A stretch of DNA of 64,000 bases from an uncultured Kocuria sp. Its GTDB lineage: Bacteria > Actinomycetota > Actinomycetes > Actinomycetales > Micrococcaceae. The DNA lies in the NCBI RefSeq assembly GCF_947500125.1, contig NZ_CANMRA010000002.1:150144-214143 (forward strand), in the 5' to 3' direction. Every line of letters starts with the position of its first letter. Positions within the stretch are counted from its first letter, which is position 1. A program made the position numbers and the translations under genes. Positions 1-64,000 of the stretch are shown in pieces. The notes below the pieces were generated by a model that was given only the letters and a program-made list of their open reading frames with translations, searched no databases and was not told where the DNA came from.

Positions 1-1270
1 CCGAGAGCACGCCGATCGCCGTGCCGCCGTGGCTGCGGCCGCCGATCCGGAAGGGGCGTTCCATGCCGGGCTCGCGTCGGCGCAGGATCACGAAGACCAC
101 CGAGACCAGGGCGTAGGCGATCACGATGGACGGGGACCCGGAGTCCACGAGCCAGCCGAGCATCTCCGCGCCGAAGAACGGCGCCACGAAGGACACGGCG
201 CCCACGAAGAGCAGGGCGTTGGCGGGGGTGCCGTACTTCGGGTGCAGGCGGCCGAACCACCGCGGCACCATCCGGGTGTTGCCGAGCGCCCACAGCAGGC
301 GGGACGCGCCCATGAGGAGGGAGTTCCAGGAGGTGAGGATGCCGGCGAGACCGCCGGCGATGAGGAGGTTGGCCACGACCGTGCTGTCGAAGGCGGAGCC
401 CATGGCGTCGGCCACGGCGATGTCCGCGCCGGAGAGGTCCTCGGCGGACATGGACGCGGAGGTGGTGAGCACGACCATCACGTACCACGCGGCGGCGAGG
501 AGCACGGAGATGATGATGGTGCCCCCGAGCTTCTTCGGCGGCAGGTGCATCTCCTCGGAGACCTGGGGGATGACGTCGAAGCCGACGAACAGGAACGGGA
601 CGGTCACGAGCACGAGGAAGAAGCCCGCGGTGCCGGGGGTGAAGAACGGCTCCATGGTGGCCGCGGAGCCCTCGGTGAACGCGCCGAAGAGCATCATGAG
701 CCCCACGATCAGCAGGAAGAGGATCACGAAGATCTGCACCACGGAGGCGTGCTTGACGCCCCGGATGTTGATCCCGGTGATCAGGACGGCGGTCAGCGCC
801 CCCACCAGCGCCCAGGTCAGGTTCACCTCGAAGCCGGCCACCGTCCACAGCGGGATCTGGCTCAGGCCGGGGAAGATGTACTGCGCGGTGCGCGGCACCG
901 CGACGGCCTCGAAGGCCACGATGGTGATGTAGCCGCCCGTGATGGCCCAGGAGCCCACGAACGCCCAGCGCGCGCCCATGCCGCGCAGGAGGTAGTTGTG
1001 CTCCCCGCCGGCGTACGGCATGGCGGCGACGAGCTCGCCGTAGACGAGTCCCACGACGGCCATGATGAGCCCGCCGGTGACGAGGGCCAGCACGGCGCCC
1101 ATGGTGCCGGCCTCGGCGAGCCACTCGCCGGTGAGGATGACCCAGCCGAAGCCGATCATCGCGCCGAAGCCGAGGGCGATCGCGTCGAGGCGGCCCAGGA
1201 CCTTCTTGAAGCCGTGGTCCTCGCGGTCCGGGGCCTCGGGCCCCGCGCTGCGGGGTTCGATGGTGCTCAT
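1..1270 (-). CDS. APC-family amino acid permease (C-terminus runs off the window start)
   Basis: Manual translation from ATG 1270: MSTIEPRSAGPEAPDREDHGFKKVLGRLDAIALGFGAMIGFGWVILTGEWLAEAGTMGAVLALVTGG...GELVAAMPYAGGEHNYL; multiple TM helices, APC-type GAMIGFG motif. Not in the ORF track because no stop lies inside the window. Confidence 0.9.
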   Translation of the reverse strand, partial: MSTIEPRSAGPEAPDREDHGFKKVLGRLDAIALGFGAMIGFGWVILTGEWLAEAGTMGAVLALVTGGLIMAVVGLVYGELVAAMPYAGGEHNYLLRGMGARWAFVGSWAITGGYITIVAFEAVAVPRTAQYIFPGLSQIPLWTVAGFEVNLTWALVGALTAVLITGINIRGVKHASVVQIFVILFLLIVGLMMLFGAFTEGSAATMEPFFTPGTAGFFLVLVTVPFLFVGFDVIPQVSEEMHLPPKKLGGTIIISVLLAAAWYVMVVLTTSASMSAEDLSGADIAVADAMGSAFDSTVVANLLIAGGLAGILTSWNSLLMGASRLLWALGNTRMVPRWFGRLHPKYGTPANALLFVGAVSFVAPFFGAEMLGWLVDSGSPSIVIAYALVSVVFVILRRREPGMERPFRIGGRSHGGTAIGVLS

Positions 1271-1350
1271 GGGAGTTCTTCCTTCTGTCGAGGACACCGC
1301 GACGAGGTGCCTGGTCCGAGCTGCCGCACGGCACTCCCGGCGGCGAGGGC

Positions 1351-1370
1351 ACAATTTATACAGGGATTGT
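1351..1370. promoter_or_regulatory. AT-rich inverted repeat ACAAT-N10-ATTGT, putative operator/promoter region between permease and DAK
   Basis: ACAAT 1351-1355 and ATTGT 1366-1370 in an AT-rich patch of a divergent intergenic region. Confidence 0.35.
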
Positions 1371-1537
1371 TTCGTTTCTGTGTGCCGCCTGGAAGTCGGA
1401 GGGGGCGAACGCCCGCGGCGAACGGCGCGGCGGCCGTCTCCCCGGGCAGGGGCGATCGGTGGGACCCTTGGCGGCGGGTCCCCGTCCGTGGTCTGCTGGT
1501 GCCGAGTCTCCACCGTCCCCGCGACCGAAGGACCGCC

Positions 1538-3235
1538 ATGCGCAAACTGATCAACGACCCCGCCGACGTGGTCGAGGACCTCATCACCGGGCTCACCGCC
1601 CGCAATCGCGAGCTCGCCCGGGTGACCGGCCGGCCCGTCGTCGTGCGGGCGCAGCGGGCGGACGGGAAGGTGGCGCTCATCTCCGGCGGGGGCTCCGGGC
1701 ACGAACCCGCCCACGCCGGTTTCGTGGGCCGCGGCATGCTCGACGCCGCCGTCTGCGGACCGGTGTTCACCTCCCCGTCGGTGGACGCCGTGCAGGCGGC
1801 GCTGCAGGCGGTCGGCGAGGACCGGGACGTGCTGCTCGTCGTGAAGAACTACACCGGGGACCGCCTGAACTTCGGGCTGGCCGCGGAGACCGCGCAGGCC
1901 GCCGGGCAGACCGTGGCCACGGTCGTCGTGGCCGACGACGTCGCCCTGGGCGACTCCGCCGGCGCGGGCCGCCGCGGGGTCGGCGGCACGGTGCTCGTGC
2001 ACAAGATCGCCGGTGCGGCCGCCGAGGCCGGCCGCGGGGTCGCAGAGATCCAGGACCTGGTCGAGCAGTTCCTGCCGGGGATGGGCACCATGGGTCTCGC
2101 CCTGGGCCCGAGCCTCGCCCCCGGGGCCGAGGACACCAACTTCGACCTCGGTCACGACGAGGTGGAGTGGGGGCTGGGCATCCACGGTGAACCGGGCCTG
2201 GAGCGCGGCACCGCCGACTCCGCCCGGTACGTCGCCTCCCGGCTGGTCGACACCGTCGTGGCGGACCGGGGACTGCGCGAGGGGGATCCTGTCGTCGTGC
2301 TGGTCAACGGGCTGGGGGCCACGCCGCCGCTGGAGCTGGAGATCCTCGCGGGCGAGGTGCTCACGGCGGCCCGGCGGCACGGGCTCGACGTGCGCCTGTG
2401 CTGGTCCGGGACCCTCCTGACCAGCCTGGACATGCCCGGTGCCTCGGTCACGCTGGCCCGGGTGGACGACGAGCTGCTGGAGCTGCTGAGCGCCGGCAGC
2501 GACGCCCCCGGATGGATCGCCCCCACGGTCCCGGCCGGGTCCCCGCGCGAGACCGCCGTGGACCTGCCCGACCCGCTGGCGGACCTGGCCGGCGCCGAGC
2601 CGGTGGCCCCCGCCGTGCTCGACGCGCTGTGGCGCGCCGTGGACGCGGTCGAGGAGGCGGAGCCGCGGCTGACCGAGCTCGACCGGAAGGTCGGGGACGG
2701 GGACCTGGGCACCAACCTCGCCCGGGGGGCGCGGGCCCTGCGGGCGCACCGGGAGCAGCTGGGCGCGGCCCCGGACCTGCGGACCTGGTTCCGGGCCGTC
2801 GCCCAGCTCCTGCAGGACGAGGTCGGGGGCACCTCCGGGCCGCTCTACTCGTTGTTCGTCCTGGCCCTCGGCGAGGCCTTCGAGCCCGGGGAGCGGCAGG
2901 TCCGGCCCGAAGCCCTCGCCGCAGGGTTCCAGGACGCCGTGGCCCGCCTGCAGGAGCTCGGCGGCGCCCGGGTGGGGGACTCCACCATGATGGACGCGCT
3001 CCTCCCCGCCGCCGGGACCCTGGCCGGGGTCCCGGCCGGGGAGCTCGCCCCGCACCGGATCGCCCCCCGGCTCCTGGCCCGTGCCGAGGAGGGGACGGCG
3101 GCCACGACCGGGGTGGTGGCCGGACTCGGTCGCTCCAGCTACGTGGGGGAGCGGGCCGTCGGCACCCCGGACCCCGGCGCGGTGGCCGTCACCGTCTGGC
3201 TCGAGGCCGTCCTGCGCCCGTGGTCGGGCGGCTGA
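1538..3235 (+). CDS. dhaK: Dihydroxyacetone kinase, fused DhaK-DhaL (DAK1/DAK2)
   Basis: MRKLINDP start; GGGSGHEP, KNYTGDRLNF, GIHGEPG motifs, then DAK2 domain (LDRKVGDGDLG, GGTSGPLY, GRSSYVG, DPGA). Start reset from the 29..3235 ORF to ATG 1538. Confidence 0.92.
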   Translation: MRKLINDPADVVEDLITGLTARNRELARVTGRPVVVRAQRADGKVALISGGGSGHEPAHAGFVGRGMLDAAVCGPVFTSPSVDAVQAALQAVGEDRDVLLVVKNYTGDRLNFGLAAETAQAAGQTVATVVVADDVALGDSAGAGRRGVGGTVLVHKIAGAAAEAGRGVAEIQDLVEQFLPGMGTMGLALGPSLAPGAEDTNFDLGHDEVEWGLGIHGEPGLERGTADSARYVASRLVDTVVADRGLREGDPVVVLVNGLGATPPLELEILAGEVLTAARRHGLDVRLCWSGTLLTSLDMPGASVTLARVDDELLELLSAGSDAPGWIAPTVPAGSPRETAVDLPDPLADLAGAEPVAPAVLDALWRAVDAVEEAEPRLTELDRKVGDGDLGTNLARGARALRAHREQLGAAPDLRTWFRAVAQLLQDEVGGTSGPLYSLFVLALGEAFEPGERQVRPEALAAGFQDAVARLQELGGARVGDSTMMDALLPAAGTLAGVPAGELAPHRIAPRLLARAEEGTAATTGVVAGLGRSSYVGERAVGTPDPGAVAVTVWLEAVLRPWSGG

Positions 3236-3309
3236 CCCGCGACCCGGCCGCGACGCCCCCGGACTAGGCTGGTCACCGCAGACCGACCCGCAACGAAAGG
3301 ACCCGGACG

Positions 3310-3645
3310 ATGGACAACCTGGACAGCCTGCCCAGCGCCTCGGTGGAGGAGATCCCCGAGGGCGCTCGCATCCTCGATGTGCGCGAGGACGAGGAGTGGG
3401 AGGCCGGGCACATCGACGGCGCCCAGCACATCCCGCTCCGGCAGCTCCCGGAGCGCTACGGCGAGGTGCCGGTGGACGAGGACGTGTACGTGATCTGCCG
3501 CTCCGGCGGCCGTTCCCTCAAGGCGACGGCGTACCTCCAGCAGTACGGCTTCGACCCCGTCAACGTCCTGGGCGGCATGGGGGCGTGGCTGGACGCCGAG
3601 AAGCCCATGGTGTCCGAGACGGGCGAGACCCCGACCGTCCGGTGA
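3310..3645 (+). CDS. Rhodanese-like domain protein
   Basis: ILDVRE..EWEAGHIDGAQHIP and active-site loop ICRSGGRS. Confidence 0.9.
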   Translation: MDNLDSLPSASVEEIPEGARILDVREDEEWEAGHIDGAQHIPLRQLPERYGEVPVDEDVYVICRSGGRSLKATAYLQQYGFDPVNVLGGMGAWLDAEKPMVSETGETPTVR

Positions 3646-4643
3646 GGTACGCCTACCTGGGTCCAGCCGGCACCTTCACCGAGGCCGCGCTGCTGGGCGT
3701 GGAGGGCGCCCGGGAGGCCGAGCGCCGCCCCGTGTCCTCCGTGCCCGTGGCGCTCGCGGCCGTCCGCGCCGGCGAGGTCGACGCCGCCATGGTGCCCATC
3801 GAGAACTCCGTGGAGGGCGGTGTGACCGCCACCCTCGACGCCGTGGCCTCGGGTAGCGAGCTGCGCATCGTCCGTGAGGCGCTAGTGCCCATCAGCTTCG
3901 TGCTCGTCGCCCCGCCCGGCACGGCGCTCGCCGACGTCCGCACCGTCTCCACGCACTCCCACGCCTGGGCCCAGGTGCGGGGCTGGATGGACGAGCGGCT
4001 GCCGGGCGTCGACTACGTCCCGGCGTCCTCCACGGCCGCCGCGGCGCTCGCGCTGCTGCCCGGCGGGCCGGGGCGCGAGGAGCCGGCGCGGGACGTCGGC
4101 TTCGACGCCGCGGTCTGCTCGCCCGTGGTCGTCGAGCAGCACCCCGAGCTCGAGGTGCTGGCGGAGGACATCGGGGACAACAGGGCCGCCGTCACCCGGT
4201 TCGTGCTCGTGGCCCGGCCCGAGGCTCCGCTGCCGCCGCGCACGGGCGCGGACCGGACCACGCTCGTCATCCCGCTGTGGGAGGACCGGGCCGGAGCCCT
4301 GATGGAGATCCTCGAGCAGTTCGCGACCCGGGGGGTCAACCTCTCGCGGATCGAGTCCCGGCCCACGGGCAACTTCCTCGGCGAGTACTTCTTCAGCGTG
4401 GACGTGGACGGGCACATCCTCGACGCACGCGTGGCCGACGCCCTCGAGGGGCTGCGCCGCGTCTGTCCCAGCACGCGCTTCCTGGGCTCCTATCCGCGGG
4501 CCGACCACAAGGTGGCGACCGTCGCCCGGCACCACTCCGACGGGGCCTTCCGCGAGGCGGAGGCCTGGGTCGCCGCCCTGCAGGGGCGCGACCGCCGGGC
4601 CCCGGACGCCCTGTCCGCACCGGGCGCGCCGGGACCCGCGTAA
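3642..4643 (+). CDS. pheA: Prephenate dehydratase
   Basis: YLGPAGTFTE, VPIENSVEG, TRF motif, ACT domain with LSRIESRP; GTG start overlaps the rhodanese stop (GTGA). Confidence 0.95.
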   Translation: MRYAYLGPAGTFTEAALLGVEGAREAERRPVSSVPVALAAVRAGEVDAAMVPIENSVEGGVTATLDAVASGSELRIVREALVPISFVLVAPPGTALADVRTVSTHSHAWAQVRGWMDERLPGVDYVPASSTAAAALALLPGGPGREEPARDVGFDAAVCSPVVVEQHPELEVLAEDIGDNRAAVTRFVLVARPEAPLPPRTGADRTTLVIPLWEDRAGALMEILEQFATRGVNLSRIESRPTGNFLGEYFFSVDVDGHILDARVADALEGLRRVCPSTRFLGSYPRADHKVATVARHHSDGAFREAEAWVAALQGRDRRAPDALSAPGAPGPA

Positions 4644-4786
4644 CGGGAGGACGCGCACCACACCCCGCTTGTTAGCAATTGCGAATACATGCACCATGGG
4701 GAGTGCGGGCGCGTCCGTGCCCGCGATCTTCAGCCGGTGTCGATCGACCCCCCGGGTCGGGACCGAGCCCGACCGGAGGTGCCACC

Positions 4787-5113
4787 ATGCCCGCTCCCGC
4801 CGTCCGCCGACTCGCCCTCGCCGCAGCGCCCGCCGTCCTGGCCTGTGCGCTCGCCGCTCCGCCGGCGGCGGCGGCCGCATCGCCCGAGCCCACCCAGGTG
4901 GTCCGCGTCGAGGTCGGGCCCGGCCCCGTCGTCGGCGACCCGCGGACCGCCGACGCGCTGGACCTCGTGCCGGCCTCCCGCGTGGTCCCGGAGCCGGGCG
5001 CCCCGCTCACGGAGCGCGGGCAGGGCCCGATCCTCGCCGTGGGGCTTGCCGTGCTCGCCCTCGTGGGCGCGTTCGTGGCGGGCCTGAGCCGCCGGCCCGA
5101 CCCCGCCGACTGA
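4787..5113 (+). CDS. Small exported, C-terminally membrane-anchored hypothetical protein
   Basis: GGAGG SD before ATG 4787; signal-peptide-like N-terminus, Pro-rich middle, C-terminal TM followed by RR. Confidence 0.6.
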   Translation: MPAPAVRRLALAAAPAVLACALAAPPAAAAASPEPTQVVRVEVGPGPVVGDPRTADALDLVPASRVVPEPGAPLTERGQGPILAVGLAVLALVGAFVAGLSRRPDPAD

Positions 5114-5149
5114 CCCGCGCCGCCCGGCGCCGGAGCGCCGGAGCGGACG

Positions 5150-6091
5150 TCAGTCGCCCTGCGTGGGCGGGACCCGCACGGAGAGCGCGCCGGGGAGGAT
5201 CTCGGACTCGAACCCGTTGATCAGCCCGGTGCCGTCCCCGTCCATCTGGGACTCGATGGGCTCGTGGAACTCCACGCGCACCTTCTTGGCGGCGAAGAAC
5301 TCGATCACGGGCAGGTCGCGCCGCTGCCGGAAGACGACCTTGGCTGCCATCAGCGCCCACTCCAGCGTGCTGCGCGGCGACATCACCACGAGGTCCAGCA
5401 GGCCGTCGTTGATCTTCGCCTGCGGCACCAGGATCAGGCCCGCGGTCAGGATCCCGCAGTTGGCGGCCATCACGGAGCGGACGCGGCGGCTCTGCCACTC
5501 GCCGTCGTCGATCCGGAAGCGCGCCCACCGCGGGGGCGCGATCAGGTGCCGGACCCCGGCCTCCCCGTAGGCCGCCCACCCGACCAGCTTCTTCAGCTCG
5601 TCCCGGGTGTCCGTCATGATCTGGGCGTCGAAGCCGGCCCCGCCCATGACGCAGAACGCGTGCTCCCGCACCGTCCCGTCCTGGAGCTCCACGCGGAACG
5701 TGGCCATGTCGATGGCGCGCTCCGCGCCGAAGAGCGCGATGTCCACGTTGCGGTGCGGATCGCCCAGGTCGGCGCCCAGGTTGCGGGCCAGCAGGTTGCC
5801 GGTGCCCAGCGGGATCAGGCCCAGCGGGGTGTCGTGGCCGATCATGGCCTCCGCCACGGCCCGGACGGTGCCGTCGCCGCCGGCGGCGACGATCAGGTCG
5901 ACGCCCTGCTCGAGCGCCCGCCGGGTCATGGCGGCGCCCGGGTCGTCCTCCGCCGTCTCCAGGAACACGGGATCCGGGAGCCCGCCCTTGCGGCAGCCGA
6001 TGATGACCGCGTCGCGGGCGACGTCCGCGTCGGCCTTGATGGGATTGATGACGACGGCGACCCGTTTGGGGGCCACTGGGGTGGCGGTCAC
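5150..6091 (-). CDS. Diacylglycerol kinase family lipid kinase (YegS/BmrU-like)
   Basis: [38 protein letters not shown] motifs. Confidence 0.92.
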
Positions 6092-6249
6092 GGAAGGACT
6101 CCTCGGTTCTGCGGCGCCGGGGCCGGTGGCACCGTGCGGTGGGGGCGGTGGGCCGCGGCGCGGTGCCGCGGGCCCGGGGCGCCGGGCGGATCGCGGCGGG
6201 CCTCCACCCTAACCCGGTCGCGCCCCGGGGACTTGGGTACCCTGTTGGG

Positions 6250-7554
6250 GTGATCGACATCAACCAGCTCCGTGAGAACCCCGACGTCTTCCGCGCCTCG
6301 CAGCGTGCCCGCGGGGCGGACGTCTCCCTGATCGACCGGATCCTGGAGGCGGACGTCGAGCGCCGTCACCTGATCACCGAGTACGAGTCCCTCCGGGCCG
6401 AGCAGAACGCCTTCGGCAAGCAGGTCGCCCGGGCCCGGGGCGAGGAGAAGCAGGCCCTGCTCGCCGAGGTGAAGGACCTGGCGGCCCGGGTCAAGGAGGC
6501 GCAGGCGGCGTCGGAGGCCGCCCGGTCCCGGCAGGACGAGCTCGTGGCGGTCGTGGACAACCTCGTGCTCGAGGGCGTCCCCACGGGCGGCGAGGACGAC
6601 TTCGTCCTGCTCAGGACCGTCGGCGAGCCCCGCGACTTCGCCGGCGAGGGCCTCGAGCCGAAGGACCACCTCGAGATCGGTGAGCTCGTGGACGGCATCG
6701 ACATGGAGCGGGGCTCCAAGGTCTCCGGCGCCCGGTTCTACTTCCTGAAGCGGGACGTCGCCCGGCTCGAGACCGCCCTGCTGCTCATGGGCCAGGACCA
6801 GGCCGTGGACAACGGGTTCGTCCCCATGACCACCCCGAACCTGGTGCGCCCCGAGATCATGAGCGGCACGGGCTTCGACGTGGGGCACTCCGACGAGATC
6901 TACCACGTGGGCAAGGACGAGCTCTACCTCGTCGGCACCTCGGAGGTGCCTCTCGCCGGGTTCCACGCCGACGAGATCCTCGACCTCTCCGAGGGGCCGC
7001 TGCGCTATGCCGGCTGGTCCTCCTGCTACCGCCGCGAGGCCGGCTCCGGGGGCAAGGACACCCGGGGCATCATCCGCGTGCACCAGTTCAACAAGCTGGA
7101 GATGTTCGTCTACTGCTCCCCGGAGGACGCGGAGGCGGAGCACGCGCGGCTGCTCGCGTGGGAGGAGGAGATGCTCGCCAAGTGCGAGCTCGCCTACCGC
7201 GTGATCGACACCGCCGCCGGGGACCTCGGCACCTCCGCCGCCCGCAAGTTCGACTGCGAGGCGTGGGTGCCCACCCAGGGCAAGTACCGCGAACTGACGT
7301 CGACGTCGAACTGCACCACCTACCAGGCGCGGCGGCTCAACATCCGGGAGCGGCTGCCGGAGACCACGGACGCCGCCGGCAAGGTCCGCAAGGGCGGCAC
7401 CCGCACGGTGGCCACCCTCAACGGGACGCTGGCCACCACCCGCTGGCTGGCCGCCATCCTCGAGACCCACCAGCAGGCCGACGGCTCGGTGCGCGTCCCC
7501 GAGGCGCTGCGGCCCTATCTGCGCGGCCAGGAGGTCATTCCCGTCCGTCGCTGA
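6250..7554 (+). CDS. serS: Serine--tRNA ligase
   Basis: [11 protein letters not shown], coiled-coil arm, [33 protein letters not shown]; GTG start 6 nt after a TACCCT -10. Confidence 0.97.
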
Positions 7555-7628
7555 GCCGCCGGACGGCGTTCGGCTCCCGTTCATCTCACATCGAAATCTC
7601 GGCCATCCTGTCGGTGTGATGTGGCACC

Positions 7629-8630
7629 ATGTCCCGCATGACAAAAGAAAAGACCGCTGGCACCGAGGACCAGCACGAACTCGTCGGCATCAACTCCACC
7701 GTCCCGCTGAAGGTCGAGCACTCGGAGGACCTCAGCGACACTGCCGGCGGCACCACCGCGCCCGCGCGCTCCGCCGCCGACGTCCGGATCCCCCTCAAGG
7801 TCCAGCCTCCCCGCTCGAACGGGTGGAAGAAGGAGGCGGGCGTCCGGTACCTGGTGGCCCTCGACGTCGACGGAACCCTCGTCGACCACGACGGCCACAT
7901 GTCCCGGCCGGTGCGCGAGGCGGCCCAGGCCGTGCTCGAGGCCGGCCACCACGTGGTCATCTCCACCGGCCGCTCCAAGGGGGCCACCCTGCCCGTGGTC
8001 GAGCTCATCGGCCAGGAGCGCGGCTACGCCGTGTGCTCCAACGGGGGCATGACGCTCGAGCTGGACCCGGAGCTGCCCGAGTACCACCGGGTGCTCGAGT
8101 GCGTCTCCTTCGACCCCGGCCAGGCCCTCGAGGCCCTCGAGCAGCGCCTGCCCACCGCGAAGTTCGCCCTCGAGACCGAGGACGGGTCCTTCTACTCCAC
8201 GGAGCGCTTCCAGGACGCGTCCTTCGGCATCGAGGCGATCGGCGTGGACCTGCACCAGCTGGCGCGGATGAAGGCCGTGCGCATGGTGGTGTACAGCACC
8301 GAGCACACCCCGGAGGAGTTCGCCCTGGCGATCGACGAGGCCGGGCTGCACGGCGTCACCTACTCGGTCGGCTGGAGCGCCTGGCTCGACATCGCCGCCA
8401 ACGGCGTGTCCAAGGCCAGCGCCCTGGAGCAGGTCCGCCGCCGGCTCGGGGTGGACCCGTCCCACACGGTCGCGGTCGGCGACGGCCGCAACGACATCGA
8501 GATGCTCGACTGGGCCGCCCGCGGCGTGGCCATGGGCCAGTCCCCGGACGAGGTCGCGGCGGCGTGCCACGAGGTGACGCACACGGTCTACGAGGACGGC
8601 GTCGCCCGCATCCTGCGCTCGCTGGTCTGA
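7629..8630 (+). CDS. Cof-type HAD-IIB hydrolase with N-terminal extension
   Basis: LVALDVDGTL, STGR, SNGG, GVSKASAL, GDGRND motifs; alternative start ATG 7638. Confidence 0.9.
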   Translation: MSRMTKEKTAGTEDQHELVGINSTVPLKVEHSEDLSDTAGGTTAPARSAADVRIPLKVQPPRSNGWKKEAGVRYLVALDVDGTLVDHDGHMSRPVREAAQAVLEAGHHVVISTGRSKGATLPVVELIGQERGYAVCSNGGMTLELDPELPEYHRVLECVSFDPGQALEALEQRLPTAKFALETEDGSFYSTERFQDASFGIEAIGVDLHQLARMKAVRMVVYSTEHTPEEFALAIDEAGLHGVTYSVGWSAWLDIAANGVSKASALEQVRRRLGVDPSHTVAVGDGRNDIEMLDWAARGVAMGQSPDEVAAACHEVTHTVYEDGVARILRSLV

Positions 8631-8696
8631 GTCCCGCGGGGCACGGGGCCGCACTCGTCGTGCAGTCGTGGCCGGACGCCGCGACACCCTCGAGGG

Positions 8697-8712
8697 TGTG
8701 ACCTGCGTCACT
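8697..8712. promoter_or_regulatory. CRP/GlxR-type binding site upstream of osmoprotectant ABC operon
   Basis: TGTGA-CCTGCG-TCACT, 9/10 match to TGTGA-N6-TCACA; -10 candidate TAAGGT at 8731-8736. Confidence 0.55.
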
Positions 8713-8786
8713 CCGATGAAAACGGAGTGGTAAGGTGCACAGCAGACCGGGTGACGACGTCATCGACGACGACCGAGAGGTGTGCC

Positions 8787-9428
8787 GTGATCGAGTACGT
8801 GTCCGACCGGTGGGAGCAGATCCTCTTCTCCAGCTGGCAGCACTTCTCCCTGGTGGTCCAGTGCCTGATCCTGGCCACCGTCCTCGCCGTGGGCATCGCG
8901 GCGCTGTGCTACCGCTCGCCCCGGCTCACGGCCGTGGCCAACAACGTCTCCGCCGTGGGCCTGACCATCCCCTCCTTCGCGCTCATCGGCCTGCTGATCG
9001 CCCCGCTGGGCTTCGGGGTGACCCCCGCGGTCGTCGTCGTCACCTTCTTCGCCGTCCTCCCCGTCCTGCGCAACGCGGTCGTCGGGCTGGCCGGGGTCCC
9101 GCAGGCCACCGTCGAGGCCGCGCGCGGCCTCGGCATGGGCCGGGCGGCGACCTTCCTGCGCGTGGAGCTGCCGATGGCCTGGCCGGTCATCCAGGCCGGC
9201 ATGCGGGTCTCGGCGCAGATGGTGATGGGCGTGGCCGCCATCGCCGCCTACGTGCTCGGCCCCGGTCTGGGCGGCTTCATCTTCTCCGGCCTCTCGCGGC
9301 TCGGGGGCGCGAACTCCTTCGCGTCGGTCGTCACCGGCGTCGTCGCCGTCATCGTCGTCGCACTCATCCTGGACGGGCTGCTCGTGCTGCTCGGCCGACT
9401 CACCACATCGCGAGGTATCCGTGTCTGA
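8787..9428 (+). CDS. Osmoprotectant (glycine betaine/choline-type) ABC transporter permease
   Basis: TIPSFAL, EAARGLGM (EAA loop), VELPMAWPVI. Confidence 0.9.
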   Translation: MIEYVSDRWEQILFSSWQHFSLVVQCLILATVLAVGIAALCYRSPRLTAVANNVSAVGLTIPSFALIGLLIAPLGFGVTPAVVVVTFFAVLPVLRNAVVGLAGVPQATVEAARGLGMGRAATFLRVELPMAWPVIQAGMRVSAQMVMGVAAIAAYVLGPGLGGFIFSGLSRLGGANSFASVVTGVVAVIVVALILDGLLVLLGRLTTSRGIRV

Positions 9429-10662
9429 CTCCGTGACCACCACCAGCACCGACTCCTCCGTCACCGGGGCCCGGATCCTGCTGGAGAACGTCTCCAAGCG
9501 CTACCCCGGGCAGGCCCGGGCCGCGGTCGACGGCCTCACGCTGGAGATCCCCGCGGGCAGCATCGTCATGCTCGTGGGCCCCTCCGGGTGCGGGAAGACG
9601 ACCACGCTGAAGATGATCAACCGGCTCATCGAGCCCACCGACGGGCGGATCGTCATCGACGACCAGGACGTGACCTCGATGAACGGCGACGAGCTGCGCC
9701 GCGGCATCGGCTACGTGATCCAGGCCGGCGGGCTGTTCCCGCACATGAGCGTGGCCACCAACATCGGCATGGTCCCCAAGATGCTCGGCTGGGACCGCAA
9801 GCGCATCGCCGCGCGGGTGGACGAGCTCCTCGAGCTCGTCTCCCTCGACCCCGCCGTCTACCGCGACCGGTACCCCCGGGAGCTCTCCGGCGGGCAGCAG
9901 CAGCGGGTCGGCGTCGCCCGGGCCCTGGCCGCGGACCCGCCCGTGCTGCTCATGGACGAGCCGTTCGGCGCCGTGGACCCCATCACCCGCCAGCGGCTCC
10001 AGGACGAGCTCATCAACATCCAGCACGAGCTGCAGAAGACCATCGTGTGCGTGACCCACGACTTCGACGAGGCGGTCAAGCTCGGCGACTGGATCGCCGT
10101 CTTCGACGAGGGTGCCCGGATCGTCCAGTACGACGCCCCCGAGCGGATCCTGGCCGAGCCGGCCGACGAGTTCGTGGAGGACTTCATCGGCTCGGGCGCG
10201 GGCCTCAAGCAGCTCACCCTCACCCGGGTCCGGGAGGTGGACCTCGTCCCCGCGGTGACCACCCGTCCCGGCGAGGACGTCCGGGCGGTGCTCGGGCGGA
10301 TCGACGAGGCGGGCACCCGCGACGTGGTCGTCGTCGACGACCGGGACCGGCCGCTGTCCTGGCCCTCCCGCCGGCAGCTGGAGCGCTTCGACACCGTCCC
10401 CGACGAGCGCAACGAGCGCCTGCCGCTGGTCGGCACGGGCGCCACCCTCAACGACGCGCTGGACACGATGCTCGTCTCCAGCACGGGGGCCGCGCTCGTC
10501 GTGGGGGCGCGGGACCGGTTCGAGGGCGTCATCTACGTCGAGACCGTCATGGCCGCGATCACCGAGGCCCGCCGGGCCGTGGCCGCGGAGGGCGCGCCCC
10601 TCGGCCACAACACGGGGGAGATGCCCGCGGTGAGCACGAACTCAGGAGGCGGGGACCGATGA
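9421..10662 (+). CDS. Osmoprotectant ABC transporter ATP-binding protein with C-terminal CBS pair
   Basis: [30 protein letters not shown]; OpuBA/OsmV-like with CBS-like C-terminus. Confidence 0.93.
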   Translation: MSDSVTTTSTDSSVTGARILLENVSKRYPGQARAAVDGLTLEIPAGSIVMLVGPSGCGKTTTLKMINRLIEPTDGRIVIDDQDVTSMNGDELRRGIGYVIQAGGLFPHMSVATNIGMVPKMLGWDRKRIAARVDELLELVSLDPAVYRDRYPRELSGGQQQRVGVARALAADPPVLLMDEPFGAVDPITRQRLQDELINIQHELQKTIVCVTHDFDEAVKLGDWIAVFDEGARIVQYDAPERILAEPADEFVEDFIGSGAGLKQLTLTRVREVDLVPAVTTRPGEDVRAVLGRIDEAGTRDVVVVDDRDRPLSWPSRRQLERFDTVPDERNERLPLVGTGATLNDALDTMLVSSTGAALVVGARDRFEGVIYVETVMAAITEARRAVAAEGAPLGHNTGEMPAVSTNSGGGDR

Positions 10663-11471
10663 GCACGCAGACCGAGCGCCCCGCCGACGCGGAGCAGGAC
10701 CCCGGCGACGCCCCGGCGTCCCGCCCGTCCCCGGCCGACACGGACCAGCGCACCTGGAAGGGTCTGCTCCTGCAGCTCCTGGCGATCCTCGTGGCGCTGG
10801 GACTGCTCGTGCTGTGGCTGTCCACGGCCGAGCTGACGGAGACGGAGGCCGTGACCCTGAGCCCCGACTCGCTGTGGAACTACACCGTGGAGCACCTGCA
10901 GCTCACGGTCGTGGCCACCGTGGTGGTCCTGCTCATCGCGATCCCGGTGGGCATCCTCCTGACCCGCAAGCCGCTGCGCTTCCTCACCGGCCCGGTGATC
11001 GCGCTGGCGAACATCGGCCAGGCCGCCCCGGCGGTGGGCCTCATCGTCCTGTTCGCCTTCTGGTTCGGCTTCGGCTTCCAGGCGGCCGTGGTCGCGCTGA
11101 TCGTCTACGCGATCCTGCCCGTCCTGAAGAACACCATGGTCGGCCTCGACGGCGTGGACCGCAGTCTCGTCGAGGCCGGGCGCGGGATGGGGATGAGCGC
11201 CGTCTCGGTCCTGTTCCGTGTCGAGCTGCCCCTGGCCGTGCCCGTCATGCTGGCCGGCGTGCGCACCGCCCTGATCCTGGTGGTCGGCACCGCGACCCTG
11301 GCCACGTTCGTCAACGGCGGTGGGCTCGGTCTGCTGATCACCACCGGGGTCAACCTCAACCTCGTGCGGGTGCTGATCGCCGGCTCGATCCTCGTGGCGC
11401 TGCTCGCGCTCGCCATCGACTGGATCGGCCGCGTGGTGGAGCACGTCGCGCGCCCGAAGGGACTGCGATGA
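10659..11471 (+). CDS. Osmoprotectant ABC transporter permease
   Basis: EAGRGMGM EAA loop, VELPLAVPVM, GGGLG; ATGA overlap with upstream gene. Confidence 0.9.
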   Translation: MSTQTERPADAEQDPGDAPASRPSPADTDQRTWKGLLLQLLAILVALGLLVLWLSTAELTETEAVTLSPDSLWNYTVEHLQLTVVATVVVLLIAIPVGILLTRKPLRFLTGPVIALANIGQAAPAVGLIVLFAFWFGFGFQAAVVALIVYAILPVLKNTMVGLDGVDRSLVEAGRGMGMSAVSVLFRVELPLAVPVMLAGVRTALILVVGTATLATFVNGGGLGLLITTGVNLNLVRVLIAGSILVALLALAIDWIGRVVEHVARPKGLR

Positions 11472-12448
11472 GAACCTCCCGTGCCGCCGGCGGCGTCCTG
11501 CTGCTCTCCTGCGCCGGCCTGCTCCTGACCGGTTGCGGGCTCGAGCCCTCCACCGCCTACGTCCCCGCCGCCGAGCCCGGCTCCATCGAGCCCATCGAGG
11601 GCGCCGAGGACACGGAGGTGCGGGTGACGTCCAAGAACTTCACCGAGCAGCTCATCCTCGGCAAGATCGGGGTGCTCGCCATGGAGGCCGCGGGCTTCGA
11701 GACCGAGGACATCACCAACGTGCCCGGCTCCCAGCCCGTGCGCGAGCTCATGCTCACCGGGGACGCCGACCTCACCTTCGAGTACACCGGCACGGCGTGG
11801 CTGACGTACATGGGCAACGAGACCGGCATCCCGGACCAGCAGGAGCAGTGGCAGGCCGTGCGCGAGGCCGACCTCGACAACGGGCTGACGTGGGGCGAGC
11901 CGGCATCGCTGAACAACACCTACGCCATGGCCGTGCGGTCCGAGTACGCGGAGGCCAACGACCTGGAGACGGTCTCGGACATCGCGACCCTGCCGGTGGC
12001 CGAGCGGACGTTCTGCGTCGAGTCCGAGTTCAACTCCCGCAGCGACGGGCTCACGCCCATGCTCGCCCACTACGACCTGGACCGCGGCAGCGAGGTGCCG
12101 GAGGACAACATCGGCATCTACGACACCGGCGCCATCTACTCGGCCACGGACGACGGGGAGTGCAACTTCGGCGAGGTCTTCTCGACGGACGGCCGCATCC
12201 CGGCGCTCGACCTCACCGTCCTCGAGGACGACCGGCAGTTCTTCCCCGCCTACAACGCGGCACCGGTCTACAACACCGAGGTGCTGGAGGAGTTCCCGCG
12301 GATGGAGGAGGTCATGGAACCGATCTCCGCGGCGCTCACCGACGACGTCATGCAGGAGCTCAACCGGCAGGTGGACGTCGAGGGACGGGACCCGGCCGAC
12401 GTCGCCTACGAGTGGATGCTCTCCGAGGGGTTCATCGTCGAGCCCTGA
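11468..12448 (+). CDS. Osmoprotectant ABC transporter substrate-binding lipoprotein
   Basis: Lipobox LLTGC; SKNFTEQ, EYTGT, NNTYA, FFPAYN motifs of OpuAC/OsmX family. Confidence 0.92.
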   Translation: MRTSRAAGGVLLLSCAGLLLTGCGLEPSTAYVPAAEPGSIEPIEGAEDTEVRVTSKNFTEQLILGKIGVLAMEAAGFETEDITNVPGSQPVRELMLTGDADLTFEYTGTAWLTYMGNETGIPDQQEQWQAVREADLDNGLTWGEPASLNNTYAMAVRSEYAEANDLETVSDIATLPVAERTFCVESEFNSRSDGLTPMLAHYDLDRGSEVPEDNIGIYDTGAIYSATDDGECNFGEVFSTDGRIPALDLTVLEDDRQFFPAYNAAPVYNTEVLEEFPRMEEVMEPISAALTDDVMQELNRQVDVEGRDPADVAYEWMLSEGFIVEP

Positions 12449-13071
12449 GTCCCGCTGCGCACCGGCCCGTCCTGCTCCGGCTCGCACAGGCCCAGCAGTC
12501 GGGCCGCCGCGGGGCGGGCCTCCCACTCCTCCTGCCACAGGGAGCGCGCCACCGCCTTGGAGACGGCCTGCGGGGAGATGCCGAGCTCGGCGGCCACGAC
12601 CTTCTGCTGGCCGCGGGCCCCGGGCACGAGCAGGTCGACCACGCGCCACTCCGCGTCGCTGCGCTCCGCCACGATCCGGCCCAGCAGCCGCAGCACGGCC
12701 TGCGCCTGCGCCGCGGCCGGCTCGTCGTCGGCGGCGACGTGCACCGGCACCCGCCCGGCGGCGGCCTCGGCGGCGCGGCGCCCGTGCACCGTCCCGGGGC
12801 CGTCGGCGCGCAGCCCCGTCCGGCCCTCCGGGTCGGTCGCGGTCTCGAGCCGGACCGGTCCCACCCCGACCCCCACGCTCCAGGCCCCGCCGCGCAGCCC
12901 GGCGAGCACGGCCGCGACCGCCGCGCCGGGCTCGGCGGTGATGCCCTGGACCGCGTGCGCCCGGGCACGCTGGAACGGCACCACGGTCTCGAGGTCCGCG
13001 AGGCGGCGCAGGAGGCCGGGCACGAGGTCGCCCGCCTCGCGGCGGCGCTGCTCCAGGGTCACGACGTACAC
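12406..13071 (-). CDS. SatD-like protein with C-terminal HTH, degenerate acidic motifs
   Basis: Start reset to GTG 13071 (MYVVTLEQR; 6 nt after a GATACT -10-like hexamer); WSVGVGVG strand; C-terminal QKVVAAELGISPQAVSKAV HTH; 3' end overlaps the convergent ABC gene by 43 bp. Confidence 0.65.
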   Translation of the reverse strand: MYVVTLEQRRREAGDLVPGLLRRLADLETVVPFQRARAHAVQGITAEPGAAVAAVLAGLRGGAWSVGVGVGPVRLETATDPEGRTGLRADGPGTVHGRRAAEAAAGRVPVHVAADDEPAAAQAQAVLRLLGRIVAERSDAEWRVVDLLVPGARGQQKVVAAELGISPQAVSKAVARSLWQEEWEARPAAARLLGLCEPEQDGPVRSGTQGSTMNPSESIHS

Positions 13072-13123
13072 GGTCCCAGTATCGGGCACGGGGGCCGCCG
13101 GGGAGCGGGGGCGCGGCGGGGAC

Positions 13124-13786
13124 TCACTCCCAGAACCGCGGTTCGATGTCGACGCCCTGCACGAGGAGCTCGTCCTCCAGGGGCTCCCGGCACACCACCG
13201 GCAGGCGCAGGCAGCCGATCCGGTCGTCGGGGCCGAAGTAGGCCGTGAGCCGGTCGAAGCCCTGCCGGAACGGCGCCAGCTCCTTGGCCGTGGCGGCGAC
13301 CTCCGCCAGGTCGGCGTCGGAGCCGAGCACCCAGAAGGAGTCCGGGTCGGTCAGCTGGAGCAGTCCCACGGGCGCCCCGGCGTCGTTGTTCTCGGTGCCG
13401 GCCCAGCCGGGGGCCCGCAGCCACCCGCCCGGTGCCGCCGCGCCGAGGGCCGGCGCCAGGGGATCGTACTCCCACGCCCGGGCCCGCTGCAGCCACCCCG
13501 GCGGGACCGGGAGGTAGAGGGGGCCGTCGAGGTCCACGGGCCACCGGGCGGCGGCGAACGCCCCGGCGTCCACACGGTCCCAGAACTGCTCCGCGGTGAG
13601 GTCGGTGCCCACGCTGTTGAGCGCCGCCCCGGGGTCCTCCTGCCGCATGCCGTGCCAGTAGGTCGGGCGGGTCGGGACCTCGGCGCGCCGCAGCAGGGCG
13701 TCCAGCTCCTCCAGGTGGGCCGGCTCCCCGAGCACCACCGTCCTGGACTCGAAGTGCAGGACGTAGGGCACGCGCTCGGGGCTCAC
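13124..13786 (-). CDS. Hypothetical protein, translationally coupled to the upstream nuclease-helicase
   Basis: GTG 13786 overlaps upstream TGA (GTGA); globular, Trp-rich sequence with normal codon usage. Confidence 0.75.
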   Translation of the reverse strand: MSPERVPYVLHFESRTVVLGEPAHLEELDALLRRAEVPTRPTYWHGMRQEDPGAALNSVGTDLTAEQFWDRVDAGAFAAARWPVDLDGPLYLPVPPGWLQRARAWEYDPLAPALGAAAPGGWLRAPGWAGTENNDAGAPVGLLQLTDPDSFWVLGSDADLAEVAATAKELAPFRQGFDRLTAYFGPDDRIGCLRLPVVCREPLEDELLVQGVDIEPRFWE

Positions 13787-16700
13787 GGCAGCCCCGCGGA
13801 CCGTCCGCGGCGGCACAGCCGCGTGAAGCGGCCGAGCACCTGCAGCGCCTCCGGGGTGGCGGGCAGATAGTCCGTCAGGGCGGGGGAGCGCACCAGGACG
13901 GCGCACCACTGCCCCCGGGAGACCGCCACGTTGAGCCGGTTGGGCGAGAGCAGGAACTCCATCCCGCGCGGTCCGTCGGCGGCGGAGGCGGCCATCGACA
14001 CGATCACCACGGGGGCCTCCTGGCCCTGGAACCGGTCGACGGTCCCCACGCGGACCCCGCCGCCCTCCTCGTCCCGCAGCCCCGCGGCGGTGAGCTCACG
14101 GCCGATCAGCTCGACCTGGGCGTTGTACGCGGCCACCACGAGCACGTCCTCGGGCCTCAGCGCCGCGGGGGAGGCTCCCGGGCCGGAGCGCCACGGCGTC
14201 CCGACGAACTCGTGGACCAGCTCCACGACGCGCCGTGCCTCCTCGGGCGACGCCGTGCGGTTGCCGGTGTGCTCGACGTGGCAGGTGCGCAGGCCCGGGG
14301 CCACGCCGGTGAGCTCGCGGCGGCCCGCGGCCGGGGCGGACCCGAGCCGCCCGGCGTAGGACAGCTCGGAGACCGGCTCGCACAGGGCCGGGTGCATCCG
14401 CCAGGTGCGGTCCAGGAAGTAGCCGTGCTCGGCGGGCAGCGTGGGCGCCCCGTGGGAGAGCCAGCCCAGCGCCGACTCGTCCACGGGCAGGGGGTGGGTG
14501 CCCTGGGAGACCTGCGGCAGCTGCTGCGGGTCGCCCAGCAGCAGCAGGCGCCGCGCGGCGCGGGACACGGCCAGGGTGTTGGCGAGCGAGTACTGCCCGG
14601 CCTCGTCGACGACGAGCAGGTCCAGGGCCTCGTCCTCGAGGTTCCCGGCGTTGGAGAAGTCCCACGCGGTGCCGCCGACCACGGCGCCGCCGTCCGCGAG
14701 GAACGCGGCGAAGTCCTTCCCCGGCACGTCGCGCCACGGCACCTCCCGGTCCGCGGCCCGGGAGGAGGACGGCTTCTTGCCGACGCGCTCGGGGGCGACC
14801 CCGCCCTTCTCGAGCACCCCGGTGAGGAGGTTTTCGACGACGGCGTGGGACTGCGCCACCACGCCGATCCGCCAGCCGGCCTCCACGAGCCGGCCGATGA
14901 CGTGGGAGCCGAGGAACGTCTTGCCGCTGCCCGGGGGGCCCTGGACGGCGAGGAAGCTGCGGTCGAGGGAGCGCAGGGCCCGGACCACCGCGTCGATCGT
15001 GCCGTCGGGACCCTCGTGCGGGCGGGGCAGGGGGCCGCCGTCCGCCGGCCGCGGCGCCCGTCGCCGGAGCAGCTCGAGGCCGGGCTGCTCGGGCAGTCCC
15101 GGCAGGGTGCCGGCCGTGCGCGCGGCGAGGTCCTGCAGCGATTCCTCGAGGGAGCGCGTGGCGATCGGCCGGGCCGGGCCCAGCGCGATCGGCAGCTCCG
15201 CCCAGGGCTCGGGGGCCGGGCCGTCCCTCGGCTTCTTCAGCCGTTCCCGCACCGTGAGCACCGCCGTGCCGTCCTCGTGCTCCTCGAGGTCCTCGAGCAC
15301 GGCGGTCCAGTCCCCGGCCCGGCCGCTGCCGCGCGGCGCGGCGTCCTCGGCCAGGTGCGCGGGCACGGGGGCCCCGTACATCAGGAACAGCCCGGGAGTG
15401 CCCGGCTTCGGGGTCGAGCCCTCGCCGAAGCGGCCCGCGAGGCGCAGCAGCCTGGTGGGGGCGGCACTGGCGCGCTTGGCCGGGTCCTTCGCCCAGTCCT
15501 CGAGCACCTCGGCGCGCTGGGCCACGAACACGTCGCGGGTGTCCTCCCAGTCCTCGACGGGGCCCTCGAGCCGGTCGAAGTGGGACCACCAGTACTGCTT
15601 GCGCTCGCGCCGGTGGTAGCCGGTGGCGGAGGCGACCATCGCGACGGCCGTGCGCTGCTCCTCCGTCAGGGCGTCCCGGGCCTCCGGGTCCTCCAGGAAC
15701 GCGTGCAGTCGCTGCTCGGCCCCGGTCATCCCGGCGTCCGGCGGCTCCTGCGGCAGCTCGAGCGGATCCTGGACGGGGCGCGGCGGGTGGTCCGCCGGGT
15801 CCGGGGAGATCCCGGCGAGGCCCAGCAGCCAGTCCCGGAGCCGGAGGGTCGAGAGGCAGTCGTACTCGTTGTAGTCGGCGATCCCGGCCAGCAGCCGCTG
15901 CGCGGCGTCCTCCCGCCCGGCCTCCCGGGCCGTGCACCAGTCCGCGTAGGCGACCACCGACGCGCCGGCGTCCACGACGTCGCCGGCGCGCAGGTGCTCG
16001 CCCATGTAGAGCGGCTCCAGCTTCTTGATGGAGTACGAGCTCTCCGACAGCCGCAGGCTTCCCCGCACGGTGTCGTAGAGGTCCACCAGGACGTTCTCGC
16101 GCAGCAGCTCGTCCACGGCGTCCTCGCCCACCGCGTGCACGAGCGAGAGCCGGCGCAGGGCGGCCTTCTCGTAGTTGGCGTAGTGGTACACGTGCATCCC
16201 GGGGAACCGCGCGCGGCGCTCGGCCACGTAGTCGAGGAACGCCCGCAGCGCCTCCCGCTCCTGGGCCCGGGAGTGCGCCCAGAACGGACGGAAGACGGGC
16301 TCGGCGCCGGGTGCGGGGGGCTGCTCGACGACGCCGAAGAGGTACTCGAGCCCCCAGGACGTCGGGTCCTCGGGGTCCTGCCACAGCGGATCGCCCTCGA
16401 AGTCGAAGAACACGTCCCCCGGGTCCGGGGCCGGCAGCCGCCGCACCGGCTCCGTGGCGGTGACCCGGTAGGCGATCCGGCGGGTCCCTCCGTCCTTCGG
16501 GTACTCGACCGCGCCGTCCTCCCCGCCCCGGCCGGTCTGCATCGCCGCCTGGTCGCGCAGCCGCCGCACCGCGGCGGGGAGCCCCCGCTCCGCCAGCACC
16601 GCGAGCTCGTCGACGGTGCGCACCCCGTGCCGGTCGCGCAGCGTGCGGCGCATCCGCACGGACAGCCCCGCCGTCAGCAGCAGGTCCCGGTGCTCGGCGA

Positions 16701-17412
16701 CCGCCCGGGCGCAGTGCTCGCACCGGCCGCACCGGGCGACGTCGTCGTCCTGCCAGTCCACGGGGGCCGTCCGCGCCCGGTGCGCGGCGGCGGCCGCGAC
16801 GAAGCGCTCCCGGCGCTCGCGGTAGACCGCCAGGTGCTCGGAGACGGGGAAGACCGCCTCCCGCTGGTCGCCGAGGACCAGGGTGACCTCGGGCGCCACG
16901 TCCACGCCGGCCCGTTCGAGCTGGTCGGCGTAGGCGGCGAGCTGGAGCAGGGCGGTGACCTTGGCATGCCGGGCGAGCTTGGTGTCGTGCACCGCGTACG
17001 CGCCGTCCGGCCGGCGGACGAGGAAGTCGGCGCGGCCGTGGAAGGCGCCGTCGAAGAAGGAGGCCTGGAAGACGACGTCCGCACCGGCGCGCAGGGCGCC
17101 CAGGGACTCGGCGTGCTTGGCCGTCAGCTCGTCCCGGTCCATCCGCCGGGCCGGCTCGACCTCGTGCACGCCCCGTCCGGTCGTCGCGTCCCAGGGGCCG
17201 AACGCCTCCCGGTGGGCGGCCAGGACCCGGAGCTCGTGGGCGTCGCCCAGCTCGGCCGTGCGGGCGAGCATCGCGTCCCGCTCCGGGGCCCGCCGGGGCG
17301 TCCGGCCCAGCTTCTCGTCCAGGACGCACAGGCTCGCGTAGGGGCACTCGGCCGCGCGCACCAGGTCGCTCGCGGAGAAGACGAGATCCGCCTCGGGGCC
17401 CAGCAGGAACAT
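13783..17412 (-). CDS. TM0106-family RecB-like nuclease fused to RNase H-like exonuclease and SF1 (DNA2/NAM7-type) helicase
   Basis: SASDL..ECP, GRADFLV..DTK..QLAAY (PD-(D/E)XK), CGRCEHC, FFDFEGD..YNEYD, QGPPGSGKT, VVDEAGQ, LLGDPQQLP, TVDRFQGQE, RLNVAVSRG; start ATG 17412 or 17418. Confidence 0.9.
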   Translation of the reverse strand: MFLLGPEADLVFSASDLVRAAECPYASLCVLDEKLGRTPRRAPERDAMLARTAELGDAHELRVLAAHREAFGPWDATTGRGVHEVEPARRMDRDELTAKHAESLGALRAGADVVFQASFFDGAFHGRADFLVRRPDGAYAVHDTKLARHAKVTALLQLAAYADQLERAGVDVAPEVTLVLGDQREAVFPVSEHLAVYRERRERFVAAAAAHRARTAPVDWQDDDVARCGRCEHCARAVAEHRDLLLTAGLSVRMRRTLRDRHGVRTVDELAVLAERGLPAAVRRLRDQAAMQTGRGGEDGAVEYPKDGGTRRIAYRVTATEPVRRLPAPDPGDVFFDFEGDPLWQDPEDPTSWGLEYLFGVVEQPPAPGAEPVFRPFWAHSRAQEREALRAFLDYVAERRARFPGMHVYHYANYEKAALRRLSLVHAVGEDAVDELLRENVLVDLYDTVRGSLRLSESSYSIKKLEPLYMGEHLRAGDVVDAGASVVAYADWCTAREAGREDAAQRLLAGIADYNEYDCLSTLRLRDWLLGLAGISPDPADHPPRPVQDPLELPQEPPDAGMTGAEQRLHAFLEDPEARDALTEEQRTAVAMVASATGYHRRERKQYWWSHFDRLEGPVEDWEDTRDVFVAQRAEVLEDWAKDPAKRASAAPTRLLRLAGRFGEGSTPKPGTPGLFLMYGAPVPAHLAEDAAPRGSGRAGDWTAVLEDLEEHEDGTAVLTVRERLKKPRDGPAPEPWAELPIALGPARPIATRSLEESLQDLAARTAGTLPGLPEQPGLELLRRRAPRPADGGPLPRPHEGPDGTIDAVVRALRSLDRSFLAVQGPPGSGKTFLGSHVIGRLVEAGWRIGVVAQSHAVVENLLTGVLEKGGVAPERVGKKPSSSRAADREVPWRDVPGKDFAAFLADGGAVVGGTAWDFSNAGNLEDEALDLLVVDEAGQYSLANTLAVSRAARRLLLLGDPQQLPQVSQGTHPLPVDESALGWLSHGAPTLPAEHGYFLDRTWRMHPALCEPVSELSYAGRLGSAPAAGRRELTGVAPGLRTCHVEHTGNRTASPEEARRVVELVHEFVGTPWRSGPGASPAALRPEDVLVVAAYNAQVELIGRELTAAGLRDEEGGGVRVGTVDRFQGQEAPVVIVSMAASAADGPRGMEFLLSPNRLNVAVSRGQWCAVLVRSPALTDYLPATPEALQVLGRFTRLCRRGRSAGLP

Positions 17413-17557
17413 GCGCATCCTTCCGACGGCACCGGGTCCGTCCCGGGTCCGGGTCCATCGAACCACAGGGACCGGACGTCACAAGGAGGAGGACGAGGAG
17501 GACGGGCAGGAGGAGGACAAGGAGGGCGAGGGGGCGGGGAGGAACGGGGAGCGGGGA

Positions 17558-17778
17558 TCGGCCGGCAGGTCCGAGGACCTGCCGGCCGACTCCCGGCGGA
17601 CCGGCAACCGGCCCGCCGGGATGGACCGGGAGAGATCGTGGGGATGCGGCGCGGGTGGGGGGACCCCCGCCGCCACCGGGCACCTCGCGGGTGCGCTCCG
17701 GCGACCTCGATCCCGGTCGGCGGCCCGGATGCCGATGGGGGGATGCATCCTGGGGCCGTCGGGCCGGCTGAGCCGGCC
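17558..17778 (-). ncRNA. Candidate structured ncRNA with two C6-loop hairpins (6C-RNA-like), extended
   Basis: Seven hairpins read by eye; CCCCCC loops at 17737-17742 and 17657-17662 on the minus strand; 5' hairpin starts 6 nt after TATATT -10. Confidence 0.6.
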
Positions 17779-17784
17779 GCTCCC

Positions 17785-17790
17785 AATATA
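17785..17790 (-). promoter_or_regulatory. Candidate -10 element TATATT for the structured RNA
   Basis: Within the only strongly AT-rich patch (17785-17812) of this intergenic region. Confidence 0.5.
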
Positions 17791-17870
17791 ACGAAATTCA
17801 TGGATTCTCTGTAGGGCGCCCGTCACGTCGCGTCGCGTTCCTGCACCCCGGCACCCCGGCACCCGCACGC

Positions 17871-17906
17871 GCAGGGGCCGGGGACCGTCCGGTCCCCGGC
17901 CCCTGC
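17871..17906 (-). terminator. 17-bp perfect inverted repeat downstream of ppa
   Basis: GCAGGGGCCGGGGACCG-tc-CGGTCCCCGGCCCCTGC, 16 nt after the ppa stop. Confidence 0.75.
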
Positions 17907-17922
17907 CGTCGCGCCCGTCCGC

Positions 17923-18450
17923 TCAGTCGGTGGACGCGGCCTTCTCCTCGGCCTCGGCGGCCGACTCGTAGTGGGACTGCTCGAAGCGCTCGCGGGCCTC
18001 CTCGACGAGGCGCTCCGCGGTCTCCCGGCCCTCCCAGCCCTCGCCCTTGACCCACTTGTTGGGCTCGAGGTCCTTGTAGCGCTCGAAGAAGTGCTGGATC
18101 TCCTTGAGCTTGAACTCGTCGATGTCGTCCAGGCCCTGGATGTGGTCGTAGCGCTTGTCCGTGGACACGCAGAGGATCTTCGCGTCCCCGCCGGCCTCGT
18201 CGTTCATGTTGAACACGGCGATGGGGCGGGACTCCACGAGCACGCCCGGCACGATCTCGAAGTCCAGGAGCACGAGTGCGTCCAGCGGGTCGCCGTCCTC
18301 GCCCAGGCTGTCCTCGAAGTAGCCGTAGTGGGCGGGGTACTGCATCGACGTGAACAGGACGCGGTCCAGGCGGAGGCGGCCGGTCTCGTGGTCGATCTCG
18401 TACTTGACGCGCGATCCCCGGGGGATCTCGATGGTGACGTCCAACTCCAT
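17923..18450 (-). CDS. ppa: Inorganic pyrophosphatase (family I)
   Basis: IEIPRGSRVKYE, LDRVL, YPAHYG, DGDPLD, GGDAK, FFERYKDLE. Confidence 0.96.
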   Translation of the reverse strand: MELDVTIEIPRGSRVKYEIDHETGRLRLDRVLFTSMQYPAHYGYFEDSLGEDGDPLDALVLLDFEIVPGVLVESRPIAVFNMNDEAGGDAKILCVSTDKRYDHIQGLDDIDEFKLKEIQHFFERYKDLEPNKWVKGEGWEGRETAERLVEEARERFEQSHYESAAEAEEKAASTD

Positions 18451-18662
18451 GGTGTTTCTCCTCGTGCTGGGAAGGCCTGTAAGGGCCGGGAAGGGCTGAC
18501 AGCGGCCGAGCACGGCCGCACCACCCGGTGGGGTGGGGCAGATCCGACACCCACGATAGCGGCGGCCCCGCGGGCGGCGGTAACCGTCCGGGCCGGGGCC
18601 GCGCCGGTCCGGGACCCGCGCAGGAGCCTCCGCGGGGCGGCGGCGCGGGCCACAATGGGGGC

Positions 18663-20123
18663 ATGAGCAGACCCCGACGCCACGGTCCCCCCGCCGGGCA
18701 GCGGCGGCCGCGGGCCCGCGGCGGCCGTGGTCACCGCGCCCTGACGGCGCTGCTCGCCACCGGCTGCCTGGGCGTGGCGGGCTGGCTGCACCCCCACTGG
18801 GCCCCCGCGCTGGGCCTCGGCGGCGACGACCTCCCGGCCGCCCGCGTCCTCCCGGCGCAGGCACCCGTCCCGGACGGGGCCGTTCCGCCCGACCCGGACG
18901 CCCCCGTCCCCGGTGCCGGGGAAGTGGCCGCGGCGGTGGACCCCGCGCTCGCCGGCGCTCCCGCGGGGCGGCGATCCGTCCTCGTGGCCGACGCCCTCAC
19001 CGGGGCCGCGCTGCTCGAGCGGGAACCGGACGTGCCGCTGGTCCCCGCCTCCAACCAGAAGCTCGTCACCGCGCTGTCCCTGTTCACCCACGCCGATCCC
19101 CGTCAGCGGCTGCGCACCGCGGTGGTCCAGGGGCAGGAGCCGGGAACGGTCGTGCTGGTGGCCGGCGGGGACACCCTGCTGAGCCCGGGCCGGTCCGACC
19201 CGGACGCCGTGCTGGGCCGCGCCGGGGTCCGGACCCTGGCGGAGGCGACGGCCCGGGCCCTCGCCGGGCGCGGGTCCGCCGGGCCCACCACCGTGCGGTG
19301 GGACACGAGCCTGTTCACCGGACCGGCCGTCAACGAGACCTGGGCCGCGGGCGACGTCGCGGCGGGGCAGATCGGGCCGGTCTCGCCCATGGCGTTCTGG
19401 TCCCACCGCGTGCCCGCGGGCGAGGGGCCGTCGGCCGAGCGGCCCGAGGACGCGGCACGGGACGTCGCCGAGGTCTTCGCGACCGAGCTCGCGGCACGGC
19501 TCGCCGCGCACGGGGTGCCCGGGCCCGTTCCCGAGGTCGCGCCCGGCCGGGCGCCGCAGGGGGCGGCCGAGCTGGCCGCCGTCGAGTCCGCGACCCTCGC
19601 GGAGCAGGCCGAGCTCATGCTGGAGGACTCCGACAACCACCTCGCCGAGGTCCTCTCGCGGCTCGCGGCCCGGGCGGCGGACCGGCCCGCGAGCATCGCC
19701 GGCGGCCGCGCCGCCGCGGCCGAGGCACTCGAGGCGCAGGACGTCGGCGCGGCCGGCGTGGAGCTCGCCGACGCGTCCGGGATGTCCCTGGCCAACCGGC
19801 TCCCGGCCCGCGCGCTCGAGGGCGTCGTGCGGGCCATGGTCACCGACCCCACGGGAGCGCTGACCCCGGGCGCCCGGGCCCTGCCGGTGGCCGGCGGCAG
19901 CGGGACCCTCGCCTGCCGGTTCGACGACGACGCCGAGCGCCCCGGGCGCGGCCTGGCGCGGGCGAAGACGGGCACGCTGAACTCCGTGGTCTCCCTCAGC
20001 GGCCACGTCACCACGGGCGGGGGGCGGCTGCTGACGTTCTCCGTGGTGCTCAACGAGGTCACCGACCCGGCCGCGGCCCGGGACGCCGTGGACCGGGCGG
20101 TGGCTGCCCTGGCCCGACTGTGA
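18663..20123 (+). CDS. dacB: D-alanyl-D-alanine carboxypeptidase/endopeptidase (peptidase S13)
   Basis: PASNQK (SxxK), SDN, KTG motifs; N-terminal TM; ATG 6 nt after CACAAT. Confidence 0.9.
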   Translation: MSRPRRHGPPAGQRRPRARGGRGHRALTALLATGCLGVAGWLHPHWAPALGLGGDDLPAARVLPAQAPVPDGAVPPDPDAPVPGAGEVAAAVDPALAGAPAGRRSVLVADALTGAALLEREPDVPLVPASNQKLVTALSLFTHADPRQRLRTAVVQGQEPGTVVLVAGGDTLLSPGRSDPDAVLGRAGVRTLAEATARALAGRGSAGPTTVRWDTSLFTGPAVNETWAAGDVAAGQIGPVSPMAFWSHRVPAGEGPSAERPEDAARDVAEVFATELAARLAAHGVPGPVPEVAPGRAPQGAAELAAVESATLAEQAELMLEDSDNHLAEVLSRLAARAADRPASIAGGRAAAAEALEAQDVGAAGVELADASGMSLANRLPARALEGVVRAMVTDPTGALTPGARALPVAGGSGTLACRFDDDAERPGRGLARAKTGTLNSVVSLSGHVTTGGGRLLTFSVVLNEVTDPAAARDAVDRAVAALARL

Positions 20124-20168
20124 CGGGCGGCACCGTGTGCTCCCAGGCGCGTGTGGTTGCATGAGGCC

Positions 20169-21350
20169 ATGAGCGCAGCACAACGACCGCCGGAGACGGA
20201 GGCGCCCGGGATCGTCCGGTGGGACCTCGCGGCCTCCGCCGCCGCCCGGCTCACCCCGCCGGGGCCGAGGATGTCCGCCCGGGCCATGCAGGCGGCCGTG
20301 GCCTCCATGCGCCGCCACGCCGAGGCGTCGGTGGACCACGTCCACCGCATCACCGGTCTGGAGGCCGCGCGGGACCTGCGGGACTCCACCGTGCTGGTCG
20401 TGGACCGGGCCGGGTGGTCGAAGGCCAACGCCCAGGCCTTCCAGGTGCTCATGGAGCCGGCGGTGGAGGCCCTGCGCCGGCGCCGCCCGGAGCAGTTCGG
20501 CGCGGCCGCCACCGCGCTCGGCGGCACGGCCACCGCCATGGAGATGGCGGCGGTGCTCGGGTTCCTCTCGGCCAAGGTCCTCGGCCAGTACGACCCGTAC
20601 GCCGGGCTGGTCTCCGCCGTGGCCGCGCAGCGGCACCCCGGCGGGCGGCTGATGCTCGTCGCGCCCAACATCCTCACGATCGAGCGGGAGCTCAACGTCG
20701 AGCCGGAGGACTTCCGGCTGTGGGTCTGCCTGCACGAGCAGACGCACCGCGTCCAGTTCGCGGCGGCCCCGTGGCTGCGGGAGCACATGATCGAGCAGAT
20801 CAACGAGCTCGCGGACTCCCTCATGGGCCACGCCGAGACCCTCGGGGCGCGGCTCACGGAAGCGGTCCGGTCCCTGCCCGGGCGCGGCTCGGGGACCGAG
20901 GAGCCCAAGGCCTCACTCGGCGTGGTGGGCCTGCTCATGGGGAAGCGGGAGCGGGAGGTGCTCTCCCACCTCACCGCGGTGATGAGCCTGCTCGAGGGGC
21001 ACGCGAACTTCGTGATGGACGGGGTGGACGCCTCCGTGGTGCCCTCCGTGAGGACGATCCGGCGGCGCTTCGAGCGCCGCTCCGAGCTGCAGGGCAGCCT
21101 CGACCGCTTCGTCCGGCGCCTGCTCGGGATGGACGCGAAGATGCGCCAGTACAGCGACGGCCAGCGGTTCGTCTCGACCGTGGTGGAGACCGTGGGGCTG
21201 GAGCGGTTCAACCGCATCTGGGAGGCCCCGGGGCACCTGCCCACGGAGGCCGAGATCCACGCCCCCGAGCGCTGGATCGAGCGCGTGCTGGGGCCGGCCG
21301 CCCCGCTCCGCCCGGCCGTCCGTGCGCCGGAACCGCCGAAAATGTGGTAG
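20169..21350 (+). CDS. Zinc-dependent metalloprotease, DUF2342 family
   Basis: WVCLHEQTHRVQF (HExxH), MSLLEGHA, KVLGQYDP; conserved position between dacB and tilS. Confidence 0.88.
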   Translation: MSAAQRPPETEAPGIVRWDLAASAAARLTPPGPRMSARAMQAAVASMRRHAEASVDHVHRITGLEAARDLRDSTVLVVDRAGWSKANAQAFQVLMEPAVEALRRRRPEQFGAAATALGGTATAMEMAAVLGFLSAKVLGQYDPYAGLVSAVAAQRHPGGRLMLVAPNILTIERELNVEPEDFRLWVCLHEQTHRVQFAAAPWLREHMIEQINELADSLMGHAETLGARLTEAVRSLPGRGSGTEEPKASLGVVGLLMGKREREVLSHLTAVMSLLEGHANFVMDGVDASVVPSVRTIRRRFERRSELQGSLDRFVRRLLGMDAKMRQYSDGQRFVSTVVETVGLERFNRIWEAPGHLPTEAEIHAPERWIERVLGPAAPLRPAVRAPEPPKMW

Positions 21351-21476
21351 AGAACACGCACCCCCGTTTGACATGCAGATTCATAGACATGACGACCGGG
21401 GGATCCGGTCGATGAGTTCTCGGTCACAGCGCGACACGCGGTAGGTCGGATCACCATTGTGTGACAAGATTTTTAC

Positions 21477-21956
21477 GTGAGCACAGAGAATATCGAACAG
21501 CAGGTCAAGCTGTACGGCCAGCCCCTGTCGGAGCGCTTCGGCACGGTCGTGCAGGCCTACGGCATCACGCAGCGGCGGTTGGCCGAGGTCCTCGGCCTCT
21601 CCGCTCCCATGCTGTCGCAGCTCAACAGCGGCCGCCGGATCAAGATCGGCAACCCGGCGGTCTACGAACGCCTGGTCATGCTGGAGCAGCGCATCGGCGC
21701 CCCGGAGATCGAGGAGACCCTCGCGGCGGTCGAGGCGTCCCAGCCGGTGCTGTCCACCACGCAGATCCAGGCGGGCATCCACAGCGAGACCAACGCCGTG
21801 GCGGCCCTGGCGCACGTGGTCCCGCGGCACGAGCTGGAGGCCGCCCTGGACCTGCTCGGCGAGACCGCCCCGACCCTCGCCAAGGTCGTGCGCCTGGCCG
21901 TGCGGGAGTCGCAGAACCAGCAGGCCGCGAGCGACCGCGAGGACGCCCGCCGGTGA
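21477..21956 (+). CDS. XRE-type helix-turn-helix DNA-binding protein
   Basis: YGITQRRLAEVLGLSAPMLSQLNSGRR; stop overlaps tilS start (GTGA). Confidence 0.85.
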   Translation: MSTENIEQQVKLYGQPLSERFGTVVQAYGITQRRLAEVLGLSAPMLSQLNSGRRIKIGNPAVYERLVMLEQRIGAPEIEETLAAVEASQPVLSTTQIQAGIHSETNAVAALAHVVPRHELEAALDLLGETAPTLAKVVRLAVRESQNQQAASDREDARR

Positions 21957-23077
21957 CCCAGTTCGCCCGCCGCGGCCGACTGTCCCCGGACGTCGCCGCG
22001 GGGCGGCGCCGTGTGCTCGACTCCGTCCGGCAGCACGTCCCCCGGGCGCCCGGGGATCTCCCGCTCGTGCTGGTCGCGTGCAGCGGCGGCCCCGACTCCC
22101 TCGCGCTGGCCGCCGTGGCGGCCCACTTCGCCCGGCGCGGCACGCTGCGCGTGGGCGCGGTGGTGGTCGACCACGGCCTGCAGGAGGACTCCGCGGCGGT
22201 CGCGGCCCGCACCGCCCGCACGCTCGAGCAGACCGGGCTGGCCCCCGTCGTCGTCACCGCCGTGACCGTGCGCCGGGACGCGGGCGGACCCGAGATGGCG
22301 GCCCGCACCGCCCGCTACGCGGGCATCGCGGAGGTCGTGGGCCGCACGGGCGCCGCCGCCGTGCTGCTCGGGCACACCCTGGACGACCAGGCGGAGTCCG
22401 TCCTGCTGGGCCTCGCCCGCGGCTCCGGCACCCGCTCGCTGGCCGGGATGCCGCCCGTGCGCGAGCTCGACGGCGTCACCTACCTGCGCCCGTTCCTCGA
22501 CCTCTCCCGCGCCCGGACCCTGCAGATCTGCGCGGCCGAGCAGCTCGAGCCGTGGCACGACCCCACGAACCGGGACACCACCCTGATGCGCTCCCGGGTC
22601 CGCCACCGCGTGCTGCCGCTGCTGGAGGAGGAGCTCGGCCCCGGCCTGGCCCGCGCCCTGGCCCGGTCCGCGGCGATCCTCGGCCCGGACGCGGACTACC
22701 TCGAGAGCGCGGCGGGCGAGCTGCTCGAGCGCGCCCGCGCCGCGGCCCCGGAGGTGCCCGGCTCCCTGGTCCTCGACCTCGCGACGCTGCGGGCGTCGCA
22801 CCCCGCGCTGCGCCGCCGCGCCCTGTCGGCCGCCGTGGTCGCCGCCGGCGGGCAGACCCCGGCCTACGAGCGGCTCGGCGCGCTGGACGAGTTCGCCGCC
22901 GGGCACGGCGCCGCGGGGCCCGTGCAGATGGCGGGTAAGGTGTCCGTGTGGCGCCGCCGCCCGACGGCGGGCACCCGTGGTCCGGGACACCTGGAGCTCG
23001 TCCGCCCGCGGCCCGCGGTCCCCGCGAGCGCCACCCGACCCGCATCCGCATCGTACGAGGAGCGCCGTGAAGGCTGA
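21953..23077 (+). CDS. tilS: tRNA(Ile)-lysidine synthetase
   Basis: VACSGGPDSLAL, VDHGL, LGHTLDDQAE, RP, DPTN, RSRVR. Confidence 0.95.
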   Translation: MTQFARRGRLSPDVAAGRRRVLDSVRQHVPRAPGDLPLVLVACSGGPDSLALAAVAAHFARRGTLRVGAVVVDHGLQEDSAAVAARTARTLEQTGLAPVVVTAVTVRRDAGGPEMAARTARYAGIAEVVGRTGAAAVLLGHTLDDQAESVLLGLARGSGTRSLAGMPPVRELDGVTYLRPFLDLSRARTLQICAAEQLEPWHDPTNRDTTLMRSRVRHRVLPLLEEELGPGLARALARSAAILGPDADYLESAAGELLERARAAAPEVPGSLVLDLATLRASHPALRRRALSAAVVAAGGQTPAYERLGALDEFAAGHGAAGPVQMAGKVSVWRRRPTAGTRGPGHLELVRPRPAVPASATRPASASYEERREG

Positions 23078-23618
23078 GGACGTCCAGGGGGATCTCACCG
23101 AGGTCCTGTACACCAAGGAAGAGATCGACACGAGGATCGCCGAGCTGGCGGCGGCCGTGGACGCCGACTACCGGGGCCGCGACGTCCTGCTCGTGGGCGT
23201 GCTCAAGGGTGCCGTGATGGTCATGGCCGACCTGTGCCGGGCGCTCCAGGGGCAGTACCCCATGGACTGGATGGCCGTGTCCTCCTACGGCTCCGGGACC
23301 AAGTCCTCGGGCGTGGTCCGCATCCTGAAGGACCTCGACACGGACCTCACCGGACGGGACGTGCTCATCGTCGAGGACATCATCGACTCCGGCCTGACGC
23401 TGTCCTGGCTGCGCGCCAACCTGGAGTCCCGCGGCACCGCCTCGGTGGAGATCTGCGCGCTGCTGCGCAAGCCCGAGGCGGCGAAGACCTCGATCGACGT
23501 CAAGTACGTGGGCTGGGACATCCCCAACGAGTTCGTCGTGGGCTACGGCCTCGACTACGCCGAGAAGTACCGCAACCTCGACTGCATCGCGACCCTGGCC
23601 CCCCACGTCTACGAGTGA
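23067..23618 (+). CDS. hpt: Hypoxanthine phosphoribosyltransferase
   Basis: VSSYGSGT, VLIVEDIIDSGLT, FVVGYGLDY. Confidence 0.97.
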   Translation: MKAEDVQGDLTEVLYTKEEIDTRIAELAAAVDADYRGRDVLLVGVLKGAVMVMADLCRALQGQYPMDWMAVSSYGSGTKSSGVVRILKDLDTDLTGRDVLIVEDIIDSGLTLSWLRANLESRGTASVEICALLRKPEAAKTSIDVKYVGWDIPNEFVVGYGLDYAEKYRNLDCIATLAPHVYE

Positions 23619-23808
23619 GCCGGGGCTCCGGCGGTCGCGCCCCGGGCAGTTCCCGGACGGCTGTCCGCTGACAGGGAACTCCCGGCCCGTCCGGGGCGGG
23701 ACCCGGAGTCCGGGCTGTACATTGTAGGTCTGCGTCCCCTGGACCCCCGGCCCTGGGCGGGCCCCGGCTCGAGGGGGCCGGACAACCATCCACGGGAGGA
23801 TCAGCGGC

Positions 23809-25977
<2,169 letters not shown>

Positions 25978-25989
25978 GCCGGGCCTAGG

Positions 25990-26736
25990 ATGGAGCGACA
26001 GCCGGTCGCGTCCGCCGACTCCCGTTCCGCCCGGCAGACCCGGCCGATCCCGAAGGAGGGCGCGTTGCCCCACGAGGCCCGCACGAAGCAGACGACCGCG
26101 CACGACCCCCGCGCGGAGGCGTTCGAGCCGCCGTACCCCGACCCGGCCCCCGCGCTGGAGGCCGGTGCCGGGGCGGTGGACCAGCCGCGTGTCGCGGCGG
26201 CCGTGCGGGAGCTGCTGCTGGCCATCGGCGAGGACCCCGACCGGGACGGCCTCCAGGGCACCCCGGGGCGCGTGGCGCGGGCCTACGCGGAGATGTTCGC
26301 GGGGCTGCACCAGGACCCCGCCGAGGTGCTCGGGACCACCTTCGACATCGGCCACTCCGAGATGGTCCTCGTGAAGGACATCGCCTTCTACTCGACCTGC
26401 GAGCACCACCTCGTCCCGTTCCACGGGCACGCGCACGTGGGCTACATCCCCGGCCACGACGGGATGGTCACCGGTCTGAGCAAGCTGGCCCGCCTCGTGG
26501 ACCTCTACGCGCGCCGGCCCCAGGTCCAGGAGCGGCTGACCACCCAGATCGTCGAGGCGATCGTGGAGCACCTCCAGCCGGCCGGCGTGATCGTGGTGAT
26601 CGAGTGCGAGCACCTGTGCATGTCGATGCGCGGGGTGCGGAAGCCGGGCGCGAAGACCGTCACCTCGGCCGTGCGCGGTCAGCTCCGCGAGACCGCCACC
26701 CGCGCCGAGGCCATGAGCCTCATCCTGGGGCGCTGA
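25990..26736 (+). CDS. folE: GTP cyclohydrolase I
   Basis: [39 protein letters not shown]; true start may be further downstream. Confidence 0.95.
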
Positions 26737-26740
26737 GCGC

Positions 26741-27688
26741 GTGACCGGCCCCCACCGCACCGACTCCGCGCACCGGCCCTCCGGCTGGGGCGCCTTCGAG
26801 GGCCTGCCCACCGGACGCACCCTGGTCATGGGCATCCTCAACGTCACCCCCGACTCCTTCAGCGACGGCGGGGAGCACGCCGGGCACGAGGCCGCGATCG
26901 CCCACGGGCTGCGCATGATGGCCGAGGGCGCCGACATCGTGGACGTCGGGGGCGAGTCCACCCGGCCCGGCTCCGAACGGATCGCCCCCGCCGAGGAGAG
27001 GCGCCGGATCCTGCCCGTGGTCGAGGCCCTCGCCGCCGCGGGGGCGGTGCTCAGCGTCGACACGCTCCACGCCGGGACCGCCGAGGCCGTCCTGGACGCC
27101 GGGGCGCACATCGTCAACGACGTCTCGGGGCTGGCCGTCACCCAGGACATGATCGACCTGGTCGCCGAGCGGCAGGCGCCCTACGTCCTCATGCACGCCC
27201 GGGGCCTGCCCGACGTGCAGGACTCCCGGGCCGTCTACGACGACGTCGCCGGGGAGGTGCTCGGGGAGCTCGAGGCGCTGGCGGGGCGCTGCCTGGCCGC
27301 CGGCCTGGCCCCCGGGAAGCTGATCCTGGACCCCGGGCTGGGCTTCGACAAGCGGGGGCCGCAGAACTGGGAGCTGCTCCGGGCGCTGCCGCGCTTCGCG
27401 GCCACCGGCCACAAGGTGCTCGTGGCCGCGTCCCGCAAGCGCTTCCTCGGAGCCATGCTCGAGCAGGACGGGGTCCCGCGCCCGGCCGCCGGGCGGGACG
27501 CGGCGACGGCCGCGATCAGCGCGCTGTCCGCCCACGCCGGCGCGTGGTGCGTGCGCGTCCACGACGTGCGCCCGAGCGCCGACGCCGTGGCCGCCGCGCA
27601 CGCCTGGCGCGGCGTGGAGCCGGCCCTGCTGCGTCCCGGCGCGGACGCCGCCGTGCTGCCGGCGGGATCCCCCGGAGCGGACCGGTGA
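26741..27688 (+). CDS. folP: Dihydropteroate synthase
   Basis: MGILNVTPDSFSDGG, GGESTRPG, DPGLGF, SRKRF, RVHDV. Confidence 0.96.
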   Translation: MTGPHRTDSAHRPSGWGAFEGLPTGRTLVMGILNVTPDSFSDGGEHAGHEAAIAHGLRMMAEGADIVDVGGESTRPGSERIAPAEERRRILPVVEALAAAGAVLSVDTLHAGTAEAVLDAGAHIVNDVSGLAVTQDMIDLVAERQAPYVLMHARGLPDVQDSRAVYDDVAGEVLGELEALAGRCLAAGLAPGKLILDPGLGFDKRGPQNWELLRALPRFAATGHKVLVAASRKRFLGAMLEQDGVPRPAAGRDAATAAISALSAHAGAWCVRVHDVRPSADAVAAAHAWRGVEPALLRPGADAAVLPAGSPGADR

Positions 27689-28146
27689 ACCGGGTGCCGC
27701 ACGAGGGCGCGGACGCCGCCCGCATGCGCGCCGGGGAACGGGCGGGCCGCCAGCACGTCCCGGCGTCCTCCACACGGTCCCCCGACCGCCGCGACCGGAT
27801 CAACCTCCTGGGCGTCGGCGCGGTGGGCTACCACGGGGTCTTCGACCAGGAGAAGCGCAGCGGGCAGCCCTTCTTCGTGGACCTGGTCATGTACCTGGAC
27901 CTGGCCGCGGCGGGGGCCTCCGACGACGTCACCCTGACCGCCCACTACGGCGAGGTCGCCGAGGAGGTGCGGGACATCGTCATCGGCCCCAGCGTCAACC
28001 TGCTCGAGACCCTCGCCGACCGCATCGCCCGGCGGCTGCTCCACCGCTTCCCGCTCGAGGCGATCGAGGTCACCGTGCACAAGCCCAAGGCGCCCATCGA
28101 GGTGACGTTCTCCGACGTGTCCGTCACGATCTACCGGGAGCGCTGA
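27685..28146 (+). CDS. folB: Dihydroneopterin aldolase
   Basis: GYHGVFDQEK, QPFFVD, HYGEV, LLETLA, VHKP. Confidence 0.93.
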   Translation: MNRVPHEGADAARMRAGERAGRQHVPASSTRSPDRRDRINLLGVGAVGYHGVFDQEKRSGQPFFVDLVMYLDLAAAGASDDVTLTAHYGEVAEEVRDIVIGPSVNLLETLADRIARRLLHRFPLEAIEVTVHKPKAPIEVTFSDVSVTIYRER

Positions 28147-28147
28147 C

Positions 28148-28678
28148 GTGGGCACCCTGGCCGTCCTCGCCCTCGGCGCCAATCTCGGCGACCGGGAGGC
28201 CACCCTGCGCCGGGCCGCCCACGACCTGGCCGCGCACCCGCGGATCACGCTGACCCGCGCCTCGCCCATAGTGCGCTCCAAGCCGGTCGGCGGCCCGGCC
28301 GGACAGGGGGACTACCTCAACGCCGTCGTCGAGGTGGACACCGACCTGAGCCCATTCGGGCTGCTCCGGGCGTGCCAGGAGGTGGAGGAGCGCCACCACC
28401 GGACCCGCACCCAGCGGTGGGGGCCGCGCACCCTCGACGTCGACATCGTCGTCTACGGTGACCTCCACCTGGACGAGCCGGAGCTCACCGTGCCCCACCT
28501 GCGCGCCGCCACCCGCGCGTTCGTGCTCGTGCCCTGGGCCCTCATGGACCCCGGCGCGACGCTCGAGGGGCGCAGCGTCGCCGAGCTGGCCCGCCGGGCG
28601 GGCGACCTCGGCGGCCTCGGGCCCGACACGACCCCCCTGCTCGGCGAGGTCCCCGCCCCCGGCGGGGACGGGGACTGA
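28148..28678 (+). CDS. folK: 2-amino-4-hydroxy-6-hydroxymethyldihydropteridine diphosphokinase
   Basis: LALGANLG, YLNAV, RWGPRTLDVDI, LTVPH, RAFVLVP. Confidence 0.95.
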   Translation: MGTLAVLALGANLGDREATLRRAAHDLAAHPRITLTRASPIVRSKPVGGPAGQGDYLNAVVEVDTDLSPFGLLRACQEVEERHHRTRTQRWGPRTLDVDIVVYGDLHLDEPELTVPHLRAATRAFVLVPWALMDPGATLEGRSVAELARRAGDLGGLGPDTTPLLGEVPAPGGDGD

Positions 28679-28690
28679 GGAGGAGCCGCC

Positions 28691-29260
28691 GTGCACGTGC
28701 TCACGGTCCCGGCGCTGCTGATGTGCGCCGCCGCCGCCGGCGCCGTCGGCTGGACCGCCAACCGGCTGTCCACGGGGGCGGGCGGCCCGCTGCTGATCCT
28801 CCCGTGGGCCTCGCTCGCGGCCCTCGCCGCCGTGGCCGCCGCGCTGCTGGTGCTCGGCGTGCGGGTCAAGCGCCACCAGGAGGGTGCGCATCCCGAGCGC
28901 TTCGACCCGCTGATCGCGGCCCGCACCGCGGCCGGCGCGCAGGCGGTGGCCTGGGCGGGGGCGATGCTGACGGGCTGGCACGCCGCCGTCGCCGTCGAGC
29001 AGCTCGCCCTCGTGTCCGTGCGCTCCGAGCAGGGTCCGCTGTGGGCCAGCCTGGTCCACGCCGGGGCCGGGCTCGTGCTCGTCGTGGTGGGCTGGATCGT
29101 GGAGGGCTTCTGCAAACTGCCGCCGGATGATCCCGACGCGGAGGAGGGCGCCGAGTACCGTAGGGGACGGCAGAAGGAGCTCCCCGAGGGAGAAGGTGGT
29201 TATGCCCGAGAGATCCGCCCACGGGCCCGTCGGCGGCCCCGGGGCCGGGACGCCCGGTGA
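28691..29260 (+). CDS. DUF3180-family membrane protein
   Basis: Four TM segments, C-terminal VEGFCKLPPDD; conserved position after folK. Confidence 0.8.
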   Translation: MHVLTVPALLMCAAAAGAVGWTANRLSTGAGGPLLILPWASLAALAAVAAALLVLGVRVKRHQEGAHPERFDPLIAARTAAGAQAVAWAGAMLTGWHAAVAVEQLALVSVRSEQGPLWASLVHAGAGLVLVVVGWIVEGFCKLPPDDPDAEEGAEYRRGRQKELPEGEGGYAREIRPRARRRPRGRDAR

Positions 29261-29783
29261 CCGGGTGCCCCTGAGCAACCCCGCGATCGACCCCGAGGGC
29301 CTCGCCTGGACCAGGGTCTCGCCCCGGCACCTCACCGTGGTGGTCCTCTCCACCCTCCTCTCGACCCTGTTCTGGCTCGCGGCCCTGGGCTGGCCGGCGG
29401 TGCTGGCGGCCACGGGCGTCTGGGCCGGCGCCCCCCTGGGTCTGCTGCTGCTCCCGCCCGCGGCCGCCCTGGCGGCGGGCCTGCTCTCCGTGCTCCTGGC
29501 CCCGCGGCGGGTCCGGGCGATCGGCTACGCCGAGCGCGGCGAGGACCTGCTCGTGCGGCGGGGCCTGCTCTACCAGCGGGTCACGGTCATCCCCTACGGG
29601 CGGATGCAGTACGTGGACGTGTCGGTCTCCCCGCTGCAGCGCAGCTTCGGTCTGGCCACCGTGAAGCTGCACACCGCGGCCGTGGGCAGCCACGCCGAGA
29701 TCCCCGGCGTGGAGCACGCCGAGGCGTCCCGGCTGCGCGAGCGGCTCACCGCGCGCGGCGAGGCCCTCCTGGCGGGCCTGTGA
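29202..29783 (+). CDS. Membrane protein with bacterial PH domain (YdbS-like)
   Basis: Two TMs, IPYGRMQYVDV, PLQRSFGLATVKLHTA; alternative start GTG 29265. Confidence 0.85.
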   Translation: MPERSAHGPVGGPGAGTPGDRVPLSNPAIDPEGLAWTRVSPRHLTVVVLSTLLSTLFWLAALGWPAVLAATGVWAGAPLGLLLLPPAAALAAGLLSVLLAPRRVRAIGYAERGEDLLVRRGLLYQRVTVIPYGRMQYVDVSVSPLQRSFGLATVKLHTAAVGSHAEIPGVEHAEASRLRERLTARGEALLAGL

Positions 29784-31294
29784 GCGCTCTGCCCGCCCCC
29801 GCGGCGGCTCCGCAGTGGCACCGTGTCCACCCGCTGACGCCGGTGGTCAAGGGGTGGCTCGCGATGCTGGTGATCGCCGGGGCCGTCGTCAACATCCTCC
29901 TCGACGACTTCCTCAACGCCTTCCTCGGGCGCGGGGACGCCGTGCCGCCCCAGGACTTCGACCCCGCCCGGATGGGTGCCATCTTCTGGTGGGCGCTGGC
30001 CGGGATCGTGGTGGTCGTGCTCCTCGTGTTCGCGGCGGCCGTGCTGGTCTCGTGGTGGTTCACCCGCTACCAGGTGACCCCTGAGCACGTGCGGATCCGC
30101 TCCGGGGTGCTCTTCCGGCAGGAGCGCCAGGCCCGGCTGGACCGGGTGCAGGCCATCGACATCCACCGCCCGTTCCTGCCCCGGCTGCTGGGGCTGGCCG
30201 AGCTGAAGTTCGAGGTGGCGGACGCCGGGCAGTCCGCGGTGTCCCTGTCCTACCTCACCCACCCCCAGGCCCGCGCGCTGCGCGGGGAGCTGCTGGGCCG
30301 GCTCGGCCTGGCCGGCCCGGGGCCGGGCCCCTCCGCCCCGCCGCCCGGTGCACCCGTGCGCCGGCCGGCGCCCTGGGCGGTGACCGGGGACCAGGAGCGT
30401 CCGGTGCTCGCGGTGCCGGTGCCGCGGCTGATCGGGTCCGTGCTCGCCTCGGGTTCCGCCGTCGCCCTGGCCGTGCTGCTGGCCGCCGCGCCGGTCGCCC
30501 TCCTGGTCGACCCCCGCACCGGGCCGGCGATGCTGGCGGCCTGGCTGCCCGGTCTGGTCAGCTTCGGGGCCATCTCCTACCGCCGGGTGGAGCAGGGCCA
30601 CCACTTCCGGCTGCTGCGCGTCCCCGAGGGCATGCGCGTGCGCTACGGCCTGTTCGACGTCCGGTCCCAGACCGTCCCCGCGGGGCGGATCCAGGCGGTG
30701 GGCGTGGACCAGCCGCTGCTCTGGCGGCCCTTCGGCTGGTACCGGGTGCGGGTCAACGTGGCCGGCTACGGGCCTGCGGCGGGGGAGAGCGACGCGATGC
30801 GCTCCACCCTGCTGCCCGTCGGCACCCTGCCCCAGGTGCACCAGGTCCTCCACCTGGCGCTGCCCGGCGCCCGGGACGGGGACCTCGCGGCGCTGCTGCG
30901 GGAGGGACTGCACGGGCTGGGCGGGCAGGGCCGGTTCACCACCTCCCCGCGCCGGGCCCGGTGGCTCGACCCCCTCGTGCACCGCCGGACCGGCTTCGCC
31001 GCGACCGGCGACGTCCTCGCGGTGCGGTCCGGGCGGCTGAGCCGGCGCACCGCGGTGCTGCCCCACGAGAAGACCCAGTCGGTGGCCGTGAGCCAGGGGC
31101 CGCTCGAGCGGGCCCTGCGGCTGGCCGACGTCCACCTGCACTCCACGCCGGGCCCCGTGACCGTGGCGGTCCCGCACCTCGACGCCGGGGACGCCCGGGC
31201 GCTCGCCGCCGCCCAGGCGGTGCACGCGGCCGGGGCCCGTAGACTGGCCGACGGCCCGAGCCACGCCCAGACCCCCCGGCAGGAGACAGCATGA
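29780..31294 (+). CDS. Membrane protein with repeated bacterial PH domains (YdbT-like)
   Basis: WHRVHPLTP, RLDRVQAIDI, RIQAV, KTQSV repeats; coupled to the previous gene. Confidence 0.85.
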   Translation: MSALPAPAAAPQWHRVHPLTPVVKGWLAMLVIAGAVVNILLDDFLNAFLGRGDAVPPQDFDPARMGAIFWWALAGIVVVVLLVFAAAVLVSWWFTRYQVTPEHVRIRSGVLFRQERQARLDRVQAIDIHRPFLPRLLGLAELKFEVADAGQSAVSLSYLTHPQARALRGELLGRLGLAGPGPGPSAPPPGAPVRRPAPWAVTGDQERPVLAVPVPRLIGSVLASGSAVALAVLLAAAPVALLVDPRTGPAMLAAWLPGLVSFGAISYRRVEQGHHFRLLRVPEGMRVRYGLFDVRSQTVPAGRIQAVGVDQPLLWRPFGWYRVRVNVAGYGPAAGESDAMRSTLLPVGTLPQVHQVLHLALPGARDGDLAALLREGLHGLGGQGRFTTSPRRARWLDPLVHRRTGFAATGDVLAVRSGRLSRRTAVLPHEKTQSVAVSQGPLERALRLADVHLHSTPGPVTVAVPHLDAGDARALAAAQAVHAAGARRLADGPSHAQTPRQETA

Positions 31295-32229
31295 CCCACC
31301 CGTCCGACCGCCCCGGACGCCTCGGGGTCGGGGTCGTCAGCGCCGGGAAGGTGGGCGCGGTCCTCGGCGCCGCGCTGCGCGCCGCCGGCCACGCCGTCGT
31401 CGGCGTCAACGCCGTCTCCGAGGCCAGCCGGGACCGGGCCGAGGCCCTCCTGCCCGGCGTGCCCGTCCTCGACGTCCCGTCCGTGCTCGAGCGCGCCGAG
31501 CTCGTGCTGCTCGCCGTGCCCGACGACGAGCTGCCCGGGCTCGTGCAGGGCCTCGCCGACGCCGGGCTGTGGCAGGCCGGCCAGCTCGTGGTGCACACCG
31601 CGGGCCGCTGGGGGACAGGTGTCCTGGAACCGGCCCGCCGGCTCGGGGCGATCCCGCTGGCCATCCACCCGGCGATGACCTTCACGGGCATGAGCCTGGA
31701 CCTGGCCCGGTTGAGCGACTGTTCGTTCGGGATCACGGCCCCGGGCCCGGTGCTGCCCATCGCCCAGGCCCTGGTGGTCGAGATGGGCGCCGAGCCCGTG
31801 GTGGTCGCGGAGGCGGACCGCCCGCTGTACCACGCGGCCCTCGCCCACGGCGCCAACCACCTGATGACCGTCGCCGGGCAGTCCATGCAGGTGCTCCGGG
31901 ACATCGGGGTGGAGCGCGCCGACCGCATGGTCGGGCCCCTGCTGCGGGCGACCCTGGACAACGCCCTGGCCGCGGGGGAGTCGGCGCTGACCGGACCGGT
32001 GGCCCGCGGTGACGCGGGGACCGTGGCCGCCCACCGGGACGCCCTCGACGAGTACGCGCACGGCCACGGCGGCGACGACGTCCTGCTGGCCTACCTGGAC
32101 CTCGCCCGCGTCACCGCCCGCCGCGCCCTGGACCGGGGACTGCTGGACCGCCCGCGCTACGACGCCGTGCTCGCCGCCCTCGAGCTCACCCACGGAGCCG
32201 ACGGAACCGACGGAGAGGACACCGCGTGA
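31291..32229 (+). CDS. Rossmann-like + DUF2520 oxidoreductase (PanG-like putative ketopantoate reductase)
   Basis: [34 protein letters not shown]; directly upstream of panC. Confidence 0.85.
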
Positions 32230-33236
32230 GCGCCCCCACCACCGCCCCCCGCGTCTGCCGCGGCATCGACGAGTTCCGGGCGGCCCTCGCCGAGCGGCTC
32301 GGCGCCGCCCAGGAGCAGTCGACCCAGGAGCAGTCGGCACCCGAGCAGGCGGCGCAGGGACCGACCTCCCAGGAGCAGGCCTCGCTGGGCCTCGTGCCCA
32401 CCATGGGGGCCCTGCACGAGGGGCACGGCCACCTGGTGCGCCTCGCCCGGCAGGAGAACTCCGTGGTCGCGGTCTCGGTCTTCGTCAACCCCCTGCAGTT
32501 CGGCCCGGACGAGGACTTCGAGCGCTATCCGCGCACCCTCGAGGCCGACGTCGAGCTGCTCGCCCGCTTCGGGGCCGACCTCGTGTTCGCCCCGTCCGTG
32601 GCGGAGATGTACCCGGACGGTGAGCCCCTCGTGCGCGTCACCTCCGGCCGGCTCGGCTCCGTGCTGGACGGCGCGAGCCGCCCCGGCCACTTCGACGGCG
32701 CCCTCACGGTGGTCAACAAGCTCCTCAACATCACCGCCCCGCCCGTGCCGGCAGCGTTCCGTGCGTACTTCGGGGAGAAGGACGCCCAGCAGCTGCTCCT
32801 CGTGCGCCGGATGGTCGCCGACTTCGACCTGCCCGTGACCGTCCGGGCCGTGCCCATCGCACGCGACGACGACGGGCTGGCCCTGTCCTCCCGCAACCGC
32901 TACCTCGACGCCGCGCAGCGCCGGTCCGCGCTCGTGCTCCCGCGCACCCTGCGGGCGCTCGCCGCCGGGGAGCTGGACCTCGACGCCGCCCGGCGTCGGA
33001 TCGACACGGAGCGCATCGACACGGAGCACCTCGACACCGAGCGCCTCGACACCGGGCGCACCGACACCGAGGGCACCGGCACCGGGGACCTGGACGCCGA
33101 GGACCGCGTCCGGCTCGACTACCTCGTCGTCGTCGACCCCCGCACCCTGGAGCCGGTCGAGCCGGCGCCCGGCGCCCTCGCCCTCGCGGCGGCCCACGTG
33201 GGCAGCACCCGGCTGATCGACAACCTCATGCTCTGA
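32226..33236 (+). CDS. panC: Pantoate--beta-alanine ligase
   Basis: [46 protein letters not shown]. Confidence 0.96.
32307..32381 (+). repeat. 15-bp tandem repeat insertion in panC N-terminal region
   Basis: GCCCAGGAGCAGTCG, ACCCAGGAGCAGTCG, GCACCCGAGCAGGCG, GCGCAGGGACCGACC, TCCCAGGAGCAGGCC. Confidence 0.75.
33000..33104 (+). repeat. 15-bp tandem repeat insertion in panC C-terminal domain (7 units, xDTEx)
   Basis: ATCGACACGGAGCGC, ATCGACACGGAGCAC, CTCGACACCGAGCGC, CTCGACACCGGGCGC, ACCGACACCGAGGGC, ACCGGCACCGGGGAC, CTGGACGCCGAGGAC. Confidence 0.85.
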
Positions 33237-33280
33237 GCGCCCCGGCCGGGATTTGACCCCTCCCGTTATCCTGGACAACT

Positions 33281-34804
33281 GTGACCAACGCGCAGAACAC
33301 CTCCCCGACCGCCCAGGACGAGGCCGAGCAGGCCGAGCTCTCGGACCAGATGCAGTTCCGGCTCGCCAAGCGCGCCCGGCTCCTCGACTCGGGCCGGGAG
33401 GCCTACCCGGTGGGCGTGGAGCGCACGCACACCCTCGCCGAGGTGCGGGCGGCCCACGGCCACCTGGAGCCCGGCGAGGAGACCGGTCGGTTCGTCGGCG
33501 TGGCCGGGCGCGTGGTCTTCGTGCGCAACACCGGCAAGCTGTGCTTCGCCACCCTCCAGGAGGGGGACGGCACCCGGCTGCAGGTCATGCTCTCCCTGGC
33601 GAAGGTGGGGGAGGAGTCCCTGGGCGAGTGGAAGTCCCTCGTGGACCTCGGCGACTTCGTGGCCGTGCACGGCGAGGTGATCGCCTCCCGCCGCGGCGAG
33701 CTCTCCGTCATGGCCGACGCCTGGTCCATGGCGTCGAAGGCGATCCGGCCCCTGCCCACGCTGCACAACGAGCTCAGCGAGGAGACCCGGGTGCGCCGGC
33801 GCTACCTCGACCTCATCGTCCGGCCCGAGGCCCGCGACGTCGTCGTGCAGCGGGCGCGGATCATCCAGACGGTGCGCAACGTCCTGGTGGACCGGGGCTA
33901 CGTGGAGATCGAGACACCGATCCTGCAGCTCGTGCACGGCGGGGCCACCGCCCGGCCGTTCGAGACCCACCTCAACGCGTTCGACCAGGACATGACCCTG
34001 CGCATCGCCACGGAGCTCTACCTCAAGCGCGCCGTGGTCGGCGGGATCGAGCGGGTCTTCGAGATCGGCCGGGTCTTCCGCAACGAGGGCGTCGACTCCT
34101 CGCACAGCCCCGAGTTCACCACCCTGGAGGCCTACGAGGCCTACGCCGACCAGTTCACGATGGCCGAGCGGATCAAGGAGATCATCCTCGCGTGCGCCGA
34201 CGCCCTGGGCGTCGACACCATCGAGACGGAGAAGGGCACGATCGACCTGCGCGGGGAGTGGCGCTGGCTGTCCGTCTACCCCGCCCTGTCCGAGGCCGTG
34301 GGACGGACGATCACCCCGGAGACCCCCGTGGAGACCCTGCACCGGATCGCCGAGGAGCACGAGGTGCCCGTCGGCCCGATGTGGGACGCGGAGAAGTACG
34401 TGCTGGAGCTGTTCGGCGAGATCGTGGAGCCCACCCTGGTCCAGCCGACCTTCGTGTGCGACTACCCGCCCTCGGCGCAGCCCCTCGCCCGCCAGCACCG
34501 CTCCGAGCACGGCCTGATCGAGGCGTGGGACCTGATCATCGGCGGGATGGAGCGCGGCACGGCGTTCTCCGAGCTCATCGACCCCGTGGTCCAGCGCGAG
34601 CGGCTCACCGAGCAGTCCCACCGGGCCGCGGCCGGCGACGACGAGGCCATGCGGCTCGACGAGGACTTCCTGCGCGCCCTCGAGCACGGCGCCCCGCCCA
34701 TGGGCGGCCTGGGCCTCGGCCTGGACCGGCTCATCATGCTCTTCACCGACCTGGGGATCCGGGAGACCATCCTGTTCCCCCTCATGAAGCCGGAGCAGGA
34801 CTGA
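33281..34804 (+). CDS. lysS: Lysine--tRNA ligase (class II)
   Basis: RNTGKLCFA, RRRYLDLI, GGATARPF, LRIATELYLKR, FRNEG, HSPEFT, PPMGGLGLGLDRL. Confidence 0.97.
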   Translation: MTNAQNTSPTAQDEAEQAELSDQMQFRLAKRARLLDSGREAYPVGVERTHTLAEVRAAHGHLEPGEETGRFVGVAGRVVFVRNTGKLCFATLQEGDGTRLQVMLSLAKVGEESLGEWKSLVDLGDFVAVHGEVIASRRGELSVMADAWSMASKAIRPLPTLHNELSEETRVRRRYLDLIVRPEARDVVVQRARIIQTVRNVLVDRGYVEIETPILQLVHGGATARPFETHLNAFDQDMTLRIATELYLKRAVVGGIERVFEIGRVFRNEGVDSSHSPEFTTLEAYEAYADQFTMAERIKEIILACADALGVDTIETEKGTIDLRGEWRWLSVYPALSEAVGRTITPETPVETLHRIAEEHEVPVGPMWDAEKYVLELFGEIVEPTLVQPTFVCDYPPSAQPLARQHRSEHGLIEAWDLIIGGMERGTAFSELIDPVVQRERLTEQSHRAAAGDDEAMRLDEDFLRALEHGAPPMGGLGLGLDRLIMLFTDLGIRETILFPLMKPEQD

Positions 34805-34808
34805 GCCC

Positions 34809-34831
34809 GGGCCGCGGCCGTGCCGCGGCCC
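34809..34831 (+). terminator. 10-bp hairpin after lysS
   Basis: GGGCCGCGGC-cgt-GCCGCGGCCC; no U tract. Confidence 0.45.
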
Positions 34832-34878
34832 TCCGCCGTCCTCAGCCACCGCCCAGATCTCCCCGGGAGAATCGCCCC

Positions 34879-35094
34879 ATGGAATACATCGCTGTCCTGC
34901 TGCCCTCGATCAGCATCGGCATCATCTTCTGGTTCGTCCTCCGCTGGATCTTCCGCGGCGACCGCACCGAGCGCGCCGTCGAGTCCCGCTCGCAGGAGGA
35001 CGCGCAGCGCTGGTACGAGGAGCTCAAGCGGCGCGACGGCGAGGACCTGCCGTTCGGCCGCGCCCCGCGCCGGGGTCGCAACGAGGAACGCTGA
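34879..35094 (+). CDS. Small single-TM hypothetical protein
   Basis: MEYIAVLLPSISIGIIFWFVLRWIFRGDRTER; one TM then charged tail. Confidence 0.75.
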   Translation: MEYIAVLLPSISIGIIFWFVLRWIFRGDRTERAVESRSQEDAQRWYEELKRRDGEDLPFGRAPRRGRNEER

Positions 35095-35172
35095 GCACCC
35101 GTCCCGGCGTTCCCCGGGTCTTTCCGATGAATTCGAATTTGCGCCCGGTTTGTCCGCCTTTTCGTGCTGTTG

Positions 35173-35201
35173 AATTCCGTGCCGGAATTGTAGGATAAAC
35201 T
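35173..35201 (+). promoter_or_regulatory. lsr2 promoter region: inverted repeat abutting -10 candidates
   Basis: AATTCCG-tgc-CGGAATT (35173-35189) followed by TAGGAT (35191-35196) and TAAACT (35196-35201). Confidence 0.45.
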
Positions 35202-35357
35202 CGACGACGTCGGGAGATTCGCCTTCCGGAGGTCGCCGGAATTCACGATCCGGATCAACCGGTCCGACACGGGGGAATCAGCACCGCCTCAGGACGCGCC
35301 GTCCCTCTGCGCGTCCGGGGAAAGACGAGCGCCGAGAGGCGGAGGAGAGTTTCAGTT

Positions 35358-35687
35358 ATGGCACAGACCGTGAAGATCATTCTCGAGGACGACCTCGACG
35401 GCGGGCCCGCCGAGGAGACCGTGCGCTTCGGACTCGACGGCGCGCAGTACGAGATCGATCTCTCCGAGGAGAACGCGGCCAAGCTGCGCGACGCCGTGCG
35501 GCCCTTCATCACCAAGGCGCGGCGCGCCCAGAGCAAGCAGACGCCGAAGCAGGCCCGCCCCACCGGGAAGTCGAATCCGGACACCGCGGCCATCCGGCAG
35601 TGGGCCCGGGAGAACGGCCACCAGGTCTCCGACCGCGGCCGCATTCACCAGGACGTCCAGAAGGCGTACTACGACGCGCACCAATAG
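35358..35687 (+). CDS. lsr2: Nucleoid-associated protein Lsr2
   Basis: LEDDLDGG, YEIDLS, IRQWARENG, RGRI AT-hook-like motif. Confidence 0.96.
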   Translation: MAQTVKIILEDDLDGGPAEETVRFGLDGAQYEIDLSEENAAKLRDAVRPFITKARRAQSKQTPKQARPTGKSNPDTAAIRQWARENGHQVSDRGRIHQDVQKAYYDAHQ

Positions 35688-35715
35688 GAGCGCGCGCTCG
35701 GCGCTCCAGAAGAAT

Positions 35716-35752
35716 AGGAGGGACCGGTCCGCCGGTCCCTCCTTTCCTCTTT
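35716..35752 (+). terminator. Intrinsic terminator of lsr2
   Basis: AGGAGGGACCGG-tccg-CCGGTCCCTCCT followed by TTCCTCTTT. Confidence 0.75.
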
Positions 35753-35906
35753 CCGGGGCGGGAGATGCGCCTATTGGGGGCACGCGGCTCCCGGGAGCAA
35801 TTCTCTCCCCATTCTTTTGGTGACCTGCGATTTTGTCGGTGCGGAAGCGAACGGCAGCAATTGTCGTGGCCCGTTCCGGTGCCGTCCGGGCCCCGGCCCA
35901 CCGGTC

Positions 35907-35924
35907 TTCTCGCCGGTGGCGAAC
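35907..35924 (+). promoter_or_regulatory. ClgR-type operator upstream of clpC
   Basis: TTCTCGC-CGGTG-GCGAAC (CGC-N5-GCG core); -10 candidate TAGCAT at 35952-35957. Confidence 0.55.
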
Positions 35925-35986
35925 AGCCACCCGTTCGCCCGCACGGGTGCGTAGCATCGGGTGCAGACATCGACTGAGGAGTATCC

Positions 35987-38551
35987 ATGTTCGAACGCTT
36001 CACCGACCGCGCCCGCCGGGTCGTGGTGCTGGCCCAGGAAGAGGCCAGGATGCTCAACCACAACTACATCGGCACCGAGCACCTGCTGCTGGGGCTGATC
36101 CACGAGGGCGAGGGAGTGGCCGCGAAGGCGCTCGACTCGATGGGCATCACCCTCACCGGCGCCCGCGAGCAGGTCCAGGACATCATCGGACCGGGCCAGC
36201 AGGCCCCGTCCGGGCACATCCCCTTCACCCCCCGGGCCAAGAAGGTCCTCGAGCTGTCGCTGCGCGAGGCACTCCAGCTCGGGCACAACTACATCGGCAC
36301 CGAGCACATCCTCCTGGGCATCATCCGCGCGGGCGAGGGCGTGGCGGCGCAGGTGCTGACCAAGCTCGGCGCGGAGCCCCAGAAGGTGCGCTCCACCGTG
36401 CTGGAGCTGATCTCCGGCTACCAGGGCGGGGGCACCCCCGAGAAGGAGGGCGCCGGCGTGCGCTCGGCCGGCCAGTCCGAGGGCACGCCCGCGGGCTCGG
36501 CCGTGCTGGACCAGTTCGGCCGCAACCTCACCGCGGCGGCCCGCGAGGGCAAGCTGGACCCCGTCATCGGGCGGTTCAAGGAGATGGAGCGGGTCATGCA
36601 GATCCTCTCCCGGCGCACCAAGAACAACCCGGTACTGATCGGTGAGCCCGGCGTCGGCAAGACCGCGGTGGTCGAGGGCCTGGCGCAGCAGATCGTGCGC
36701 GGGGACGTCCCGGAGACCCTCAAGGACAAGCACCTCTACACCCTGGACCTCGGGTCCCTCGTGGCGGGCTCCCGCTACCGCGGCGACTTCGAGGAGCGGC
36801 TCAAGAAGGTGCTCAAGGAGATCCGCACCCGCGGGGACATCATCCTGTTCATCGACGAGATCCACACCCTCGTGGGCGCCGGCGCGGCCGAGGGCGCGAT
36901 CGACGCCGCCTCCATCCTGAAGCCCATGCTGGCCCGCGGCGAGCTGCAGACCATCGGCGCCACGACCCTCGACGAGTACCGCAAGCACATCGAGAAGGAC
37001 GCCGCGCTGGAGCGACGCTTCCAGCCGATCCAGGTGGACGAGCCCTCCGAGGCGCACGCCGTGGAGATCCTCAAGGGCCTGCGCGACAAGTACGAGGCGC
37101 ACCACCGCGTCACCATCTCGGACGAGGCACTCGAGGCGGCCGTGCACATGTCGGCCCGCTACGTCTCGGACCGCTTCCTGCCGGACAAGGCGATCGACCT
37201 GATCGACGAGGCCGGGGCGCGCCTGCGGATCAAGCGGATGACCGCCCCGCCGGAGATCAAGGAGCTCGACGACCGCATCACCGAGGTGAAGCGGCTCAAG
37301 GAGGCCGCGATCGACGGCCAGGACTACGAGAAGGCCGCCTCGCTGCGCGACACGGAGCAGAAGCTCATCGCCGAGCGCGAGGAGAAGGACCGCGCCTGGC
37401 GCGACGGCGGCGACGAGCTCGCCGAGGTGACCCCCGAGGTCATCTCCGACGTCCTCTCCGCCTCCACGGGTGTGCCCGTCTACAAGCTCACCGAGGAGGA
37501 GACGGGCCGTCTCCTGCACATGGAGGACGAGCTGCACAAGCGCATCATCGGCCAGGACGACGCGATCAAGGCGCTCTCCCGGTCCATGCGGCGCACGCGT
37601 GCGGGTCTGAAGGATCCCAAGCGCCCGGGCGGGTCGTTCATCTTCGCCGGGCCCACGGGCGTGGGCAAGACCGAGCTCGCGAAGGCGCTGGCGGAGTTCC
37701 TGTTCGGTGACGAGGACGCCCTCATCACCCTGGACATGTCCGAGTACCAGGAGAAGCACACCGTCTCCCGGCTCTTCGGTGCCCCTCCGGGGTACGTGGG
37801 CTACGAGGAGGGCGGCCAGCTCACCGAGAAGGTGCGCCGCAAGCCGTTCTCGGTGGTGCTCTTCGACGAGGTCGAGAAGGCGCACCAGGACCTGTTCAAC
37901 TCGCTGCTGCAGATCCTCGAGGACGGTCGCCTGACCGACTCGCAGGGCCGCGTGGTGGACTTCAAGAACACCGTGATCATCATGACCACGAACCTGGGCA
38001 CCAAGGACATCTCCCGTGCCGTCCCCGTCGGGTTCCAGACCGGCGTGGACCCCGCCTCCAACTACGAGCGGATGCAGGCGAAGGTGCAGGACGAGCTCAA
38101 GGAGCACTTCCGGCCCGAGTTCCTCAACCGCGTGGACGAGATCATCGTGTTCCCGCAGCTCACCGAGAACGAGATCGTGCAGATCGTGGACCTGTTCGTG
38201 GCCCGGCTGCAGGAGCGGCTGCGCGACCAGGGGATGTCGATCGAGCTCTCCGACTCCGCGAAGCGGTGGGTCAGCCGCAAGGGCTACGACCCGTCCATGG
38301 GCGCCCGTCCGCTGCGCCGCACCATGCAGCGGGAGATCGAGGACCAGCTCTCCGAGAAGATCCTCTTCGGGGAGATCAGCACCGGGGAGAAGATCTTCGT
38401 GAACACCGAGGGGGAGGGGGACGAGCAGAAGCTGGTCTTCTCCTCCACCCCGATGTCCGACCTCACGGGCGACGGCATGGTCGACCCGATGACCGGCCTG
38501 GAGGACGTCGACGTCTCCCGCGGTGACGGCGAGAACCGCCCCGAGGGCTGA
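35987..38551 (+). CDS. clpC: ATP-dependent Clp protease ATP-binding subunit ClpC
   Basis: [13 protein letters not shown], two Clp-N repeats, [19 protein letters not shown] coiled coil. Confidence 0.97.
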
Positions 38552-38570
38552 GTCCGGCCGATGCTCCACC

Positions 38571-38602
38571 AGGGCCCGCCGCGCACCCGCGCGGCGGGCC
38601 CT
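38571..38602 (+). terminator. 14-bp hairpin after clpC
   Basis: AGGGCCCGCCGCGC-accc-GCGCGGCGGGCCCT. Confidence 0.7.
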
Positions 38603-38680
38603 CGGCGTCCCCCCATGTGGGGACGGTCGCGGGGGGTCATGTCCCCAGGGCGTCGGCGTTCGCAAGCGTACACTTGCGGC

Positions 38681-39208
38681 GTGACCGACCTGCGCCTGCG
38701 ACCAGCCCGCACCTCCGACGTCCCCGCCATCAAGGACCTCGTGGCCCCGCTGGCGCGCGCCGGGGTGCTGATCAACAAGGACACGGTCGCCTACTACGAG
38801 GGCATCCAGGAGTTCCTGGTGGTGGAGGCGGTCGGCGACGAGCAGGCCGGTCTCATCGGCTGCGGCGCGCTGCACGTGATGTGGGAGGACCTGGGCGAGG
38901 TCCGCACGCTGGCCACCTCCGACGAGTGGCGGGGCCGCGGGGTGGGCCGCACGCTGCTGGCCGGGCTGATCGAGCGGGCCCGCGCCGTGGGGGTCTCGCG
39001 CGTGTTCTGCCTGACCTTCGAGGTCGACTTCTTCAGCCGGCACGGCTTCGAGGTCATGCCCAACCAGAACCAGGTCCACCCCGACGTCTTCGCCGAGCTG
39101 CTGCGCTCGCACGACGAGGGCGTGGCCGAGTACCTCGACCTGGCCCGCGTGAAGCCCAACACCCTCGGCAACACCCGGATGCTGCTCGAGCTCAGCCCGG
39201 AAGGCTGA
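38681..39208 (+). CDS. argA: Amino-acid N-acetyltransferase (short GNAT ArgA-type)
   Basis: GCGALHVMWEDLGEVRTLA, RGRGVG, FCLTFEVDFF, EGVAEYLDL; GTG 6 nt after TACACT. Confidence 0.8.
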   Translation: MTDLRLRPARTSDVPAIKDLVAPLARAGVLINKDTVAYYEGIQEFLVVEAVGDEQAGLIGCGALHVMWEDLGEVRTLATSDEWRGRGVGRTLLAGLIERARAVGVSRVFCLTFEVDFFSRHGFEVMPNQNQVHPDVFAELLRSHDEGVAEYLDLARVKPNTLGNTRMLLELSPEG

Positions 39209-40169
39209 CCCCGGCGGGTCCGGCGACGGCCAGCCCGTCCCGCACCAGCCCGTCCAGGGCGCGCAGGCGCTGCTCCTCCGGGGCGCCGAGCCCGTGCAGG
39301 GCGTCGAGGGCCCGCAGGGCCTCCGGCGGCAGGCCCGCGCCCGTCGCGGCGTCCACGGGACCCGTGAGGTGGCGCGCCGGCACCGGCGCGGACCCGGCCC
39401 GCAGCACCGCCATGACAGCTCCGCGGACCTGGCGGTCCGTGCCGTGCCAGCGCTGGCCCCGGGGGGCCTCGGCGGGCTCGGGCCGGCCCGCCGCGACCCA
39501 CGCGCACGCGTCCCGCACCGGGCACTGCTCGCACCGGGGGGAGCGGGCCGTGCAGACGAGGGCGCCGAGCTCCATGACCGCCTGGTTCCAGCGCACGGCC
39601 AGGGCGTCGTCGGCCGGCATCAGCTCCTCCGCGAGCCGGAGCTCCGCGGCCGTCAGCGACCGTGCCGGCAGGGCCCGGCCCGAGACGACCCGGGCGTGCA
39701 CACGCCGGATGTTCGTGTCCACCACGGTCTGCCGGTCCCCGAAGGCGAAGACCGCGATCGCGGCGGCCGTGTAGGCGCCCACGCCGGGCAGGGCCAGCAG
39801 CAGCTCGTGCGCGGCCGGCACCCGGCCCCCGTGCTGCTCGGTGATCTCGACCGCGGCCGCGTGCAGGCGCAGGGCCCGCCGCGGATAGCCGAGCCGGCCC
39901 CACGCCCGCACGGCCTCCCCGGTGCTCTCGGCGGCGAGGTCGGCGGGCCGCGGCCAGCGCTGCATCCACGCCCGCCACACGGGCAGCACGCGCACCACGG
40001 GGGTCTGCTGGAGCATGAACTCGCTGACCATGACCCCCCACGGGGTGCAGGACGGGTCCCGCCACGGGAGGTCGCGGGCGGCGTCGTCGAACCAGGCGGT
40101 GACGGCCCGGTGCAGGTCCGGCCGGCTGGGAGCCGCGGCGGGGGTCGGGGCAGCGTGCGGGGAGCTCAT
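39192..40169 (-). CDS. mutY: A/G-specific adenine glycosylase
   Basis: RDLPWR, VSEFMLQQT, GLGY-like GRLGYPRR, LPGVGAYT, VDTN, C-X6-C-X2-C-X5-C Fe-S motif. Confidence 0.95.
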   Translation of the reverse strand: MSSPHAAPTPAAAPSRPDLHRAVTAWFDDAARDLPWRDPSCTPWGVMVSEFMLQQTPVVRVLPVWRAWMQRWPRPADLAAESTGEAVRAWGRLGYPRRALRLHAAAVEITEQHGGRVPAAHELLLALPGVGAYTAAAIAVFAFGDRQTVVDTNIRRVHARVVSGRALPARSLTAAELRLAEELMPADDALAVRWNQAVMELGALVCTARSPRCEQCPVRDACAWVAAGRPEPAEAPRGQRWHGTDRQVRGAVMAVLRAGSAPVPARHLTGPVDAATGAGLPPEALRALDALHGLGAPEEQRLRALDGLVRDGLAVAGPAGVSLPG

Positions 40170-40177
40170 CGGAGTCC

Positions 40178-40187
40178 ACTGTAGCCT
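40178..40187. promoter_or_regulatory. Overlapping divergent -10 elements
   Basis: TACAGT (minus, 40178-40183) and TAGCCT (plus, 40182-40187) in a 24-bp gap between two start codons. Confidence 0.6.
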
Positions 40188-40193
40188 GGGAGC

Positions 40194-40931
40194 ATGGCGC
40201 AGAAGGGTTCCGGGAGCACCCCCCACGGACGGTCGGGGAACGGTCACGACGACGACGCACGAGCTCCCCGCCACCCCGGATCCCGGCGCGAGAGCCCCGA
40301 GGTGTACCGGCGCCGCCGGCTCGTGGCGGCCCTCGCGGCGAGCGTGCTGCTCGTGCTCGTGGCCGTGGGGCTGGTCTCGGCCGTCGCGGGCATGCTGGGC
40401 CCCGAGGACACGGGGGACGCCCCGGCCCCGGACGCGGCCACGGCGTCCGCCGCCGCGGCCTCGGAGGAGCCCTTCGCGGACTTCACGCCGCGACCGGACG
40501 AGAGCGCGTCGGCCTCTGCCTCGGCGTCCGCCACGGAGGGCCCGGTCGAGGAGTGCGGCCCCGACCTCGCCGTGCGGGCGTCCACGGACCGGGAGAGCTA
40601 CCCCGAGGACGTGGATCCGGTCCTCGTGCTGACCCTGGAGAACACGGGGGAGGACCCCTGCCGCGTCAACGCGGGCACCTCCCGGATGGTCTACGAGGTG
40701 ACCTCGGGATCGGACACCGTCTTCGACAGCAGGCACTGCCAGGCCGGCTCCGAGGACGCGGAGGTGACGCTGGAGCCCGGGGAGGAGGCGAGCGCCCGGC
40801 TGACGTGGGACCGGGTGCGCACCGCCGAGGACTGCGCGGAGGCGGGGGGCGAGGCCCAGCCCGGCTACTACCGCCTCGTGACCTCCCTCGGGGAGCGCAC
40901 CGCGGACCCGGCGCCGTTCGTCCTGGAGTGA
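40194..40931 (+). CDS. Membrane-anchored extracytoplasmic protein (Rv3587c-like, conserved near mutY/disA)
   Basis: EVYRRRR + TM, Ala-rich linker, beta-rich domain with four Cys. Confidence 0.75.
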   Translation: MAQKGSGSTPHGRSGNGHDDDARAPRHPGSRRESPEVYRRRRLVAALAASVLLVLVAVGLVSAVAGMLGPEDTGDAPAPDAATASAAAASEEPFADFTPRPDESASASASASATEGPVEECGPDLAVRASTDRESYPEDVDPVLVLTLENTGEDPCRVNAGTSRMVYEVTSGSDTVFDSRHCQAGSEDAEVTLEPGEEASARLTWDRVRTAEDCAEAGGEAQPGYYRLVTSLGERTADPAPFVLE

Positions 40932-40947
40932 GCGCGCCGCGCGCGGC

Positions 40948-42030
40948 TCACATGAAGCGTTCGAGCAGGCTGGTCTCGGCCATCCGGGAGAGGGACTCGC
41001 GCACCGTGCGGGCCCGCTGCTCGCCGATGCCCTCGACCGCCTTGAGGTCCTCGAGGTTGGCGGCCATCAGGGACTGCAGGCCGTCGAACTGGCGCACCAG
41101 CCGGTTGGCCACCGCCCGCGGCATCGACTTGATGCCCTCCAGCAGCCGGTAGCCGTGCGGGTGCAGGTCCGTCTCGAGGCTGCCCTGCGGCTCGACCAGG
41201 CCCACCGACACCGCGATCCGCTGCAGGTCGATGAGCTCCGTGGGGGTGAGCTCGGCGAGGCGCCCCAGCCCCTCCTCGATGCCCTCCACGGGGGTGCCGT
41301 CGGGCAGGTAGTCGCGCAGCACCACGTCCGGCCCCGGTCCGGTGCCCGCGGTGAGCTCCTCGAGCTGCAGGGCGATGAGCCGCCCGTCCACGCCGAGCTC
41401 GAGGACGTACCAGCCGATCTCGGAGGAGATCCGCCGGACCATCTCCATGCGCTGGAGGGTCAGGGCCACGTCCCGCACGGTCACGGACGCCTCGATCTCG
41501 AGCGAGGAGAGGTTGCCCAGCACCTGCTCCATCCGGTGGCTGTAGTGCTCGAGGGTCTGCAGGGCCTGGTTGGCCCGGGCCATGATCGACTGGGAGCCCT
41601 CGATGGCGTAGCGGGTCTCGCCCACGTAGATCGTGATGACGCTCATGGACTGGCTCACCGAGATCACCGGCACCCCGGTCTCCTTGGCGGTGCGCTCCGC
41701 GGACCGGTGACGGGTGCCGGACTCCGTGGTGCCGATCGAGGGGTCGGGCACCAGCTGGACCCCGGCCTTGAGGATGCGGGTGGCGTCCCGGTCGCAGATG
41801 ATGGCCCCGTCCATCTTGGCCAGTTCCCTCAGCTTGGGCGCGGAGCAGTCGGTGTCGATGTCGAAGCCGCCGGAGCAGATGGCCTCGACGGAGCGATCGA
41901 AGCCGAGGACGATGAGCCCGCCGGTGCGCCCGCGCAGGATCCGCTCGAGACCGGTGCGCAGCTCGGTGCCGGGCGCGATCCGGGCCAGCGTCTTGCGCAG
42001 TGCGTTCTCAGGGGTCTTCGCCACGCTCAC
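40948..42030 (-). CDS. disA: DNA integrity scanning diadenylate cyclase DisA
   Basis: DGA and RHR DAC motifs intact; C-terminal HhH (VEGIGEQRAR). Confidence 0.96.
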   Translation of the reverse strand: MSVAKTPENALRKTLARIAPGTELRTGLERILRGRTGGLIVLGFDRSVEAICSGGFDIDTDCSAPKLRELAKMDGAIICDRDATRILKAGVQLVPDPSIGTTESGTRHRSAERTAKETGVPVISVSQSMSVITIYVGETRYAIEGSQSIMARANQALQTLEHYSHRMEQVLGNLSSLEIEASVTVRDVALTLQRMEMVRRISSEIGWYVLELGVDGRLIALQLEELTAGTGPGPDVVLRDYLPDGTPVEGIEEGLGRLAELTPTELIDLQRIAVSVGLVEPQGSLETDLHPHGYRLLEGIKSMPRAVANRLVRQFDGLQSLMAANLEDLKAVEGIGEQRARTVRESLSRMAETSLLERFM

Positions 42031-42031
42031 A

Positions 42032-43459
42032 TCATACGGCCGCGGCGGTCTGCCGCCTCCGGGCGGGCGCGGCGGCGGAGGGCGGGAAGAGCAGCTCCAT
42101 GGCGTCGCTGATCGTGGTCACCTCCCGGACGGTGAAACCCGCCGGGATCGCCCCCGGTCCCGTGGGGCTCGCGGGCACGACCGCGTGGGTGAAGCCCAGC
42201 CGGGCGACCTCCTGGATGCGGCGCCCGATGCCCGGGACGGGCCGCACCTCGCCCGCCAGGCCCACCTCACCGAAGCACACCAGGCGCTGCGGCAGGGGCC
42301 GGTCCTGCGCGGCCGAGGCCAGCGCCATGGCCACGGCGAGGTCCGTGGAGGGCTCGGTGAGCTTCACGCCGCCGACCGTGGAGACGTAGCAGTCCAGCCC
42401 GGCCAGGTTCACACCGGCCCGCCGCTGCAGGACGGCGAGCAGCATGGCCACCCTCGAGGAGTCGAGGCCGGCGGTGGCCCGCCGGGGCTGGGCGGTGGAG
42501 GAGCGGTCCAGCAGCGCCTGCACCTCGGCGAGCAGGGGGCGGCGGCCCTCGAGGGTCACCGTGAGGCAGGTGCCGGACACCGGCATGGCCGTGCGGGAGA
42601 CGAACAGGCCCGAGGGGTCCTCCACGCTCGTGATCCCGGTCTCGGTGAGGTCGAAGCAGCCGACCTCGTCCGTGGGGCCGTAGCGGTTCTTGACCGCCCG
42701 GAGCAACCGGATCCGGGAGTGCTTCTCGCCCTCGAACTGGCACACGACGTCGACCAGGTGCTCGAGCAGCCGCGGTCCGGCGATCGAGCCGTCCTTGGTC
42801 ACGTGGCCCACCAGCAGCGTGGTCATGTTCCGTTTCTTGGCCGCGGCGATCAGGGAGGCCGCGACCTCGCGGACCTGCGTCACCCCGCCCGCCGAGCCCT
42901 CGACCTCGGCGCTGGCCAGCGTCTGCACGGAGTCGACCACGAGCAGGCGGGGGGAGATCGTCTCGATGTGGCCCAGCGCCGTGGCCAGGTCCGTCTCGGC
43001 GGTGAGGTACAGGGTGGGCGCCACGGCGTCGATCCGGTCCGCGCGCAGCTTCACCTGCGCGGCGGACTCCTCGCCCGTGACGTAGAGGACGTCGCGGGTG
43101 CCCTCGCCCGTGCCCTCCGCGAAGCGCGCGGCGACGTCGAGCAGCAGCGTCGACTTCCCGACCCCGGGCTCGCCCGCCATCAGCACGACCGCGCCGGGGA
43201 CGAGTCCGCCGCCGAGGACGCGGTCCAGCTCGGGCACCCCGGTGGGCGCCGAGGTCGCCACGGTGGCGTCCACCTGGGCGATGGGGCGGGCGGGCTCGGC
43301 GATCGACCGGGCGGCCGTGGTGCGGGCCTTGTGCTCGCCGATCTCCTCGACCGTGCCCCACGCCTGGCACTCCCCGCACCGGCCCACCCACTTGGCCGTG
43401 CTCCAGCCGCACTCGGTGCAGCGGTAGGCGGGGGAGTTGCGGCGGGTGCGGGTGCTCAT
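42032..43459 (-). CDS. radA: DNA repair protein RadA/Sms
   Basis: C4 zinc finger, GEPGVGKST, VVDSVQT, KNRYG, Lon-like C-terminus; ATG 7 nt after TAGCCT. Confidence 0.97.
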   Translation of the reverse strand: MSTRTRRNSPAYRCTECGWSTAKWVGRCGECQAWGTVEEIGEHKARTTAARSIAEPARPIAQVDATVATSAPTGVPELDRVLGGGLVPGAVVLMAGEPGVGKSTLLLDVAARFAEGTGEGTRDVLYVTGEESAAQVKLRADRIDAVAPTLYLTAETDLATALGHIETISPRLLVVDSVQTLASAEVEGSAGGVTQVREVAASLIAAAKKRNMTTLLVGHVTKDGSIAGPRLLEHLVDVVCQFEGEKHSRIRLLRAVKNRYGPTDEVGCFDLTETGITSVEDPSGLFVSRTAMPVSGTCLTVTLEGRRPLLAEVQALLDRSSTAQPRRATAGLDSSRVAMLLAVLQRRAGVNLAGLDCYVSTVGGVKLTEPSTDLAVAMALASAAQDRPLPQRLVCFGEVGLAGEVRPVPGIGRRIQEVARLGFTHAVVPASPTGPGAIPAGFTVREVTTISDAMELLFPPSAAAPARRRQTAAAV

Positions 43460-43508
43460 GGCGTCCAGGCTAGCCGTCGCGTCGGACGGCCCAAGCGCCG
43501 CGGCCGGC

Positions 43509-43895
43509 TCAGCGCAGGTCGAGGAAGGCGCGCAGCTCCGCGAACGCCTCGGGCACCACGGAGTAGTGCGCCCACTTGCCCCGCTGCTCCCGGGTGAGCA
43601 GCCCGGCGTCGACGAGCTTCTTCATGTGGTGGCTGACCGTGGGCTGGCTGATCCCGAGGTCGTCGGTGAGGCTGCACACGCACACGGTCTCGCAGCCCTG
43701 CGCGGCCACGTGGGAGAGCAGGCGCAGCCGGGTGGGGTCGGCGAGGGCCTTGAGCAGGCCCGCCACGCGCTGGGCGTCGTCGGGACCCATGGGCCCGCCC
43801 GAGAGCGAGCAGCACTCCGTGGCCGGTGCGCCGGGGGCGCACCGGTCGGCGGTCCGGGCGGTGACCGTGCTGTCGAGGTCCGGCGCGATAGTCAT
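43509..43895 (-). CDS. arsR: ArsR/SmtB-family As(III)-responsive repressor
   Basis: N-terminal CC pair, KALADPTRLRL, CVC, ISQPTVSHHMKKL; divergent from acr3. Confidence 0.92.
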   Translation of the reverse strand: MTIAPDLDSTVTARTADRCAPGAPATECCSLSGGPMGPDDAQRVAGLLKALADPTRLRLLSHVAAQGCETVCVCSLTDDLGISQPTVSHHMKKLVDAGLLTREQRGKWAHYSVVPEAFAELRAFLDLR

Positions 43896-43901
43896 GGCCC
43901 C

Positions 43902-43959
43902 ATCCTACATTGACGACTGTCGATGCGACACGTACTGTGCGGAATAGATGTCCGTCGAT
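43902..43959. promoter_or_regulatory. Divergent ars promoters with two ArsR-type operator boxes
   Basis: ATTGAC-N4-GTCGAT (43909-43924), ATAGAT-N4-GTCGAT (43944-43959); TTGACG-N17-TACTGT (43910-43938, plus); TAGGAT (minus, 43902-43907) 6 nt before arsR ATG. Confidence 0.7.
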
Positions 43960-43979
43960 ACGAAGAGGTCTCCCCGCCC

Positions 43980-45074
43980 ATGAGCAGCACCACCACCGCC
44001 CCCGCCGCCCATCAGGGGGTGATGAAGGACCTGTCCTTCCTCGACCGCTGGCTGCCCGTCTGGATCATCGCGGCCATGGTCGCCGGTCTCCTGCTGGGTC
44101 GCTTCGTCCCGGGCCTGGACACCGCCCTGGAGGCCGTGCGGATCGGGGAGGTGTCCCTGCCGATCGCGATCGGGCTGCTGGTGATGATGTACCCGGTGCT
44201 GGCCAAGGTGCGCTACGACGAGACCCGCCGGATCACCGCCGACCGGCGGCTCATGGGCGCCTCCCTGGCGCTGAACTGGATCGTGGGCCCCGCCCTGATG
44301 TTCGCCCTGGCCTGGATCTTCCTGCCCGACCTCCCGGAGTACCGGACCGGGCTCATCATCGTGGGCCTCGCCCGCTGCATCGCGATGGTCCTGATCTGGA
44401 ACGACCTCGCCTGCGGGGACCGGGAGGCGGCGGCCGTCCTGGTCGCGATCAACTCCGTCTTCCAGGTCATCGCCTTCGGCGCCCTGGGCTGGTTCTACCT
44501 CCAGGTCCTGCCCGCCTGGCTGGGCCTGCCGACCACCTCGGCCGAGTTCTCGGTCTGGTCGATCGTGCTGAGCGTCCTGGTGTTCCTGGGCATCCCGCTG
44601 GCGGCCGGGTTCCTCACCCGCACCCTGGGCGAGAAGGCCAAGGGGCGGGAGTGGTACGAGGGCACGTTCCTGCCGAAGCTGGGCCCCTGGGCGCTCTACG
44701 GCCTGCTGTTCACCATCGTGCTGCTCTTCGCCCTGCAGGGCGACGCCATCACCTCGAACCCGTGGGACGTCGCCCGGATTGCGCTGCCCCTCGTCGTCTA
44801 CTTCTTCCTCATGTTCGGCGTGGCGCTGCTGGCCTCCAGGGCGCTGGGGCTGAACTACGCGAAGTCCACCACCGTGGCGTTCACCGCCGCCGGCAACAAC
44901 TTCGAGCTCGCCATCGCCGTGGCCATCGGCACCTTCGGGGTCACCTCCGGCCAGGCCCTGGCCGGCGTCGTCGGCCCGCTCATCGAGGTCCCGGTCCTGG
45001 TCGGCCTGGTCTACGTGTCCCTGTGGGCCGGGCGCGCGCTCTTCCCCGGCGACCGCACCGTCCCGACCCACTGA
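43980..45074 (+). CDS. acr3: Arsenite efflux permease Acr3
   Basis: [39 protein letters not shown]. Confidence 0.95.
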
Positions 45075-45117
45075 CCCGACCCCGTCCCCGGACCACCCAC
45101 CCGTCCCAGGAGCCCCG

Positions 45118-45954
45118 ATGACCAGCACCCAGCCCTCCGTCCTGTTCGTGTGCGCCAAGAACGGCGGCAAGTCCCAGATGGCCGCCGCCCTCATGGACCA
45201 CCACGCCCGCGGGGCCGTGGCGGTCCACTCCGCCGGCACCCGGCCCGGAACCAAGATCAACGCCCTGTCCGCCGAGGTCGTCGCCGAGCTCGGCGCCGAC
45301 ATGTCCTCCGGTCACCCGAAGCCCATCGACCCCGAGCTGCTGCGCACCGTGGACCGCGTCGTGGTCCTGGGGGACGAGGCGCAGGTCGAGCCGGTCGAGG
45401 GGATGACCGGGAGCATCGAGACCTGGCACACCGACGAGCCCTCCACCCGGGGCATCGAGGGCGCCGAGCGGATGCGCCTGGTCCGCGACGACATCGACAC
45501 CCGGGTCCGGCGGCTGCTGCACGAGCTGACGGAGACCGCCGGGCCCCGGATCGAGGTGTTCGAACCAGCGCTGTGCTGCAGCACCGGCGTGTGCGGCCCC
45601 GACGTGGACCAGGCCCTCGTCGAGTTCACCGCCGACCTCGAGCACCTGCGCTCCCGCGGCGTGGACATCACCCGGCACAACCTCGCCCACGACCCCCAGG
45701 CGTTCGCCGGAACGCCGGTGGTCAGCGACTTCCTGCGCGTGGCCGGCTCCGCCGGGCTGCCCCTGGTGCTGGTGGACGGGGTCACCGTGGCCACCGGCGC
45801 CTACCCGGACCGGGCCCGCCTGGCATTCCTGGCCGGCCTGAGCGCCCCGGTGCCGGCGGCCGGGGCGCGCCCGGACCTGGGACTGAGCGCCGCGGCCGGT
45901 GCGGACCCCACCGAGGACTCCGCCGGGTGCTGCGGCTCCACCGGCTGCTGCTGA
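45118..45954 (+). CDS. Fusion: mycothiol-type arsenate reductase (ArsC, CX5K) + ArsD metallochaperone
   Basis: N-domain [37 protein letters not shown]; C-domain [36 protein letters not shown]; single open frame. Confidence 0.88.
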
Positions 45955-45961
45955 GCGCACG

Positions 45962-47752
45962 ATGACCGACCACGCCGTCCTGCGGAGAGCGAGCACCGTG
46001 CAGTTCCTCGACCACGCCCCCCGTTTCCTGTTCTTCACCGGGAAGGGCGGCGTGGGCAAGACCTCCATCGCCTGTGCCGCCGCCGTGCACCTGGCCGGCG
46101 CGGGCCGGCGGGTGCTGCTGGTGAGCACCGATCCGGCCTCCAACGTGGGGCAGGTCTTCGGGGTGCGCATCGGCAACACGATCACCGCGATCCCTGCGGT
46201 CCCCGGCCTCGAGGCGCTGGAGATCGACCCGGAGCAGGCCGCCGAGGCCTACCGGGAGAAGATCGTCGCCCCGGTCCGCGGCCTGCTGCCCGAGGCGGAG
46301 ATCGCCTCGATCACCGAGCAGCTCTCCGGGGCGTGCACCACCGAGATCGCGTCCTTCGACGAGTTCACCGGGATCCTGGCCGACGGGACGATCGGCGAGC
46401 GCTACGACCACGTCCTGTTCGACACCGCCCCCACCGGGCACACCGTCCGGCTCCTGCAGCTGCCCGGGGACTGGACGTCCTTCCTCGACGCCGGCAAGGG
46501 CGACGCCTCCTGCCTGGGACCGCTCTCGGGCCTCGAGAAGCAGCGCAGCACGTATGCCGCCGCGGTGGCAGCCCTCGCCGATCCGGCCCGCACCCGGCTG
46601 GTGCTGGTGGCCCGCGCCCAGGAGTCCGGCCTGGCCGAGGTCGCGCGCACGCACGAGGAGCTGGCGCGGATCGGGATGACCCGGCAGCACCTCGTGGTCA
46701 ACGGCCTGATGCCCGCCGGGGAGGACCCTCTCGTCGTCGCGGTGCGCGCCCGCGAGCAGGCCGCCCTCGCCGGGCTGCCCGAGGTCCTCGCCGGCCTGCC
46801 GCGGGACGAGGTGGCCCTGCGCCCGCAGAACATGGTGGGACTGGACGCCCTGCGGTCCCTGCTGGCCGACGACGGCGCCCCGGAGCCGGCGGCGTCCACC
46901 CCGCCCGCGGAGCTCGACCTGCCGGGGCTGGAGAGCCTGGTCGACGAGCTCGCCGCTCAGGACCACGGGCTGGTGATGTGCATGGGCAAGGGCGGGGTCG
47001 GCAAGACCACCGTGGCCGCGGCCGTCGCCGTGGCCCTGGCCCACCGCGGCCACGACGTCCTCCTGACGACCACCGATCCGGCGGCCCACCTCTCCGAGAC
47101 CCTGGCCGGGGAGGTCGAGCACCTCACCGTCTCGCGGATCGACCCCGAGCAGGCCGTCGCCGCCTACCGCAGCCGGGTGCTGGCGTCCACGGGGAGGAAC
47201 CTGGACGAGACCGGCCGCGCGCAGCTGGCCGAGGACCTGCTGTCCCCGTGCACCGAGGAGGTTGCGGTCTTCCACGAGTTCTCCCGGGCGGTCAACGAGT
47301 CCCGCCGCCGCTTCGTGGTCATGGACACCGCCCCCACCGGGCACACCCTCCTGCTGCTGGACGCCACCGGCTCCTACCACCGGGAGGTCGCCCGCAGCAT
47401 GGGCGAGGGGCTCTCCTACGCCACCCCGCTGATGCGCCTGCAGGACCCGGAGCTGACCAAGCTGGTGCTCGTCACCCTGGCGGAGACCACGCCCGTGCTG
47501 GAGGCGACCCGGCTGCAGGAGGACCTGGAACGGGCCGACCTGCACCCCTGGGCGTGGGTGGTCAACCACTCCGTGGCCGCCACCGCCCCCGGCTCCGCGT
47601 TCCTGCGCGCCCGCGCCCATGCCGAGCTCGAGCAGATCCGCGCCGTCCAGGACCTGGCCCCGCGGATCGCCGTGATCCCGCTGCTGGCCGAGGAGCCGGT
47701 GGGCGAGACCGCCCTGGCCGAGCTCGCCGACCCCGCGCGGGTCCGGTCCTGA
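45962..47752 (+). CDS. arsA: Arsenical pump-driving ATPase
   Basis: Two GKGGVGKT and two DTAPTGHT motifs; SGACTTE, ASCLGP, LSPCTEE metalloid-site Cys; alternative start GTG 45998. Confidence 0.95.
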   Translation: MTDHAVLRRASTVQFLDHAPRFLFFTGKGGVGKTSIACAAAVHLAGAGRRVLLVSTDPASNVGQVFGVRIGNTITAIPAVPGLEALEIDPEQAAEAYREKIVAPVRGLLPEAEIASITEQLSGACTTEIASFDEFTGILADGTIGERYDHVLFDTAPTGHTVRLLQLPGDWTSFLDAGKGDASCLGPLSGLEKQRSTYAAAVAALADPARTRLVLVARAQESGLAEVARTHEELARIGMTRQHLVVNGLMPAGEDPLVVAVRAREQAALAGLPEVLAGLPRDEVALRPQNMVGLDALRSLLADDGAPEPAASTPPAELDLPGLESLVDELAAQDHGLVMCMGKGGVGKTTVAAAVAVALAHRGHDVLLTTTDPAAHLSETLAGEVEHLTVSRIDPEQAVAAYRSRVLASTGRNLDETGRAQLAEDLLSPCTEEVAVFHEFSRAVNESRRRFVVMDTAPTGHTLLLLDATGSYHREVARSMGEGLSYATPLMRLQDPELTKLVLVTLAETTPVLEATRLQEDLERADLHPWAWVVNHSVAATAPGSAFLRARAHAELEQIRAVQDLAPRIAVIPLLAEEPVGETALAELADPARVRS

Positions 47753-47798
47753 AACACCGGTCCACCATCCTCCCTCCCACAGAACGGACACCCGATCC

Positions 47799-48239
47799 AT
47801 GAGCACCGAGACCACCCGGCCCAGCGTCCTGTTCGTGTGCGTGCACAACGCCGGGCGCTCGCAGATGGCCGCCGCCTATCTGACCCACCTCTCCCGCGGG
47901 CGCATCGAGGTGCGCTCGGCCGGCTCCGCCCCCGCTGACGCGGTGAACCCGGCCGCCGTCGAGGCGATGGCCGAGGAGGGCATCGACATGAGCGCCGAGA
48001 TCCCCAAGGTCCTCACCGACGAGGCGGTGCAGGACTCCGACGTGGTCATCACGATGGGCTGCGGCGACGCCTGCCCGTTCTACCCGGGCAAACGGTACGA
48101 GGACTGGGAGCTCGCGGACCCGGCCGGGAAGGGCGTGGCGTCCGTGCGCCCCATCCGGGACGAGATCAAGGCCCGGATCCAGCAGCTGATCGGGGAGCTG
48201 CTGCCCGGCGAGAACCTCCAGCAGGAAGGCCGGTCATGA
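47799..48239 (+). CDS. arsC: Arsenate reductase, LMW-PTP fold, thioredoxin-type
   Basis: CVHNAGRSQMA P-loop, MGCGDAC, WELADP. Confidence 0.9.
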   Translation: MSTETTRPSVLFVCVHNAGRSQMAAAYLTHLSRGRIEVRSAGSAPADAVNPAAVEAMAEEGIDMSAEIPKVLTDEAVQDSDVVITMGCGDACPFYPGKRYEDWELADPAGKGVASVRPIRDEIKARIQQLIGELLPGENLQQEGRS

Positions 48240-48865
48240 CTCGGTCCGCCGAGAACCTGGACACCCACGTCCTCCAGCGCACCGCCGCGCACCTGGCCGA
48301 GCGCTACGAGGGGATCTTCTCCCCGGAGACGGTCGAGCGCTACGTGTTCGAGTCGTACACGACGCTCTCGCGCACCGCGCGGCTCCGCACCCACCTGGCC
48401 ACCCTGGCCGGGCACTTCGCCGACGACCGGCTCCGGGCCCTCGCCCAGTCCCAGGGCAGGATCGACTCCCCGGTCCCGCAGGTGCTGTTCGTGTGCGTGC
48501 ACAACGTCGGCCGCTCCCAGATCGCCGCGGCCCTGCTGGGGCACTACGCCGGGGACGGCGTGGAGGTCCGCTCGGCCGGCTCCCTGCCGGGCTCCGAGAT
48601 CCACCCCCTCGTGGTGGCGGAGCTCGCGGAGCGCGGGATCGACCTGTCCGGGGCGTATCCGAAGCCGTTGACGGACGACGTGGTGCGGGCGGCCGACTAC
48701 GTGATCACCATGGGCTGCGGGGACGCCTGCCCGGTGTACCCGGGCAAGCGGTACCTGGACTGGGGCATCGCCGACCCCTCGCAGGAGAGCCCGGAAGGGG
48801 TCCGGGAGATCGTCGACGCCGTCGACGCGCGCGTGCGGGCTCTCTGGGACGAGCTCCGTCCGTGA
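48236..48865 (+). CDS. arsC: Arsenate reductase with N-terminal helical extension (ArsC1'-like)
   Basis: N-terminal helical domain (IFSPETVERYVFESY..HFADDRL), CVHNVGRSQ, MGCGDAC. Confidence 0.85.
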   Translation: MTRSAENLDTHVLQRTAAHLAERYEGIFSPETVERYVFESYTTLSRTARLRTHLATLAGHFADDRLRALAQSQGRIDSPVPQVLFVCVHNVGRSQIAAALLGHYAGDGVEVRSAGSLPGSEIHPLVVAELAERGIDLSGAYPKPLTDDVVRAADYVITMGCGDACPVYPGKRYLDWGIADPSQESPEGVREIVDAVDARVRALWDELRP

Positions 48866-48899
48866 CCCGCTTGCCCTGCAGGGCCGGCCGGGACGGCCC

Positions 48900-50048
48900 T
48901 CAGGCGCGGTCCCAGCCCTCGAGCCGGGGCAGCTGGTCGCGGGCCTCGTCGTGCGTCATCCCGGCGGCCTCCAGCAGGTCCACGACCATCGGGCGCATGT
49001 CCAGCACCAGGGTCTCGCCCTCCATGGTGCGCACCCCCATCGGTCCGGGGTGCAGGCGCCCGGCCACGTTCGCCAGCTCGTTGCGCGCCTGGCGCAGATA
49101 GCTCTCCCGGGACCCGGGGGAGGCCACCGCGAGCGCGTTGCCCAGGGTGGTGACGGCGTCCGCGAGGTCCTCGAGGGCTTCGCTCATGGCGGCCACGGCC
49201 TCGTCCGAGAGCGTCACGTGGTTGAGCACGGAGGCCAGCCGGCGGGCGAGGACCCGGGCGTTGCGCACGGCGAGGTCCAGGTAGCGGATGGAGTGGGCGA
49301 TCCCCTCGATCTCCGCGCGGCGGCCGCGGTACAGCGGCGAGGCCGTGGCGATCTCGAGGGCGGACTTCAGACCCGAGGTCACCGAGTCCACGAGCGGCTG
49401 GGTCTGGCGGGCCCGCACGAGGGCGTGCCACGCGGCGGTGGCGTCGTACTCCTCCATGGCCCGGCTCGCCTCCCGGAGCACCCCGGAGAACTCGTCGACG
49501 AGCGCGCGCAGCCCCTGGCGCGGCTGGCTCCGCGGGTCCGTGGGCACGAAGTAGGCCATGGCCAGGGCGCAGAGACCGCCCACGACCGCGTCCGTGGAGC
49601 GGGCGAAGACCCCGTCCTGGGACGGTGGCAGCAGGACCACGAGCACGGACTGCAGCCCCATCTGGGTGGTGAACAGCGTGCCGTTGTCCAGGAAGCGGGC
49701 GAGCAGGATCGAGGTCATGAGGACCACGCCGGCCTGCCACACGCCCGTGCCCAGGACGTGGATCAGGGTGTCCCCCACGGCGATGCCGAGGGTGCAGCCG
49801 ATCGAGACCTCGAGGACCCGCCGGTAGCGCAGCCCGTCCTTCGCGAAGCCCAGGGCCACGAGGGCCGCCGTGGCCGCGAAGATGGGCCCGGAGTGGCCCA
49901 GCAGCTGCTCGGCGATCAGGTAGGCCCCGACACTGGCCACCGTGATCTGGAAGCTCTGGAGCACGCCCGTGCGGACCCGCGTGAGGCCGACCCGGGTGCG
50001 GCTGCGCACCGCGCGGGTCGCGGCTCGCGCACGGTTGCCTGGCTGCAT
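48900..50048 (-). CDS. FUSC/aromatic acid exporter family membrane protein
   Basis: GHSGPIFAATAALVALG, five-six TMs then helical cytoplasmic domain; ATG 6 nt after TAGGAT. Confidence 0.85.
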   Translation of the reverse strand: MQPGNRARAATRAVRSRTRVGLTRVRTGVLQSFQITVASVGAYLIAEQLLGHSGPIFAATAALVALGFAKDGLRYRRVLEVSIGCTLGIAVGDTLIHVLGTGVWQAGVVLMTSILLARFLDNGTLFTTQMGLQSVLVVLLPPSQDGVFARSTDAVVGGLCALAMAYFVPTDPRSQPRQGLRALVDEFSGVLREASRAMEEYDATAAWHALVRARQTQPLVDSVTSGLKSALEIATASPLYRGRRAEIEGIAHSIRYLDLAVRNARVLARRLASVLNHVTLSDEAVAAMSEALEDLADAVTTLGNALAVASPGSRESYLRQARNELANVAGRLHPGPMGVRTMEGETLVLDMRPMVVDLLEAAGMTHDEARDQLPRLEGWDRA

Positions 50049-50170
50049 GGGGCCATCCTAGGCGAGCGGCACGGGGCCGCCGGCGCGGGGAGCGGCCCCC
50101 GCCGCGCCGGCCCGGAAACCTGCCGGTCGCCGTGTGAGATGCGTGACGCCGCCGGGGTTCCGAGGCGCCT

Positions 50171-50187
50171 GTTCACCCTCCGTTCAC
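50171..50187 (+). promoter_or_regulatory. PHO box (PhoP/RegX3-type direct repeats) upstream of pstS
   Basis: GTTCAC at 50171 and 50182, 11-nt period; -10 candidate TAGCGT at 50220-50225. Confidence 0.75.
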
Positions 50188-50351
50188 TTTCACGGGTCAA
50201 TCTGGCCACCTGAGTTCCCTAGCGTCTCTGGGTGAGAGGTCAGCGGTCGAACCGCGGATCCACCTCTTGCACCGGCCCGGAACTCTTCCGGCGCCACCTC
50301 GAACGACGGCCCCTTCGACGGGGCACCACTGTGATCTGAAGGGGCTATCAA

Positions 50352-51461
50352 GTGAAGGTTTCCCACCTCGGCCGTTCCGCGGCCGTTCTGGCCATCGGCT
50401 CGCTCGCACTGACCGCGTGCGGTTCGGACAACGCCACGGGAGGGGGCTCCGGATCGGAGGACACCTCCGGCTCGAGCCTGTCCGGAACCCTGACCGGCAG
50501 CGGGTCCTCGGCGCAGAACGCCGCCATGACCGCCTGGCAGAACGGTTTCCAGGAAGCGAACCCGGACGTGACGGTGCAGTACTCCCCGGACGGCTCCGGC
50601 GCGGGCCGCGAGGCCTTCGTCGCCGGCGGTACGGACTTCGCCGGCTCCGACGCCTACCTCGACGAGGAGGAGTACGAGGCGTCCAAGGAGATCTGCGGCC
50701 CCGAGGGCGCGTTCCACGTCCCCGCCTACATCTCCCCGATCGCCGTGGCCTTCAACCTGCCCGGCGTGGACACCCTCAACATGGACGGCGAGACCATCGC
50801 GCAGGTCTTCACCGGTGAGATCACCGAGTGGAACGACCCCGCCATCGCCGAGCTCAACCCGGACGCCGACCTGCCGGACACCCGGATCACCGTGGTGCAC
50901 CGCAACGACGAGTCCGGCACCACCGAGAACTTCCAGGAGTACCTGGCCGCGGCCGCCCCCGAGGTGTGGACGGAGGAGGTCTCCGGCAACTGGCCGTCCC
51001 AGTGGGCCGCCGAGAACAACAAGGGCAACGCCGGCGTCGTGCAGTCGACGACCTCGACCGAGGGCGCCATCACCTACGCCGACGCTTCGGTGGTCGGGGA
51101 TCTCGGCACCGTGGCGGTGCGCGTGGGCGAGGAGTTCGTGGACTACTCCCCGGAGGCTGCCGCCGCCGCGGTGGAGGCCTCCACCCCCATCGAGGGTCGC
51201 GCCGAGTACGACATGGCGATGGACCTCGCCCGGGACACCACCGCGTCCGGCTCCTACCCGATCGTGCTCGTGTCCTACGAGATCTTCTGCCCGCAGTACG
51301 ACTCCCAGGAAACCGCGGACCTCGTCAAGGCCTTCGGCGAGTACGTCATCAGCGAGGAGGGCCAGCAGGCTGCGGCCGACGCCGCCGGCTCCGCTCCCAT
51401 GTCGGAGAACCTGCGCACCCAGGCGCAGGAAGCCATCGACCAGATCACGGCCGCCGGCTGA
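50352..51461 (+). CDS. pstS: Phosphate ABC transporter substrate-binding lipoprotein
   Basis: Lipobox LTAC, GSGSSA, GSGAG, FAGSDA, RNDESGTT, YPIVLVSY. Confidence 0.96.
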   Translation: MKVSHLGRSAAVLAIGSLALTACGSDNATGGGSGSEDTSGSSLSGTLTGSGSSAQNAAMTAWQNGFQEANPDVTVQYSPDGSGAGREAFVAGGTDFAGSDAYLDEEEYEASKEICGPEGAFHVPAYISPIAVAFNLPGVDTLNMDGETIAQVFTGEITEWNDPAIAELNPDADLPDTRITVVHRNDESGTTENFQEYLAAAAPEVWTEEVSGNWPSQWAAENNKGNAGVVQSTTSTEGAITYADASVVGDLGTVAVRVGEEFVDYSPEAAAAAVEASTPIEGRAEYDMAMDLARDTTASGSYPIVLVSYEIFCPQYDSQETADLVKAFGEYVISEEGQQAAADAAGSAPMSENLRTQAQEAIDQITAAG

Positions 51462-51476
51462 TCTCGTTCCTCTGAT

Positions 51477-51526
51477 CCCGTTCGGTACGGGGCCGGGCCC
51501 GCGTGCCCGGCCCCGCACCGAACGGG
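51477..51526 (+). terminator. Long hairpin between pstS and pstC (partial terminator or mRNA stabiliser)
   Basis: CCCGTTCGGT-A-CGGGGCCGGGC-ccgcgt-GCCCGGCCCCG-C-ACCGAACGGG then ACCTTTCT. Confidence 0.65.
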
Positions 51527-51634
51527 ACCTTTCTGTGTGGGGCGTCTCCGACGTGAGACGCATCACCGGATCCCGGCGCCGGCACCGATCCCGTCCGGCG
51601 CAGCTCGTTCCAGGCCATCGAAGGGGCGCACGAC

Positions 51635-52591
51635 ATGTCCACCACCCTCACCACCCAGGAGTCCTCCGCGCTCGCCGAGGACGCCGCGGCCGGCGGCCGG
51701 GCGGGTGACTCGGTCTTCGCGGGGTTCAGCCTCGGCGCGGGCATCCTGATCCTCGCCTCGCTGGCGGCCGTCGCGCTGTTCCTGTTCCTGGAGGCGCTGC
51801 CCACCTTCCAGGCGTCCGCCGAGGAGATCACGGGCGGGGCCGGCTTCTGGTCCTACATCTGGCCGATGGTCATCGGCACGGTGATCGCCGCGCTCATCGC
51901 GATCGTGATCGCCACCCCGATCGGTGTGCTGGTGGCCCTGTACATCTCCCACTACGCACCTCCCCGGATCGCGAAGCCGGTCGGCTACGTCATCGACCTC
52001 CTCGCGGCGATCCCCTCCGTGATCTACGGGGCCTGGGGCACGACGGTCCTCGCGGCCGCGCTCGTGCCGTTCTACGCCTGGCTCACCGCGAACCTCGGCT
52101 TCATCCCCCTGTTCTCCGGTCCTGCCTCGCAGACGGGCAAGACCATGCTCACGGTCGGCATCGTCCTGGCCATCATGATCCTGCCGATCATCACGGCGAT
52201 GTCCCGGGAGATCTTCATCCAGACGCCCAAGCTGCACGAGGAGGCGGCACTGGCGCTCGGCGCCACCCGGTGGGAAATGATCCGGATGACGGTGCTGCCG
52301 TTCGCCCGGCCCGGCATCATCTCCTCGGTGATGCTGGCCCTCGGCCGAGCGCTCGGCGAGACCATGGCCGTGGCGCTGGTGCTCTCGGGCGGTCCGCTGA
52401 CGGCCTCGCTCGTCCAGTCCGGCAACCAGACCATCGCGGCCGAGATCGCGCTCAACTTCCCGGAGGCCTACGGGCTGCGGCTGTCCGAGCTCATCGCCGC
52501 GGGTCTGATCCTGTTCCTCATCACCCTGGTCGTGAACATGATCGCCCGCGCCATCATCGCCCGCTACAAGGAATTCTCGGGAGCCAACTGA
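51635..52591 (+). CDS. pstC: Phosphate ABC transporter permease
   Basis: LLAAIPSVIYG, EAALALGATRWE, RALGETMAV. Confidence 0.95.
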   Translation: MSTTLTTQESSALAEDAAAGGRAGDSVFAGFSLGAGILILASLAAVALFLFLEALPTFQASAEEITGGAGFWSYIWPMVIGTVIAALIAIVIATPIGVLVALYISHYAPPRIAKPVGYVIDLLAAIPSVIYGAWGTTVLAAALVPFYAWLTANLGFIPLFSGPASQTGKTMLTVGIVLAIMILPIITAMSREIFIQTPKLHEEAALALGATRWEMIRMTVLPFARPGIISSVMLALGRALGETMAVALVLSGGPLTASLVQSGNQTIAAEIALNFPEAYGLRLSELIAAGLILFLITLVVNMIARAIIARYKEFSGAN

Positions 52592-53724
52592 TGTCGACCG
52601 CATCCCTCCGTCAGCCGACCTCGTCGCCGAGCCCGGCGGGCCGTCGGCCCACCCTGACCCGCAACCAGAAGCCGAAGTGGCTCGTTCCCGTGATCGCGGT
52701 CGCCGCCGTCGTGGTGGGAGCTGCTCTGGCCGCGCTGGTGGGCTTCTCCACGGCTCTGTGGGCGGTCCTCGCCGCCGTGGTCTTCCTGGTGGCCGCCCCG
52801 GTCGCCGTCTCCGCCGTCGAGGGCAGGCGCAAGGGAGCCGACTCCCTGATGACCTACCTCGTCTACGCGGCGTTCGTCCTGGCGGTGATCCCGCTGATCT
52901 CCGTGATCTGGACGGTCCTCGCCAACGGTGTTCCGGGCCTGAACTCGAACCTGCTGCTGACGTCCATGAACGGTGTCACCGGCGCCACCGACAACGCCGC
53001 GGCCGCGGGGGACGGCCCGGTGCTCGGCGGCGCGTACCACGCGATCGTGGGCACCGTGTCCATCACCTTCTGGGCCACCCTCATGTCCGTGCCGATCGGC
53101 CTCCTCACGGCCATCTACCTCGTGGAGTACTCGAAGGGGGGCTGGCTCGGGAAGTCGATCACGTTCTTCGTGGACGTCATGACGGGGATCCCCTCGATCG
53201 TGGCGGGCCTGTTCGCGGCAGCCCTCTTCGGCCTGCTGCTCGGCCCCTCGGCGCGCTTCGGCTTCGTGGCCGCGGTCGCGCTGACCGTGCTGATGATCCC
53301 CACGGTCGTGAAGAACACCGAGGAGATGCTGAAGATCGTTCCCAACGAGCTGCGCGAGGCGGCCTACGCCCTGGGCGTGCGCAAGTGGCGGACGATCCTC
53401 AAGGTGGTGATCCCCACCGCGATCTCCGGCATCGCCTCCGGCGTGACCCTCGCGATCGCCCGGGTGATCGGGGAGACCGCTCCTCTGCTCGTGACCGCCG
53501 GCTTCGCGACCGCGATCAACTGGAACTCGTTCTCCGGGTGGATGACCACGCTGCCCACGTTCATCTACTACCAGATCCTCACGCCCACCTCGCCCACCAA
53601 TCCGGATCCCTCGCAGCAGCGCGCGTGGGCGGCGGCGCTGATCCTGATCCTGATCGTGATGCTGCTCAACCTCCTCGCACGGCTCGTCGCGAGGGCCTTC
53701 GCGCCCAAGGCCGCCGGCCGCTGA
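52591..53724 (+). CDS. pstA: Phosphate ABC transporter permease
   Basis: [27 protein letters not shown]. Confidence 0.95.
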
Positions 53725-53806
53725 GGCGCGCCGCGCCCTCCTCCCACCGGACCTCCTGCACGGTCCTCCTGCACGCACTTCCGCGAGAAAGAAGCAAGGA
53801 ACACAC

Positions 53807-54586
53807 ATGTCCAAGCGAATCGACGTCGAGAACCTCAATGTCTACTACGGCGACTTCCTGGCCGTCGAGGACGTCAGCATGGGGATCGACGCCCGGTCGG
53901 TGACCGCGTTCATCGGCCCGTCCGGCTGCGGCAAGTCGACCCTCCTGCGCACTCTCAACCGGATGCACGAGGTGATTCCCGGGGCCCGGGCCGAGGGCAA
54001 GGTCCTCCTGGACGGCGAGAACCTCTACGGTCCTGGCGTGGATCCCGTCCTGGTGCGCTCGATGATCGGGATGGTCTTCCAGCGGCCCAACCCGTTCCCC
54101 ACCATGTCCATCCGCGACAACGTGCTCGCGGGCGTGAAGCTCAACAGCAAGCGGATCTCCCGCTCCGACGCCGACGACCTCGTGGAGGGCTCCCTGCAGG
54201 GCGCCAATCTGTGGAACGAGGTGAAGGACCGCCTGGACAAGCCGGGCTCGGGCCTCTCCGGCGGCCAGCAGCAGCGTCTGTGCATAGCCCGGGCGATCGC
54301 GGTGAAGCCCGAGGTCATCCTCATGGACGAGCCCTGCTCCGCCCTCGACCCGATCTCCACGCTGGCGATCGAGGACCTGATCAGCGAGCTCAAGGAGGAG
54401 TACACCGTGGTCATCGTGACCCACAACATGCAGCAGGCCTCCCGGGTGTCGGACCGGACCGCGTTCTTCAACATCCAGGGCACCGGCAAGCCGGGCAAGC
54501 TCATCGAGTACGGTCCCACCGCGGAGATCTTCAGCAATCCCACGGAGAAGCAGACGGAGGACTACGTCTCCGGCCGTTTCGGCTGA
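53807..54586 (+). CDS. pstB: Phosphate ABC transporter ATP-binding protein
   Basis: [39 protein letters not shown]. Confidence 0.97.
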
Positions 54587-54596
54587 GCCGTCCAGC

Positions 54597-54657
54597 CCCC
54601 GACGACGACGGGCGCCGGCCACCTTCGCAGGGTGGCCGGCGCCCGTCGTCGTCGGGG
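54597..54657. terminator. 27-bp perfect inverted repeat between convergent pstB and pit
   Basis: CCCCGACGACGACGGGCGCCGGCCACC-ttcgcag-GGTGGCCGGCGCCCGTCGTCGTCGGGG. Confidence 0.8.
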
Positions 54658-54691
54658 CTCCGGCCGCTGGTGCCGGGCCCCCGGCACGGTC

Positions 54692-55705
54692 CTAGAGCAG
54701 GGGCGAGAGGGCGAGCAGGAACGTGCCGGAGATCGCCGCGCACGCCGGGACGGTGAGGACCCACACGAGGAGGACCCGCCGCACCACCCGGATGTTGACC
54801 GTGTGGAAGCGCTGCTGCTTCCCCGCGCCCAGGATCGCGGCGGCCGTGGTCTGGGACGTGGACATCGGCACGGGAATCAGGGTCCCGCCCAGGAACAGCA
54901 GGGATCCCGCCACCCCTTGGGCCACGGCGCCGCGGAACGGGTCGATCGTGATCATCCGGGAGGACAGGGTGTAGGCGATCCGCCAGGCCCCGAACAGGGT
55001 GCCCGCGGCCAGCCCGGCCGCGATGACCAGGAACAGCCACGGCGCGGACCCCCCGAGCGGATCCGACACGCCGGCGCACAGCAGCAGCGTCGCGAAGATC
55101 CACGCGGCCCGGCGGCCGTGGTGGATGCCGTGCCCGAAGGAGACGGCCGCCGCGCCGCTGGCGAGAACCAGCCGGGACCGGAACGTGGTGGCGTCCGGCT
55201 CGGAGTTCCGCAGCAGGTGCAGCAGGGGGACCACCAGGGTCCACGCCGCGGCGTAGGCGGCCAGCGGCGCCAGCACGAGGGGAATGAGGACCTGGTACAG
55301 GGCGGTGACCGTCAACGGGTTCTCTCCGACGAGATCCACGGCGTGGGCGCCCAGGAGGGCGCCCAGCAGTCCCCCCGACAGCGCGGTGGTCGAGGAGCTG
55401 GGCATGCCCCACCACCAGGTGAGCAGGTTCCAGCCGATCGTGGTCACCAGGGCGCAGACGATCGTCGCGGAGCCCACCACGTCGTGCGGCACGGGCACGC
55501 CCGTGATGATCCAGTCCGCGAGCAGGTACGCGGCGGCCCACACGCCGGCGGCGTTGACGAGCGCGGTGAACACCAGGCCCACCCGGGGCGTGAGGGCACG
55601 GAAGCGCACGGGCAGGGCCAGGGCGTTGGGGGCGTCGTGGAAACCGTTGACGACGATGTGGGTCACGGTCAGGACGATCCCGAGGACTGTCAGGGCCGTC
55701 AGCAC
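54692..55705 (-). CDS. PiT-family inorganic phosphate transporter (second signature atypical)
   Basis: NGFHDAPNA, WWWGMPSSST, PMSTSQ, ILGAG; paired with DUF47. Confidence 0.85.
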   Translation of the reverse strand: MLTALTVLGIVLTVTHIVVNGFHDAPNALALPVRFRALTPRVGLVFTALVNAAGVWAAAYLLADWIITGVPVPHDVVGSATIVCALVTTIGWNLLTWWWGMPSSSTTALSGGLLGALLGAHAVDLVGENPLTVTALYQVLIPLVLAPLAAYAAAWTLVVPLLHLLRNSEPDATTFRSRLVLASGAAAVSFGHGIHHGRRAAWIFATLLLCAGVSDPLGGSAPWLFLVIAAGLAAGTLFGAWRIAYTLSSRMITIDPFRGAVAQGVAGSLLFLGGTLIPVPMSTSQTTAAAILGAGKQQRFHTVNIRVVRRVLLVWVLTVPACAAISGTFLLALSPLL

Positions 55706-55709
55706 GGGG

Positions 55710-56324
55710 TCAGGACTCCGCCACGACGATGCGGCCCACCTCGGTGGAGACCCGCACCAGGGCCCGGGCGGCCCCGGCGAAGCGCCGGACGGCGCGCTCC
55801 CGCCGCATCGCGGGGATCGCCTTGTGGTTCTCGAGCAGGTGCGTCATGTGCAGCTGGTAGATGCGCTCGGACTGCTTGCCCAGCCGCAGCATCTCGTACC
55901 AGTAGTCGTCCAGGCCCTGGAGGCTGCCCAGATCGCGCATCGCCCGGGTGGTCAGCTCGGACATCCGCTCGATCACCCCGAGCTGGTCCGTGGCGTACGA
56001 GGGCGGCCGGGTGAGGGCGTAGGCGACGTGCGCCTCCCCGACGGCCAGCAGCTCCTCCGCGGCCTTGTTGAGCCAGTGCCCCAGGATGTAGACGTCCTGC
56101 CGGGGGATGGGGATCACGAACGTGGAGCGCACCGTGGTCATCACGGAGAAGTACAGGTCCGTCGACCGGGCCTCGCACTCCCGGATCGCGTCGAGGGTCG
56201 CGACGTCGATCTCGGGGGAGCCCAGCAGCTCGGAGAGGAGCCGGACGCTCTCCGTCACCTGTCCCGACATGTCGGCCAGCAGGTCCAGGACCAGCTCGTC
56301 CTCCGGGAAGATGCGAAGCGCCAT
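55710..56324 (-). CDS. DUF47 (PhoU-like PiT accessory) protein
   Basis: TFVIPIPRQDVYILG, all-helical; directly upstream of PiT. Confidence 0.85.
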   Translation of the reverse strand: MALRIFPEDELVLDLLADMSGQVTESVRLLSELLGSPEIDVATLDAIRECEARSTDLYFSVMTTVRSTFVIPIPRQDVYILGHWLNKAAEELLAVGEAHVAYALTRPPSYATDQLGVIERMSELTTRAMRDLGSLQGLDDYWYEMLRLGKQSERIYQLHMTHLLENHKAIPAMRRERAVRRFAGAARALVRVSTEVGRIVVAES

Positions 56325-56439
56325 GTGTTGACCGTCCTGGGCGTCGGGACCTGCGCCGCGGAGCACGGCGGATCCCACTGTACATGGGGCCGTCGAACGG
56401 CCCGGGGGCGCCCAGCGGTCCCGGGAGGAGGGGGAGGGC

Positions 56440-56524
56440 GGTGCCGGACCGGGAGCGCCTCTCGGCGGAAGGCCGCTCGTGGCGGCTATGTGATGGAGCC
56501 CGGGGCTGCCGCGGCCCGGCACCT
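56440..56524 (-). ncRNA. Candidate three-way-junction RNA (sRNA or cis-regulatory leader)
   Basis: 11-bp closing stem, two internal arms, own TTGGCG-N16-TACCAT promoter placing +1 at the 5' end of the stem. Confidence 0.55.
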
Positions 56525-56531
56525 GGCTCCC

Positions 56532-56559
56532 ATGGTAGTCGACGTGTCCGTGACGCCAA
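56532..56559 (-). promoter_or_regulatory. Sigma-A-like promoter TTGGCG-N16-TACCAT
   Basis: -35 at 56554-56559, -10 at 56532-56537 on minus strand. Confidence 0.55.
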
Positions 56560-56616
56560 GTCCTGCGGCTGTGGGCTCCCGCACGACCGGGCTCGCGGGA
56601 GCCGGCGCCGCGGGCC

Positions 56617-57261
56617 TCAGTCGAGGTGCCCGCGGCGCCACTGGTTCGCCGCCGCCTCGAGCTCCTCCGCGGTCCGTTCGAGCCGCTGGGTGAGGGCCAC
56701 GGTGCTCGGGACCCGCGCCGCCCCGGGGTCCACGACCGGCATCTGCCCGGGGTCGGCCAGCCGGATCCGGCCGAGCGCGATCACGCGGCAGAAGGCCGCG
56801 AACCGGTCGAGGGCGATGTCGAACTCCCCGTTGAACGCCCCGGAGAGGATCGCGTCCGCCATCGACGTGATCTCCTCCGCCCCGGGGGGCTCCGCGACAC
56901 CGGCCACCACGTGCGAGACCTGCGCGGTGCTCCGTCCCGCCGCGAAGTAGCGACCCATCCGCACCGGGTCCTTCCGGACCCCTGCCCGCAGGGCGTAGAG
57001 CCGCCACAGCGCCCCGGGCAGGGACACCGCCGGGGCCTCCGCCCACATCTCGGCGATCCCCTCCAGGCCCTGCTCGTCGGTGAGCTCGATGAGCCGCCGG
57101 CTGATCTCGGGGTCGTCGCTGGCACGCCCGCGGGAGACCAGGGCGTGGGCGGCGAGGTGGGCCGCCTCGGAGACGCGGGCCGGGTCGGGGCCGCCCTCGT
57201 GCGCGTCGAACTGCTCCGGGGAGAACTTCACCGGCTTGTGGTGGCGGGGCGCTTCGCTCAT
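56617..57261 (-). CDS. Conserved actinobacterial hypothetical protein
   Basis: MSEAPRHHKPVKF start 6 nt after TACGCT; LPGALWRLYALR, LSGAFNGEFDIALDRFAAFCRV; helical. Confidence 0.75.
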   Translation of the reverse strand: MSEAPRHHKPVKFSPEQFDAHEGGPDPARVSEAAHLAAHALVSRGRASDDPEISRRLIELTDEQGLEGIAEMWAEAPAVSLPGALWRLYALRAGVRKDPVRMGRYFAAGRSTAQVSHVVAGVAEPPGAEEITSMADAILSGAFNGEFDIALDRFAAFCRVIALGRIRLADPGQMPVVDPGAARVPSTVALTQRLERTAEELEAAANQWRRGHLD

Positions 57262-57304
57262 GCGTCCAGCGTACGACCGCGGCCCGCGGCGGGCCACGGA
57301 GCGC

Positions 57305-59176
57305 TCACCAGTCGCTCGAGGAAGCGTGCACCGCCGCGTCCCGCCACTGCTGGTCGGCCCGCTCGAAGCCGTCCCGGGCCAGGGCCTTCCACAGCCGCAG
57401 CCCCAGCGCGGGGTCCTCCTGCTCGAGCTCCGCGAGCGCCTGCGGGGGCAGCACCCGCGCGGTGACGTCGGTGACGGCGCTGAGCGTCACGTGCTGCTTG
57501 TCCCCGGAGCCGAGGGCCAGCTCCCCGAAGCTCATGCCGGGCCCGAGGACCTGCAGCTCGACGCGCTCGCCGACCGGTGTGCGCAGGGACATCGACACGC
57601 TGCCGGTGACGATGAGGTGGATGCCGGCGAAGTTCTGCCCCGTGCGCAGGATGTTCTCCCCGGCCGCCCACGTCCGCTCGACGGTCCGCGCGCGCAGGGC
57701 GCGGGCGTCCTCGGGGTCCAGCCGCGAGAACAGCTCGGACTCGACGGGCCGCACCCGGGACGGGGTGCACTCCGGTCCGCCGTGCTCCTCGAGCAGCGCG
57801 TCCTCGACCCACTTGATGGCCGCGGCCCGGCTGGGGAACACCTCCAGCGGGGGCTCGCCCCGGAAGGAGCCGGCGAAGCCCGGGTCGCTGGCCACCGCCA
57901 CCACGGTGCGGCCCGCCGCCTGCAGCTCGGCCCGGGTCTTGGCCAGGAGCGGCATGGCGTACTCGGCGATCACGTCCACCCGGCGCAGGTCCACCACCAC
58001 ATACTGGGCGTCGTAGGCGACGTCGCGGACCGTGCGGATCGCCGTCTCGGTGCCCGTGAACAGCAGGTCGCCCTGGAGCTCCACGACGACGGCGTCCTTG
58101 CCGTGCTCGGCCAGCACCGCCTCGGCCTCGGCGTTGCGGCGCACCAGTGACGGGGACTGGTCGATCGGGTAGCTGGCGCGCACCGTGGAGCGGGCCACCC
58201 GGGCGGTGTGCGTGAAGTGCAGGTCGAGGTCCTGGGAGAGCCGCTCGCAGGCGAGCACCCCGCGCACGCTGTTGCCGTGCCGGTCCAGGGGCGGGGAGAA
58301 GGTGGCCACCGCCAGCTCCCCGGGCAGGACGGCGATGATGCCGCCGCCCACCCCGGACTTCGCGGGCAGGCCCACCCGGACCATCCACTCGCCGGCGTCG
58401 TCGTACATCCCGCAGGAGCTCATCACGGACAGCACCCGGGAGACCGTCCCGACGTCGAACACCTCGTCCCCGGTCAGCGGGTTCGTGCCCGCGTTGGCGA
58501 GGGTCGCGCCCATCAGGGCGAGGTCGCGGCACGTGATGAGCACCGAGCACTGGGCGAAGTAGTCCTCGAGGGCCTGGGTCGGGTCCCCGTCGATGATCCC
58601 CGCGGAGGCCAGGAGATAGCCGAGGGCGCGGTTGCGGTCCCCGGCGTCGTGCTCCTGGGAGAGGACCTCGGGGCTGATCGCCAGCTCCCGGCCCGCGCAC
58701 CGCGAGTAGGCCTCGCGGATCCGGTCCCGGCGCAGGTCGCGGTCGCTGTCGGGGACGAGCCACGTCGAGGCGATCGCGCCGGCGTTGATCATGGGGTTGG
58801 CGGGCCGCCCGGTGCCGGGCTGCAGGGAGATCTCGTTGTAGGCGTCCCCGCTCGGCTCCACGTCCATCTTCGCGTGCACCGCCTCCGCCCCGAGGTCGGA
58901 GAGCGCGAGGGCGTAGGTGAACGCCTTGGAGATCGACTGGATGCTGAACTCGTCCCGCGTGCTGCCGGCCTCGTACACGTGGCCGTCCGCGGTGGCGATG
59001 ACGATGCCGAAGCGCTCGGTGTCGGCCTGCGCCAGCGCGGGGATGGAGGGGCTGGGCTCGCCGCCGCGGACGTCCCGCAGCTGCTCCACCACCTGCTCGA
59101 GGTACTCGGTGACGGCCGACGGGCCGAAGAGCCCCGTCTCGGCGCGTCCTTCTTCCTCGGTGCTCGGGTGCGGCAC
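57305..59176 (-). CDS. glsA: Glutaminase A with C-terminal STAS and cNMP-binding-like domains
   Basis: SIQSISK (SxxK), NPMINAGAI, GMYD, PAKSGVGGG; then STAS-like (LQGDLLF..VVDLRRV) and cNMP-like (GMSFGELAL). Confidence 0.92.
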   Translation of the reverse strand: MPHPSTEEEGRAETGLFGPSAVTEYLEQVVEQLRDVRGGEPSPSIPALAQADTERFGIVIATADGHVYEAGSTRDEFSIQSISKAFTYALALSDLGAEAVHAKMDVEPSGDAYNEISLQPGTGRPANPMINAGAIASTWLVPDSDRDLRRDRIREAYSRCAGRELAISPEVLSQEHDAGDRNRALGYLLASAGIIDGDPTQALEDYFAQCSVLITCRDLALMGATLANAGTNPLTGDEVFDVGTVSRVLSVMSSCGMYDDAGEWMVRVGLPAKSGVGGGIIAVLPGELAVATFSPPLDRHGNSVRGVLACERLSQDLDLHFTHTARVARSTVRASYPIDQSPSLVRRNAEAEAVLAEHGKDAVVVELQGDLLFTGTETAIRTVRDVAYDAQYVVVDLRRVDVIAEYAMPLLAKTRAELQAAGRTVVAVASDPGFAGSFRGEPPLEVFPSRAAAIKWVEDALLEEHGGPECTPSRVRPVESELFSRLDPEDARALRARTVERTWAAGENILRTGQNFAGIHLIVTGSVSMSLRTPVGERVELQVLGPGMSFGELALGSGDKQHVTLSAVTDVTARVLPPQALAELEQEDPALGLRLWKALARDGFERADQQWRDAAVHASSSDW

Positions 59177-59352
59177 GGTCGGTCCTCCGGTCGGGTCGGC
59201 GTGGGTGGCTGGGGCCTGCCCACCACTCTAACCGTCAGGCGGCTGTGCAAATCCGGGGGCGAGTCCCGCGGGTGGCGGGGACCGGTTCCCGGCGGGGACC
59301 GTGCGGTAGAGTGGTGCCCGCTCCGGACCGGCCGCGTCCGCCGATGGGGCAC

Positions 59353-59425
59353 GGGCCTCTAGCTCAGTTGGCAGAGCAGTGGACTTTTAATCCATGGGTC
59401 GTGGGTTCGAGCCCCACGGGGCCCA
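59353..59425 (+). tRNA. tRNA-Lys (anticodon TTT), CCA not encoded
   Basis: Acceptor GGGCCTC/GGGGCCC, D-arm AGCTCAGTTGGCAGAGC, anticodon arm GTGGA-CTTTTAA-TCCAT, T-loop GGTTCGAGCCC. Confidence 0.96.
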
Positions 59426-59433
59426 CGCACCGC

Positions 59434-59475
59434 AAGGGCCTCGGTCCCCGGCCACCACCGGGGGCCGGGGCCCTT
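59434..59475 (+). terminator. GC-rich hairpin after tRNA-Lys
   Basis: AAGGGCC-TCGGT-CCCCGG-ccacca-CCGGGG-GCCGG-GGCCCTT. Confidence 0.6.
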
Positions 59476-59548
59476 CGCCGTGGCCGGGACGCGGCCCCTG
59501 CGCCCGGCCGCACCCGTCCCGGGAGCGGCGTGGTCCGGGCCTGCGGGC

Positions 59549-60352
59549 TCACATCTTCTGCACGCGCCGGGGCCAGGACCGGTCCCGGCGCCGTCGGGAC
59601 CGGACCATGAGCCCGGTGGAGAGCGCCGCGACGGCGGTCAGGAGCCAGTAGAAGGCCGGTGGGGCCCCGCCGTCCAGGACGACGAAGACCGTGACGACGG
59701 TCCAGCCGCCCCACACCAGCACGGCGGAGGACCGGTTCATCGCGTCCTCCGGACGGAAGCTGTCGTCGGACGGCCGGTCCGCGATGCCGTCCAGGTGCGT
59801 GCGTTCCGTGGCGGCGCCGGTGAGGCAGCGGGCCGAGTCGACGAGGTGGGCGTTGCGTTCGGCCGCCCACTGCGGGATCCAGGAGTGCATCCTGGCGTAC
59901 CACCCCAGGTTGTCGCGGCACCGCGCTCTGAGGGTGGAACCGGCGCCGGTGTCGGTCGCCGTCACGGTGAGGGTGGAGGGGAAGCGGCGCCGGCCCCTGG
60001 CGGACTCGATGCCGGTGAAGCGGAACGCGAAGTCCGATCCGACGTCGACGACGGCCTCCTTGCCCCTCTGCCGGACCGTGGCTCCCTCCGCACGGAAGTG
60101 CTCCGTGATGCGGTCCAGGGCCTGGGCGGCGGGCAGGCCCGAGGTCCACTCGTCCTGGAGGCTGAACCGTTCGTGGCGTGCCGCACGGCGGGCCCACCAG
60201 CCGAACAGGAGGCAGGCGGCGCCGACGATCCCCAGCCAGAGCATCGTCGCCCAGAGCGGAAGCTCCAGCCGGCGCAGCACCCAGAACGGCACCAGGAACA
60301 GGACCACCCCGAGTGCCACCAGGCCCTTCGACGTTCCCCGCCTCTCGGTCAT
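59549..60352 (-). CDS. Hypothetical membrane protein (2 TM + soluble domain + 2 TM)
   Basis: Hydrophobic pairs at both ends; SD GGAGGG upstream; TTGCCA-N17-TAGGAA promoter-like sequence upstream. Confidence 0.7.
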   Translation of the reverse strand: MTERRGTSKGLVALGVVLFLVPFWVLRRLELPLWATMLWLGIVGAACLLFGWWARRAARHERFSLQDEWTSGLPAAQALDRITEHFRAEGATVRQRGKEAVVDVGSDFAFRFTGIESARGRRRFPSTLTVTATDTGAGSTLRARCRDNLGWYARMHSWIPQWAAERNAHLVDSARCLTGAATERTHLDGIADRPSDDSFRPEDAMNRSSAVLVWGGWTVVTVFVVLDGGAPPAFYWLLTAVAALSTGLMVRSRRRRDRSWPRRVQKM

Positions 60353-60584
60353 GGTCGCCCTCCCCTCCTTCGCGCGGCGGGCCCGGCCCGTCAGCCCATT
60401 CCCTTCCTACGGGAGCGGATTTGCAGTGGCAAGACACGCAAGAAGGGACAGGGAGCGGCATCCGGGCGGAGGACGTGGCGCTCTGCCGGCGGTCCGGGTC
60501 TGCCGTCGGTCCGGATCCGCGGCCGGGCCGATCGCTGGGAAGCCCGGGCGCCGGGAAGCCCGAGCGCCGGCGCTCGGGCGGGGG

Positions 60585-60869
60585 CTACTGGTCGAGCAGG
60601 GCGAGGGCCTCGCCGATGCGGTCGCGCAGGGCCCGGGCCTGCTCCACGGTCCACGCCTCGTGGCCGATGTGGAGGACCGTGCCGTCGGGATGGGCATAGG
60701 AACCGTCCGGGGTGCTGATGACCTCCCAGGTCTCCAGGAGCGCGACCGGTGACGGGCCGGCGAGGGACCGGGCGGGCAGCTCCCGCGAGTTGGTGACCGT
60801 CTCGGGGTCGGTCAGCTCCTGACGGGTGGCCCAGCGGGGGCGGGGGACGAGAGCGGTGTTCTCGTACAT
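60585..60869 (-). CDS. Small hypothetical protein, possibly mobile-element derived
   Basis: SD GGAAGG before ATG; C-terminal WTVEQARALRDRI helix; AT-richer upstream region. Confidence 0.55.
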   Translation of the reverse strand: MYENTALVPRPRWATRQELTDPETVTNSRELPARSLAGPSPVALLETWEVISTPDGSYAHPDGTVLHIGHEAWTVEQARALRDRIGEALALLDQ

Positions 60870-61049
60870 GGGGGTGCCTTCCAGGAAGTGGGGGTATGTC
60901 CATGTTTATGCATGTGAGGGCTCGGATGTGCTCCCGGCTCGCCCGTGTCGCCGGAGGGATCGAGGTGTAGACCTCTGTCGGCGCCGCCTGCACTTTTGTC
61001 CTGTCGGACGCCGTGGTCGCCTCTCCGTCGTCGCCCCGCCGGGGCCGCC

Positions 61050-61304
61050 CTACTGTCCGTCGAGCTGCCCGGAGGGGGTGGGGACCGACTCGGGGCCGGG
61101 CGGGTCCGGCGCGGGAGCCGCGGAACCGGTCCCGGAGTCCGTCGGAAGTCCGTCGGGGGTGGGCGTCGGTGTCGCCGTGACCGGGGGAGGAGGGCTGAAC
61201 GAGGTGGGGGAGGCGCCGGGGGTGCTCTCCGCCTCCTCCGGCCGGTCGTCGCACCCGGTCAGCGTCAGCGCGAGCAGGACCGCGGCGGGAATCGTGCGGC
61301 GCAT
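61050..61304 (-). CDS. Small Pro/Thr-rich lipoprotein
   Basis: MRRTIPAAVLLALTLTGC lipobox, low-complexity mature part. Confidence 0.65.
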   Translation of the reverse strand: MRRTIPAAVLLALTLTGCDDRPEEAESTPGASPTSFSPPPPVTATPTPTPDGLPTDSGTGSAAPAPDPPGPESVPTPSGQLDGQ

Positions 61305-61457
61305 CGGGGCAGCCTCTCTGTCGGGGACGACTCCACGGTAGCGGGGCGGGCCGCCGTTGCGCAGGAGCGACGGGTCCGGGCCCGGCTGCCGAGAGGACGC
61401 CCGCGCCCGGGTGTGCGAGGATCCTTCGGACCAGGACGCCGACCGGCAGGAGCCGCC

Positions 61458-61682
61458 ATGTCCGAGCGAAGCAGTGAGCGCACCGCCCTCGTCCTCCTGT
61501 CCGCGACCGCGGTGCTGCTGCTCGCGGGTCAGCTCCTCACATGGTCCTCGGAGGACGGGGTGTTCAGCGCCTTCGTGTTCGTGCTGCTGCTGCTCTGGGC
61601 CGCGGTCATCGCCGTCCGGGTGGTCCGCTTCGTCCGGCGGGACCGGCGCCCGGGCGATCCCGGGCCCGACGATCCCGCGTAG
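61458..61682 (+). CDS. Small two-TM membrane protein
   Basis: SD AGGAG before ATG 61458; two hydrophobic helices then RR-rich tail. Confidence 0.65.
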   Translation: MSERSSERTALVLLSATAVLLLAGQLLTWSSEDGVFSAFVFVLLLLWAAVIAVRVVRFVRRDRRPGDPGPDDPA

Positions 61683-61706
61683 GGCGCCGCCGCCGGCCGC
61701 CGGCAG

Positions 61707-62765
61707 TCAGCCGCCGGCAAGCCGTCTCCGCACCGCCGCGACCGTGTCCCGTGCCGAGCGGCCGACGCCGACGAGGGTCGCCGACCCCGGACCCGTCCAG
61801 TCCCCGTAGCCCACGAGGTACAGACCGGGCGCCCGGGTCGAGGCGGTGCCGTCGGTGCGGATCCGCCCGTCGTCCTCCCGCAGGTGCAGGGGACGGAGGT
61901 GCCGCAGGGCCGGGCGGAACCCGGTGCACCAGACGACGGCGTCGACCGGCTGCTCCCGGCCGTCCGCCCGGACCACGCCGTGCGCCGTGAAGCGGGTGAC
62001 CATCGGCTGGGGATCGAGCAGCCCGGCCTCGCGGGCCCGGCGCACGGAGGGAACGGCCACCACGTCGCCGAGGCTCGCCACCCCACCGGGATCCGGCCGA
62101 CCCTCGGCGAGGGCCTGGGCGCGCACCGTGGCGACGCGGAACAGCTCGCGTCCGTCCACGTCGTCGGGCAGGTAGCGGGGCGGGGCGTTGGTGCACCACG
62201 TCAGGTCGCTCACCTCGGCGAGCTCGGCGGCGATCTGGGCCCCGGAGTTCGCTCCGCCCACCACGAGCACGCGGCGTCCGCGGTAGCGTGCCGGGCCGTC
62301 GTAGTGGGCGCTGTGCACCTGCTCGCCGCGGTACTCCCGCTGACCGGGGAGGGCGGGCCAGAACGGTTGCGACCACGTGCCGGTGGCGCTCACGACGGCG
62401 CGCGCCCTCAGCTCGCCGTCGTCCGTCACCAGGAGGAAGCCCGTCCCGTCGCGGTGCACGGCCCGCACACGGACCGGCCGCCGGACGGGCAGCCGGTAGC
62501 GCTCCTCGTACTCGGACAGGTAGTCGACGACGTGCTCGGCGGCCGGTGCGGCGCCGTCCGTGTCCGGCATCGGGCGCCCGGGCAGGGACGAGTACCCGGC
62601 GGGGGAGAAGAGCCGCAGCGACGGCCAGACATGCCGCCACGCCCCGCCCGGGGCCTCCTGCTCGTCGAGGAGCACGAACGACAGGCCGGTGCGCCGGAGG
62701 TAGTAGCCCACGGCCAGTCCCGCCTGCCCCGCGCCCACCACCGCGACGTCCAGGACCTCGCCCAC
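61707..62765 (-). CDS. Flavin-containing monooxygenase, ArsO-like
   Basis: GAGQAG FAD motif, GGAWRHVWPSLRLFSP, ATG, YRGEQVHSAHY FMO fingerprint, GGANSG NAD(P)H motif. Confidence 0.85.
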   Translation of the reverse strand: MGEVLDVAVVGAGQAGLAVGYYLRRTGLSFVLLDEQEAPGGAWRHVWPSLRLFSPAGYSSLPGRPMPDTDGAAPAAEHVVDYLSEYEERYRLPVRRPVRVRAVHRDGTGFLLVTDDGELRARAVVSATGTWSQPFWPALPGQREYRGEQVHSAHYDGPARYRGRRVLVVGGANSGAQIAAELAEVSDLTWCTNAPPRYLPDDVDGRELFRVATVRAQALAEGRPDPGGVASLGDVVAVPSVRRAREAGLLDPQPMVTRFTAHGVVRADGREQPVDAVVWCTGFRPALRHLRPLHLREDDGRIRTDGTASTRAPGLYLVGYGDWTGPGSATLVGVGRSARDTVAAVRRRLAGG

Positions 62766-62983
62766 GTCCGAGCCCCCGTCCCGGCCGGTCAGCGGAGGCC
62801 GACGGAGTGGAGGGCCGCGTGCGTCCCGACGTTCCGTCGGGGCGGTCGTGACGTGGTGAGCACGGGGAGGTCTCCTCGGAGCGGTCAGGGTGGGGCGTCA
62901 GGGAGGCGGCGCGCCCGCAGGTGCGCGGGTCCGGGCGCCCAGCCTACCGCCACCGGGGCGGAGGGCCGGTCTAGGGTGAGCCC

Positions 62984-64000
62984 ATGGAAAAGCTCTCCTC
63001 CTCCTGGGGCCGGGTGTTCAACAAGTTCTGGTTCGTGCCCGCTGTGTGCGTGCTCGCCGCCGTCGTCCTGGCCCAGTCCGCCGTGGCCGTGGACCGGTGG
63101 CTGCCCGAGGACATGGACTCCCCGTGGGTCGTCTGGATCTACGCCGTCGGCATCGACGGGTCCCGGGCGATGCTCTCCGCGATCGGCGGGTCGATGCTCG
63201 GGGTGGCCGCGACCGCCTTCTCCATCACCATCTCGGTGATCGCCACGGCCAGCTCCACGTACGGTCCCCGCCTGGTGCACAACTTCATGGCGGACCGCGG
63301 CAACCAGGTCGTGCTGGGCGTGCTGGTCTCCACCTTCATCTACACCCTGCTGGTCCTGCGCACGATCCGCTCGGCCTCCGACGACCTCGCGCAGCCGTTC
63401 GTCCCGCACCTGGCCGTCAACCTCGGGGTGCTGATGGCGGTCGCGGACGTCGCCCTCGTCGTCTACTTCATCCACCACATCGCGGACTCCGTGCAGGTCG
63501 ACACCCTCGTCCACGGCGCGCGCCGGCGCCTGCTGGCCGTGATCGAGCGCTGGCACCCGGAGGAGACACCGGAGGAGCTGGTCCGCACCGCGGGCGGCCG
63601 CAGCGGCGGGGGAGAGGTCCGGGCGGGCGCCGTGGGCTACGTCACCGGAGTCGACTACGAGCGGCTCCGGGACCACGCGGAGACCGGGGACGTCGTCGTC
63701 GAGCTCGTCCCGCGGGTGGGCGACCACGTCCTGGCCGAGGAGCCGCTGGTCCGGGTCTGGCCCGAGCACCGGGCCGAGGAGCTGGAGGACCGGCTGCGGC
63801 GCTGCGTGCAGGTGGGCGACTCGCGCTCGGCCCACCAGGACGTGCGCTTCGCGGAGCAGCAGGTGGTGGAGCTCGCCGTGCGCGCCCTCTCCCCGAGCAC
63901 CAACGACCCCTACACCGCGGTCAACGCCATCGAGCAGGTCGCGTCCGGGATCGTCACGGCCGTCTCCCGCCCGCTGCCGGGGAACACGGTCGTGGTGGAC
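62984..64000 (+). CDS. DUF2254-family membrane protein (runs off window end)
   Basis: Manual translation MEKLSSSWGRVFNKFWFVPA..ASSTYGPRLVHNF..YFIHHIADSVQV..RALSPSTNDPYTA; ATG 6 nt after TAGGGT. Confidence 0.88.
   Translation, partial: MEKLSSSWGRVFNKFWFVPAVCVLAAVVLAQSAVAVDRWLPEDMDSPWVVWIYAVGIDGSRAMLSAIGGSMLGVAATAFSITISVIATASSTYGPRLVHNFMADRGNQVVLGVLVSTFIYTLLVLRTIRSASDDLAQPFVPHLAVNLGVLMAVADVALVVYFIHHIADSVQVDTLVHGARRRLLAVIERWHPEETPEELVRTAGGRSGGGEVRAGAVGYVTGVDYERLRDHAETGDVVVELVPRVGDHVLAEEPLVRVWPEHRAEELEDRLRRCVQVGDSRSAHQDVRFAEQQVVELAVRALSPSTNDPYTAVNAIEQVASGIVTAVSRPLPGNTVVVD

Follow-up and report, generated by a model that had tools for sequence, protein, structure and literature searches.

The window, the whole 64-kb stretch of DNA analysed here, belongs to a member of the K. 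rosea group of Kocuria; the identities of its nuclease-helicase are 95% to Kocuria sp. M4R2S49 and 81–94% to K. arenosa, K. cellulosilytica, K. aegyptia, K. oxytropis, K. dechangensis, K. oceani, K. rosea, and K. sabuli. A small RNA (sRNA) gene lies on its minus strand between ppa and the nuclease-helicase gene. Past ppa follows the usual actinobacterial cluster of dacB (S13), Zincin_2, tilS, ftsH, and folE. The features of the intergenic region are listed below, in the order in which the minus strand is read.

17923, minus strand: stop of ppa, inorganic pyrophosphatase (Pfam PF00719)
17871–17906, minus strand: GC-rich hairpin without a U-tract after the ppa stop (GGGGCCGGGGACC...GGTCCCCGGCCCC), kept across the clade; presumably the ppa terminator
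17795–17802, minus strand: CATGAATT block in the promoter spacer, at about -24 to -17; seven of eight positions invariant (alignment A1)
17785–17790, minus strand: -10 hexamer TATATT, invariant in 12 of 12 sequences; mapped 5′ end 7 nt downstream
17618–17778, minus strand: abundant mature sRNA of about 160 nt, from RNA-seq contig depth and an isolated 160-nt contig
17762–17778, minus strand: H1, 7-bp 5′ hairpin from folding; 98.8% of pair cells kept, loop variable
17721–17758, minus strand: H2, hairpin from folding with the 12-nt loop AUCCCCCCAUCG; C6 run at 17737–17742, conserved
17702–17718, minus strand: 5′ strand of P3, a long-range closing helix, pairing with 17624–17638
17676–17701, minus strand: H4, branch inside P3, from folding; stem conserved, loop CGCGA, CGAGA, or CUUGA
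17646–17673, minus strand: H5, branch inside P3, from folding; loop exactly CCCCCC (17657–17662)
17624–17638, minus strand: 3′ strand of P3; mature 3′ end a few nt downstream
17591–17621, minus strand: H6, hairpin with compensatory changes in three pairs
17558–17589, minus strand: H7, hairpin with a perfect 15-bp stem, conserved
17484–17556, minus strand: C/T-rich, G-poor tract that separates H7 from the helicase upstream block
17413–17483, minus strand: 70-nt block (CTTGTGACGTCCGGTCCCTGTGGTTCGATGG...) directly before the helicase ATG
17412, minus strand: ATG of the nuclease-helicase gene (1209 aa; PD-(D/E)XK, RNase_H_2, and SF1 helicase domains)

The TATATT hexamer, H1, H2, H4–H7, and the C/T-rich tract had been listed in a preliminary description of this DNA, and all of them were found on the minus strand. 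That description also contained a local hairpin H3 at 17702–17719, which is actually the 5′ strand of P3, with its partner at 17624–17638. A protein-coding reading of the region was ruled out by frame-breaking indels, GC3, and Pfam: insertions and deletions of one base between species disrupt all reading frames, no ORF with a coding-like GC3 was present in the sRNA region, and neither of the two ORFs overlapping the sRNA had a Pfam match.

The AT-rich promoter block CATGAATTnnGnTATATT occurs once in the window, with 0 occurrences expected, and the CATGAATT block likewise has a single occurrence there. The sixth base of CATGAATT varies between A and T in alignment A1, and the DNA further upstream is unalignable; the block is a possible regulator site or UP-like element. 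A simple pattern scan of the region for sigma-70 promoters and terminators called neither, because the -35 region accompanying TATATT is weak and because the terminal hairpins have no U-tract. In RNA-seq contigs, the depth steps from about 130–670 to more than 10,000 at 17772–17773 (2-nt resolution). A few bases at the very 5′ end are typically lost in RNA-seq, and the isolated RNA contig of run X50 begins at exactly the base in locus L001 that is equivalent to a 5′ end at about 17778. The depth step and the contig start agree with each other and with the earlier proposal of a promoter-led non-coding RNA starting near 17778.

Three runs of one transcriptome study (X35, X36, X52), from a Kocuria closest in sequence to K. 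arenosa, gave contig depths of 1e5–6e5 over 17617–17769 versus 130–240 in ppa and the helicase gene. The sRNA is approximately 1000–4000 times deeper than these flanking genes in public Kocuria RNA-seq, where the RNA evidence consists of assembled contigs, not raw reads, and the depths are approximate. In the unrelated oligo-dT run X50, this isolated 160-nt contig matched exactly L001:2669–2828 (window 17778–17618), starting 7 nt past TATATT and ending 3 nt beyond helix P3. The contigs record no direction, and adapter-bearing contigs were seen in both orientations; the strand call rests on the promoter position and on G-U pairs. Folding energies of the sense and antisense strands are similar, and the minus strand is favoured because two pairs of the P3 domain are mainly G-U and would both read C-A on the opposite strand.

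At the 3′ edge (17607–17625), the bulk of the signal stops at about 17620–17625, and 17607 is reached at about 3% of core depth. In X52, the depth is 2.3e5–2.9e5 over the core, 2331 over H6, 1222 over H7, and about 150 past H7. The two hairpins stand at about 0.5–1% of core depth and fewer than 1% of the sampled molecules include both, although the 3′ end of the sRNA is perhaps under-sampled, as H6 and H7 are very stable and library preparation loses short terminal fragments. Read-through beyond H7 was not detectable in the X52 contig depths. By the depth edges and the X50 contig, the abundant species is about 160 nt long and ends at about 17618, in place of the 220–300-nt transcript that had been proposed. 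H6 and H7, which had been assigned to the functional RNA, lie downstream of this species, and the pyrimidine tail, assigned to it as well, is outside the RNA, its length in closely related species being anything from about 12 to about 220 nt. Tandem, GC-rich, and without a U-tract, H6 and H7 (17558–17621) are probably a terminator or processing module.

In RNA-seq runs X25–X34 and X37–X42, labelled as unrelated organisms or metagenomes, half of the 31-mers of the element were present, at low depth and in contigs that extend over the promoter and H6/H7. Contamination by Kocuria, or community DNA, is the most likely source of this signal, which was not taken as evidence of expression.

For the 161-nt core, the folding energy is -94.5 kcal/mol, with a z of -3.3 relative to dinucleotide shuffles; the 368-nt region has a folding z of -3.4, and H6 plus H7 a z of -8.2. 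The RNAalifold consensus and the single-sequence folds concur on a mature architecture of H1, H2 with its C6 loop, and a three-way domain in which P3 encloses H4 and H5, the latter carrying the second C6 loop. Across 12 sequences, standard pairs occupy 99.7% of the pair cells, versus 32–47% after the partners are shifted by 1–3 columns. The 14 pairs of P3 are paired in 100% of cells and include one A-U to G-C compensatory pair in three sequences, plus G-U/G-C switches. H2 has one compensatory pair, U-A to C-G, also in three sequences, and the stem of H5 changes from G-C to G-U only. These two compensatory pairs in the core, with more in H6, are to be read against a low power to detect covariation, the 12 sequences averaging 94% identity. 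There are 14 C6 runs on the minus strand in 64 kb, which corresponds to about 0.03 expected per 161 nt; here two lie within 80 nt, each in an apical loop. H7 coincides with assembly breaks: contig L007 (1–20) begins within it, and L005 has an N run at about 2868–2877. Its 15-bp GC hairpin appears to break short-read assemblies.

The sRNA gene was found in 11 K. rosea-clade genomes (the window and 10 further species-level genomes) and in one metagenome contig. Over these 12 sequences the promoter and core are alignable, with 86–99% identity to the window, about the same as for the flanking coding DNA; upstream of the promoter, as far as the ppa terminator, the DNA is unalignable. Conservation of the two C6 hairpins in relatives, on which the earlier proposal depended, holds: the C6 loops are unchanged (H5 in 12 of 12 sequences) except for a run of seven Cs in H2 of K. 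rosea, unlike the loops of H1, H4, H6, and H7, which are variable. The sRNA is missing in K. kalidii, of which two strains were compared: M4R5S9 and the one behind the JBISWM assembly, probably M1N1S27. Both keep the helicase gene, the 70-nt upstream block, and a remnant of the H7 3′ arm (CCTGCCGGCCG; L008 2760–3000, L078 3028–3248). This absence is most simply explained by loss, because more distant clade members have the sRNA gene, and it shows that the gene is dispensable.

Downstream of ppa, the sRNA was not found in K. coralli, a Kocuria sp., or metagenome contig L074; the helicase gene and the sRNA are both missing at this place in K. coralli and another Kocuria. A model built from the element (R1) found no sRNA upstream of helicase homologues in other genera outside the clade, and searched against the window and 33 loci it recovered the training sequences only, with no paralogue in the window. 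A mobile element was ruled out by this absence of other copies. A pattern scan of metagenomes, with both loops required at the correct distance, gave just two low-complexity matches, both unrelated, and BLAST gave one chance match against plasmids and zero against phages.

The C/T-rich tract downstream of H7 measures about 12 nt in K. arenosa and about 220 nt in K. cellulosilytica, with L001 (about 40 nt) and the window (about 73 nt) in between. Its appearance is that of low-complexity DNA prone to slippage, and it could conceivably be a Rho-loading (rut-like) spacer. The 70-nt block that follows is in all clade genomes, including those without the sRNA. A motif, CTGTGGTT(C/G)A, is common to this block and to the region before a 233-aa post-ppa gene in K. 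coralli and another Kocuria (upstream regions compared: L072 about 4590–4625, L073 about 4640–4670). The block is probably the helicase gene's own promoter, and it may loosely resemble a PafBC/RecA-NDp DNA-damage promoter.

A comparison of window 13783–17412 with L072/L073 4500–8500 shows that genomes of the K. rosea clade have the nuclease-helicase gene and the sRNA between ppa and a stretch ending with an ABC-transporter gene, and that opuA-type genes are at the same position in K. coralli. The nuclease-helicase gene and the sRNA may have arrived, or been rearranged, jointly. The 10.7–13.8 kb stretch of the window has only long overlapping ORFs, and for the four that were searched Pfam gave no match.

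The 6C RNA of actinobacteria is compact, about half of 160 nt long, with its two C-loop hairpins adjacent. Its Rfam model (RF01066) matched nothing at the gathering score, nothing at E ≤ 10 on 17350–17950 (601 nt), and nothing at E ≤ 1 on the whole window. For 6S there was likewise no match at E ≤ 10, and across Rfam the searches at the gathering score and at permissive E-values yielded only microRNA-like matches on the H7 palindrome, which are due to chance. In 6C, two stem-loops with six-C loops are the target-binding sites, and the C-rich loops of the M. tuberculosis RNA have been shown experimentally to bind targets without a chaperone (PMC6486639). The Kocuria sRNA likewise has two stem-loops with about six conserved loop Cs (H2 AUCCCCCCAUCG, H5 CCCCCC; 12 sequences), and like 6C, known as B11 in mycobacteria and scr3558 in S. 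coelicolor, it is actinobacterial, abundant, and standalone. In contrast to 6C, its C6 hairpins are 69 nt apart, with a P3 strand and H4 intervening, and one of them lies within a three-way junction. Several actinobacterial genera, among them Mycobacterium, Streptomyces, and Corynebacterium, share 6C (PMC6486639), and scr3558 adjoins the Ms1 gene scr3559 in a neighbourhood of a HAD hydrolase and a morphological-differentiation protein (PMC9130861, PMC6486639); the sRNA, by contrast, is flanked by ppa and the helicase gene and is known only from K. rosea-clade loci. The sRNA is not a member of the 6C family, to which it had been likened as an expanded form: it has no Rfam match, differs in architecture, size, context, and taxonomic range, and resembles 6C in one feature, the C6 loops. 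Of 25 verified small RNAs of M. tuberculosis, 9 have C-rich loops or single-stranded stretches (PMC6486639). These other mycobacterial RNAs are alike in general kind, with no relationship to the Kocuria sRNA that Rfam could detect.

Several explanations other than an independent sRNA gene were weighed. Functionless structured intergenic DNA, or a stable fragment left by decay of the ppa 3′ UTR, would fit the position of the RNA just downstream of ppa on the same strand, as well as the resistance of GC-rich hairpins to nucleases. This is very unlikely, since the terminator-like hairpin at 17871–17906 follows the ppa stop, the depth stays at baseline from ppa to 17779 and then rises more than 1000-fold with a sharp 5′ edge 7 nt past the conserved -10 hexamer, and the promoter and loops are conserved whereas the adjacent intergenic DNA is not. 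The RNA also shares the orientation of the helicase gene and lies 200–365 nt before its start codon, as would a cis-acting 5′ leader or attenuator of that gene. Neither transcript continuity nor co-inheritance with the downstream gene was found, however, and we consider a leader extremely unlikely: after H7 the depth is back at baseline, a drop of more than 1000-fold before the helicase gene; the spacer between H7 and that gene can be as short as about 12 nt or as long as about 220 nt; K. kalidii has the helicase gene and its 70-nt block without the sRNA; and helicase homologues of other genera have no such element upstream. Of the two options left by the preliminary description, a standalone sRNA or a helicase leader, the former is supported by its own promoter and delimited ends, and the latter is contradicted by the depth drop and by K. 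kalidii.

The remaining alternatives concern known classes of RNA. That the sRNA is a true but highly diverged or expanded 6C homologue is distinctly improbable; two hairpins with at least six loop Cs each, the feature that names the family, and an abundant RNA in an actinobacterial host argue for it, against the silence of the covariance model in every search, the 69 nt with a helix strand and a hairpin between the C6 hairpins of a 160-nt RNA, neighbours unlike those of 6C and Ms1, and a range limited to a single clade within Kocuria. The main rival, itself unlikely, is that the sRNA is abundant because it binds protein, perhaps as the clade's RNA polymerase (RNAP)-associated RNA in the role of 6S, Ms1, or CoRP; it would then act by sequestration and not by base pairing. 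A depth of about 1000–4000 times that of neighbouring genes is an abundance typical of protein-binding RNAs, a length of 160 nt is near 6S size, and 6S or Ms1 has not been reported for Kocuria; the authors of a RIP-seq study also expect abundant, lineage-specific RNAP-binding RNAs yet to be discovered in Micrococcus-type actinobacteria, and they name Micrococcus luteus as one such case (PMC11077062). One abundant RNAP-binding RNA per species has been proposed, and it may be genus-restricted like CoRP, a 516-nt RNA between tRNA genes (PMC11077062). The Kocuria sRNA is like Ms1, 6S, and CoRP in its very high abundance, structured fold, and non-coding nature, and like CoRP in its narrow taxonomic range. 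Its branched fold, however, has no long rod with a central bubble such as Ms1 and 6S have, the Rfam 6S model gave no match at E ≤ 10, Ms1 synteny is absent, and a whole clade species, K. kalidii, does without the gene. Moreover, the C6 loops are the most conserved unpaired parts, which suggests pairing with nucleic acid.

Ms1 itself, which the preliminary description had named as a candidate to check, was ruled out by synteny and size, as Ms1 is about 300 nt long (about 160 nt here) and adjoins genes for an oxidoreductase and a HAD-IB hydrolase. From Micrococcaceae, the list of Ms1 genera contains only Arthrobacter and Ornithinimicrobium, and Kocuria is not on it (PMC9130861). A broader form of the protein-binding explanation, which we regard as rather improbable, is that the sRNA is the missing abundant RNAP-associated, or global protein-sequestering, RNA of a Micrococcaceae lineage, a new structural class with two C6 loops and of recent origin, present in most K. 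rosea-clade species and lost in K. kalidii. If true, this would support the view that 6S/Ms1-type RNAs are invented anew in each bacterial lineage. The sRNA is in any case a candidate for the abundant RNAP-associated RNA still to be found in Micrococcaceae.

The explanation that we prefer, giving it about an even chance of being right, is an independent sRNA gene of the K. rosea clade that acts in trans through pairing of its C6 loops with G-rich mRNA. The data show that the conserved AT-rich promoter CATGAATTnnGnTATATT stands before the 5′ end at about 17778 and that the RNA accumulates mostly as the 160-nt species with its 3′ end at about 17618. Few transcripts extend to H6 and H7, and essentially none enters the helicase gene. 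The two hairpins most likely terminate transcription and are then removed or under-sampled, and cleavage between P3 and H6 is one possible origin of the mature 3′ end. The folded RNA has a 5′ hairpin and presents AUCCCCCCAUCG on a further hairpin and the second CCCCCC loop on the three-way domain. By analogy with mycobacterial 6C, the invariant C6 loops may pair in trans with G-rich mRNA stretches in 5′ UTRs or ribosome-binding regions, and this pairing may change the translation or stability of the targets. We infer the pairing with G-rich mRNA from the loop sequence only. A brief inspection of the G6 runs in the window, listed as putative targets, revealed no conspicuous one close to a gene start. 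If the pairing mechanism holds, the sRNA would be analogous to 6C in function but built on another scaffold.

No description of a Kocuria small RNA was found in the searchable literature, and the sRNA represents a real, undescribed family as far as Rfam 15 and that literature show. Its general importance is limited by the narrow taxonomic range. It shows that the two-C6-loop design of 6C can occur on an unrelated, larger scaffold; convergence and extreme divergence would each be informative on the evolution of chaperone-independent pairing between C loops and G tracts. The locus also provides an undescribed RNA more than 1000 times deeper than both neighbouring genes, with a well-defined promoter and ends, and K. 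kalidii is a natural null species for comparison. Transcriptomes of K. kalidii M4R5S9, which is without the gene, and of the carrier K. rhizosphaericola M4R2S49 were reported in one study (PMC12343579).

Follow-up and report, generated by a model that had tools for sequence, protein, structure and literature searches.

The window, i.e. the whole stretch of 64,000 nucleotides analysed here, derives from a Kocuria genome, relatives of which are 80-97% identical in the protein neighbouring the region of interest. Read along the minus strand, this region comprises a gene referred to as hyp215, an intergenic region of 292 nt, a gene coding for a DUF47/PhoU_div-like protein, a PiT/PHO4 transporter gene and, in convergent orientation, pstB. 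The hyp215 gene (56617-57261, minus strand, stop codon at 56619-56617) encodes a helical protein of 214 amino acids carrying an LPGALWRLY motif; searches of Pfam, NCBIfam and the PDB sequences returned no usable match for it, and its AlphaFold model (all-helical, pLDDT 77.5) had no Foldseek match below E = 1. The DUF47/PhoU_div-like gene (56324-55710, minus strand) bears the public names 'DUF47 domain-containing protein' and 'phosphate transport regulator', and is followed by the transporter gene (55705-54692, minus strand; PHO4 Pfam domain, E = 1.5e-51).

Within the intergenic region, a strong hairpin (56574-56603, minus strand, -35.2 kcal/mol, z = -2.5), likely the terminator of hyp215, lies between the stop codon of that gene and the putative promoter of a structured RNA, which occupies positions 56433-56526 of the same strand. 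An earlier note on this DNA had described an RNA with its own promoter at this site and had interpreted it as an sRNA or a riboswitch-like leader linked to phosphate uptake. It had also remarked on a second -10 hexamer nearer to DUF47 (TACAGT, 56377-56382, minus strand), which is preceded by GTTCGAC, recurs in 13 of 14 sequences of the Kocuria alignment and is assigned here to a DUF47-PiT promoter.

Identity, strand and distribution of the RNA

A covariance model of the RNA (R1), built from 110 homologues with the revised fold described below, matched the window at 56433-56526 of the minus strand over 94 model positions (78.4 bits, E = 7e-14), and this was its sole significant match there. At other loci R1 scored 53-104 bits in the forward and at most 33 bits in the reverse orientation, and the minus-strand orientation is clear because forward scores lie around 100 bits and reverse scores do not exceed 33. 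The energy of the fold agrees with this assignment: positions 56423-56530 reach -54.5 kcal/mol on the minus strand (z = -2.76 against shuffled sequences), and the plus strand gives z = -0.01. A minus-strand structured RNA had been proposed previously, its orientation being deduced from a G-U pair in the closing stem P1, and both points are borne out, frequent G-U and U-G pairs across the family agreeing with the same strand.

Conservation upstream of DUF47 orthologues, on which the earlier note had let its proposal depend, is pronounced. In the Kocuria alignment, which sets the window beside 13 related species (14 sequences), a core of approximately 90 nt is near-invariant and the flanks drift; the core persists even in those Kocuria clades in which identity of the DUF47 protein is no more than about 50%. 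The RNA was collected in 129-130 distinct versions, and a DNA-pattern scan of metagenome contigs yielded at least 118 stretches. Most homologues were gathered with a DNA pattern that fixes an internal 12-mer and parts of the hairpin H2, so that invariance at these positions is partly built in; the same bases are nevertheless found in 29 loci reached via proteins rather than via the DNA pattern.

The RNA was found in Kocuria, Rothia, Arthrobacter, Sinomonas, Microbacteriaceae, Cellulomonas, Demequina, Actinomyces/Winkia and Arachnia. Following the upstream protein led to copies in Sinomonas, Pseudarthrobacter, Psychromicrobium, Tersicoccus, Arthrobacter, Cellulomonas and Demequina, and exact look-ups of neighbouring proteins led to Actinomyces naeslundii, A. 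oris, A. massiliensis and A. dentalis, Winkia neuii, Arachnia propionica, Leifsonia, Georgenia-like organisms and Rothia mucilaginosa, to which a hyp215 profile search added Microbacteriaceae, Cellulomonas, Demequina and Actinotalea. Judged by these homologues, the family extends over at least Micrococcales, Actinomycetales and Propionibacteriales, and the stretch highlighted in the window is, on comparative grounds, one copy of a widespread family of structured small RNAs of about 90 nt in high-GC Gram-positives.

This family is apparently an undescribed orphan, as the earlier note had suspected in recognising no named Rfam family. Screening the window with Rfam 15 (4227 models) at gathering thresholds returned only a tRNA at 59353-59425, and relaxing the search of the intergenic region to E <= 10 gave only chance-level matches to eukaryotic and archaeal families. 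Likewise, tRNAs alone reached gathering thresholds in 25 further loci, at E <= 1 no family matched in 16 loci outside the window, and ARAGORN called no tRNA or tmRNA gene within 56300-56700. Full-text literature searches, including a search with a sequence string, and motif surveys from the Breaker laboratory contained no description of the RNA that we could find. The RNA lacked the defining features of every named RNA family tested.

Other identities for the stretch were discarded. A GTG at 56522 opens a reading frame in frame with DUF47, and translation is excluded by indels in the Kocuria alignment whose lengths are not multiples of three. A repeat or mobile element was rejected on the RNA being single-copy per window and per locus; it was absent from the viral contigs searched, and in the plasmid database it occurred only on two megabase-sized Arthrobacter replicons. 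A bacterial small SRP RNA, a single hairpin with domain-IV internal loops and a GGAA-type tetraloop, was dismissed on the branched topology, the lack of an Rfam SRP match and the absence of the domain-IV motif.

Secondary structure

The structure was tested on an alignment of 110 sequences (A4), with pairs counted by alignment column. In the full revised model 92.9% of the cells are paired and 18 pairs have changed on both sides; none of 500 shuffles reached the observed pairing values, and slid controls paired in 30-51% of cells. The RNA is closed by a long helix, P1, of approximately 18-20 bp with one or two bulges, composed of three consecutive segments.

The outermost segment, P1a, joins GGUGCCGGGCC (56513-56523, minus strand) to GGUCCGGCACC (56440-56450, minus strand), the latter contributing many G-U and U-G pairs, each an A-C mismatch if the opposite strand were read. 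Compensatory changes occur in all 14 pairs of the P1 core across the 110 sequences. The earlier note had drawn exactly this pairing, including the G56515-U56448 wobble, and its P1 therefore stands with compensatory support in every pair.

Inside P1a, segment P1b joins G(C)GG (56509-56512, minus strand), in which C56511 is bulged in Kocuria, to CCC (56451-56453, minus strand). Pair counts support it both at columns 25-88 (G-C 62, G-U 27, A-U 15, other 2) and at columns 26-87 (G-C 83, A-U 6), and other lineages present GCAG/CUGC versus GCGG/CCGC. Segment P1c, which is reached past C56508, bulged directly 5' of its first strand, joins AGC (56505-56507, minus strand) to GCU (56454-56456, minus strand) through columns 29-84 (A-U 84, G-U 12, G-C 3, U-A 2), 30-83 and 31-82. 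Columns 30-83, corresponding to the base before the C-run and the base after GGCG, are G-C in 62 sequences, A-U in 38 and C-G in one, with no G-U and no A-C combination; they have the highest mutual information in the alignment, with approximately 11 changes on a rough tree. The last base of the 3' strand, G56456, could alternatively pair with C56467, which would lengthen the hairpin H3.

The helix encloses a junction of little variation. Its 5' side is the 12-mer CCCCGGGCUCCA (56494-56505, minus strand), predicted to be unpaired save for its first C and containing the palindrome CCCGGG; in the 29 protein-found loci it is invariant except for one C-to-U position in Arthrobacter-type sequences. 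The mutual-information scan of the alignment detected no partner strand for the 12-mer, columns 30-83 being the sole pair found. A variable linker of 5-7 nt ending in a conserved A (56487-56493, minus strand) leads to the hairpin H2 (GCCGC-CACGA-GCGGC, 56472-56486, minus strand), a feature of the RNAalifold consensus with an invariant stem and an NN(C/A)GA loop. Past a short linker follows the hairpin H3 (GCC-GAGA-GGC, 56457-56466, minus strand), whose loop is mostly GNRA, with some GACU, GACA and GUCA, and which abuts P1c without an unpaired base between them. The pairing of H2 and of the H3 core is a thermodynamic prediction, because these stems never vary and covariation cannot test them.

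The three-way junction proposed previously thus keeps its topology, closed by P1, and changes its interior helices, which are now P1b/P1c, H2 and H3. The former P2, combining GCGGC/GCCGC with AGCC/GGCU, has no compensatory change and is broken in 17 to 48 of the 110 sequences: AGCC/GGCU fails in 48, and an A-C mismatch would arise in each of the 17 sequences that have A at column 25. The 5' bases assigned to its outer half (GCGG) covary instead with bases of the 3' side and thereby lengthen P1. The former P3 (GAGCG/CGCUC) is compatible with the pair counts, but its changes are one-sided only; it would require column 83, which tracks column 30, to pair with an invariant G. Counted over the alignment, the P2/P3 model as a whole is inferior to the revised one.

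Promoter position and predicted transcript ends

The elements of a separate promoter named in the earlier note, TTGGCG at 56554-56559, a 16-nt spacer, TACCAT at 56532-56537 and A56524, are all present on the minus strand. The -10 hexamer, of the form TANNNT, is invariant in the 14 aligned Kocuria sequences, and the arrangement CTTGGC-N17-TACCAT is kept among them. The -35-like hexamer is less uniform: CTTGGC is kept in Kocuria and replaced by TTGACA or TTGACT in other genera, and family-wide it is weak, most loci matching two or three of six positions, particularly outside Micrococcaceae. The position of the -10 is the more general feature: in 92 of 106 loci a TANNNT ends 5-11 nt ahead of the first P1 column that is well paired, whereas control offsets, taken upstream of the element or within it, give 0-2%. 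In some lineages this position must place the hexamer in the final codons of the gene upstream. The proposal of an own promoter thus holds as regards the placement of the -10, although a strict scan for the sigma-70 consensus called no promoter in this region of the window.

Transcription is predicted to start at A56524 (56524-56525, minus strand), 7 nt past the -10 and within a conserved 'cAGGUG', as we infer from the spacing of 6-7 nt to the -10 in Kocuria species. At the other end, a pyrimidine-rich tail following P1 (56423-56439, minus strand) is, by its composition, a probable 3'-end or termination zone. Family-wide, pyrimidines make up 68% and U 26% of the 15 nt that follow P1, compared with 13-18% U elsewhere; a run of at least four U occurs in 15 of 110 tails, mostly in lower-GC genera, e.g. 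AUUUUCAUG in Arthrobacter types. The C-rich tail reported previously is present, but its sequence is unconserved, what persists being the pyrimidine richness, with U enrichment in lower-GC genera. Of the two parts of a canonical intrinsic terminator, a GC-rich stem and a U-tract directly behind it, the stem is present; a terminator scan called none in this region of the window.

Assembled contigs of RNA sequencing runs do not stop at the predicted ends of the RNA. Contigs from three soil metatranscriptomes (depth approximately 4-5) cover the element and extend 40 nt or more beyond the predicted start in the upstream direction, and one SMART-seq contig begins 16 nt upstream of that start. Contigs that cross the predicted start are neutral to mildly negative evidence for a transcription start at this site; read-through from hyp215 or contaminating DNA could be their source.

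Genomic neighbourhood, function and known RNAs

The genes surrounding the RNA differ in their constancy. In 83 of the 97 loci with enough downstream sequence for evaluation (86%), a co-oriented gene ends directly upstream of the RNA, which makes it the more constant neighbour; the upstream gene is hyp215 in 71 loci and an orphan response regulator in 12 (Actinomyces type and relatives), and in some lineages its stop codon lies only about 24 nt before P1. Downstream of the RNA, DUF47-PiT occurs in 43 loci (44%), ECF sigma/anti-sigma genes in 18 and other genes in 21, and 14 face a convergent gene, either NUDIX-histidine-phosphatase with ppk (9) or pstB (5). Only convergent NUDIX-ppk genes lie downstream in Demequina silvatica. 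In Kocuria coralli the RNA and DUF47 are set apart by an IS element, inserted 6 nt past P1 with a TTAG duplication; the insertion is absent from a related strain.

The comparative data establish, at the level of sequence, the family membership, strand, P1/P1b/P1c pairing, promoter position and single-copy state of the RNA as well as the variability of its downstream genes. On this basis we consider it probable, at roughly 60%, that a structured small RNA of approximately 90-95 nt is encoded here by a gene of its own. The RNA is read as stand-alone and not as a transporter leader because the downstream genes vary, DUF47-PiT being present in 44% of loci only, and the upstream gene is more constant. 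Transcription would start 6-7 nt past the -10, so that the first bases form the 5' strand of P1; the last conserved bases would form its 3' strand, followed by the pyrimidine- or U-rich tract. P1 would seal both ends of the RNA and probably serve as its termination helix, enclosing a near-frozen three-way junction made of the unpaired 12-mer, H2 and a GNRA-capped H3 stacked on P1c. The RNA would act in trans, and not in cis on DUF47-PiT, with the frozen junction as a putative docking surface for a conserved cellular partner. This last suggestion is made because even the H2 and H3 stems, which would be free to covary, are invariant across three orders, which a mere scaffold for a seed would not need. 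We consider a protein the most likely partner, with hyp215 as the candidate, G-rich mRNA sites the second and a small-molecule ligand the third.

The variable downstream context bears most directly on the alternative of a cis-acting leader or riboswitch of DUF47-PiT, in which the junction would bind a phosphate-related ligand, and P1 would terminate transcription when closed beside the U/pyrimidine tract and admit RNA polymerase into DUF47-PiT when open. No other single neighbour is found downstream as often as DUF47-PiT, which is also co-oriented with the RNA; where genes have been inserted, in Psychromicrobium, Tersicoccus and Arthrobacter, the RNA stays beside DUF47 rather than beside hyp215. 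A frozen junction with a covarying closing stem is also typical of aptamers, a U-rich tract lies directly 3' of P1 in lower-GC genera, and G56456, able to pair with either C56505 in P1c or C56467 in H3, is a possible switch point. Over half of the loci, however, have no DUF47-PiT downstream, and those facing a convergent gene have nothing to regulate in cis; a further group precedes ECF sigma/anti-sigma genes. In Kocuria the separate conserved -10 lies between the RNA and DUF47, the IS element of Kocuria coralli interposes itself at the same place, and the mutual-information scan shows no covarying alternative pairing of the antiterminator kind. We regard this reading as improbable, and the riboswitch-like leader offered in the earlier note finds no support in these loci. 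The other option of that note, an sRNA, fits.

The two remaining alternatives concern what a stand-alone transcript would do, or whether there is one. Actinobacteria use C-rich-loop sRNAs such as 6C, and a base-pairing sRNA in the style of 6C or RoxS could employ CCCCGGGCUCCA to pair with G-rich, SD-like GGAG sites of mRNAs, the remainder serving as scaffold and terminator. The complement of this invariant, unpaired and C-rich 12-mer indeed contains GGAG, and a promoter of its own together with a terminal stem would be appropriate to such an sRNA. Against this, the same invariance across three orders is seen in the sequences of H2, H3 and the linkers of the junction, more constraint than a scaffold requires; in the 64-kb window, matches to the complementary sequence of the 12-mer are not enriched (5 versus 2.6 expected), and the single near-match within hyp215 (56721-56732) is not retained in the closest relative. 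On balance this mode of action appears rather unlikely. Still less credit, and in our view very little, goes to the possibility that there is no independent RNA function and that the element is the 3' end, terminator or stabiliser of the upstream mRNA (hyp215, or the response regulator in Actinomyces). The co-oriented gene ending just upstream in most loci, the short distance from stop codon to P1 in some lineages and the contigs that cross the predicted start would fit such a role. Terminators, however, do not keep at least 50 invariant interior bases across three orders; the positioned -10 is conserved even where it lies inside the upstream coding region, the upstream gene varies by lineage with the RNA unchanged, and in the window a separate strong hairpin already lies 3' of hyp215.

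For the stand-alone small RNA that we favour, the recurrence of pst, pit, ppk and NUDIX genes around the element in every lineage suggests a role in phosphate or polyphosphate physiology. The phosphate link proposed previously holds to the extent of this conserved neighbourhood and does not reach beyond it to function. As a tentative extension, which we judge possible and still doubtful, the RNA might be the sensing or effector part of an undescribed phosphate/polyphosphate circuit, either as a stand-alone aptamer for a phosphate-related metabolite or as the RNA subunit of a new ribonucleoprotein with hyp215, dimerisation through CCCGGG being conceivable. If the RNA were a stand-alone aptamer of this type, it would be the first RNA sensor in the pathway.

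The original observation is real and considerably larger than had been realised: the reading as an sRNA absent from Rfam is supported, that of a leader or riboswitch is not, and comparative analysis places the locus in an orphan RNA family that is new and widespread and whose secondary structure is well supported. Across Micrococcales, Actinomycetales and Propionibacteriales the RNA approximately matches housekeeping RNAs in its conservation; these orders include common soil genera (Arthrobacter, Leifsonia, Cellulomonas) as well as oral and skin commensals (Rothia, Actinomyces, Kocuria, Arachnia). To our knowledge, the regulatory RNAs understood in Actinobacteria are few, and the pst/pit/ppk phosphate locus is not known to harbour one. 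The combination of a frozen three-way junction and a covarying closing stem makes the molecule tractable for structure determination, pull-downs and ligand screens, and the constantly adjacent hyp215, with no known fold, provides a ready hypothesis for a partner. The family merits a covariance model, given that a conserved block of 90 nt is now left blank in genome annotation.

Among known RNAs, 6C RNA (RF01066; B11 in mycobacteria) shares with the present family its small size, independent transcription, wide occurrence in Actinobacteria and an exposed C-run as the most conserved part. It differs in consisting of two tandem hairpins with C-runs of at least six C in the loops and in occupying another genomic locus, whereas the RNA described here is a three-way junction with a long 5'/3' stem and its C-rich strand in the junction, and gives no RF01066 match. 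Type I 3'-UTR sRNAs such as DapZ and MicL resemble it in lying behind a co-oriented gene, as in 86% of our loci, with a -10 before or inside the end of that gene, and in a terminal helix that is here placed to end both transcripts. At the sequence level two features of this type, the position behind a co-oriented gene and an own promoter, are found; the type also shares its terminator with the upstream mRNA and acts by seed pairing. DapZ and MicL, however, are enterobacterial, pair through a seed with the help of Hfq and show little conserved structure, in contrast with the frozen branched core of this family; we know of no Hfq in the phylum to which the RNA belongs.

Protein-docking RNAs, i.e. 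Y RNA, 6S and SRP RNA, offer a further parallel in their paired termini, which protect the ends, in an invariant interior suggestive of protein recognition and in an adjoining protein gene. Unlike them, the present family has no nearby Ro/TROVE gene (no TROVE-domain rsr/Ro gene was seen among the called genes of the Pfam-annotated loci), no domain-IV motif, no 6S-like bubble and no Rfam match, and the neighbouring hyp215 is without a known fold or RNA-binding domain. Three-way-junction riboswitch aptamers, finally, are similar in size, in a covarying P1, in a near-invariant junction with a GNRA arm and in a phosphate-themed neighbourhood. In contrast to riboswitches, this RNA has no consistent downstream gene, a predicted promoter of its own at P1 and a second one before DUF47, and no expression platform was found for it, although P1 with its U-tract could terminate transcription in some genera. 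Taken together, the RNA would work most like 6C or a 3'-UTR sRNA with its own promoter, and looks most like a riboswitch aptamer.

Conserved genes upstream of the RNA

The gene usually found upstream of the RNA and in the same orientation, hyp215 (window 56617-57261, minus strand; 4001-4636 in L144 and 4001-4630 in L145, two of the loci compared), encodes a protein of about 210 aa in which the motif LPGALWRLY is invariant. The family is conserved Micrococcales-wide, with a shorter version of 161 aa in Arachnia. No match to hyp215 was found in Pfam, NCBIfam or PDB; its AlphaFold model is all-helical (pLDDT 77.5), and a Foldseek search with this model returned no neighbour. Public records label the protein as 'DNA-directed RNA polymerase subunit beta' or 'histone acetyltransferase', names that we regard as implausible.

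Just upstream of hyp215, a tRNA is encoded on the opposite strand in four loci (L022 2712-2784, L030 2484-2556, L047 1564-1636 and L079 3038-3110), and thus the tRNA, hyp215 and the RNA constitute a small syntenic block. In L050 (9730-9802) and in the window (59353-59425) a tRNA lies a few kb upstream, in the latter case beyond a gene (57305-59176, minus strand) coding for a 623-aa fusion of glutaminase, STAS and cyclic-nucleotide-binding domains, which keeps the same place upstream of hyp215 throughout Kocuria.

Promoter and 5' UTR of the DUF47-PiT operon

The promoter region of the DUF47-PiT phosphate transporter operon (window 56377-56400, minus strand; about 2925-2960 in L015 and about 2885-2915 in L017) carries a -10 element of the form TACAGT, TAGGGT or TATGGT, immediately preceded by GTTCGAC/GTTCACC or by GTTCACTTTCACC. 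Judged by its sequence, this upstream element looks like a PHO-box-type response-regulator site, in which case the operon would be Pho-regulated independently of the RNA. In the 5' UTR of DUF47 (window 56325-56375, minus strand), a conserved CGCCGUGCUCCGCGGCG is followed by GACGCCCAGGAYGGUCA, both being invariant or nearly so in Kocuria; folded as a single sequence, this stretch was not better than its shuffles (z = 0.04).

An open reading frame starting at GTG 56522 runs through the RNA and continues in frame into DUF47 (window 55710-56522, minus strand), and gene-finding programs might call it as a protein with an extended N-terminus. The indels seen among relatives rule it out as a conserved coding sequence. 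In Kocuria coralli (L017), an IS element with a DDE transposase (1297-2706), inserted 6 nt past P1, the closing helix of the RNA, and flanked by a TTAG target duplication, cuts DUF47-PiT off from the RNA; the element is absent from L018, a contig with an identical DUF47 protein.

Lineage-specific settings of the RNA

Two Arthrobacter replicons filed as plasmids, of 1.0 Mb and 0.75 Mb, bear copies of the RNA (NZ_AP024649.1, 178582-178665; NZ_CP012477.1, 215746-215829); these replicons are chromids, or chromosomal pieces listed as plasmids. In Pseudarthrobacter-type loci (L022, about 3665-3680; L107 and L109), the palindrome GTCAA-N2-TTGAC overlaps the -35 element of the RNA's promoter, and may be an operator through which a dimeric regulator acts on the RNA in this lineage.

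In the Microbacteriaceae-type loci L044 and L065, genes for a sigma factor of the ECF class and for a transmembrane anti-sigma factor, followed by a convergent pstB, are found 80-1700 nt past the RNA, and a conserved CGAACTACTGACATGCTTAAG-like motif is located between the RNA and the sigma factor gene. From the appearance of their sequences, the two proteins are SigK/RskA-like.
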